DNA of 63,156 nt, the filler included, from Reticulomyxa filosa (taxonomy: Eukaryota > Protista > Foraminifera), in assembly GCA_000512085.1 (NCBI GenBank). It is 18 parts of 18 records of this genome, joined end to end, with 100 filler letters (N's around TTAATTAATTAA, not from the genome) between each part and the next. Parts side by side here need not be neighbours in the genome. Positions count along the whole stretch, not along the records: positions 3,011 to 14,614 come from ASPP01018112.1; 17 more parts are not named here. One strand, given 5' to 3'. Positions 1 through 63,156 of the stretch are shown here, piece by piece. Both the position numbers and the translations under genes were made by a program. A model generated the notes under the pieces. That model was not told the origin of the DNA. It ran no database searches and saw only the letters and a program-made list of their open reading frames with translations. The stretch's first letter is position 1, and every line of letters starts with the position of its first letter.

Positions 1-53
1 CCCCCTTTTTCACCTCCCTTCTCTCTTTCCTCCTTTTCTTTCCGACAACTTAC

Positions 54-507
54 TTTTGTCCCCTGACAATCCGCACCATTTAATGACTCTCTAAAATACT
101 CGGTGTCATGTGATGTATGTCCGACTAGTATCCAATCTGAATCTTTTCTAAACATCTGTGTAACACACATTTCAAATACTCTATTGTTTTATTTGTTCAA
201 ATTAAATAATAATAATTGTTATCAATTTTATTTTTTAAATTAAACAATTAACTTGAAGAATCTTTGTTGTTCGTTTGCTATTGATGAATTAACAACTTGA
301 GGGAACTCCCAACTTGGAGGAAATCCATTTATGTTTATTTCATTCCCGTATCCTCTCGTATATCCTGTTCCTTTTTGTTTTACTTTGTTTCCAATCAAAA
401 AGCGCCACACTCGTTTCTAACTCACCTCCCCCTCGCCCCCTTCCACGACCCCTGCCACCGCGTCCACGACCTCTGCTTCGTCCTCGACTTTCGCCGTTAT
501 CGGACAT
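54..507 (-). CDS. RGG-rich, probably RRM-like RNA-binding protein; 5' part only (exons 507-426, 364-253, 180-54), running off the window start
   Basis: Not in the ORF track. ATG at 507; three exons joined by GT-AG introns (425-365, 252-181) keep frame: MSDNGESRGRSRGRGRGGRGRGRGRGGGYTRGYGNEININGFPPSWEFPQ...FRESLNGADCQGTK, followed by a GTAAG donor at 53. The RRM call rests on a loose pattern (INGFPPSW ... LNG..GTK). Confidence 0.6.
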
Positions 508-843
508 TCAATTGGATAATTGAAATAATACAAAAATTATTTATGGAAATTCTCCTTGAGGGTCCCTTTTTGTCCTTTGCACGCAGGTACTTCAAAACAG
601 ATTGAAACAAAAACAACAATTTTAATGTTTATAAATCTTTTGCTGCAGTAGTACTATGCTTTTTCTGATATTTTTGGATGAAATGATAAAATTACTCGTA
701 TTTTCTAACCCGCTTTGGAAGTGCTAATAAAATCCCTTGCAGATTCGAGTTTTATTTTAGTGGTTTACTTTTGAGGGCTTAGAAACAGAAGAGAGCTTTT
801 CGCACTGAAAGGTATATTTTGTATGAATAATTAAATTAGAAAC

Positions 844-2217
844 ATGAACTTTGGTGGACATGAATCATTGGGAGAAAACGGCAGATATGCCCGTAATGCG
901 CCGGCAAACGAAGGGGATTTTGTAATACTGTATTGTGGTTTTGACGACATGAAAGGAGTGACACTGAAGAAAGGGGACGCATTTCATCACAAATCGGGTT
1001 ACTTCCGACATGACGACATGATAGGAAAAAAGTTTGGATCAAGGATCTATCCATACTCGAAAAGGATCCCACCACAAAGAAGGAAAGATAAAGGGCAAAG
1101 CGACAATAAAGAGCATCACAAAGAGAGCGAAGAGAAAGAAGACACAGGAAATTTCAGCGTGGTGCTCTTACGTCCAACAGCCGAGTTGTGGACGAAAGCA
1201 TTGACACATCGAACGCAAATAATCTATCACGCGGACATATCACTGATACTGTCGGGATTGCGATTGAAGCCAGGTTACGTAGTAATGGAGAGCGGAACCG
1301 GAAGTGGGTCATTGTCGTGTTCGATCGCGCGCAGTATCGCTCCATTCGGACACTTGCACACTTTCGAATTCAATGAAGGCAGAGCAGAGTCGGCACGTGC
1401 TGATTTTGAAAAGTTGATGATTGGAAATGATTTAGTGACCGTCTACCATAGGGACGTTGTGAACCATGGTTTTCCAATGTATAATGAGTTGATGAGTTTA
1501 AAAAATAAAGATAAAGATAAGTGTAATGATAAAAATAAAGACAAAAACAAAGGCAATGGCAATGATAATGCCTTTGTCGATGCCATTTTTTTAGACATTC
1601 CAAACCCTTGGGCAGCTATCCCTTCCGCTTCTCGTGTCTTGAAGGATAATCGCTTGCTTTGTTCTTTTTCACCTTGCATTGAACAAGTTCAAAAAACTTG
1701 CTTGAATCTTTCTCAACATGGCTTTATTAATATTCGGACTTTTGAAGTGTTGTCACGCAATTATCATGTCACGCCTGTTACCTTTCCTCTTGCCAATACC
1801 ACTGTCAATTATAGCATAAAAAAATTCTCTTTTTCTCCCTCTGGTGCTCAAAAAAGACCACTCGAACGAATGCTTAGAGAGGAAAATGCCATCCAACAAC
1901 AACAACAGCCACAACAACAGCCACAACAACAACAGCCACAACAACAGCCACAACAACAACAGCCACAACAACAGTCACAACAACAACAGCCACAACAACA
2001 GTCACAACAACAACAGCCACAACAACAACAGCCACAACAACAACAACAGCCACAAATATCCCCCGTCATTTCCGCTATGCCTCATCTGACCATTCAAGGA
2101 CACACTGGCTTTCTCACTTTTGCCAGAAAAGCTTTGCGGTATTCTTCCGATGACAATTCCTCTACTTTTCAGTGTAGTGTTATAAAAAAAACGACATCTT
2201 TTGATTTTTTTTTTTAA
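844..2217 (+). CDS. TRM61: tRNA (adenine58-N1)-methyltransferase catalytic subunit (Trm61/Gcd14)
   Basis: Family motifs LLRPTAELWTKALTHRTQIIY, ESGTGSGSLS (SAM binding), HLHTFEFNEGRA, DAIFLDIPNPW, CSFSPCIEQV and GHTGFLTFA. The exact 3' end is uncertain. Confidence 0.93.
   Translation: MNFGGHESLGENGRYARNAPANEGDFVILYCGFDDMKGVTLKKGDAFHHKSGYFRHDDMIGKKFGSRIYPYSKRIPPQRRKDKGQSDNKEHHKESEEKEDTGNFSVVLLRPTAELWTKALTHRTQIIYHADISLILSGLRLKPGYVVMESGTGSGSLSCSIARSIAPFGHLHTFEFNEGRAESARADFEKLMIGNDLVTVYHRDVVNHGFPMYNELMSLKNKDKDKCNDKNKDKNKGNGNDNAFVDAIFLDIPNPWAAIPSASRVLKDNRLLCSFSPCIEQVQKTCLNLSQHGFINIRTFEVLSRNYHVTPVTFPLANTTVNYSIKKFSFSPSGAQKRPLERMLREENAIQQQQQPQQQPQQQQPQQQPQQQQPQQQSQQQQPQQQSQQQQPQQQQPQQQQQPQISPVISAMPHLTIQGHTGFLTFARKALRYSSDDNSSTFQCSVIKKTTSFDFFF
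1894..2055 (+). repeat. Coding (CAA)n-CAG-CCA/TCA repeat encoding about 54 aa of Q/P-rich sequence
   Basis: Tandem CCACAACAACAG / CCACAACAACAACAG units, in frame inside TRM61 just before GHTGFLTFA. Confidence 0.95.
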
Positions 2218-2910
2218 TAATTGCTTTATGTGGTATTTATGAATTATTTATTCAATCCTCCGTTCATTTTGCATAAAGCATTTTTCCCATCAAACTCATT
2301 TGTTCTGTACGTGTTTGAACTTATGCATACCAGATCTTTTCATACTGTTCTTCACTTTTGTTTTTTTGATACCATTTGCAATGTGGAAAAAGTAATCTTA
2401 AAAGTGAGGGTATCGTACGTACCGACAAATATGCAAATATATTAAAAGCAAAAAAAAAAAGTTTTGGCATACGCGCTTCTATCACTTTCTGCAAGTTTGC
2501 TAGTCTCAGTTATCTATTTTTTCCTTTCAGATAGGCAACTACTTTGATTCAATTGACCAAAGAGTTGCATGATGTATATACGCTTTGAAGCTTTACTATT
2601 TCCAAAAGAGGAAATACGAAGCAATAAGCAATAAAACTAAAAAGCCAGTTGGCGGATTGGTTCCATACAAGATGCTTTTTATTAGAATTTGTACTACTTT
2701 CATGTGGGCATTGTAAATAAACCATTTTTTTTGGTTTGTTTAAGTAACAATATTTCTCGTACAGTCATAATTGATTTGATCGGTGGATTATCTGCAAACG
2801 TGCAGTGCAAGGGGCAACACACTCTTGGCTTTCACCACGATTATATCGTTTTTACCGGAGATTATGAAAATATACGGTTTGCTTTCAACAAAAGGTTTTT
2901 GTGAGGGGGG

Positions 2911-3010
2911 NNNNNNNNNNNNNNNNNNNNNNNNNNNNNNNNNNNNNNNNNNNNTTAATTAATTAANNNNNNNNNNNNNNNNNNNNNNNNNNNNNNNNNN
3001 NNNNNNNNNN
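2911..3010. other. Artificial contig spacer N44-TTAATTAATTAA-N44 (first of 17)
   Basis: The identical 100-nt spacer, which has stops in all six frames, also starts at 14615, 16907, 18288, 21037, 22311, 28935, 33984, 35283, 36389, 43991, 46386, 47894, 49444, 54532, 58862 and 59962. Confidence 0.98.
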
Positions 3011-3187
3011 ATTTCATCCAACAAAAAAAAAGTTATTAAAAAACCAATATCATATTTAAAAACTATAAGATTTGTAGATATTTTTAAAAAAAAAAATTAG
3101 GTCTAAATGTTGATTTTTCATGGAGAAAATCAATTATCATCATAGGATATCGTTTTAGGCGTTCAGTTTTCTTTGCAACATACTGTA
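3011..3187. mobile_element. Tc1/mariner-like terminal repeat end
   Basis: The reverse strand reads TA-CAGTATGTTGCAAAGAAAACTGAACGCC (TA target plus CAGT terminus). About 150 nt match 54366-54531 in inverted orientation and more loosely 18388-18564, 23480-23600 and 45538-45710. Confidence 0.7.
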
Positions 3188-4044
3188 TTACATAGTTTGA
3201 ATGAGCTACCTTTCTTTCAAGTTACTATTTTAATTTTACAAAAATATGGCGTTTGTATTTTGGTTTGCCGTTATTTTTTTTCAAAAATTTGAAAGATATT
3301 TTATCAAGTATGCTTCTCTAAATATTTAATAAAGCAAATAAAAAACAAACATTCACTAATGTATGTTTAGTGTTTTTTTAATGAAAAATACTATTAAACG
3401 TAACTACTCGATTATGAGGAAATAATTGAAAATCGTTTTTTTCTGTTAAGATATTACAGGCCTACAATGTAATAATATTCTTTTTAAGATTTTGCCTTTT
3501 AATCAAGTAATATTTTTACTTAGGACAACAAGTGGTAAACAAATTAAAAGATTGATTTGCATTTTTGCGTACGTACACACCAAAAATAACAGTTATAAAT
3601 TTGTTGTTCTATATGCAGGACAAGACCTACTGGTTAATGAACTCTGAAAATCCTTTTATCTCAAACTTCATATTTTCTATCGTATTTCTTCTTGTTTTGT
3701 TGTCTGTTGTCATTTATATTTTTCTTGATTTAACTATCTTGTTTTATTGAAAAATTGCTCGGAGAGCAATATTTTTTGTATTATACTTTGTGCGGTTAGT
3801 TGCTTGGGATTTGTTGTACGATTTAATATTGTGATGCCCACGTAATGACTTTAGAGTTCTTTTTTTCTTGTAAGTCCTTAGAGCGGTAATACTACATACA
3901 ATTAATGTCGCGTATTTTTATCAAAGTTTATTGTTAATCAAAATATGAGATAGTGTCTAACGGTTGTTCTTGTTTGCAACAAGTTTAAAAAAAACAGGGT
4001 TTTATTCATCACAACTTATTCAAGTTTTTAAAAGTGTTTAAATC

Positions 4045-7000
4045 ATGTCTACAATTCTCTTAGATAGTGGCATCAAGAGCCAAATATTGCACATCATTGC
4101 GTCTGTCGGGCACTGTAGTCTTCCTGTCAAATCAAACCAACACGTAATCGTCTGTTTGTTTTTAAAGATAGCGGAACAAAAAACGAAATAAATTTTGGGG
4201 GGAACATAAACGTGAATAGTCCCTGCAATTAGAAAGCTCTTCAATCAGTGGATTTAATGGAATTGTGGCCTATGTGGCATCAAAGTGCAGTGTGAAACTT
4301 ATTCCAGAAAATTTGGAAAGCGCAACATTTGAGCAGTTAGACCGATCATTGAAAGCAGCAGAATCTGACAATCACGTTGCCTGTTGAGTTTTTACTTGTT
4401 TGGAAATTTCCTAAGAAATTGCTTGAGAATATTGTTGATTGTTGTTGTAGTACTGAAAGAAGTAAACGATGCGTTGTTATTGAAATCATATCTGGTTGGT
4501 AGTCAATTATCAGTTGCAGATATCGGCACATTTGTTTGCTTATATAGTCATTACGTTTCGTAAATATTTTTTTGCTTTGTTTGTTTTTGGTCGTTCACTA
4601 TCATGTGTGATCACATTACATTCTTATAATCAACTTTTTTAAATATATATGGTTCTATCTCTCCTACGGGGTTGGGATATAGGCAAAACTCGGAAAAGAT
4701 GATATATACTTTGTATATCCAAATGTTACTCGATGGTATGTTTTATAAAGTCCATCCCAAAAAAAAATCTTCCCACCTTTCTTCATTCCTCTCTTTCAAT
4801 ACTAAACGTTCGCTCATCCCCCTTTTTTTCTTTTGATTGAAAATATCTGCAAACTAACATTGATAACAAATAAATGAATAAATAAACAATAGGATGGATT
4901 TGATACAAAACCGAACAGTGTCAAGTGGAGTGTTGCCCAAATTGAATATTCAAAATGAACCACCAAAAGCACAAGCAACCACTACCAAAGCAAAAGACAA
5001 AGGAAAAAAAAAAGAGGATGGCAAAGAGGAAAAAAAAGAAGAAAACAAAGGTCCAAACGCAAATCAATCTAAAAAAGAAAAAAAAGGCAAAGGAGCTGTT
5101 AAGTTTTTGCCCCTTTTTTTTTATTCAATAATGTTCCATGTTATAATTGTTTTTGTACTGTTCGCGGAAGTTTCACGCATACATAACAAATATGCATGTG
5201 TGGTCAAATGCGAAAAAAAAATTAATTCTGTATTTTTTTTTTTGGGGAGAGGAAATGAAGGAAAAAAAAATAATCAAATAAACGACACAACACAAAAGAA
5301 AAAAGCAGATATAAAATTGGAGGACCATTTGCAGGAAATCGAATTTATTAAACAACGCATTGAGTTGTTTGACAAGTTGTACGCGGAACAACAAAAAGGG
5401 CTCGAATCAAAGAAAAAATCCATTAAAATTACATTGCCAGACGGCAACAGCATAGATGGAGTCGCTTTTGAAACCTCTCCTTTTGATGTTGCGAAAAATA
5501 TTTCACTTGGCTTGGCCAAGCGCGCAATTGTCGCACGAGTCAATGACAAATTGTTTGATTTAACACGACCTTTGGAAGACGATTGCAAGTTGGAGATATT
5601 AACATTTGACGATAGTGATGGGTATGTTGTTTTTAAAATTTTTTTTTTTAAGAAACAAATAAAAAAAACAAATGCAAATACGGAATGATAAAAAAAAATA
5701 CAATAAACAATATCAATTGGGTTTAGCAAACATGTATTCTGGCACTCTTCTTCCCATGTGTTGGGAGAGAGTTTGGAACGATTGTTCAAAGGACAATTAA
5801 CAGTTGGCCCTGCGTTGGATCCTTCACAAATGTTGCACAATGGAGGTTTTTACTACGATGTGGATATATCTAGTTTGGGAGATGACACGTTTAGTCTTCT
5901 TTTTTTCCCCTCTCTATCAGAAGATCAAATTGTAATAAAATAACCTATTTTTAAAAAACAAAAAAACACAGTAAAATCAGTGAGCATCACTATGGTGCCA
6001 TTGAAGAGTTTATTAAGACAATTACAAAAGATAAACAACCCTTTCATCGTGTCATGTTAACCAAAGAACAAGCCTTGGAAATGTTCAAAGTTTAGTCAAT
6101 CAATCCCTTTTTTTTTTTTGAAACACAAAAATCAAAATAACTAAATGTACCGCGCAAAAAAAAAACGCAAAGTCTGAACGTGTGTCTTTCAATCTTTTTT
6201 TTTTAGTTCGAACAAGTATAAACAAGAGCTGATTAGTGAAAAAATCCCTGATGGTGCAACCTGCACTGCGTATCGTTGTGGACCATTGATTGATTTGTGC
6301 AAAGGACCACACATTCCAAACACAGACTTGATCAAAGCGGTGAAACTTGTGAAAAATGGTGCAACATACTGGCGTAATGACAGTAACCGAGATTCCTTGC
6401 AACGAATTTACGGAATATCATTCCCAGACAACAAATTGATGAAAGAATATGAAGAAAGAAAAAAAATGGCAGAAGAAAATGACCATCGTAAAATTGGACA
6501 AGATCAACAATTGTTCTTTTTCCATGACTTGTCACCAGGAAGCTGTTTCTGGTTGCCTCATGGCGCAAGAATTTACAACAAATTGCAACAATTTATTAGT
6601 GGCTGTTATCGAGACCGTGGATTTACCGAGGTTTGTTTCCAATATACGTGTTTATGGACCCTCTCTTCTTTTCACACAAATAGAAAAACAAGCACAAAAA
6701 AAAATGCAAATACCAAATATATACGCTCAGGTTATATCTCCAAACGTGTACAACTTCAAATTGTGGGAAGTCAGTGGACATGCTCAAAACTATGCCGAAA
6801 ACATGTTTTTGTTTGAATCCGAAGGACAACAATTTGGACTGAAACCAATGAATTGTCCTGGTCACTGTCTCATGTTCAAGAGTAGCTTAAGGTCCTATCG
6901 AGATTTACCATTGCGATTTGCTGGTCAGTATTTTTATTTATATTTTCTTTTTTTTTTCCTCCCCAGCATGAAACAAAACAATTAACAATTAACTGTTTAA

Positions 7001-8181
7001 AATAGATTTTGGCGCACTGCATCGCAATGAGATGAGCGGAAGCTTAACAGGATTGACACGTGTCCGAAGATTTCAACAGGACGATGCACACATATTTTGT
7101 CGACGTGATCAAATCCATCAAGAAGTTAGCAATTGCTTGCATTTCTTGGATTATGTTTATGGCAAATTTGGTTTCCGTTTTGAACTGGCATTGTCCACAC
7201 GACCAAAAGAGAAATATTTGGGTGACATTAAGGTATGGGATGAAGCCGAACGAATGTTAGCTCAAGCCTTGGACGATTTTGTGGCAAAACATAGCAGCCT
7301 TAAAGCGTGGAAATATAATCATGGAGATGGCGCTTTTTACGGACCTAAAGTCGACATTCATGTCTATGATTCATTGCATAGACAACATCAATGCGCTACT
7401 ATTCAACTCGATTTTCAATTACCTATTCGATTTGAATTAGATGTTAATTCATTCTGTCTTTTTTTTAATTATTACTATTTACTGTAGATGTGCGAGAATT
7501 TTTAAATACAAATTTAAAATGTGTACAATTTGTTTTTTTTTCCCATCCTTTTCCTACTTCCTCTATTTGTAAAATGGTTTGAGGATAGTTTAAAGCAGAA
7601 TCTGGTGGAGTGGAAAGACCTGTTATCGTGCACCGTGCAATTTACGGTTCATTTGAAAGATTTATTGCCATTTTGAGTGAACATTTGGGAGGAAAATGGC
7701 CATTTTGGCTGTCGCCCCGCCAAGTTTGCATCATCCCTGTTACAGGTAAAGTTGTTTGTTTTTTATGCCATAACTGTGAAAGGAAAGACAACATCAAAGA
7801 TGCTAATACGACGACAATACAGATGAATTCACTGAATATGCTCAAAGCGTACGTGAAATAATGCACAAAGCAGGATACTGGGTTGATGTCGATGACTCAA
7901 GAAATCATTTGCCAAAAAAAGTCAGAAATGCTCAAGTCAGTCAATACAACTTCATTTTGGTCGTCGGAGAAAAAGGTATGTTTTGTTAATTTTCTGCTTA
8001 AATTTGTCTGTTTTCCATTTTTCTCTTTATATTTGATAAATTTGTGGTTTTGTTATTGTTTTGTGTAGAGCGTGATGCAAAAGCAGTGAGTGTACGCAGA
8101 AGAGACAACACTGAACTTGGAAGCAAAACAATTGACGAAATGTTGGCATGGTTTAAAGAATTAGTTGAAAAATACGAATAA
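4045..8181 (+). CDS. TARS: Threonyl-tRNA synthetase (cytosolic type) with an N-terminal GST-like domain and Lys-rich linker
   Basis: Exons 4045-4143, 4220-4382, 4451-4554, 4683-4735, 4893-5621 (probable intron at about 5098-5250), 5727-5888, 5972-~6089, ~6207-6630, 6731-6923, 7006-7442, 7589-7745, 7823-7975, 8069-8181 (TAA). Motifs: TGS (ITLPDG, DLTRPLE), editing (FWHSSSH, DLCKGPH), catalytic ([61 protein letters not shown]) and anticodon-binding (WLSPRQV). The 6089/6207 junction needs a 1-nt correction or the alternative donor at 6095. Confidence 0.93.
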
Positions 8182-8907
8182 CGAAAGTACAACAACATCA
8201 ATCCATAGTGGTCGAGAGAAACAAACAAGGCAATCTCAGTCATGTTTGGAAAAAATATATTTTTAATCAAAACTATGATTTATTGTTTCTCTATTTTAAA
8301 ATCTTCCTTTAATTTTCACAACTAATTGTCCACGTTTGGTGGAACTTTTTCACTGCAAATGGTTCTTATATTTTTCCTTTGGAAACTAGGAATCATTTAC
8401 TTTTTTATCTCTGCATCCTTCGTTAGAAATTACTTTGTATTCCTGAGCGATTATTATCAATTTAAAAATGAAAAGGGTAGAACAAACATTAAACGTTGAT
8501 TGAAGGAAAAACAAAAATAAACAAAAAAGTACAAACAAATGCACTAACCAACACATAACAAGCACTCATGGTTGACTTACGTGTACCAAGATGTGGAGTA
8601 CATAACCCCAAAATTCTCCACGCGCGAGAAAACACAACACCGATTGGTAAACCCCACAATTCTACTTTACCCTACCCAAAAAAAATGGTTGGTTCATTGA
8701 AGACTCATGTGTGGCTCTCATTTAAAAATACTTTTTGTACTTGTTTATTTTTTTTTTCCATTTTGATCTAGTGCTCACAAATGAATAGAGCCAAGCGAAA
8801 TCCAAAGCAATATTTTGAGTCCAATATAACACCATTTTAGAAACAAAAATAAAACAACAAAACAAAAGAGGGAAAAAAAATAATGTAGGTGGGAAAAAAA
8901 AGAAAGA

Positions 8908-11900
8908 TTAGTAATATTTGCTCAGTTTATTGGAAATCACAGTAGCAACATAAACAATTCTGTCTTGCACATCGTTGCAGCTGCAATAGCAGTAGTTTGC
9001 CATGTGCATGATTTTATTGATATCTTCGTCTTTGTCTTTTTTAGGTGAAAATGGAGCAGCAAGTGCCAATTCTTTTGATTTACGTTTTTTGTCAATACTA
9101 GTTTGAACATTGACATTAATCGGGATCGGTATTTGTTTGGAGTAGTATTCAACTAAAGCATAAATCATAAACTTTAAATCAGCCATTTTTGGTGTCATTA
9201 TACCCATTGGAACTTTTGAGCCTTCATCTATATTGCGTAAAAATGCATGTTGCAACAATTCCTGTGCGCTTGGTCTTTTGTCAGGATTCTATCAATTTGA
9301 TATTTATTTGTACGTACAATAGATGTGTCATGCACTCACAGTTCCCTTTTTTCTGATTTTAAAGACAGACAAAAAATTATTAATATGTTCCACCTGGGTT
9401 AGACAAAGACGAACAAATTCACAGCAATCTTTGGTAAACATCTGTGGGTTTAATTTAGGAGGATTGGAACATAAACTGCTGGGCAAAGTATCAGGATGAA
9501 TAAAGGCTCCAGTACATAATTCATAAATAGTTAAGCCAAAGGACCACACATCCGCCTTCGTGTTGTAGCATACTCGATTGTTGTTGTCTTTTTCTGGAGC
9601 CAAATACTTTGCCGTTCCGCAATTGATTGTCAAAAGGCTATCCGCAATATCCAATTTGATGACCGTGCCAAAATCACTTAGCTTGATATCCCCATTAAGG
9701 CTGTACAAAATATTGCCAGGTTTGATGTCATTGTGAACATACCGATGTTGATGCAATTCCTTCAGCGCTTGCAAGATGGAATAGGAGGCATATTTGACAA
9801 TTGATTCCGGGCAAGGAACATTCGAATTATTGGAAATGTAGTCTTTCAGGGAGCCTCCGTCCATATACTCGAGTGCAATTTTCATTTCATTTGTATCGCG
9901 ATCTTTTCCATATCCGATCATGTCGATTATATACTTTGAATCTTTCATGTTTTCCAATACGCAGATTTCCTGGTCCGTTTGAATTTGAATCGTTTTGTGT
10001 GCGGAACGTGCGGTCTGAACGGTCGTGATTTGTTCAACAATACGTATACTTATACATGCACGATGTACATATATACATATATGTATATGAATATGCATAT
10101 ATATTCCTTTCTCCTATTTCCCTCCTCTTTTTGTTTTTTTGGATCAAAACTTTGATAGCTACGACTTGGCATGAAAGCAAATGAAAGGCCTTAACAACGA
10201 CACCAGTAGCACCACGACCAAGCCTTTCATCAGGCATAATAGCAAACTCTTCCATTGGGAAGACAGGATCGTCTTCGTCATGGACATCCTGTTCATTGCC
10301 ATGGTCACTCTCCAAATCCTTTCGCAAGTCTTTGACTTTATTCGCATGGGTCTTGACCTGCGCCATCGCAGTACGTTCATCGCGTTTGAAGCGTACCGAG
10401 CGTTTTTTATTGCCTTTTGTCGGAAATGCGCGTTTGTCACGTTGATTATCCTGTTTCCGTCCTTGTGCCTTATAGTCCTCATTATTGCTATTGATGCTAT
10501 TGTTATTGATACTATCGTTATTGATACTATTGTTATTGATACTATTGTTATTGATGCTATTGTTTCTATTGCTGTTGTTGTTGTTGTTGTTGTCATCGTT
10601 GTCTACATCAACAATCTCCCCTTCATACATAATTCCTCCTCCTTCGTCAAGTTCCATTTGATGCATACTTTCGGTAGTTTGCAGCTGCAAAATGCTTTTC
10701 ACGCTCAGTTGTTTTGTAAACGCCTCCAACTCTTGGTCTCCAAACTCATCGTCGTATGTGGACTTGGTGTCGGTGCGAACCAAATCAATCGGGAAATCGG
10801 ACTTGTTGTGTTCGACTGCTCCCGATTCGTCGCTGCTTTCTTTGGGCGAGGTTATTCGCACTTGTTTTTTTTTTTCGGCTTTTGCTCTTGTCCTTGTCCT
10901 TGTCCTTGCTCTTGCTCTTGTTCTTGCTTTTGATTCTCTTGTTTTTGCTTGTGTCTTTGCTTTTGTCTTTGCCTATGTTTCTGCTTGCGTTTGGACGGCT
11001 TTGAAGTACTGTCCACACTTTCGGGTATGCTCTCCGTCGTTCGATTCATTGCAATCCTTGGCGTCTGTCCTGGCAGCGATGAGGATGGCACTTCGCCGTC
11101 CTCGTCTTCGCTCGTGCCCGGCTTTGAGTTGTGCAAACTTTGATCAGTGTTCAGTGATGAGCCACTTTCCTCCTTGTCATCGTCATCATCGTCGTCCTTG
11201 TTATCATTGACAATGTCGATGTCGTTGTCATCATCGTCGCCACTGCTGGCCATTATTCGATTGTCTCGTGATTCTTCAATTTCTTTTTTTTTTTTTTTAC
11301 CACAAAAGTTCATTTTTTTTTTAATTTAAAAAAAGGGGTGTGTATTATGTTTAAAAAACAGTTGTTTTTTTTTGTAAAAAAAGACCGTTTTGCAGTGGGA
11401 TGGATCGCTTTGCTTGGATCTCCTTGATGTTGCAACTGGTGGGAATGTATTCGGGCGATCCAGAGCGCGAGCTGGAGGTCGACGTGGGGGCCGACGTGGA
11501 CGTGGTTGTCGTCACCACGAACGGCCGCAAAGACGAAGAAGTGGAGTTACCGCCGCCATTGTTGATGGAGATCAGATTGGAATGAAAGTTCACTCCATAC
11601 GGAATGGCGGGAGTCGACACGTCCGGAGTTATGTTTGCACGCATCTCTTTACCCGCCCACTTTTTCGAACTGTCTCCATTGTGCAGGGCACTTCCTACGG
11701 ATAAACTTTATTCATTTTTTTATTTTTTTATTCAATTTATTTACTTTATTTATTTATTTATTCGATTTGTTTAGTTTATTGGTTTGAGTTTATTTAATTT
11801 TTTTTTTTTTGAGTTTTGTTTTCTTGGTCCCCTTTTTCTCCCCTATCCCCAACAAACATCAACAAAAAGAAAGTACATTAGCGTTTCGCATACCTTCCTT

Positions 11901-23600: not shown

Positions 23601-24615
23601 TTTCTTTTCTAGTCTTTATTTTTTGTAACAAGTAATCATATAAATATTTTATTAAATTATTAATATTTTTAAAAATTTCTAAAATAAAGACATTACTAAG
23701 TCTCGTAATATTATTTTTCTTTAGTCAGATGACATAACAATATTGTTTTGTGTTATATTGTTTTATCTTTATTATTTTATATTTTTCTTTTTCGTGTAAT
23801 ATCGACTCATGTTTGTTGTATGATATCATATCCTCCTTGTTGCGTAATGTCACTTTTTCTTTATGGTGGGATAAACTTTCTCTTCGTCGTTAAGAAGAAA
23901 ATTCCACTGTCGTCAAATGAAAGATCACTTGAATACTTCTGTCAATCACAAAAGATATTGCTTATCTCACCACTGCAAAATGAATATTTTCATTTACTGA
24001 TAAAACATTGATTTACTGGATGCAAAATTAGTTAAAGAATTAGCAAAGACATTCCGATTTTTTTATTATATGAACCATCTGATAACAATTGCATTTTATA
24101 GATCCTCCAATATTGTCCTTTCGTTCTTCAAGAAAAGGGTTTTGGTATGAAACATGAACATGAAATTTTGCTTTCTATATCTAGTATGTATACCAAATAA
24201 TGAAATATTTTATAAATGTTTCAACTCACTTCATTATTAAGAAAAGATTATACTGGCATCAAGTTTTTTACTTAAACTTTTTCTGTAATTGAACTTTAAA
24301 TTAAAAATTCTCCTTTTGTCAGAAATGGCCAAGCAAGAAAACGAAACTACTTAAACAAGAACAAATATATTATATTCCTTTTTTGTGTAAGAAATAATAA
24401 TCAAATTTACAAATAAAGTCTGTTTTTACTTTCATCTTAAGCAATAAATATTTTATCTACTTCTCACATGATTTCAGCATTTAAGTACTATCTTTTTGTT
24501 TTTAAAAAGTGAAAACAACTTTGTCCTACAAAAATTCTCAATTCAATAAAACTTCAAAAAAACCTACATAATCAATTCATATACATAAACCAAAAGGAAG
24601 TTTACAGAAAAGAAA

Positions 24616-26715
24616 ATGAGTAAGATTGAAGAAGAAAAAAGCAAAGACAGTGCAAAAGCGGACCTAAAATCAGTTCCTCAACAACAGTCTTGCTTCGACA
24701 AAAATTGGATTTTACAACTGAACCAGCAGAAAGACATCAACATTATTTGTTTAATTTGCAAACAAGTCGCCAACAACCCAATGGAAATTAATTGCATTCA
24801 ACACAAAAATGTTAATGAATTATTGATCGTTGGAGGAAATTGCTTAACACAATTTCTTAGTCAAAATCCAAATTCTTGTCCGGTCGAACCTCATGACAAC
24901 TGCATGTATTCTCAAAATCAAATGACGAAACAATACATTAGTGAATTAGATGTGATATGTCCACGACAATTTGCACAAAGACAAATGGCAACTCAACAAG
25001 GACATAAAGAAGGAGAAACACCTGGATTTGCGAATTGTAATTTTAAAGGAAAAGTCAAACAAGTGAATGATCATTTGGAACATTCTTGTTGTCTACAAAT
25101 GGTTAAATGTTGGTTTGAGTCATTTGGATGCAATCATACATGTTTGAAATCTGCGATTCATGGTCATTTGACATCAAATATGAAATTACATTTTGATTTG
25201 GTTATCAAATCATTTGATGCATTACAACAAACTATTCAACAATATCAGGTATCACTATTTATTGTTTTTTTTGGATTTTAACAAAATAATCTATATCCAC
25301 CTTGAAAAAATGCAAATAGGAGGAGATCAGGAAATTAAATTTGGAAAATGAAAGACTCAAAGTTGAAAAAGGTGAAGAGGTTGCGCTTTTGAAACAACAA
25401 TTGAAGCAATATCAAGAAGGAAACTCTGGTCAGGTTTGTCATGCTTTGTTTTGTTTTTAATCGCTCAAAATATCAAAAGTAAGAATATACAATTAAATAG
25501 AAAACAACATTGATCGAAATGGAAAAATTAAAAAAAGATATCGAATCAAAAGATAATGAAATTCAACAAATAAAAAAAGAAATCCAAGAGAAAGAAAAAC
25601 AAACTGTAGAACAAAAAGAAAACAATAAAAATAACAATTTTTCAACATCAATTAATAACATGCAGTCTACTTTAAATTTTGAATTGGCACGTTCTTTTGA
25701 ATTAACCGGGACATTCTTTGGACACGCCAATTGTGTGAATAGTATTGATTGTTCAACATTTGATAGCTGTCAATTCATTTGTTCTGGATCAGATGATAAA
25801 ACAGTTCGTGTATGGGATATTGATAACGACAAACAAATTCAATTATTCAATGGACATTTAGGTCCTGTGTATTGTGCGAAATTTTCATCATATTATTATC
25901 ATAATCATCGTCAAAATGTTGTTTGTTCTTCATCAGATGACAAAACCATTCGTTTTTGGAATATTCGACATAATGAACAATTAAAAGTATTCAATAGACA
26001 CACTGATGGTGTTATTGGCATTGAATTTTCATCATTTAATAGTGGTCGGTACTTGTGTTCTGGATTATGGGACAATACTATTTGTTTATGGGATGTGGAA
26101 ACGTCAAAATTATTACATGTTTTTAATGAACATGAACATGCTGTTTGGTGTGTTGATATTTCACCATTACAAAGCAATAATAAAAGTAATGATATTGGGG
26201 TAATTGGTGGCAATGGATATACAATTTGTTCTGGGTCATTTGATGAAACCATTCGAATATGGGACATTGAAACAACCAAACAATTAAATGTATTCAATGG
26301 ACATAAAAATTACGTGAAAAGCGTAAAATATGGATCAAATGAATTATTAAATACAATATTATCTGGATCAAGTGATTGTAGTGTTCGTTTGTGGGATATT
26401 CGATCTGGTCAACAAATTCAAGTGTTCAATAGACATACAGATTATGTGCGTGCTGTTGAATATTCACCGTTTATCATAAATAATGAAATTGGTGGTAATT
26501 CAAATGTAATATGTTCTGGATCACGTGATAATACAATTCGTTTTTGGGATATTCGATCAAATAAGGATGAATTGCATGTGATTAAAGGAGATAATGGAAT
26601 ATCATGCCTTAAATTTAGTAAATTGAAAAAGAAAGAGAAAAATACAAAGAGAGATACACGTGATTTGAACTTGTTTTATGGTTCAAGCAAAGGGCTCATT
26701 CATATTTATGGATAA
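24616..26715 (+). CDS. RING-like/TRAF zinc-finger - coiled-coil - WD40 protein (TRAF7-like architecture)
   Basis: Exons 24616-25248, 25320-25433, 25501-26715, all phase 0. CLICKQV...CIQH...CP (degenerate RING); CNFKGK...DHLEHSC and [10 protein letters not shown]...HL (TRAF-type zinc fingers); EK-rich coil; 6-7 WD40 repeats. Confidence 0.85.
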
Positions 26716-27412
26716 TTTGCTTTTTGTCCAGTAAGAAATGAAATTTTTTAAAAAATACGATTAAAAGAAAGTAAAATATTAAACTTTGAAAGATGTGTTC
26801 TTTTTTTACCTTGTTTAAAAAAGTCAAAAAAGCTACGTTCAGTGTTTTTTAAGAATTCAAAAGCATAATAAATTAAAAATTGTAGCAAAATAGCAAAATA
26901 AATTGCAGGATACTTAAAGTATTGTGTTTTTTGTATAGCATCGAACAATTGTCTTGGTAGTTCATGCTATTCATCTTTTCTATTTTGAAGAATTCAAAGT
27001 ATTATTTAAAAATTTGAATATATTGTTATACATGTTCTTTGACAAACCGGAACAATCAGAAAAAAGGAAATGAAGTTAATTGTGTAATCTTTTTTCCTTG
27101 TTTTGCTCCCAATTATATGTGTATTTCCATAAATAATTCGATCTTTCTTGGTATTTAACAGTAAAAAAAATATTTATACAAGAAAATAAGTTCAAGACAT
27201 AATGGGTTGCTCAGAAATTGAAAGTAAATTCTGTACAGCACTTTTGTTTAATGATTTTTTAAAAAAGATGGTGATTCGTTTTACTTTGCAACAACCACAC
27301 AATACTTGACATCACAATAACAAACAACAAAGTAGAGAAAGAGACAGAGAAATTTGAGGGATCAACATAAAGAAAAATTATTATTTAAAATTGTAAAAAA
27401 GTTATTTGTTGT

Positions 27413-28934
27413 TTACTTGCGGAGGTGTTCGCGCATTTGTGCCGCATCAAATCGAGAATAACTGTCCATCATCAGGCCGTAGCATTCTTTAACCACTTTA
27501 TCGCACAAATCCAATACTTGTTTATAATATTTTATTCTCATTTCATCTGTTTTGTAAAAAGTGGCAAGCTGAGATGATTTAATTTTTTTCGGTTTATTGC
27601 TGTTCAATTGTTTTTCATTGGCCAAAAATGACGACGCCTGTGCTGGCATTAAAGCCCCTCCAAAATTTTTGTTTCCATCATCTTCCACAACATCATCTTT
27701 TTCCACATCTTCGTCACTATCTTCGTTCCTGATAAATCCTTGGGAATCCACAATGACTTCAACCAATTCTTCGTTTCCTTTATAATTTTTTTGTGCGTTA
27801 ACAAACACAGAGGGGTACCCGCAAAAGTGTTTGCGCACGTAACAAAACATGTACAAGTGATAAACATAATACGCACGTACAAACCTGGCGATGTTGAGCC
27901 CAGGGTGCCTTGCGGTGTGCTGTGATACAAGCTTTTCACAACATCTTCGAAATTGTCTATTCCAAAATCAAATCGAACAGTTTCGCAATAATTCTTCCAT
28001 TCGTCTTTGGTGGCAGAGGGCAAGTTCAGTTCGAAATGAGCTCGCGTGGAAACATATTTTTCATATAGCAATAGCATCTTCATTTCAATTGTAAAGTCGG
28101 TGTGCACAATATGAGATTGTGGTGAGAATTGGTAAAATCCTACGTTGTGAACTTTTTCAAACGCTTTCTGTCGTTCCGAGTCTACCAATGGAACTAGTTC
28201 TAATGCCATTTGATTTACCTTTTTTTTTTTTTTTTAATAATAAAAAAAAAGTATATTTTTTGTATGTTATTGGTTGTCGTTGTTGTTGCTAAAGGTTCAA
28301 ACAAAACAAATGTATACATATATATTTATATGTATTTATTTATTTATTTATGTATACATTTCCATGCAAGCAACAAGATTTTCAACACTAAATTCTCGCT
28401 GCAAATGTGCAACAAACAAATCAAATATCTCTTTGCTTTTCATCGATTCACTAAATTGCAACTTTTTTTGCTCTTTCATCTCTCTATTCAAATTCTCTAA
28501 CAAGCTATCGGTAATCAATCGGCAACGATGAACCACATATGCCGTTTGTATCATTGACAACACTTTTTGTTGAGGTTCATCGAACATTCACACAAACCCA
28601 AAAAAAAAAAAAACTATTACATATGTATTTTTTTTTTTGCTAGGTCATGGGGAGGGGGGGGGGAGAGGGGGGAAAAAAAGAAGACATACGAAAAGCCCCA
28701 AAGGACACGCAAAGGCTAAGGAAAAATTGTGCCACCCACCAATTTGAGATGACAAGCAAAATGAAAAGGAGTAAACAAATGAAGGGGATGACAATGAAAA
28801 TGCCAAATATCAGCCTCAGTTCCTTTCGAATGTGGAACACATCTGAAAAATCATTAATGTTTGGCAGTCGCCTCCAAATTCTCCAGACTATTCCAAGCGC
28901 ACATAAGCACAGAATTCCACTGTATCCATCCGCT
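27413..28934 (-). CDS. Multi-pass transmembrane RGS protein (7TM-RGS-like), 5'-truncated, multi-exon
   Basis: Hydrophobic helices around DVFHIRKEL, then RGS motifs FVAHLQREFSVENL, LYEKYVSTRAHFELNL and CYGLMMDSYSRF, with an acidic insertion before the last helix. One junction near 28219 needs a 1-nt correction. Confidence 0.8.
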
Positions 28935-29034
28935 NNNNNNNNNNNNNNNNNNNNNNNNNNNNNNNNNNNNNNNNNNNNTTAATTAATTAANNNNNNNNNN
29001 NNNNNNNNNNNNNNNNNNNNNNNNNNNNNNNNNN

Positions 29035-29658
29035 ATTTAAATGTTTCTCTTCGTGATAACTTACATTCAATTCTTCTTCTTCTTCTTCTTTTTCTTCGTC
29101 TTCATCTTCATCTTGTTTTTTCTCTTCTTCTTCCTCAGTGTTCTTGTTCCCTTCTTCATCGTTCTCGTTGTCTTCCTCCTCTTTCGCACTCTCATCGTTG
29201 GAATAGTCGGCCATCCACTTGTGACTACGCTTTTTCGTCCTTCCCGTTCTTCTCTTCTTTCCTTTCTTCTGTCCTCGTTTGGGCGAGTTGCTTGTGTCCG
29301 TGTTTAGCGATTGCGAGTGAGACTTTTCCATGGTCTTGTTGTTGTTACTGTTTTCTTCGTCGGGTGGGTCCACTAGACGGATCGAAGGCGTTGCTGGCAA
29401 CATTTTGGCTCCTGTTTTTATCTGGGTGAGGCCTATTGCAGGGCCTGACAACTCTTCACTTCCTTTGTCGTGGTTCGCTAGCATCGCTATGTTTTCTATG
29501 TCATCACGGCCTGTTAAGTCTATTGCCGATGTCATACTCTCCGTTCCACCTTTCGATTCGCTACCGTTGGTCGGCAAGTTGCCGCTAGTTTCTTCACGTG
29601 AAAGTGGAAGAGATGATGCTTTTTTTAAATAGCGATTAGATAATGAGTCCATTTGCAA
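29035..29658 (-). CDS. Hypothetical low-complexity protein (basic patch then acidic tract), 3'-truncated
   Basis: About 208 open codons from the ATG to the contig end, with an NLS-like PKRGQKKGKKRR and an E/D-rich tract. Confidence 0.55.
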
Positions 29659-30072
29659 ATGTTTGTTTCTTCAAAGTTTGCAACACTAGAACCTCATCAA
29701 TAAGACATTATCCGCAAAAGGGAAAAGCCAAACATGGAAAAATCCTCTTACAACAAACTGTTGTTTTTTTTTTTGGGAAAAAAAATAATGGTGTTATCGA
29801 AGTGATGGGACCTTTGAAAGCCCAGCAAATCATTGAAATTATGCCAAATAATCAGCACAGTTGCATAAATTTTCGGTTATTTTTTCTTCATCCTCAATTG
29901 TTTTTTTGCCTGTTAATTCTCACCTCCTCCCCCTCTCCCTTCTATTTACAACGATTTAAAAACAAGAACAAAACAAAAAAAAAAAAAGATAAGCAGTAAA
30001 AGAGATTCGAAAGAAATCGAAAAGTAAAAAAACCAAAAAAAAAAAAAAAAAAAAAGCAAAACAAAAAGAAAA

Positions 30073-33000
30073 CTACGTCTCCAAAGTGTCGACAAGTGCA
30101 TTCACCAGGGATGAATTAGAGCCAATACTTGGAGTGACGTCAGACGGGCTTTTTTCCTTTTCCATTTCTTTTTTCTTTTCGCTTTCTTGTCTGTTCAAAT
30201 CGATCGCCAGTTTGTGGACATCATTTTTGACTTGTTCCGAGGTTTGTCTATTATGTGAAACGTCGATGGGGCTGCTCGTGGGAGACTCTTTCTCCTCCAC
30301 TGTAAGATCAATTGATGGTGCGGTTGTATGTGTAAGGTGTGGGCTTTCAATTTGTATTTTCAATTCTTTTTCTTTTTTTTGTTCCGGTTCTTGTTCTTGT
30401 GCATGCGCATGTGCATGTTCCGGCTCTTTTTCCTGCACATGCTCGTGTAGAAGCTCTTTTTCTTGTTCGGGCTCGTTTTCTTGTTCGTCTTTAATGATGA
30501 GGGGCAAGTTGTCTTTTTTGGGACTATTAAATTGTAGACTGTTGTCAATGGACTGGACTGGATGTTCGGTGCTCTCCAATGTGGTCATTTCGACTTGTTT
30601 GTAATTGATCGGTTGGACGATTTCAATTATGTCGTGCTTTGCGGTTCGTTTGGATGTGTCCGTCACCGATGGTTCACTAGGTATTTGTCCGCCAAGGGGT
30701 GTGACGTCCATGATGTTGATTTCACTGGTGCTTCGAGGACTGCCAACTTTGGTCGGGCCCATTTCAATACCGAGCTGCTCTGAAGTGACCATTTCATCGC
30801 TTTGCGTTTTGCTGACCACTTCTGGAAGCTTTGTCGAAGTTTGAGCCAAGGACTCCAAGCTGTTGAGGACTTGTGTCATTTCCTCATCCGACAAATGCGA
30901 AAAGAGATACGCCTCGATTTGAATACCATATTTGTATATCCCACGCTTCTCTGCAGGCACCTCCAACGCTGTCACTTCCGTCAACACGTTGTCCACGACA
31001 AAGTTCACAAAAGTCCACGCCAACGCCCACAACGAGAACCAAATGCTGGAATGGTGTAAGAACAATACGCCTATGGGAATTGCCACGAGCAATGGGATGC
31101 GAGTTACATAAGACCACCAGGGATACAGAAACTTGTTGTGCGTGAAACGGAGGCCATACATTGCTATATGAATTTAGTTATGAGTTTTTCCTTTTGTGAT
31201 ATGTTCTTTACTTGAGAGCATACAATTATATGTATATATGTATATGTATATATGTATATATGTATATATGTATATATGCATATATGTATATAATTGTATA
31301 ACTGAAAATGGCTCCGCTGATACAAATACCTAACATCCACAAGTATCGCAGTTTGGGTTTTTGCTTGTCATCAGTCACTTCATTGTGAAGTGATTGGAAT
31401 ATCAATTTCCATGAAATCCCCACCAACATCAACAAATAAGCCAGTAGGCCATGCAACACCGTCCACACCACCGGATGAAGAGATCTTTTTTTACTGTTCA
31501 AATCAAAAGGGATCAAAGATCAAACATTAATGCAAATGTACACATATATGCACACATATTATTTAAATAATAACAAAGGAAATGAAAAGACATGCAAATA
31601 AACTTCAAAGCATGATCTTGCGCGACAACAGTGGCGGTTTGTATATAAATGTCTTTAAGACAAAACATGATCCCAAAAGTGGCAATGATGGCCACATAGT
31701 CCCTCCATCCGTTATCGAAATCACCAAAAGAAGTGATCAAAGCCAAAATGCTCTCTCCAATGGTAAGGATGATAAACAGCCCCCAGCGTTGCGTGATGCG
31801 TTCATAGGTCCATATTGACATTTGACTGGTCTTTCCCTCGCTGGTGGTCACCACTCCTTTTTTTTTTTTTTTTTTAAACATGTTTGCGTGTTCCCTTTAT
31901 TGCAAAACAAAGCAAAAGAATACAAGACAAGTACGACAGAGCCCAAACCGGAATGAGTTGATGGACATGTACAAAATGAGAACAGCGACAAGCAAAAGTA
32001 CGGTGATATGTATGGCTTGATCGGTGGTGGTGTATCCAAATGCCAAAATGCCAATGGCCAGAAAGTATAATGTGATGCGTCGACGACAGTAAATGCGAGA
32101 CCTGGGCAGGTGATGTGAGTAGACGGTATGCAATGCGACGAGTGACACAAAGCAAAGCAAATAGCCGACGGCAAAGTCGTGATATTGTCCAATGAGATGG
32201 TGTTGTGCGTTCATTTGCAAGCACATTAGCACCACTCCTGCTATCACTCCAAACTTACAAAAGTCATCCAACCGACTGTGTGGGATTTTGCTGAACCTAT
32301 ACTTTTTTTTTTTTTTTTTTGCAAAGGGGAGAGAAATATTTGTGGACTTTCCTCTTATTTTTATTTATTTATTTTTTTTTTCTTGCTTCCTATTAAAAAA
32401 AAAAAAAAACTAACCGGATTGAAGTGACAGACAATTCATGCCAAACCACAAAAAATTGGAAAAAGATTAAAGCGTTTTCTGCAAATAATCGAGGCCATTT
32501 GCCGTGATGCAACAATGTCATGGTTTGGAATTGTTCTGTTTAAATTATTTTTTTTTTTGCCAAGTTTCAAAAAAAAAAGCAAATTAACATAAACATGTAT
32601 GAAATGACGAGCACAGGAAAAAAAAGTCGAAGATGAAACATTTTTATGTTTGTTACGTAAGGAACACCTGCAAAGTTGATAAGGACAGCAACGAAAATGA
32701 GATGAGAAAATTGTTCCCACCAACTGTATTTACAAATGCTTTCCAATCATCCAACTTATCGGACAACTCTTTGGATTGTTTTGACGCCTCTGTTTTTGCA
32801 TCTGTATGCACCTCTGCGTTGGCATTGACATTAACATTGACATTGACATTGACATTGACATTGACATTGGTATCTGCATGTATATCTGGATTTGTATTTG
32901 TATTTGTATTTGTGTTTGTATTTGCATTTGCATCTGCCTCAATGTCCAAATGCAATTGTACATCGTCTTTCTTAGACTCGTCTTTCTTGGATTCTTCGTT

Positions 33001-33855
33001 GAACTCATCTTTTCGGATGGCGGTGAGATTGTTCGACCCGATCATCGGATGATGGACGGGATCCGATTGCGCCGGGACGTCGTTGCCCGTGGCATTATCC
33101 AGCAGTGCATTGGCGAGATCGCTCGACTTTCCAAAGGTCAGCGTATCCATTCTGTAATTCAGGCTAAGCATTGACCCTTTTCTTTGTATGGGGTCGCCGC
33201 GTTTCTTCGCTTTCGGGTTGTCTCCTGACGCCGCCGACGAGCTATCGGCTTGGTGGTGGTGGTGGTGATCATCGCTAGTGTCCAACTCCCGGTTTTCCGC
33301 GTTCAACGTTATTGCGTCCAGAAGCAAGTGTGTCCAATCGTATTCCCCCACGCCAAATATGAATTCTGCTTTCTATTCGATTTTTAATTCAATTCAACTG
33401 ATCAAATAAATATACCATATATTAGTATATGCATGTACATAATAATAGTAACCTGCACAACCGTTTGTACATGCCCTGGTATGATTTCGTAATTGGGCAA
33501 AAGATACCAATCCATGATGGCCAACACAAGTGTGCTGAGGAAACACCAGATGACAGTTTCTGCGGAATTGGTGGTCCAGTACACCCCAAGTGGACACAGG
33601 ATCAAAGGAATGAGTCGGAGGAAGCTGGGCAAGCTCGTCATGAATTTGGAATGGCAGATGCGGATTAAGAGCAGCGTTCCGATGCTAAGAGTCACCGCCA
33701 GCGTGACAATCACACGGAATGCCAATGGGCAAGTCACCAGTCTGCGCCAAAGAACAATAGTTGCAGCCCAATGCCAATGTGCAGCAAAAAGAATCCTAGC
33801 AGCACGTGTGCCACCACCCAAACGACACCACTTGGAGTCTGCGATTTATTCAACG
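30073..33855 (-). CDS. Polytopic membrane protein with two tandem LtrA-like domains (5'-truncated) and a long disordered C-tail
   Basis: Exons 33855-33453, 33372-32668, 32535-32415, 32296-~31935, 31856-~31605, 31494-31303, 31163-30073. LtrA-like motifs SWWEQFSHLIFVA and ERITQRWGLFIILTIGESI. The first exon aligns with the C-half of the second domain. Frameshifts at about 33745 and 32730. Confidence 0.7.
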
Positions 33856-33948
33856 CTATTGCCCGTTTTGTTTTTTTTTTTTTATCAAAGCGTTTACTCA
33901 AAAAAAAAAAAAATTTTATTTTGATTGAAAACGCGATCACTTTTTTTT

Positions 33949-33983
<35 letters not shown>

Positions 33984-34083
33984 NNNNNNNNNNNNNNNNN
34001 NNNNNNNNNNNNNNNNNNNNNNNNNNNTTAATTAATTAANNNNNNNNNNNNNNNNNNNNNNNNNNNNNNNNNNNNNNNNNNNN

Positions 34084-34126
<43 letters not shown>

Positions 34127-34129
34127 CAG

Positions 34130-35260
34130 AGATCAAATGTGGGAGATACTTCGATTGGAAGATTTCTTGGGTCAGTACAACCACGGCGTGATAATAGAGT
34201 GTTTGGGAAAGACAGAATATACAAACAAAGAGAGTGATGAGTTGATAGAAAAGCTATCGACAAGCACGTTGTCGAACAAAACATTGAAAGTGGGCGTGTT
34301 GCGAGGCTATTGCGACTCGGAGCACGAATGGTGTTTGGATTGGTGTGGATTTTCTCTGCTCGGCTCCCGTCACAATGTGTGTATGCATTGTAAAAAGAGC
34401 TTTTCCAATCCTGTGCTTTGGCTCACTGGCATTTCCCGTGATCACGACAACACTGTCCAGTCTCTGTGTGGCCTTTGTGTCGTTGGAGCGCATTTGGAGG
34501 TATGTGTATTTTTACTACAATCATTTACTGAGGTCATGTTTGGGATCTTTTTTTCTTTGCGTTAGACATTAAATCCCACATTCGTTGGAATCGACAAATA
34601 CTTTGACGCTGCTTGCAACGACTTGAATCGACGCGAGGGAAAGGCACTCTGTTTTGCCCATCGATTGTTCACTTCCACACCGTTACGTCTCACTCTATGT
34701 GTGTGTGTGTGTGTGTGAAGCCCCCTTTTTTTTTTTTTTTTTTGAACAAAGTTTAAACTCAAGTAACGTTTTTCTGACACAAAGGCGTTTGCTGCTCACC
34801 GTGTGCAATCGAATCGACGACGCACAAGGCGATTCGAAGAGAATGCAAGAGATCCCGCAAATGTTGAAATTGTTAAGACACACGATACTTGTTTGATTTA
34901 AAATAAAGACATGGCTTTTTTTTTGAAACATATTTTCTTAAAAAAAAAAAAAAGCATGGAAGAGTGGGTCGAGTTACTGTTCGAAGAAGACTTCCCCGCA
35001 CACAGCGTGGCGAGAAATGGACTAAATCAACTGATCTCGCGCATGCTGCAGCTGTTTCCGTGTGACAAGTCGAGCACAACGCACAAGTCGATCTTTGAAG
35101 CGACGCAAAGACTGTTGATTGCGTATCGCAATCACAATCTGCATCACTCGTGTCAAAGTACTGCGGAAGAGGGTTTAGATTGGACCGTCGATCATCTCAT
35201 TCAACTGGGCAAGGCCGATCTCCCTTCTAAATTTCTCTTTAAATTTCTGTCGCAATATCA
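34130..35260 (+). CDS. Hypothetical multi-exon protein fragment with CxxC pairs
   Basis: Four GC-richer exon-like blocks separated by GT-AG introns with poly-T/A or (TG)n; CMHC and CGLC pairs. No family recognised. Confidence 0.5.
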
Positions 35261-36074
35261 GTTTAATTTTTTTTTTTTTTTTNNNNNNNNNNNNNNNNNN
35301 NNNNNNNNNNNNNNNNNNNNNNNNNNTTAATTAATTAANNNNNNNNNNNNNNNNNNNNNNNNNNNNNNNNNNNNNNNNNNNNGTATATAACATAGGTCTC
35401 CAAAGAATACCACTGCTATCAAGAAATTGGAAGTGGCTGTAGTGATTGCGGTGTCAAGAGGAGTGAAGTAAAGTGCAAACAACGCCAAATTTGTGGCATA
35501 TTTGATCGCAAGTATTTAACGCTTGCCTCAATATTTTGATTGGAAAAAGTTGTCTTTTTGGTGTGAATTGTACTTTTTTTTGATTTTTCTTTAATAACAA
35601 TTTTAATGTCCCATCTCCAGCTCACCTGAAATCTTTTATCAAATTATAATCTCAAAAAATTTCTGAACTTCAATATTTTAAATCGAAAAAAAGCGCGTTA
35701 GATTGTGCGAAAGGAATTGGTTTTTGCCACTGTTAGCAAAAAAGATTTCAAGTGTCATGTAGGAGTAAATGAAGAAAAGAATATGTATGCAATAGTATTC
35801 GTTATTTTTGCCTTTTTTTAAAAAAAGTTATAGTCGAACAATCTCTAAAACAATGTTTCCCTTTTTTTTTTTTTTTGGAAAAAACGAGACCGTTCCAAAA
35901 TTTTTCTAAGTATCTGTGGCGACAACGTTTTTGCCGAATACTTCTCGCGAAAATCAAATTTGGATTTGCTGTGCTTGTTGACTTATCCTTTTCCCGTTGC
36001 GTTGTCAGTCCCCGGAATATATTCACAATTTGTTGTTGGGACAGTCTTGTCCATCAACAACTTTCCACTGTACA

Positions 36075-36388
36075 TTAGTACTCTTCGGGAACCCACCAGA
36101 ACCTACGATATTGGTATCCGTTGTACGAAGCATCGACTTGGAGTGCAAACAATTTGGGACAATGTGACATGTAATTTTGAAAAACTGAATGACGATAAAG
36201 TTTATGTGACGGCAATCCGCCGTTTTCGCAACATACAACAAATGACTCCTTGTCAACAACAATCATCCAATACTGGAGATTGTCCGTCATGTCGCATATG
36301 TAAAGCGTCTCATGGTGATTCAAATAGTCCAAATTCTCCTTATCTATCGTTACCTCACGGGCCATTCGTAAGTATTCCTGGACACTTC
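36075..36388 (-). CDS. Hypothetical protein fragment
   Basis: Open from the contig end with protein-like composition. A competing plus-strand ORF (35960-36388) overlaps it, so the strand is unresolved. Confidence 0.3.
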
Positions 36389-36515
36389 NNNNNNNNNNNN
36401 NNNNNNNNNNNNNNNNNNNNNNNNNNNNNNNNTTAATTAATTAANNNNNNNNNNNNNNNNNNNNNNNNNNNNNNNNNNNNNNNNNNNNAAAAAAAAAAAA
36501 AAAAATTAATAAAGA

Positions 36516-37341
36516 TTACAACCAAGGAAAAATTGGAGAATGCAAAACTCGCGAATCTGGATTGACGACTTTGACACAAAGTCCAGAATCATCACTGGCG
36601 CCATTGATGATGGAACGGTGCATTTCGTGGCAGGCTCGCAATGCATGATCGACGCGAGCAAAGGAAATCCACGCGACCATTTCGTTTTTCATTTGGCTTG
36701 ACTTGCGGTAACTCGATGTGCTACCACTGCTGGCTTTATGTTCCACATAAACATCCACAATCTCTCCATAAGGCGAAAAGTAGTCGCCCAGTTCAGTTTC
36801 GGTCAAATTCCTTTTTTCATTTGTTTGTTGGTGATGTTCACCACACTTATCATATACATATACATATATATGTATATGTATATATAAAGGCCAATGAGAG
36901 AAACAAAACAAAATTAGGCCCGAAAAAGGGACCAAAAAAAAAAAAAAAAAAAAGGAAACATACAGGGGTAGTTGGAAACTTTCACTGTTGTCAATGTCTC
37001 TGCTTTACACCAAATAACACGGACTCGAATTGTTGCGTTCGCATAGATTGAGTGATCTTTTTCTGCTCATTTATTTTTTATTTTTATTTTGAAAAAGAAG
37101 TTCATTTTTGATAACATATTTGTTTTTGTAATCTCATTAAAAAAAAAAAGGGACAGTAGCTGATTGCTGCCAATCGAGCGCTTCTTGCGTTCACAAATTC
37201 AATTAAGGCTATTGATTTCAAAGACGATTCATTATGTTCGATCCCAATTCGCTTGATGGGGGTCGTCTCTCCAAACATGTCGATTGCATGTTGTTCACTA
37301 TAATTGTAAGGCAGATTCGTTACTTGTACCCAGTTGCTCAT
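36516..37341 (-). CDS. Protein with at least two RRM domains (3 exons seen, 3'-truncated)
   Basis: RRM1: VQVTNLPYNYSE...IALIEF...SARLA. RRM2: VKVSNYP/NLTETELGDYFSPYGEIVDV...VAWISF...ALRACHEMHRSII. Confidence 0.8.
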
Positions 37342-38199
37342 TTTTCAGGCTTTTGCTTAATCCTTTCCAAATCAAAAACAAACTAATTTCAATCGTGATT
37401 TACCAAAAAAAAGGAGTAAAGGAAAAGAGAGAGAAGAAAAGAACCTATTTTTCCTTGGTCTTAATCACAAATGAACGCTTCGTAAAAGTTACAGCTTCCC
37501 CTCGCTCAACTCAAGAGGCTTTCTCATACAGTAGCGTCGTTAAATTGTTTGAAAACCCAAAACACAATTCTCATTTTGTTTTAAAGCTTGTTTATGACAA
37601 TATTCTTTTGCCTTTTTTCCAATGTTTGTGCTGTTTAGTTTGGTATTACTCGATTGAATATTTTTAAAAGTAGTACTTCCACTTAAATAAACATTATTTA
37701 GTGCAAGCACCTGATTGTAAGCAAAGTTCTAATCTCGATATTTTTTGTCTTTTTTTCTTGAATTTTTCCGAAAAAAAAGGAAACTCTGATTCCAAGCATA
37801 AAGCGGTTGTAAAATGTGTGAGTCATGTGCAAGTGCTAACTTAATATTTTTGATATAAACATATTGTATTCCTTTTCAAATCTATAATGTTCAATTTTTC
37901 TATAACTATTTGTATTATTGCAAAAATTAAAAATTTCATCATAGTGCGATGCAAAAATAAATATCTAATACTGTTTGTGTTTAACATATATTAATTTTAT
38001 ATTCTGGTACTTCTGTTAAAATAATACTAGTACATTTACTTATCAAATTATACATATGATCTCCATTTATTTTTAATGTTACATCATAAGCTTGATGAAA
38101 ATGTATATATAAGATTTTAAGCATTTTATCTTTCTTAAAGTAATGTTCAATTAACATTGATATTTTCAATAAATGATATTATGAAAAAGATAAAAGCAC

Positions 38200-41100
38200 A
38201 TGCTAACATCAAGATATAAACTTTCTTTTTTCCAAAAGGCTAAAGTTATTGATGTATGGTGTTTTGTTTCCACTGTTCAATTTTCGTACTTTTTATACTT
38301 GAACAATTTTTTGAAAACACTGTTCACTTCAATTCATAATGTCACTGGCACAATTCGTTGGATAACAGTATATAGTCCAACAAATTTTAATAAAAGCTTT
38401 CCCAACTCTTTGGTCACTGACGAACAATAACACTGAACCGCCTGCCGAAAAATTGGCTTTGTGTTTATTCTTATTTTCGAATATTTTGCGCTTGTGATCA
38501 TATATTTTCTGCATATGTAACGCTTTTTCTCGTATAATCGCTTGCTGTTTTTGAAGAGTAAATTTGTACTTATACAGCGTTGCATGATTATTAGCAAATT
38601 TTTCTTTATGTAAATTCAATTTGACATCGGCTGTTAAATTAAACTTTTGTTCATAAACTAATTCGTGGTGACTCAACATTTTATTCGGAGTAATGTTATA
38701 CGACTTGACAATTGCTGGCAAAAATACGGACCAATCGCTGCACTATGTGAAATCTAAATCGCGATTGACACAAATAGTTACTAAACGTTCTTTCATGTAA
38801 CGATGAAATCTTTCAATCATCCGATTTGTTTGAGGATGATATGATAATGTGGCACGATTGTTATATTTTCATCATCTTTGACATAGTATGTGCTATTTTG
38901 CATGTAAATTGTGTCCCATTATCTGATAGAATTGTATAATAGCTCCATGTCTATATACTCACTCGTTTGCAAATGCAAGTGTTTTTCGATAGTTGTATTC
39001 GTTTTAAGTGCAATAGCGGATACATAGCGCGTAAAACATCAATTATAGTGAGTATATATTGTGTCCATTTTTGGTTTGTGGCAATGAACATACAATGTCA
39101 ATGCATACAATTTGAAATGGCCTCTCGCGGGGAAGTGCTGGACTTTCAACGTTAATATTGGGCACAATCTTTGATGCTTGGCAAGTAAAACAACAGGAAC
39201 AAAACTTCTTTAAATCTTCATTTAGTCCAGGCCAATACAACTCTCATTAATGATTGCAGTCATCATTTGCTCTCCTTGGTGCTGTGCTAATGCATGTCAA
39301 TGAAAATATAGCATTATAGAGTTTCGGATTGATTTTGGGACAATATATTTGTTAATATACCCATTTTATTTAAACCAATTTTATTTTGCTTGATTGCTTT
39401 TTTCCAATGGGCAGGTAAGTTAGTACTAGTGTATTAATTGTTAAAATGATTTTTTATAGATGCGATCAGTTTATCGTTATTCTGGGAGTCGATGAACTTA
39501 TTTTTTTCGAACAAATCGTCATAGTCTTGAATCTCACTACTCACAATTAAAGCTTTTTTGATTTGAGAGGTTTCATCAACGTTGTTATTCTTATTATGAT
39601 ATACCATATTTGATCGAGTGACTACTAACAATTTATTAGTTGTCAATGATGTTGGGTGTCTAGATAAAAAGTCCGCAATTGTATTTTAGCGTCCAGGAAA
39701 ATATCTAGCTTCAAATGAAAACTCAATTAATAGTATTGCCCATCGTGATAACCTGATGTTTGCGTGCTTTCCTGATAGTTCGAATAGAGATGCTAAATTT
39801 TTGTGATCAGTGTAAGCGATGAATTTACGAAAAAGTAAGTAGTGTCTCCATTTTTGTATTGTGTATACTAGTGCGTATAATTCTTTTTATGATTTATTCT
39901 AATTTAATTGGTGAGAATTAAATTGTTTTGAAATGAACTCTATATGTACCAATATACGTCGTGGTTTTGCAGCAATGCCGATCAGATTGCATCATTTGAA
40001 GCATCTCATTGTACAACAAAACATTCGTTTTGACTTGGATGTCGTAATAATTGTGTATTTGATATTGAATCTTTTAATTGTCTGAATGTATAGTCATGTG
40101 TATACGTACAATTCCATTTTGTCGGCTTCATTCGCAGTTTATTTAACTCGTTTGTCAAGGCAGCTATATTTAGAATAAATCGAGCTATCTATTGAACCAA
40201 TACCAACAAACGTTCTAATTGTTTTTGGTCTTTGTCTTCGGTGTGCTAAACACTTTGTTAATATATTATTGTTTTGCAGAACTTTTTTGATAATATCACT
40301 TGACCCAAAAAGATTAACTCGTTTTGGAAGAATTTGCATTTATCAGTAGCAATCTGTATATTGTACTTCTTGAATATATTAAATACATTGGATAATATAT
40401 CCAAATGCTTCTAATCAGTTTCGTTGCCACCAAAATGTCGTCGATATAAACATCAAATCATCGATTTATTCAAATATATATGACATTATACGCTGAAACG
40501 TTGTGGGTGCGTTGTGAATCCAAAACACATTATATTCTACGTATAATCCATTTGGCGACTAAATGAGTTTTTTCGAAGTTAGATTCACGATCGGTGTACT
40601 TACATGTACCAATACGAGAAGAAGACAAGCCCAAGACGGCATTTGTCACAAATGTTTCTTCAATAAATCGTCTATGTTGTGCAGTGGCCACTCATCGCGG
40701 ATAGTTGATTTGTTCAATTTCCGGTAATCGACACACATTAGCAATGAACCTACATTCTTCTTACCAATAGTACAGGCGCTGCAAATTGAGATGAACTTTT
40801 GCGAATGTCCACTTCTGTTCCAATTCAGCAACTTGTCGCTTAACCTCTTCCTGGTATACTTTGTTTAATAGATATGGTTTTTGCTTGTTAGATGTTTTAG
40901 TTCTAACTTCATATACACTCCTGGTATTTGACCAATGTCAAATACATTTTTGGACTGACGTTTTGGTTATCAATGATTAATTTATCCATACTCCTTTTAA
41001 CTTTTGGGTTGGATATATAGCTGATATTTGGTTTTGTTTTATTGTACTGATAGTCTGGAAGTTGAAGATTTACATTGTTGCCATTAATTTACCGTCCATA

Positions 41101-43265
41101 TTAATGCAGACGTTATAATTATTTTCATTTTGAAACTTAGTGGTAGCACTAATTATTTGGCTGTTATTCTTTTCGTCATTACCGTTAGTATCGCTGTCCT
41201 GCTCGTGTTCAGAAGATTACTCCAAGTATTGATTTTCCAATACTGCGTCCGATTGGAAATGTTCAAAATGTTCGTTTTCCAGCCGTAAAGCATACCCTAA
41301 TCGTCGCAGTACACTGCGTGATATGATGAAGTTATGTGGAAGGTTTTGTACAACATAAAAATGTTCTTTAAATACTTTGGTGTGTTTGTTGTTTGCGTTG
41401 TTGATAGTGAGTTCAAGATTTTGTTGTAAAATGATCGAACTACCTGAATGTGCTATTACGAATGCTATGGCATAATTTGTTAATAAATGTTGAAATTTAT
41501 TTGCGATACTATCATTGATTGCACATACCGATGCTCCGGTATCCACAATTGCTTGAATCATCCTGATTTCGTTAGTATGCAACTTGATTTCGATCGTGTC
41601 ATGCTTCTAAATTACCTTGTCAATTCCAAGCATTGGTAAGATTTGCTCGTTCTTCTGTTCAATTGATTGTTTCTCCATCACTTGTAATTCGTTTGCGTTA
41701 TTTGGGCAATCGCGCTGTTTGTGGCCATGTTTATCAAATCCCCAACATTCATCGTTACATTATTTTTTATTATTAGTTTGGTGATTTTTCGAACGTATGT
41801 TCTCTTCATTGTGTAATCGCTGGTGTCGTTCAAATTGATGTTTTGATGTCGTATATAAGATCTGTTATTATGTTTTCAGTTTGCATTTGTTTTAACTTTA
41901 ATAAGACTTTGTTTGGTATTCATATCATTGCGATCACTGTATTCGTTTGTGTTTTTCTACTATCCTTTAGCTTGTTGTTAGCTAGAATACTTCATGTATC
42001 TAGATTTAATATCTTCTTCAAAACGATATTGTATGTTTCATAGTGTTTCTTATGTTTCATCTAATGTTGTCTGATTTTGATCATATACTAGCTGCATCAA
42101 AATCCCGTTCAATGAATCCAGCAACTCTTCAATCAATCTTCATCAGATGGTTTCAACCATTTCTTACGGAAACATTGCATTAAATTGATAATCTAGCCCA
42201 AATTTCAATGACAGTCTTGTTTGTCTCCATCGCAACAAGATATCCTCAGTACATTCTCCAAATTTGACAGTGGAATGCAACAAATCTGCTATCCTTTCTA
42301 CAACAAAATTTTTTCCGCCAAATAATTTACACATCCACGACATCATTTCGTCAAAATTGTTCAAGTTTTGTGCGATCATCATATCATGCATCTACAGACA
42401 AACACTGCGACATGATTTATCTTAAACAAAAGTAATTTGGCATATTGTAAGTTGCTTTCCAATACAAGAATTGTCTTCTCCAACTCGGAAAATTATCTCC
42501 ATTTCAATCAAAAACGTACTGAAAGCAGTTTTGTCGTTCAAATACAAGTCTTATCACATTTTGACACGAATTGTCCAAGTCACCATAGCTATCGACAATA
42601 CTTGTTCGTCCAACGTATGGCCTTTCGCTCAATATTGGCACGGCGTATGGTTCACTTTGTTTAATATTGAGATTTATTAGCTCTTTGACTTGCTTTTGTA
42701 GAATTGACAATTGCTCTTTCAATGACAATTTGTCACGATCGACTTCCAACGCTTTTGATTCTTGTTGTATGTGTTTTTTGTACACGACATTTCCCTTCGC
42801 TTGTATTGATGCAATGTCTTGTTCTTTGTTATCAGCCACGTTTTTTGATTCTTTCGAGTTTGTTGATAATCTCGATTTTGATAATGATGAGTCTTTCACT
42901 CGTTCTCCTATATCAGCCAATTTTTGCATTACAGATTCTTGATCTTGTGTATTGCTTAACTCTTCCATCATTAATGTACTTTCTCGTTCTTGCATTACTG
43001 ACATTACCGGGTTCGGTTGCAGTAAAAGTAGGTGCCAAACGTAGGAATACGAAAGGAACTTAGTCCCAAAAAGCAACTTCAGTAAAAAGGAAATTAAATT
43101 AACAAAAATAATTTCAACACAATAAAGGAAAACAAGTAAATAAAACACAAAAGTGAGTTGCGCTGTGAAGAGGATTTTAACCCACCGGGTCCCACCGTTC
43201 CATTAGTATTTGAGATTGTATAACAGTGACTTGCCCTACATATTCTAGCATTAAAACCGAAAACG
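38200..43265 (-). mobile_element. Decayed Ty3/Gypsy LTR retrotransposon (5' LTR, gag, PR, RT, RH, IN; no 3' LTR found)
   Basis: gag from ATG 43004; zinc knuckle CWGFDKHGHKQRDCP (~41700-41750); protease IVDTGAS; RT CVDYRKLN, NAPTTFQR, VYIDDI (~40440); RNase H ELYALV, YTDHKNL, ADFLSR; integrase YWPGL..CFTCQ, LSDNGTQF, YHPQTN. The order PR-RT-RH-IN is Gypsy. Many stops and frameshifts. Confidence 0.93.
43025..43265 (-). repeat. Putative 5' LTR (about 43265-43040) followed by a primer-binding site TGGCACCTACTTT (43037-43025)
   Basis: Lies directly upstream of gag and is homologous to 20914-21036. Ends CTACG-TT-TGG, read as a decayed CA end, a 2-nt spacer and a TGG start. Confidence 0.55.
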
Positions 43266-43789
43266 TATTTCCAAAGTTTTGGAAAAAGAAATCTAAATTA
43301 TTATGTTGATATTTTTTAAAAATACAACTGTTAAATTTTGTATATAGTTTGAAATCTCCTATTTTATTGTCAATGGCAATTAGAATACTACTTTTTTGAA
43401 AAATATGATTACAAAACTTTTAAAAGCACAATTTGAAAGTTTAGTGAACACAGTTAAAAAAAGAGATCAACAAAACAAAGCCAAAGACCTAGCCAAATAT
43501 ATATTTTTGCTTTATATTTTATCAATAAGCCATCGTTACTTTGCGTAAAAAGGTGAAACACTCGAAAGGCGTTTGATATTTTACACCCCTTTTTTTTTGT
43601 CTAATTATTATCATCTTTCGTTTTTTTTGCAAAAAAAAAAAAAAAACAAGCCATGTTGACGGAATCCAAAAAAGCTTCTGTCGTTTTGTGTTTATTTTTG
43701 TGTTCTTTCCTAAACCGCACTGAGAAACAAGATTGAAGTAGAGAGCCGAAAACATTACAAATTTGTGTGTGAATGAACAGAGTGAAGAA

Positions 43790-43990
43790 ATGTCACTGGT
43801 GACCATATTTTGGGACTATGAAAGTTGCCCTTGTCCAATGAATACCCCAGTCCCTCATTGGGTGAAAAGGATCAAGGACATTATCGACGATTGTTTGAAG
43901 TGTTCCGTTCAAAAAGTTTTGCAACTGAGTTTTTTTTTTTTATTGACACATATCCCCCTTAATTTTTCCCAAAAAAAAAAAAAAAAAAAA
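43790..43990 (+). CDS. NYN-domain (limkain-b1/MARF1-type PIN-like RNase) protein, 5' fragment
   Basis: MSLVTIFWDYESCPCP matches the NYN N-terminal motif (V/I)FWD.ENCP.P, followed by a helix WVKRIKDII. Confidence 0.65.
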
Positions 43991-44629
43991 NNNNNNNNNN
44001 NNNNNNNNNNNNNNNNNNNNNNNNNNNNNNNNNNTTAATTAATTAANNNNNNNNNNNNNNNNNNNNNNNNNNNNNNNNNNNNNNNNNNNNTCAATTCGAG
44101 TAAAACCTTTTCGTATTACATTTAGTGTAGCTCTACAGTAGACACTCCACAATACGTTGTTCAAATTATTGAAGAAAATTATCAGTATGCAGTAAATTAA
44201 TGTCAAGAACTTAGTCCATTCAGAATAACATTCAAAGTTAAAGACTTCTCAAGAAGAAAATATGACGTACATAATAAATCAATGTCATAAGTCAGCAGTT
44301 GGAGGAAGTTGTTCACTTAGTAACACATTGACAATATATAAGCTTTTTAACACTTTCGTACAAATCACAAATTTTTGGAAGTCGGTGGATAGTATTGCTT
44401 TGACATCGATTTCTATAACAACTCTCGTCGTACAAGTACTCTGGAAACAAAGCGAGTGCTATTATATACGCCATTAAAGCTGTATTGAAAAGGGTTTGTA
44501 CGTTTAGTCATCAGTTTTCTTTTGACTGCAACCCAAGTCAAGACGTTAGAACAAACTTTTCTCTGAAATTCCGGTGAAAAAATATTGATTTGCAACAAAG
44601 TTAGACCGCGATCAATGTTTTTCCAAATG

Positions 44630-45530
44630 AAATTCATTTTGCAAAGTTTGTACATTGTGAAGGTATGATTGTTTTTGACTGTTTGCTTTATCTTTACTTA
44701 TTATTGGTTTTTTTGCTTTTTTTTGTCTAATGCAAATTAAGTCAAGTTAATTCAAAAGTATTATAAATTAAATTTTTTTTGTAGTAAGATTGTTTTTAAT
44801 GAAAATTACCATTTAGTTACATTACTTTTTGCATTGTATAATGTTTGTATTTTCTTTGGAATTAATTTTGTTAAGTTTTTGCGTGTTTCTTTGTCATTTT
44901 TTTCCATTTTAATTTAAATTATTTCCGGAATTCTTCTTTTGATCCGAAAGGTCCATTTTTAAATACTTTCGTTTTCAATATCACTACAGATTTTCGATTT
45001 GGTTCAGTTATGGAGAATTTGAGTGAAATTCAATACTTTGATAGAATTTTGTTCAAACTATTTTTTTGATGTAATTTCTGTGTGGCTAGTGGCATTATCT
45101 TGCTAAAATATCCAATTTTCATTATCTTCTAAACCCCAATTAATGCTTTTGATCATTTCATCAACAAGAATTTTTTTGTAAATATATGCATTGACAAAAT
45201 CAATTGATGTTACATGCATAAACAGGTCTAAAGCAAGATCACAATATTATTCTTACAATATCAATTATATATTTTTATGGTGAACGTCAGCTTCGGTTTA
45301 CGCACACATTCGTGACTTACACAAAATTGTTTTGCAACTTTGAGCAAACTCCAGTACTGACGCAACAGCTCAACAGCACCTCTTTTGTTAAAATTCTCAA
45401 TCCTTTAGTAATTTCAAAAAAATAATTAAAAAACTCAAATATTGAACAACATTTAGCTAAAAAAAAAAAGAAAAATAAAGTACAAAATATTTAAATAATC
45501 ATTAAAGACGTAATAAAAAACTAAATTCAA
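44630..45530 (-). mobile_element. Decayed Tc1-like transposon, second copy of the 22600-23600 element
   Basis: Colinear nucleotide match to 22600-23490, with YF*QDNATSHT and NSP*LNQIENL remnants. Confidence 0.75.
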
Positions 45531-45537
45531 AATAATG

Positions 45538-46300
45538 CAGTAGGATAAAAAGAAAGTTGACACCTAAAATGCCATAATTGTGTTTCTCCACGAAAAAACA
45601 ACATTTAATCAAAATTTTTTAAAAATATCTACAATCGTGTGGTTTTTAAATATTATTTTGGTTTTTATTAAGTCTTTATAATTTTTCAAAATTTTAATCT
45701 TTCATTTACTTTAAAAAAAATTTTTGTGGTGCCTGAGTATGATAAAATTTGTTTTTTAAAATTAAATTCAAGTTTACCAACGTGTTAAATCTTTTTTGGC
45801 TTTTTAACTGACTGTATTTTCTTTGGAATCGACTTTATTAAGGTTTTACAAATATTTATTTCTATTTTTTCACATTCTGCTTCGAATTGGTTCCAAATTT
45901 CGTAAGTGATATTAAATGGTCCTTTCTTGTGAATCATTGTATTTACTATCCACCAAAGATTTTCAATTGGATTTAAATCAGGTGAATTTGCAGGAAATTC
46001 ATTGTTTTCATTTTTTTTTGTTTTAACCATTTTATAATTTTTTCCTTTTATGGCATGTTGGATTATCTTGCTGAAAATCTAATTCTCTGATTTTCTAATC
46101 AGTAATTGACGCTCTTTATATTTGTCAGATAAAACTTCGTTATATATATTAGTATTTACTCCATATAAGCGTAATATACTATAATGCTTCAAAACATGAC
46201 CAGACTAAAATGCTTCCACCACCAAATTTTGTTATTCTTGTTATGGAATTTTCATCTAATGGTTGTTAATCAATATTTCATCAACAAAATAATCAAAATG
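45538..46300 (-). mobile_element. Tc1 (DD34E-type) transposon remnant with terminal repeat
   Basis: TKFGGGSILVWSCF, FQQDNPTCH and FPANSPDLNPIENLW. Terminus CAGTAGGATAAAAAGAAAGTTGACAC at 45538. Confidence 0.88.
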
Positions 46301-47149
46301 ACAAAAATCAATATCAAACACCCAAAAAAAAAAAGGAAAATATCAAAAATTGTTTAAAAAAAGATTGGCAAATTTCATGACTACGNNNNNNNNNNNNNNN
46401 NNNNNNNNNNNNNNNNNNNNNNNNNNNNNTTAATTAATTAANNNNNNNNNNNNNNNNNNNNNNNNNNNNNNNNNNNNNNNNNNNNTTTTTTAGATTGGAT
46501 TTGGTGTTTTGTTGAAGTTTATAAATGACGTGCATGAGTTTAATAAAAGTAGTTGAGTTTTTTTGTTGCCTGTGCACTTTTGTCCGTTTTGAAAAATATG
46601 AAGAAATAATAAACTATGGACTTATGTATATTTTTTTAATTTGGACGACTATTTTTTGCTTTTTTTAGAAGATGTTTAATTTTAAATTGAGGAAATTTTT
46701 AAAAGTTAGCATATGTACACTTTTAAAAAATGGTAATTGCCGTATTGTGGTTAAAAAACAGGCTGACGAATGTGAAGAATTTTTGACTATTTATTTATTT
46801 ATTATCCGTGTTGATACTTTTTCGAAATTTTGAACTATTTTGTTTGTGAGATTGAAGGTTAGTGTAGTATAAATATGTACACAAGATTTAAAGTGATGGT
46901 TATATTTGTTTCTATTCTTTGTTATGCTATTATATCTTGAGTAAGTTCAGTCAATAGAGTTTAAGAAATATAAATAAAGTGCTGTCCCAAATTCACAACA
47001 ACAATTGCAAAAGCTTTTCTATGTCACTCATATGTAACCTTTGCTAACAAAAATTGCTTCACTTTTAAAATTGTCAAGAGTTTACAATAAAGATTGGAAT
47101 TTCTTCTTTGTCAACAACTTTTTTTGAGCTATGGTGTGCTGGCTGGTAT

Positions 47150-47526
47150 AATTAATATACAATTTGTTCTCTGGATCAAATGATAATGCTAATCGTATAT
47201 ATGATATTGAAACATCAAAAAAATTGATTAAATTTGAAGGCCATATAAATGCTTTTAATTGTGTGGGACATGTATCCAATGAAATTAGAATTAGTGGTTG
47301 TGTAAATACAATATTATCTGGATCATGTGATAAAAGTGCTCGTTTATGGAATATTACATCTTGTCAACAAATTCAAATGTTCAATAAATATATAGATTGG
47401 ATTATGTTTGTTGAATATCTACTATTTGTAGTAGCAGTAATGAATTTGATGGTAATCCAAATGTTATATGTTCTGAATTATATTTTCAAGTCAAAGGTAA
47501 CACTAGTGTTTGGAATTAATATATGA
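47150..47526 (+). pseudogene. Degenerate WD40 gene of the same family as 15684 and 24616
   Basis: FSGSNDNANRIYDIETSK, FEGH and NTILSGSCDKSARLWNI..QQIQMFN, with broken conserved residues and frameshifted flanks. Confidence 0.75.
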
Positions 47527-48256
47527 ATTTTTTTATAGATTTGTTAGTTTTCATTCATTTTAAAATGTGGTATTTATTTTATGACTTTTACACTCGAATG
47601 AAAAAGAGTTTTGTTAACCGTAATGGCAAAAACTTATTTTATTGTTAAAAAAACGGCAAAGATCAGATTATAATTGATGTATTAAAAAAACTCAAATTTT
47701 CATCGCGCACGATAATCATTCATAAAAGAAGATGCAAATTCGTATTTCACTTATTTAAAAGCCATTCTAAAAAATTTAAAGAAACAAAATGAAAGTTTTG
47801 TTTATGTGGTGCGCAATTGAGACGAAGTACCAAAAAGCAGTGAAACATTAAAAATTTGTGATTTTTTTTCAAACATCAAAGATTTTAAAGATTNNNNNNN
47901 NNNNNNNNNNNNNNNNNNNNNNNNNNNNNNNNNNNNNTTAATTAATTAANNNNNNNNNNNNNNNNNNNNNNNNNNNNNNNNNNNNNNNNNNNNTTTTTCA
48001 AACGAGCTACTGAACTGGGAGAAAATCTTTATTTAGATGGTTTTTTTGCTTCTAAGAAGTAATTTTAAAATGACTTTTTGCCGTGCTTGTTTTTTTATTA
48101 TCGTTTTGACAAATTCGTTTTATATTCTAGACACTAAGAAAAGGAGACTTCTCGAAAATTTTTAATTGATTTTATTTAGCATATTTTTGCAACCACAAGA
48201 CATTGTTGAAAAAGTTGGCTAAGCTCAGAGAAAATCAGTTTTTCTAAAAGAAATAA

Positions 48257-49392
48257 ATGGACAACCAACAAAAACAAGCTTCAAACACTCCTACGTTTGA
48301 AACATTGGCGTCTTTGCCAATTGCATTTTCGCAAAGTCAATGTATTGTACATAAAGATGAAATTATCATTTGTGGAGGCACAAATAAAAATGAATGTTAT
48401 TCCTATCATACAAGCAAAGACCAATACAAGTACATTTGTTCTTATCCAAAGGAAGTGTCCTTATGTGGACACTGTGTTGTGAAGCGTGTGAATAAAAAAA
48501 TGCCACATATTATTAACTTGCTGTCATTTGGTGGATATACAATTGAAAACCGACACACATTAGTGATGCAATATAGGAGTGTTTGGGACGATGAAGAAGC
48601 AGATAAAGATATGAAGCAGTTCAATCAATGGTTGCCTTTGGTGAATGCGTATAATCAGTCAATTATTCTTGGAACGATGCGAAGTAACTATGATGGAGCG
48701 CGTGCCGTGATTGGTGGAAGCAAGAATCATTTGTTATTTATAACCCATAAGCCAAATGATATTGTTGTGATTGACTTGAATACATTCCGATTGATACAGC
48801 AAAGCAAATTGCTGCTCAATGAGAGCTGGTTATATCATCATTGTTTTGTGGCAAAGGATGGATTATCAAACAAGCAAATTAATAAAAAGAAGTTTGAAAT
48901 GCTGCTATTTTGCCACAAGACGGGATTGTCAATTGAATATGATGAAAACAATAACACACTTCAATTTCTTGTATTATGGGTATGCACAACAATTAGACCA
49001 TTGAAATCTTATGCCTATGTGGCTGTTGATAACATTGTATTTTTTTTGGTGGATATGATGACACCACTACTGCACCTTCCGATTTCGTGCATACATATTC
49101 AATTGAAAAAGATGAATGGATGAAATTTGAACAAACCTTGCCTATGCCGTTGATGGACGGTGTTGCAATATTGAGTGAAGACAATACACATGTCTATGTT
49201 ATCGGTGGAAAAGGCGACAACACATCCGAAATGACAATGCACATGAAAACAAATGTAAAGCAATGGAGAAAAAAAGAAGAGACGGAAATGGAAAAATTAT
49301 GGCTTGTGCAAGAAGGAGAGAAAAGACAAATCGAAGAAACAAAAATGGAATTGAATAGAATAAAGCAAGACTTTGATTTTAAGAATTTAAAA
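48257..49392 (+). CDS. Kelch-like beta-propeller protein, first exon (frameshift in the T8 run at 49040-49047)
   Basis: GG motifs IICGG, LSFGG, VIGG, FFGGY and VIGG with W-containing repeat ends (DEW). Adding one T joins the two ORFs (IVFFFGGYDD). Donor GTTAAG at 49393. Confidence 0.75.
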
Positions 49393-49400
49393 GTTAAGAT

Positions 49401-49443
<43 letters not shown>

Positions 49444-50416
49444 NNNNNNNNNNNNNNNNNNNNNNNNNNNNNNNNNNNNNNNNNNNNTTAATTAATTAAN
49501 NNNNNNNNNNNNNNNNNNNNNNNNNNNNNNNNNNNNNNNNNNNACTATAAAAGGTCCCTTCTTCCTTTTTTTATAATTCAAGGAAATTTAATCACTTATG
49601 TGCACCCCTTTTTTTTTTTATGAAGTTATGCTAATTAGTGGCTATTTTTTATGTTTTTTGTGCCTCTCCCTTTTTTTGCTTTTTTTTTGAGTTGTCCAAA
49701 GCTCCTCGCTGTGAATTACAGCCCAATTGTATATTGATTGAGCATAATCTTTTTACATAAATTATACAATTTTCCCTCTCTTCTTTTTTTCGGTGCACAT
49801 ATTCGACCGCAACTCGCCCAAAGTGTTACACTCTATTCACTGAATTTTTGAAACTTGCTGTCCCATTCTTTTTTGTTTTTTAAAATTATTTTAAAAAATA
49901 AACAAAAAAAAAAAGAAAGAATGCATTAGGAATGTTTAAAATTAAAAAAAATAACTTTGATTATCGAAAGAATTTTTTTTTTTGAAAAATTTAAATGGTC
50001 CCTTTTTTTTTGGTTCGTGCAAAAGGACGCAAACAAAAGTATCCAAAGCAAGATATAAGAAAAGTGGGAAGGACTTTGTCTAAGCTTACGGACATTAACA
50101 TTTTTGACGTGTGACGGCACTCAAAGAGGGAAGGGAGTTCAATTCTGTTTTGAGTGAGAACACAAGCGCAACCCACAAAAAAGCAAGGATTGACGTAACA
50201 ATGATAGGAGAAGACGACTTGTTTGATATAAAAGTCACACATGACAGTTAAGAATGAAAGATTGATTTCAAGGCGAACAAAACAAATAATAAATGGAGGA
50301 AAAAAAAAAAAAAAAGGAGATTGAAAACTGTTATATTACAAAAACGTTTTTTTTTTTCCTCCTTCTCATTTAAACATTTAGCTGAGAAATGGAGTGAGTT
50401 AGACCAGTGCAAGAAT

Positions 50417-51010
50417 ATGAACTTTTTTGAAGACGACACCTTGCACAATCACTGCGACAATTCGCTGGATGGAATATATTCCAATCACACAGACCTTGCA
50501 TCGATGAGTCCAAACAATAACAATAATAATAATAATAATAATAATAACAACATGTTGAGTGATACGTGGTCTCAATGGAACACGGAGTGTGTGCATCTGG
50601 CTCCACCTGCAAACCTTTGGGAGGAAGATGTGAGTGAATCGAACAAGCTCTACAATTTCGACGACTTTTGTGGTGTCGAAAATGTGGAGGCATCTTGCTT
50701 CACTCCAATGGCTCCATGTGCCAAACTTGAGCCCAAGCAACTAGCTCCATCATCGCCTCCGCCGCCCCTTCCACCTTTACCACCTCTGCCACCTCTACCA
50801 TCATTGTCACAGCCTTTTATGCCTTCATCATCAACGCTGCTGCTAACAAACACAAATATCGACACCTCGCAAAAAGCGTTGCTCATGTTACATTCCAACG
50901 ATTTTTTCGACAGAAACACGGAGTTTCCTTTGTTTTCCGTCGGTCCTTTTGACAGTTTTAACAAAAACACATTCATATATGTATGTCCTATATATTTTTA
51001 TTGTTGTTGA

Positions 51011-51051
<41 letters not shown>

Positions 51052-52302
51052 TCAATCCTTTGTCTAAAAAAAAAAAAAAAAAGTGCAAGGAGGACATGTA
51101 TGCATGTGTGCATGTGTATATATGTATATATACATATACGTATGAAACGTTTCAGACCGACAATATAATGATCATGGACACGGCGCTTGGCATGATATGT
51201 TAATAGACGGCTTAATGCGCAACAAAAACATGTGCAATGACAAACAAAATGCATCATTGCCAAATGACATTACAAGTGTGACATCCCTTTTCATTTTTTT
51301 TTTTTTGAAGTGCAATTGAAACATACTATATACGTCTTCCGTTTTAAAAAAATAAATTCTTTTTGTTGCTCTGGATGTGGCAAAGTTGCAGAAGAGGTCG
51401 GGAACATAACAGAATCAGCTCAGAACACGTATTGCGAGACAGATGACAATAACGGCTGTGGAATAGTGAGCCGAAAAAGACGAAGATCACCGGACAAGTT
51501 AGCAGTGGACCAAACCCATACATTTGAAATCACGCCTACATTTTCTCAGAACGAATTTCAATTCAATTTTACTCCTCCGGTTCAAAGACCTCGTCATGTC
51601 AACTCCACTTCCGCTTATTGCTCGTGTTGCTCTTGCTATTCCGATTGCATCCCTTTTCGTACCGAATCATCTCTCACTTCTAATATATACCCCTGCAATA
51701 CATTGGCATCACTAGATTCGTCATTGCCTTGCGCGGAACGCACCACTTGCGATCTTGCACCTGGTGCAACAGTGCTTCCTGACGATACGGAGCCACATCT
51801 CATGCCAAAGATTGAGCCATTGATATCGCCCTCGCTCACGTCGGGTACAGATATGACCACGCCTTTTAATGATTGGCTTGATAAAAAACAATGCAATCCA
51901 AACAAAGATGCCGTCCTTACTAATTGTGTAGGGAGCCTCCCAGATCACGAAAGTTCATTCGAAACAGAAAACAGTAAAACTCACAACTGTAAAAGCAGCA
52001 CGAAAAAAGTCGCGAAAAAACAATCTAAACGTAGCGAAGTGAAGAATCAAGAGCTAAATTGTAACGCACAAGACAATACCGTCAAGGAATATCAACGGCC
52101 AGATATTCCAAAAAAAGAAAGGGAAAGATTTCGTCGGGCTGAACTAAAAGAACTTTATATTGAATTGTCAGATTTACTCCATTTGATACCCAAAAGAAAT
52201 GGGTCACAATTGCCAGAAAGAGCTCACATTATTGAAGCAGCATGCAACGAAATCAGGACATTGGAAAAAAAATTATTCCAAAAACAAAATACAATTGCAT
52301 GA
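50417..52302 (+). CDS. bHLH transcription factor (exons about 50417-50942, 51207-51275, 51392-52302)
   Basis: C-terminal KKERERFRRAELKELYIELSDLL...ERAHIIEAACNEIRTLEKKL. N-terminal polyN and Pro-rich regions; NLS-like RKRRR. Phase-1 introns are compatible. Start codon uncertain. Confidence 0.75.
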
Positions 52303-54365
52303 TTTCTATTGTGGTGTTGTCAAATGAACCAAAATATTTTCGGGTTTTCGATTGTTGTTTAAATTTCTAAACTTCTAAGTCCATTCTTTACTTTAACAAG
52401 ATTGTATAATGCAAACAACTTTTAGGAAGTAAATTATCACAACCTTGTATTCCACTCGACTGATTTACCATCAATTAAACTGAGTAAAAAAGAATACAGA
52501 TTAAAAAAGTTATCTCCATTTTGCTCGATTTGTATCTTTCATTTCATTTGTTGGCACAAGCTAAGACTTATTCATTTTGTCACGACGTCAAAAGAAAAAA
52601 GCAAGCCAGAAGAGAATTTTCACTAAGAAAGACAAAAAAAACTGGATTAAATTCATTAGCTGTGATTTGTCAACAAGTTCAAAAGAGTATAAGTTGACTT
52701 GTCAAAGACATTACACATAAAAAAATTAAAAAAATGGAACTGAACCCCTTTAACGTCCTTTAATTTAATGTGATTTTTATTTGTTTAAAAAAAAGAAAAA
52801 TGACGTTCAATACCAGTGCCAAATACAGAAATATAACCAAAACTGAAATTCTGTTGAATTTTTAAGATAAAATTAGACAACTGAAAAGACTTAAAAGGAA
52901 GTTGTTCTATTTTTTTAATTTTTTTATCTAAATCTTTTTTTGCTGTCTTCTCTAGTTTTGAAAAACAAACAGCACAAATTTGTTGATACTGACTTGACGA
53001 AAATCTGTTGAACTTCTGTAAACAGACCAAAATTTTTTTTTTAAAGTAGCAAGTAAATAATGGTACTTAACTGTTTAACTATCGTTTACTTCGCTGTTGG
53101 AGGACGTCTTACAAAGTGATATCAAACTCTACACTCGAGTAGTATTCCAGTGGTAAATATTTTAAAATATTAGTTTCACTATACGTTATACGATCTTACT
53201 GAGAGCATTTCTAGCGCATGCTGTGCATAATTGCAAACATGTTGCGTCATAATGTCATCAAGTGCAGAAAGTGTGAAGCTATTTTAAAAAATAAAAATAT
53301 GTATTATTGTATCTGAGAAGACAGTGATATTCAAATCAAAAAATAGCAGATCTTGTGACTATTGAAACTAACAGATTTTGTTGTGTTAACTATGCACATG
53401 TTGAAATTTGATAGATAGATAACTCCTTAATGAAAAAATGATTCAAAGCATTTTTCTTTCAATAAATTCATGTTGTTTATGCGACTAGCATCAACGTTTG
53501 TTGATACAGATCAAAAGACAGCAACTCGAGTGCTCGTTTCGAAATGTAAAGACGTTTGTTTATTTCACGTGAATCTTCGTAAGTTGATGCATATGACTAT
53601 TCCAATGACAAACCCAAAGTCAGTACTTAGTACGCCGAGCCTGCAATGCAACGTTTTTTGTTGCACTTTGCTTGTCCATCTATTTTTAAATAATCACTTG
53701 AATGGGACTCCGTTGCAACAAAATGTGAATTGTTATCTTCAATTGAACATAATTTTATTTTAGAAGTTTGGATAAAAAACTGCTTTCGTTAAGTTTTTTT
53801 ATTTGAAAAAATAACATTGTTCATTTTATTATATTATATTATGTGGTCAGTGTGTATAACGCTTGTCAAATCTGCAAGTGTTCACATGATGGAAAGAGAT
53901 AGTAACAATGGAGTAACAAGCAAACTGAAAAGTCACAAGAATCAAGAATCATGCATAACAAAGCACCATTACAATGACAATAGAAGATCACAAATGATAG
54001 CCTAAATATCACAATAAATCTAAAATTTAAAAAAAATAAATGTAGTGAAAAAAAAAGCAACTAACAACAGAAATGAAAAAAGTCAAGTAAGCGAAATGAA
54101 CGTAACTAAAAAAGTGCAAGAAATGAAAAGTAAAAGGAGAAACAAAGAGATCGAAACATTGCAAACGATAATAAAGCAATGAACAAACGAAAAAGTAGCT
54201 GGAATCATTGACAATACCAATAATCGACACTATAGCATCGATAATAACTCAATACTAATGTATTTTAAAAAAGCATTCAATTTAGTATATATGTAGTTCA
54301 AATATTAATCAAATAAAAATAACTTCGAGTAGGATAGTGCCAGCAACACCAAGGAAAAAACTTGA

Positions 54366-54531
54366 TACATTAGGTTGCAAAGAAAACGAACACCTAAAAC
54401 GATATCATATGATGATAATTGATTTTCTCAATGAAAAATCAACATTTAGACCTAATTTTTTTTTATTAAAAAAAAAATATACAAATATTGTAGTTTTTAA
54501 ATATGAAATTAGTTTTTTAATAACTTTTTTT
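54366..54531. mobile_element. Tc1/mariner-like terminal repeat end
   Basis: TA-CATTAGGTTGCAAAGAAAACGAACACC, an inverted copy of 3030-3187. Confidence 0.7.
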
Positions 54532-54633
54532 NNNNNNNNNNNNNNNNNNNNNNNNNNNNNNNNNNNNNNNNNNNNTTAATTAATTAANNNNNNNNNNNNN
54601 NNNNNNNNNNNNNNNNNNNNNNNNNNNNNNNAT

Positions 54634-57600
54634 GAACATATTCGAGCATGGAAACCTAATAATCAATTAGAAGAGAAATTAAAACAAGTAAGTGACGAAA
54701 CACTGATTAAAATCAATGATATAATTTGTGAATGGACTGATACAAAGGAAATTAATAAAATTGCAAATCGTTATGAGCCACATTCGAAAATTCGAATATT
54801 GAAACCTCCACAATTAAAAGGAATAAATAAAGAGGAAATCAATTCCAAAAATGATATCTCATTAAAATTGGCTAATTTTGTATATGATCAACTTTGTAAA
54901 TTCAATCCGAAGAAAGAAAAAGGAAAAGCAATTTATGTAACTATATTTGAGTTTTTCAAAAAGTACGTTATCGGTGAAATGAATCCAGCAAGTTGTGCTG
55001 ATGTTGCATACATGCTTAAGGAAGCAAGAAAACAAGAATTAGAAGAAGATATAACAGCATCATTAGCACTGGAAACATATATCCCCTTACAAGCAAATAA
55101 TTATCCATATACTGATAACAATGATAACAAAAACAATAATGCATATGATTGTCATCAATATGTACTTGATCTGTTGGAAGAAAAAGAAGAGAAACAAAGT
55201 GCATCACAAAGACAGCAAGTAGTAGTATTGCAAGGAAAATCAGGATCAGGAAAAAGTTTATTTTGCCGTCATTTAGAAGAGAATTTATGGGAATCATATG
55301 TAAATGGTTCCACAGTATCCGTTCCAGTTTATATTTCATTACCAAAATGTTATCATGAATTAAATGAAAAACAAATAATTTCCCAAGCTTTACAAACTAA
55401 AAAAATCAGCAAAGAAATAATTGATACTGTACGTGAAAATGTCTCATTTGTATTTATTTTGGATGGATTTGATGAAATATTTGATAAATATAATAAAAAT
55501 ATTAATGAAAGATATTTTTATGATTGTTTCAATTTAAGTGAATGGAATGCAAAAATTATAGTGACTTGTCGAAGTCATGTGTTAGATGATGAAGATATAA
55601 AGCATGTTCTAATTGGTCCAAATAATACAATAACATCAATGGTGCATTTGTGGCCCTTTTCAAAAGTACAGATGTATGGCTACATTGACAAATTTGTGAA
55701 AATGAATAAAAAAAATAAGCTGAATGAACACTTGGATTGGACGATACGACAATATGAAGAAATACTAAACAATTACCCAAATTTGCATAAGATGATGGAA
55801 GAACCATTTTTACTTCGCATGATATTAACTGTATTACCGTCATTGATGAAACAACATTCAATTGGAACTAAAATATCAAAAGCACAAGTATATGAAGCAT
55901 TCAATGAACAATGGATTGATATCCATGGGGAAAATATTGCAAATAAATTATCAGAATTGAGAATTCAAACGAATTTGCAAAAAATTAAATCATCATTTCG
56001 ACAATATTGTCAGGACTTGGGATTTGAAATGTTTATTCAAGGAAATCAAGTCGCAACTGAAAATAGTGATATAAGATATGACGATGACGAAATCTTGAGT
56101 AAATTGGATCCAATAATGGAAATGGCAAGTAAACATGTGGATGAAAAATTAGACATACAAACAACGGATGAAACTTCTGACACTTCAGCTGAAAAAAAAA
56201 AGCAGAGATTTTGGAAAAAATACTTTAATAATAGTAATGTAACTAAAGACGTACCAAAAAGAAATGAAAATGATAAAAATCAAATTATAAAAGAAACCAC
56301 GGAAACAAAAATAAATGAAATTACTTCTATTGAAAATAAACAAGATATTTGGGAAAAGTATTTCAGTGGTGACAGTATTGCCAAATATGTATTGAGAAAA
56401 GTAAGTCATAATAAATACCAATTTTTACATAAATCCTGTCAAGAATATTATGCAGCACAAAAAATCATATTTGATATCATTTCATGGAAACCTAGTATTG
56501 TTGGTGATATAAATAATCAACAATTTCAACAACAGTTTGAAATAAATGTTCCAAAATTATTTATTAATTGTAAATTATTAAATGAAGAATTGGGAGTTAT
56601 TCAATTTATTGCAGAGAGAATTTATGATACAAATCCAATATTTACAAATCTGAAATCAAGGTTATTTCGAATTATTGAAGCATCAAAGAATAATGAAAAT
56701 GTTTGTATTGCAGCAGCAAATGCAATCACAGTACTCAATTCAGCAAATGTGAATATGCACAATCGAGAATGGAGCAACATCAAAATTCCACATGCAATTT
56801 TGGATCATGCTTTCCTTGAAGGAACCAACTTTAGCAATGCCAATTTGAATAATGTTAGTTTTTATCAAACTTGTCTAAACAAAACTGATTTCACAAACGC
56901 ATCAATGAATGGTATTTATTTTGGAGAATATGCTTATTTGCAAGGACATTCATCTACTGTAACATGTGTTCAATTTTCTCCTGATGGATCTAAAATTGTG
57001 TCATGTTCACGCGATAAAACGATTCGAGTATGGGATACAATGTCAGGAAAACAACTTCAATTATCAGAAGGACATTCAAGTTTTATAAATTCGGTACAAT
57101 TTTCATCTGATGGTTCTAAATTTGTGACTTGTTCTGCAGATAAAACAATTCGATTATGGGATATATTATCAGGCCAGCAAATACAAATATACGAAGGACA
57201 CACACATTTTGTAAATGCAATATATTTTTCACCTGATGGCTCAAAAATTATTTCGTGCGCATGGGACAACACAATTCGAATATGGGACGTATTTCTGGAA
57301 AACAAATTTATGTATTAAATGGACATTTGGATAGCGTCATTGGAATACTATTTTCACCAGATGGCTCCAAGATTATTTCATATTCAAATGATAAAACAAT
57401 TCGTGTATGGGATGTGTTATCCGGAAAGCAGCTCCAAGTATTGGAAGGACACTCAAAGGATGTACTTGGAGTACAATTTGCATCAAATAGATCACAAATT
57501 TTATCATGTTCAGAAGATAAAACTATTCGAGTCTGGGATTTATCTTCAGGACAACAAGTTCAAGTATTGGAAGGACATACTTCCGGTATAAATGGAATTC

Positions 57601-58187
57601 AATTATCGGCAGATGGTTCAACACTCTTGTCATATTCATGGGATAACACTCTTCGAATATGGAATTTATTATCTGGAAAACAAATCCAAGTGTTGGAAGG
57701 ACATTCAGATAATATAAAGACAGCAAAGCTTTCACCTGATTGTTCTAGGGTTATTTCTGGCTCAGTTGATAAAACAGTTCGTATTTGGGATGTGTCATCT
57801 GGAAAACAGCTTCAAGTATTGGAAGGGCATGCAGATACTGTAAACGGAGTAGAATTTTTTCCAAAGGATCCCAAAATTTTATCATATTCAGAAGATGGAA
57901 CTATTCGTATATGGGACATAGGCATCGAAAGAAAAATTCGATTAACAGAAGGACATTTTGATAGTATAGCAGATGCACAATTTTCGCCAGATAATTCTAA
58001 AATTGTGTCATGTTCATTGGATAAGACTATTCGATTGTGGGATATACAATCAAAAAGACAAATACATATATTTGAAGGACACACGAATTATGTTCGTGGT
58101 GTAATATTTTCAGGAGACGGTTTGAACGTTATATCTTATTCAGATGATAAAACAATTCGAATATGGGATGTATTATCTGGAAAATAG
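54634..58187 (+). CDS. NACHT NTPase - pentapeptide repeat - WD40 protein (NLR-like); 5'-truncated, one frameshift, probably prematurely stopped
   Basis: Walker A GKSGSGKS, Walker B FILDGFDE, VTCR, PFLL, FLHKSCQEY, AAANAITVL, pentapeptides (AFLEG TNFSN ANLNN), then 10 WD40 repeats. A 1-nt deletion at about 57293 splits the two ORFs. Confidence 0.9.
56941..58184 (+). repeat. Ten tandem 126-nt WD40-coding repeats
   Basis: 42-aa periodic GH...FSPDG..I.S.S.DKTIR.WD units. Confidence 0.9.
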
Positions 58188-58199
58188 CTACGACAAGGT

Positions 58200-58530
58200 T
58201 TGTCAAGGTTTTTTGTCTTCTTCAGTTTTGAAGAATTGAAAAAAGTTATTATGAACTCAATTGCAGTAACTTCTGACAATAGATCTTTAAAGTCTTGAAA
58301 AAATTGTTTTAGATTCCAATCTGCATGATATTATTCTGATTTTTTTTCAAGAGAACGAATGAAAGATGAGCTTTTTTTGAAATTTTTGAAATATCAAATG
58401 CATTCACTTTATTTGAATGTCCTTTCTGAGTTTCCACTTTTGATTTTGTTTCAACATTTCTTTAATCATTGATTGATTTCTTTAAGGCTTTCATCCAAGT
58501 TGCATCTGTCTTCAATATAACTATGGTTTA
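58200..58530 (-). pseudogene. Possible degenerate WD40 fragment on the opposite strand, abutting the NACHT gene
   Basis: Minus-strand remnants VETQKGHSNKVNAFDIS and FKDLLSEVTAIEF, with stops between them. Confidence 0.4.
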
Positions 58531-58961
58531 CTTTCACATGTGAAAACCAAACACTTTTTTTTTAAGTACAAGTGTTGTCAAAGTAGTTTCTTACTAATTC
58601 GCGATAACAAATATTGAATTAAGGAGTATTGGAAAATTTGCCAGTACATTGTTCTTGTATCTGAGAATGTAAATAGTTAAAGCATATATTTTGAGTGAAG
58701 TATAAATGGTGATAGCAAAGAAAAAATTAAATTTCACACAAAAAAAAAAGATAAAAAAATGTGTGGGCCTAATCAATTATTGATATATATTATAATCAAG
58801 AAAAGCACATGAGTTGAAAATCAAATCGCATTTTAAATTACAAATAATTATAATAATAATANNNNNNNNNNNNNNNNNNNNNNNNNNNNNNNNNNNNNNN
58901 NNNNNTTAATTAATTAANNNNNNNNNNNNNNNNNNNNNNNNNNNNNNNNNNNNNNNNNNNN

Positions 58962-59961
58962 ATAGTGCATGATTGTTTGAACAATAATGCACTTTCAAAG
59001 GCTCATTTGATACTGTTTCACATTCAGTTGATGTAGGCAAAAATGACTCGGAATCAACCAATAGCAACTGAAATGGATTCTGTTTCATAAATGGAAGAAT
59101 TGACACAAAATGGAAACCTAATCTTGTCACAATCACGTCAAGTAAATCTTTCATGGAAAGCGTTAGACTGTCCTTCGAAGAAGCCCAATTAGTAATGGCT
59201 TGTAAAATCTTTTTATACTCATTCTTCACTTCAGCAGATAGGAAAAAATCTATAACGATACAACTCAGTCTTCGAAATTGATATATTTTCAACAAAATTA
59301 TTGAGAAAACAAAAATATTTAAAAAAACTACAAAAAAAAAACAAATTAGCTTTGGGATTGATCATTCAAGTGGTGTTCACTTGAATTGATTAAAGGAAAC
59401 AGCTGTGTAATTATTTCGTGATAAATATTGTGAGGAGAAACGGAAGATTTGTGATGCATGATGCGCTGTATATTGTTCATGTAAGTATTACCTCCATACA
59501 CTCCAATGAAAGGATTGAAAGGATTATCGTGAAACGTCCTTGCACGCAACGAACAGAATATATTGTTTATCTTTAATTTTCCAAAAAGATATTTCATGCC
59601 AACATTGGGTTGTGTGAATATGATCTCAATCCAATGAATCCCTTTCCACATATAAAGCTGTTTCAAAAACCACACATACAAAGCACGTTCATACTGTTTA
59701 TAACAACTACTGAAATCCAACAATAATTTACTCATTTCTTCCAGTGAATTAAATATACTTTGGTTTTCTGCAAGTTGTGACAGATCAATATCCTCATAAA
59801 CCATGTTGGAAATAATGTTGATAATGTCCACTTTCACTTTTGAAATTTTTACAACACAGCCAAGATTAGAGGTATCATCTTTACCACATAACTTCTTCCA
59901 ATCTTTGCTATCCTCATTTACTTTTTTCTTCAAAAGCATTAATTCCAAGCAACGATTCAAC
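58962..59961 (-). CDS. Internal fragment of a large helical protein (two exons), weak resemblance to RNF213-like proteins
   Basis: ORFs 59960-59346 and 59295-58962 are separated by a T-rich intron-like gap. The RNF213 link is only a recalled resemblance of LYVWFLKQLYMWKGIHWIE. Confidence 0.45.
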
Positions 59962-60061
59962 NNNNNNNNNNNNNNNNNNNNNNNNNNNNNNNNNNNNNNN
60001 NNNNNTTAATTAATTAANNNNNNNNNNNNNNNNNNNNNNNNNNNNNNNNNNNNNNNNNNNN

Positions 60062-60980
60062 CCTTTTTTTTTTTTTTTGTTGAAGTTTGTTTGTTCGGAT
60101 ACCATTTTAAGTTCTTCGACATTTTGGAATAGCGTGTAAAATAATCGACTTGCCCATTCGTTGGCGATATTAGATGTATTGTTCTTGTTCTGTTCTTTGC
60201 CTTCGTCAGCGTTGGACGTCATTGTCTCATTGGATCTATTTCCAAACAGTGATTGGTAAGCTGTGGAAATTTTTGGATTTGCGTTCATTGTTTCATTGCT
60301 ATGTTTATTGTTACCATTATTATTATTGTTATTGTTATTGTTATTGTTATTGTTATTGTTATTATTATGCGAGTCTGATATTTCCCCGGCACTGTCAAGA
60401 TTGCTTTCAATCCAAGCCAGTGCTAAATCAATCGACACTCCGTGAGTTGCTTGTAATGCTTGTTCTGAATATGATTCTTTTTTTTTTTTTTTTGATATTT
60501 ATGTTTATTTTGGTACCTGTCTTCCCTTAATATATGTATACATATACATACATACATATACGCACATATATATATATATATGTATATGTATATTTATGTG
60601 TGCCCATTATATGACTTTTTTTGTTTTTTACATCACTTTGGATATCCCATTTCCATCATATATCCCAACATTTCATTGTAAGGCCTCGATCCGAAATCCA
60701 AACCGAAATCCTTCGTTCGATTGACTGAACTGCCTTGATTGCTTTCTGATGATGCTTCATCCCCTTTTGCCGGTTTTTGGTCGCTTGCTTCCGATTTCCC
60801 TTTTTCTGATTCATTTCCCTTCTTTTGTGTCGAATTCGAGCTGTTTGCTTCTTCTGGTGCCTCCACTAGCAAAGTCCCTTCTGGTCCATAGCCTGCTAAT
60901 TGAAGGGTTTTTGCATAATTCGCATCATCGAAAAATTTGTTTGAGTCAAATTGCTTTTCTTCGTCTGGCATTTGGGTCAT
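60062..60980 (-). CDS. UBA-domain protein, 5' part
   Basis: Splicing 60636 to 60477 with a 1-nt A-run correction gives MMEMGYPKSYSEQALQATHGVSIDLALAWIE, the UBA pattern MG(F/Y)......AL....A..W. A polyN tract follows. Confidence 0.7.
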
Positions 60981-61268
60981 GGTTTGTAGCGCTGACGTAA
61001 ATTCAAGTTTTTTTTTTCCAAAAAAGTTCAACAATTAGCTCATTTTTGCCCTGAAAAATCAAGCATAGAGGTGAAAACCTGAGGGAACGAGTTATTTGGA
61101 TTTGAGTTTTTTTTTTTTTTTTTTTTTGCAAGTTGTAAATGTAAGCTCTGCAATTCCATTCTTTATGTAGCACGCAACTAAAGTCGACCACCCTTTTTTC
61201 TAAAAAAAATTAATAATTTTTTTTAAATATTATTGTAGCTACTCGAACCTGGACCAATTAGATCAAAT

Positions 61269-63054
61269 ATGGTGAAAGTGATAAATGCCTTGCCAGCTAA
61301 TGGCAAGTGGATATTGTTGGGCTTAGGAGGGTTTTTGGGGCTGTTGTGTTTTGTGGTGCAAGGGTATTTTTACAATAAACGCAAGAACCACACAGCAATA
61401 AAGCTGCGACGGCCAAGATTTTGTACGATTCATTTGATGAACGGATTGTTGTATTCGTGGGTAGTGATCCCATTGGTGTGCGTATTACCAGAACGGGAAG
61501 TGATATGGTATGCAGTGCGCGTGTTTTGCATATTGGTGTGGTTTTGGACATGCATAGTGCGTTATTGGGTGTTATATTTCGACCATCAATTCGCCATAGT
61601 GATGAAGATCGGGACAACGACAAGTGCATTGAAAGCAAAGAAAGGAGGACAGCGAAGAGCAATAACATGAACAATACAGATAATAGTAACGTAATGTTAA
61701 GTATGAGCAGTACGAATGAGGAAACAGCCCCACGCAAACGTCGAGCATCGAAGCGTCAATGGAGCAAAGACTATCAAAAAAATTTAAATAGTCCCAAACT
61801 TTTCATCGTCTTCGTTGCCATTTACTGTCTCTTGTCCCTACTCAGCGTCGTTCTCATCTACACTCTCACCACTCTCAGTCTGCTGTGGATCGAAGTCATC
61901 TTCGTCGGACTTGCCCTCGTTCTCGCCGTCTTGCTAGTTCTTGGCACGTGCGCCGTTTGGGCCATTTATGAAAACTGGAAAATCAGAGACGAGTTGGTTT
62001 ACACTTTCTTCGCCGCTATGAGTTAATTGTCACATTTCAACTTTTTTTTTTTTTTTTTTTAAACATTTGAACAAGGAAAGGGGGGGATTGGGTACCCCCT
62101 TTTTTTTCTTTTTTTTTTTTTTTTTGGTGTTTCGAACAATAATATATAACATATACATACATATATATATGTATATGTATATATGTATATATGTTAATAT
62201 GTATGCACCTTTTTATATGTTTGACTTGCCACTTGTCTGTGCTCTGATTACACCATATATAAAATCAACACAACACACAAACAGGTCTGCTTGTGGCTGA
62301 CGGGGTCCTCACTGGCGTGGTCGTTTTGGATCTCGAAACCATCTTTCTGCTCAAAGTGCTGTTGGACTGGAGCGTCTTTTTGGTTACTTCAGTTTCGTCC
62401 ACTTATTGGACACACAATGCATACAGTGAGAGCAGGTGGCAGAACGACTTCAAAAAAAAGGGGGGGGGTGGTGAACGTTCCATTGAAAGGAGAGAAGAGA
62501 GAGGAGAAAGAGAGAAAAAAAAAAAAAAAGAAAAATTTCCATTGAGTTTTTGATTTGCACAAATTTGTACACAAAACAAAACAAAACAAAACAAAAATGG
62601 ATTAAATTTTTATCCATTTTCACATATTCCCTTAATATCATCGTATACATATACATGTATATGTTATATTATATAATACATATACACATATATATGTACA
62701 TGTATATGTATATATGTGTGTGTATATACTTTGCTATATTGTATACGTCGAAATTAGGTGCTATGCACGTCTTGGGTCCTTCGTGTAATTCCCTTTGACA
62801 AAGCGACAAAGTTACCTTCGATGGAAGAGTTGGCGATGCTGAGCACGCAGGACAATCACCTCGGAAGCAACGGGATGACGCAAACACACGTTCCGTTGGG
62901 CTACATACTGGCCAACCAAGTGGGCTACGCCGCCTTCGTTCAGCACTGTGTCGATGAAATCAACGTGGAAAACCTCTTTTTTATCGAGCAAGTGTGTTAT
63001 TTCAAATTCACTTTTTTGTTTCGAACCGAAAAGCGATATGTGCAAAAGTCCAGT
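61269..63054 (+). CDS. 7TM-RGS-like protein (3'-truncated)
   Basis: About seven hydrophobic segments with IKLRRP, RYWVLYFD and ENWKIRDEL, then the RGS start LGYILANQVGYAAFVQHCVDEINVENLFFIEQV. Introns at about 62022-62285 and 62383-62757. A frameshift or tiny intron lies within 61599-61670. Confidence 0.8.
62145..62730. repeat. Intronic (TATATG/TACA)n microsatellites
   Basis: The same class of repeat lies in introns at about 10065-10105, 13145-13195, 28310-28335, 31228-31295, 34084-34128, 36850-36885, 51012-51140 and 60530-60600. Confidence 0.85.
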
Positions 63055-63067
63055 AAATTTGAGTTTT

Positions 63068-63110
<43 letters not shown>

Positions 63111-63156
63111 GTGATTTATGATGGCACATTTAAATTATACGAATAAAAAAAAAAAA

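Follow-up and report, generated by a model that had tools for sequence, protein, structure and literature searches.

A predicted GST-like domain fused to a class II threonyl-tRNA synthetase in the foraminiferan Reticulomyxa filosa

Introduction

Does a threonyl-tRNA synthetase (ThrRS) gene of Reticulomyxa filosa begin with a GST-like domain, and what would such a domain do on this enzyme? The question is raised by a locus within a window of 63,156 nucleotides, which is the whole stretch of DNA analysed. A sequence-only reading had joined four short upstream exons to the ThrRS frame, assigned them to a GST-like domain, and proposed that the enzyme is recruited into a complex of unusual composition.

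GST-like domains are the main adaptors of eukaryotic multi-synthetase and ValRS-EF1B complexes. Apart from auxiliary proteins, the catalogued carriers are all class I synthetases (Cys, Glu/GluPro, Met, and Val). ThrRS is an untethered enzyme in yeast and in most of the eukaryotes studied.

The region 4045-8180 on the plus strand is most probably one gene for a cytosolic-type class II ThrRS, comprising a GST-like domain, a lysine-rich linker, and the ThrRS body. The adaptor role suggested for the domain comes from the established behaviour of its class, in which GST-like domains act as adaptors in yeast Arc1p-MetRS-GluRS, in the human MetRS-AIMP3-EPRS-AIMP2 tetramer, and in ValRS with EF1B.

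Organisation of the gene

Table 1. Predicted features of the R. filosa ThrRS gene and its upstream exons, in positions of the window
Feature	Position	Strand	Description
Exon 1	4045-4143	+	33 codons, phase 0; ATG and first 33 residues of GST-like domain
Intron 1	4144-4219	+	76 nt, GTAATC..AATAG, phase 0
Exon 2	4220-4382	+	54 codons and 1 base; middle of GST-like domain
Intron 2	4383-4450	+	68 nt, GTTGAG..TGTAG, phase 1
Exon 3	4451-4554	+	2 bases and 34 codons; core GST-C helices bearing 12-residue motif
Intron 3	4555-4682	+	128 nt, GTTTCG..TATAG, phase 0
Exon 4	4683-4735	+	17 codons and TG; ends 'YPNVTR' and two bases of Trp codon
Intron 4	4736-4892	+	157 nt, GTATGT..AATAG, phase 2; longest of the four
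Exon 5	4893-5097	+	Last GST-like helix ('MDLIQN..LP'), then lysine-rich linker
Probable in-frame intron	5098-5298 or 5103-5249	+	T-rich, stop-free; boundaries uncertain
ThrRS N1/TGS exon	5299-5621	+	Pfam TGS E 1.1e-17; tblastn to ThrRS P0036 and P0073
ThrRS N2/editing exons (~5727-5880, 5975-6090, 6199-6632)	5727-6632	+	Pfam tRNA_SAD E 1.7e-13; colinear tblastn
ThrRS class II catalytic-core exons (~6729-6922, 7005-7440, 7590-7746)	6722-7750	+	Pfam tRNA-synt_2b E 1.1e-7 and 6.3e-24; tblastn
ThrRS anticodon-binding exons (~7825-7976, 8068-8177), TAA 8178-8180	7825-8180	+	Pfam HGTP_anticodon E 3.6e-10 and 0.0084

The ThrRS body is intact. The domains TGS, tRNA_SAD, tRNA-synt_2b, and HGTP_anticodon follow in the order of a complete class II ThrRS, and tblastn matches are colinear with the ThrRS proteins P0036 and P0073 across 5263-8175.

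The four upstream exons are open, flanked by GT and AG, and phase-consistent into 4893, and their exon-wise translation reproduces exactly the peptides given in the sequence-only reading. They have neither stops nor frameshifts, and a stop codon at 4039-4041 lies immediately 5' of the ATG of exon 1. The GT donor and AG acceptor are present in all four introns, and the acceptor reads TAG in 4/4. G 4893 completes the Trp codon, with Met 4894 next. A retained intron 4 would bring a stop at 4746-4748, three codons past exon 4, and in the unspliced frame another stop (4879-4881) precedes Met 4894. Exon 5 and the TGS domain share one open frame of 268 codons, which runs across the stop-free probable intron. 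Reading through 5098-5298 yields a hydrophobic T-rich stretch that has no counterpart in the relative L024 described below, and in a paralogue on contig C5597 the exon starts where the alignment places 5299, preceded by 'tag'. The reading frame is preserved with or without splicing of 5098-5298. The four splices and the 5' end of the gene are predictions from DNA.

Composition and coding potential

The genome is AT-rich. The G+C content is 0.41-0.42 in exons 1 and 2, 0.32-0.34 in exons 3 and 4, and 0.29-0.33 in the introns, with exons 3 and 4 scarcely above the latter. With the ThrRS body as its training set, a codon log-likelihood model gives positive values for exons 1-5 in the proposed frame, from +0.17 to +0.90 per codon. 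Exon 1 has +0.18, and exon 2 has +0.52, the highest among the four upstream exons. The other two frames are lower for each exon and are negative except for the +2 frame of exon 5 (+0.32). Outside the exons, in the introns and the 5' flank, the values are negative throughout, apart from the +2 frame of intron 1 (+0.10). Open length is weak evidence alone, because the 5' flank holds an open run of 65 codons, and 54 codons would stay open by chance with a probability of about 0.04. The upstream exons and their coding character are confirmed as a real feature of the gene.

Identity of the N-terminal domain

The exons were compared singly, exon by exon. Exon 3 matches four Pfam families, Arc1p_N_like (PF21972; E 0.0065, 17.2 bits against a gathering cut-off of 27), GST_C (E 0.014), GST_C_2 (E 0.021), and GST_C_3 (E 0.026), all of which are families of the GST_C clan. 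When the GST-like exons are scanned singly, none attains the Pfam gathering score. Exons 1, 2, and 4, together with their surrounding longest stop-free stretches, have no Pfam match, exon 4 being too short for Pfam. In the PDB, the top three matches of exon 3 are to the human EPRS GST domain (E 0.011-0.039), and enzymatic GSTs have E of at least 0.4. The phmmer search with exon 2 found only a chance match, BUB1B (E 0.58).

Exon 3 carries the signature '(S/T)Y(L/I)VG..(L)(S/T).AD', which is followed across the junction of exons 4 and 5 by '(F/Y)PN(V/I).(R/K)W...(I)Q'. In this signature the second motif follows about 20-25 residues after the first; both are present in order, and they align to their counterparts in L024, EPRS, and AIMP3. 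By its matches, exon 3 belongs to the GST_C clan. The identification of the N-terminal segment as a synthetase/AIMP-type GST-like domain is upheld by the GST_C-clan and EPRS matches of exon 3 and by the matches of the L024 open reading frame (ORF). On sequence, the domain is nearer to the complex-forming non-enzymatic members than to the enzymatic GSTs.

The GST-like segment comprises about 145 residues and is split over five small exons. Whole-genome scans with PF21972 (Arc1p_N_like) and PF00043 (GST_C) did not report this locus, since the domain is interrupted by introns. The division over five exons and the silence of both scans suggest that similar appendages may be missed in intron-rich protist genomes.

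A relative with the same domain order

Among 1.84 billion representatives, the TGS exon of the ThrRS has its best match in P0001, located on the JGI contig L024. This intronless contig of 1118 bp comes from a related uncultured organism. The insertion 'PSQMLHN' and the motif 'WHSSSH' are common to L024, the ThrRS described here, and the C5597 paralogue, and are absent from 14 other ThrRS, which marks L024 as a specific relative. Its ORF 43-573 encodes 176 aa and is GST-like; a lysine-rich linker and then the TGS domain of ThrRS follow it directly. All four Pfam matches of this ORF are above their cut-offs: Arc1p_N_like (E 2.8e-12, 47.2 bits, cut-off 27), GST_C_3 (E 2.3e-8, 34.6 bits), GST_C (E 1.8e-7, 31.7 bits), and GST_C_2 (27.9 bits).

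The similarity to the R. filosa exons is strongest at exon 3, which has 50% identity to residues 88-119 of the L024 ORF (E 8e-9), a score reached by 0 of 2000 shuffles. Exon 4 matches 'FPNISKW' at residues 133-139, and the 'DLIQN..LP' of exon 5 aligns to residues 141-154, right after the match of exon 4 (14/2000 shuffles). Exon 2 has a weak colinear similarity to residues 52-90 (132/2000 shuffles), and the Met-to-Met alignment of exon 1 is non-significant (719/2000 shuffles). Neither exon 1 nor exon 2 has a BLASTP match in the L024 ORF. Met1 and the conserved Trp lie 140 residues apart in R. filosa and 139 in L024, and L024 is continuous across the equivalent of the 4735/4893 junction.

The GST-like ORF of L024 stops at a TAA within an A-run, and the ThrRS frame resumes at +1. 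The conserved 'FWHSSSH' is interrupted by another +1 shift, in a T-run. Homopolymer errors are the better reading of the two shifts, because the second lies in a T-run inside a conserved motif and involves no stop codon; the first could be a real stop. Programmed frameshifting of such a +1 kind is known in Euplotes. For L024, a programmed frameshift at AAA-TAA-A (+1) was considered and dropped in view of the second shift.

A homologous-protein search with the L024 ORF returned only the ORF itself, and in a search with the stop-free stretch 4894-5619 nothing scored, probably because lysine-rich words swamped the candidates. A pattern scan of metagenomes yielded nothing beyond an EF1B-gamma (L030) and one GST of bacterial type (L031).

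The proposal that the GST-like segment is part of the ThrRS gene is supported by these results. The last helix lies in the exon and open frame of the lysine-rich linker, this frame is open into the TGS domain, and L024 has the same order. The order of GST-like domain, lysine-rich linker, and TGS domain is conserved in this specific relative.

Sequence and structure neighbours of the L024 domain

The phmmer matches of the L024 ORF in the PDB are the EPRS GST domain (E 7.9e-9), AIMP3 (1.9e-8), Plasmodium p43 (9.5e-6), yeast GluRS-N (4.6e-4), and AIMP2 (0.025). Enzymatic GSTs of the delta class have E of 0.003 or worse, and EF1-gamma has 0.92. The nearest ESM Atlas clusters are eEF1E1/AIMP3 with a score of 0.93, and consist of stand-alone AIMP3-like proteins.

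The AF2 model of the ORF, built from an alignment of 7 rows, has a mean pLDDT of 63. Residues 81-150 are helical, with a pLDDT of 77-92, and the N-terminal half is below 55. The VIA-align Z values of the model are 9.9 for P. falciparum p43-N, 9.8 for P. berghei GluRS-N, 9.7 for yeast Arc1p-N, and 9.4 for AIMP3; those for the EF1B-gamma GST-like domain are 8.9 (5dqs_A) and 8.5 (5jpo_D). Among the matches listed, 50/50 from Foldseek and 50/50 from VIA are GST or GST-like, with E of 0.009 or worse and Z of 8-9.9. Foldseek gave no match to this model at E <= 0.001. A VIA Z of about 9-10 ties with enzymatic GSTs and falls in a range that the tool calls common for helical models. The structural matches of the predicted model do not discriminate.

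Other loci of the R. filosa genome

The genome contains a second ThrRS paralogue on contig C5597, which has neither the GST-like domain nor the lysine-rich linker. The 780 bp that separate the TGS exon of this paralogue from a phosphatase-like gene upstream hold no recognisable GST exons. An Arc1p_N_like ORF, cut by the contig end, is found on contig C20905 of the same genome, and exon 3 is 37% identical to it. This Arc1p_N_like domain is a possible candidate partner of the ThrRS domain.

Alternative explanations

A scarcely credible explanation is that the upstream exons yield no protein and are either open frames that arose by chance or the remains of a decayed sequence. Open runs do reach 65 codons in the non-coding flank, and exons 1 and 2 lack a significant database match. 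However, each of exons 1-5 has its highest value, a positive one, in the proposed frame, nearly all frames of the introns and flank are negative, and exon 3 matches four GST_C-clan families as well as L024 at E 8e-9. The lack of stops and frameshifts, the colinear order, and the preserved domain length (140 versus 139) also oppose this explanation. The same DNA could comprise two tandem genes, with exons 1-4 encoding a stand-alone AIMP3-like GST protein, the ThrRS starting from Met 4894, and no 4735/4893 splice. Met 4894 at the exon start with the in-frame stop 4879-4881 upstream of it, the stop at 4746-4748 that is met three codons on when exon 4 is read into the intron, the similar end of the L024 GST-like ORF at a stop ahead of the ThrRS frame, and the stand-alone nature of the AIMP3-like proteins in the nearest Atlas clusters are all in line with this arrangement. 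The stand-alone product would nevertheless be without its last helix, because 'DLIQN..LP' is encoded after intron 4, in the ThrRS frame and in the right phase. The second +1 shift of L024 is of the same homopolymer kind and is undoubtedly artefactual. Only 157 nt would separate the two genes, too few to hold both a terminator and a promoter, and the linkage is equally tight in two organisms. Two tandem genes are considered improbable.

A single gene may also give two products, a long GST-ThrRS from the ATG at 4045 and a short ThrRS from Met 4894. The short form would depend on leaky scanning or on a promoter inside intron 4, and one locus would provide both tethered and free enzyme. An in-frame Met exactly at the start of exon 5 and the length of intron 4, at 157 nt the longest of the four, are compatible with this, and mammalian ArgRS, with its long and short forms, offers a precedent (short ArgRS, PMC6794377). 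The Met is not conserved, however, and is replaced by Phe in L024, and the appendage-free paralogue already in the genome lessens the need for a short form, which makes two products rather unlikely. In another reading the fusion is real, but the ThrRS docks on EF1B through the EF1B-gamma GST-like domain, as vertebrate ValRS does, and not on a multi-synthetase complex. The EF1B-gamma domain is among the VIA matches (5dqs_A, Z 8.9; 5jpo_D, Z 8.5), a module of crustacean ThrRS resembles the EF1B-gamma-binding N-domain of EF1B-beta (5dqs_D, E 0.001-0.003), and vertebrate ValRS has the same order of GST-like domain, lysine-rich linker, and synthetase core (PMC4394549). On the other hand, the closest solved relatives by sequence are EPRS, AIMP3, p43, and GluRS-N, with EF1-gamma only at E 0.92, and the Arc1p_N_like protein of the genome is the more usual partner. 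Docking on EF1B is unlikely.

Proposed function

The preferred reading is a single gene for a GST-like domain fused to ThrRS. The predicted protein would have three sections: the GST-like domain, a lysine-rich linker of about 60-80 residues, and a body of TGS, N2 editing, catalytic, and anticodon-binding domains. Judging from the behaviour of its class, the GST-like domain would act as an adaptor for protein-protein contacts, by pairing with a GST-like domain of another protein. Such pairing would tether the dimeric enzyme to an assembly of synthetases or of elongation factors, and the lysine-rich linker may add non-specific tRNA affinity. The C5597 paralogue would supply an untethered, possibly organellar, enzyme.

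The wider proposal is that ThrRS of this rhizarian lineage may be a built-in member of a GST-scaffolded assembly (multi-synthetase or EF1B) through its own AIMP3/EPRS-type domain, with the appendage-free paralogue untethered or organellar. This proposal is tentative, and somewhat easier to doubt than to accept. A full AIMP3/EPRS-type domain on ThrRS would mean that a class II synthetase, in a group of protists that has been little studied, has acquired the adaptor too. A GST-ThrRS predicts a complex of different composition. If true, this composition would be unlike that of every complex characterised so far, and the pair of paralogues would be a solution convergent with vertebrate TARS1/TARS3, by a different adaptor.

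Comparison with known systems

AIMP3 and EPRS: AIMP3/eEF1E1 (p18) and the human EPRS GST domain (4bvy, 5bmu, 5a34, and 6iy6) are the best matches of the L024 ORF, with E of 8e-9 to 4e-8 over about 80 residues. They have the motifs 'YLVG..(L)S.AD' and 'PN(V/I)..W' and a similar size of about 150-175 aa. Both are non-enzymatic adaptors that build the human multi-synthetase complex by GST-GST contacts (PMC4394549). AIMP3 is free-standing and the EPRS domain is carried on a class I GluRS, whereas in R. filosa the carrier is a class II ThrRS and the domain has a much diverged N-terminal half.

Arc1p, p43, and GluRS: The N-domains of yeast Arc1p, Plasmodium p43 (tRip), and GluRS (2hqt, 2hrk, 5zkh, 5zke, and 8bcq) resemble the domain in that Arc1p_N_like is the top family of both exon 3 and L024. 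They have the best structural Z values against the predicted L024 model (9.5-9.9), and the p43 alignment extends back to residue 30 of the L024 ORF. Arc1p likewise has a lysine-rich tRNA-binding segment after its N-domain. These proteins continue into EMAP-type tRNA-binding domains or the GluRS core, whereas the R. filosa domain continues into ThrRS.

ValRS, MetRS, and CysRS: Vertebrate ValRS and eukaryotic MetRS and CysRS also comprise a GST-like domain, a basic linker, and a synthetase core. ValRS docks to EF1B, and MetRS to AIMP3 or Arc1p, by their GST-like domains (PMC4394549). The curated AARS Online table gives GST only for CysRS, GluRS-E, MetRS, and ValRS (PMC11580382). These carriers are all class I enzymes; the R. 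filosa ThrRS is class II.

Vertebrate TARS3: The duplicated ThrRS of vertebrates (TARS3/TARSL2, ThrRS-L) is similar in that one copy has an N-terminal appendage and the other lacks it. The TARS3 extension brings the enzyme into the multi-synthetase complex, and the other copy is free. The sequence-only reading stated that TARS3 joins its complex by a different N-terminal device, and this is borne out by the two leucine zippers of TARS3, which bind AIMP1 and ArgRS and are not a GST-like fold (PMC6794377). The two appendages have independent origins.

Crustacean ThrRS: The ThrRS of Trinorchestia (KAF2356855.1), Tigriopus (TCALIF_05516), and Amphibalanus, and the TARA ORFs P0147, P0016, and P0152, have a GST_C-clan helical module, a basic linker, and the TGS domain. 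Their modules match Arc1p_N_like with E of 2.2e-5 to 2.5e-3, and in P0147 and P0016 the module and ThrRS lie in single uninterrupted ORFs on genomic contigs. The sequence-only reading knew of no ThrRS with a GST-like domain. The curated lists, which name only CysRS, GluRS, MetRS, and ValRS (PMC11580382), agree with it, but the statement is too strong, as a module of about 65 aa occupies the same position in crustacean ThrRS and in ORFs from marine metagenomes. The novelty of the GST-ThrRS is reduced by this shorter, EF1B-beta-like module. The crustacean module lacks the first ~85 residues, is EF1B-beta-N-like (5dqs_D) and not AIMP3/EPRS-like, and is probably an independent acquisition. Together with the crustacean module and TARS3, the R. 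filosa domain would imply that ThrRS has been tethered at least three times by three devices, which supports the view that there is a repeated advantage in tethering this enzyme.

The locus and its upstream exons

The window gene lies on contig C18112 (window positions 3011-14614), in an assembly of 101.9 Mb and 50,809 contigs. C18112 is AT-rich (G+C 0.23-0.46) with short GT..AG introns, and so belongs to a protist nuclear genome. The threonyl-tRNA synthetase (ThrRS) body is complete in Pfam, with TGS (1.1e-17), tRNA_SAD (1.7e-13), tRNA-synt_2b (6.3e-24) and HGTP_anticodon (3.6e-10), and 5263-8175 is colinear with two full-length ThrRS proteins by tblastn. Downstream, on the minus strand of the window (8900-14000), a protein-kinase-like gene is present at about 8930-10010, with reverse-strand motifs such as HRYVHNDIKPGNIL. 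Past it are long open, low-complexity, repeat-rich stretches rich in N, Q and D, and tandem AATAACAATAGT-like repeats near 10480-10560.

Each of the exons proposed by the sequence-only reading, translated singly, yields the same peptide, and its intron borders and phases are reproduced (4/4 introns GT...TAG; phases 0, 1, 0, 2). The introns split the codons T+TA (Leu) and TG+G (Trp), and a stop at 4039-4041 is immediately upstream of the ATG at 4045. The G+C of exons 1 and 2 is 0.41-0.42, and that of exons 3 and 4 is 0.32-0.34, near the 0.29-0.33 of the introns. A 268-codon open frame leads from the linker through a stop-free probable intron to the TGS domain. This probable intron has a length divisible by three, alternative borders at 5103-5249 likewise preserve the frame, and its retention would add a hydrophobic segment with the frame unbroken.

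Features of the ThrRS locus and of the compared sequences
Feature	Position	Strand	Basis or remark
Threonyl-tRNA synthetase gene	4045-8180	+	exon model and domain matches
Exons 1-5	4045-4143, 4220-4382, 4451-4554, 4683-4735, 4893 onward	+	
Probable intron, in-frame, stop-free, T-rich	5098-5298	+	inside the 268-codon open frame; C5597 alignment
ThrRS stop codon	8178-8180	+	sequence
L024 +1 shift, A-run	568-574		between GST-like ORF and ThrRS frame; reads AAA-TAA-A
L024 +1 shift, T-run	932-936		inside conserved 'FWHSSSH'; without stop codon
ThrRS with ~65-aa module	P0032, P0155, P0157, P0147 (L032 1176-2237), P0016 (L034 958-1866), P0152		

Identity of the domain

Searches with the window model were run exon by exon. 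Exon 3 (34 aa) matches Arc1p_N_like (E 0.0065), GST_C, GST_C_2 and GST_C_3, the sole Pfam families reported, and its top three PDB matches are the human EPRS GST-like domain (E 0.011-0.039). Exons 1, 2 and 4, searched singly, give no match.

The best phmmer match of the TGS exon among 1.84 billion representative proteins is P0001 (E 1.6e-29), located on L024, a 1118-bp JGI contig of an uncultured organism. On one strand of L024, a 176-aa ORF is followed by a lysine-rich stretch, then by the TGS domain and the start of the N2 domain. The contig is intronless where the window has six introns, which suggests a cDNA or an intron-poor genome. Its 176-aa ORF is above the Pfam cut-offs for Arc1p_N_like (47.2 bits, E 2.8e-12), GST_C_3, GST_C and GST_C_2; together with the exon 3 matches, this bears out the GST-like assignment of the sequence-only reading. 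L024 is a specific relative, since it shares 'WHSSSH' and a 'PSQ(M/S)LHN' insertion with the window and with the genome's second ThrRS copy, and both are absent from 14 other ThrRS.

Exon 3 aligns to residues 88-119 of the L024 ORF with 50% identity (E 8e-9; score reached by 0/2000 shuffles), 'YPNVTRW' of exon 4 to 'FPNISKW' (133-139), and the exon 5 start 'DLIQN..LP' to 'DLIQQ..LP' (141-154; 14/2000 shuffles). The relative thus reads straight through the predicted 4735/4893 junction. Exons 1 and 2 are colinear with residues 1-33 and 52-90 in alignments that are not significant. Counted from Met1 to the conserved Trp, the window has 140 residues and L024 has 139. The domain is GST-like, continuous with ThrRS on the DNA, and conserved.

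Two homopolymers of L024 each contain a +1 frame shift. The first, AAA-TAA-A, has the motif at which Euplotes undergoes programmed +1 frameshifting. The second shift is without a stop codon, so sequencing error is the simpler explanation of both.

The L024 ORF is nearest to human EPRS (7.9e-9), AIMP3/eEF1E1 (1.9e-8), Plasmodium p43 (9.5e-6), yeast GluRS-N (4.6e-4) and AIMP2 (0.025), with enzymatic GSTs from 0.003. In the ESM Atlas it lies closest to clusters of eEF1E1 families (score 0.93). The AlphaFold model (7-row alignment) has its confidence confined to the helical C-terminal half. Among the matches listed by Foldseek and VIA-align, all are GST or GST-like; those highest in VIA-align are P. 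falciparum p43-N (Z 9.9, rmsd 3.0, 89 aligned), P. berghei GluRS-N (9.8), yeast Arc1p-N (9.7) and AIMP3 (9.4), values for the predicted model that are level with enzymatic GSTs and alone not decisive.

Second ThrRS copy and candidate partner

A second ThrRS copy is on the minus strand of C5597, with its TGS exon at 557-880 (55% identity in this exon). It starts where the alignment meets window position 5299, which supports the window intron. The 780 bp between its TGS exon and an upstream phosphatase-like gene contain no recognisable GST-like or lysine-rich exon, so the appendage is on one of the two ThrRS copies only. In frame with the TGS exon, and stopping 60 nt short of it on the upstream side, a short ORF that opens with MHSLFRQVNKRIGY could be an organellar presequence. 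The dual-specificity-phosphatase-like ORF further upstream has the motif 'HCLAGAHRS'.

Besides the ThrRS locus, the L024 domain resembles one place in the genome only, C20905 (491-1824), whose Arc1p_N_like ORF (E 1.7e-7) is the only other one found there; exon 3 is 37% identical to it. Ahead of this ORF are a coiled-coil-like ORF and some GST-N-like pieces, and the contig stops directly after it. The ORF belongs either to an AIMP-like scaffold or to the N-terminus of a further synthetase, and so is a candidate partner of the ThrRS GST-like domain. Several GST_C matches are on the short contigs C31313, C8917, C6743, C16259, C30051, C31477 and C13002 (L006-L011, L023). Their long intron-free ORFs are Ala/Arg/Gly/Pro-rich, a composition that implies high G+C. 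As these contigs look bacterial, contaminant or symbiont DNA is probably present in the assembly.

Proposed role and alternatives

By analogy, the domain would bind a second GST-like domain and in this way attach the ThrRS dimer to a translation assembly, and the lysine-rich linker may assist in holding tRNA. Pairing and tethering are proposed because this domain class does so in Arc1p with MetRS and GluRS, in the MetRS-AIMP3-EPRS-AIMP2 tetramer, and in ValRS with EF1B (PMC4394549). The candidate 'new type of multi-synthetase complex' of the sequence-only reading is a hypothesis of this sort, and docking to EF1B rather than to a synthetase complex is a less likely rival.

A very unlikely rival is that the upstream exons are non-coding chance. 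Open length alone is unconvincing because the non-coding flank has a 65-codon open run. With a codon model built from 649 ThrRS-body codons, every proposed exon scores above 0 in the frame assigned to it and lower in both others, and the introns and 5' flank are below 0 in every frame except one. Two adjacent genes instead of one fusion, and one gene with long and short isoforms, are further, unlikely rivals. The window has the last part of the GST-like domain and the linker in one exon and one open frame. Comparative evidence gives good support to the predicted fusion of a GST-like domain to ThrRS, as modelled from the DNA.

Comparison with known systems

The AARS Online table lists GST for CysRS, GluRS-E, MetRS and ValRS only (PMC11580382), and a review of trypanosomatid synthetases has the same carriers (PMC8319005). 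Vertebrate TARS3 joins its complex via leucine zippers that bind AIMP1 (PMC6794377). The claim that no ThrRS has this domain goes too far: no description of a GST-like ThrRS was found in the literature searched, but the combination is not unique. ThrRS from Trinorchestia (amphipod), Tigriopus (copepod) and Amphibalanus (barnacle) have an N-terminal module of ~65 aa, a basic linker and TGS, and marine TARA metagenome ORFs have the same order. The module, undescribed on crustacean ThrRS in the literature searched, resembles the EF1B-beta N-domain (5dqs_D, E 0.001-0.003; Arc1p_N_like, 2e-5 to 2.5e-3). It is shorter than the window domain, of a different subtype, and probably independent of it. 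The window gene, of relevance to those who study synthetase complexes or annotate protist genomes, is predicted to give ThrRS what some other synthetases carry, a GST-like adaptor as an appendage.
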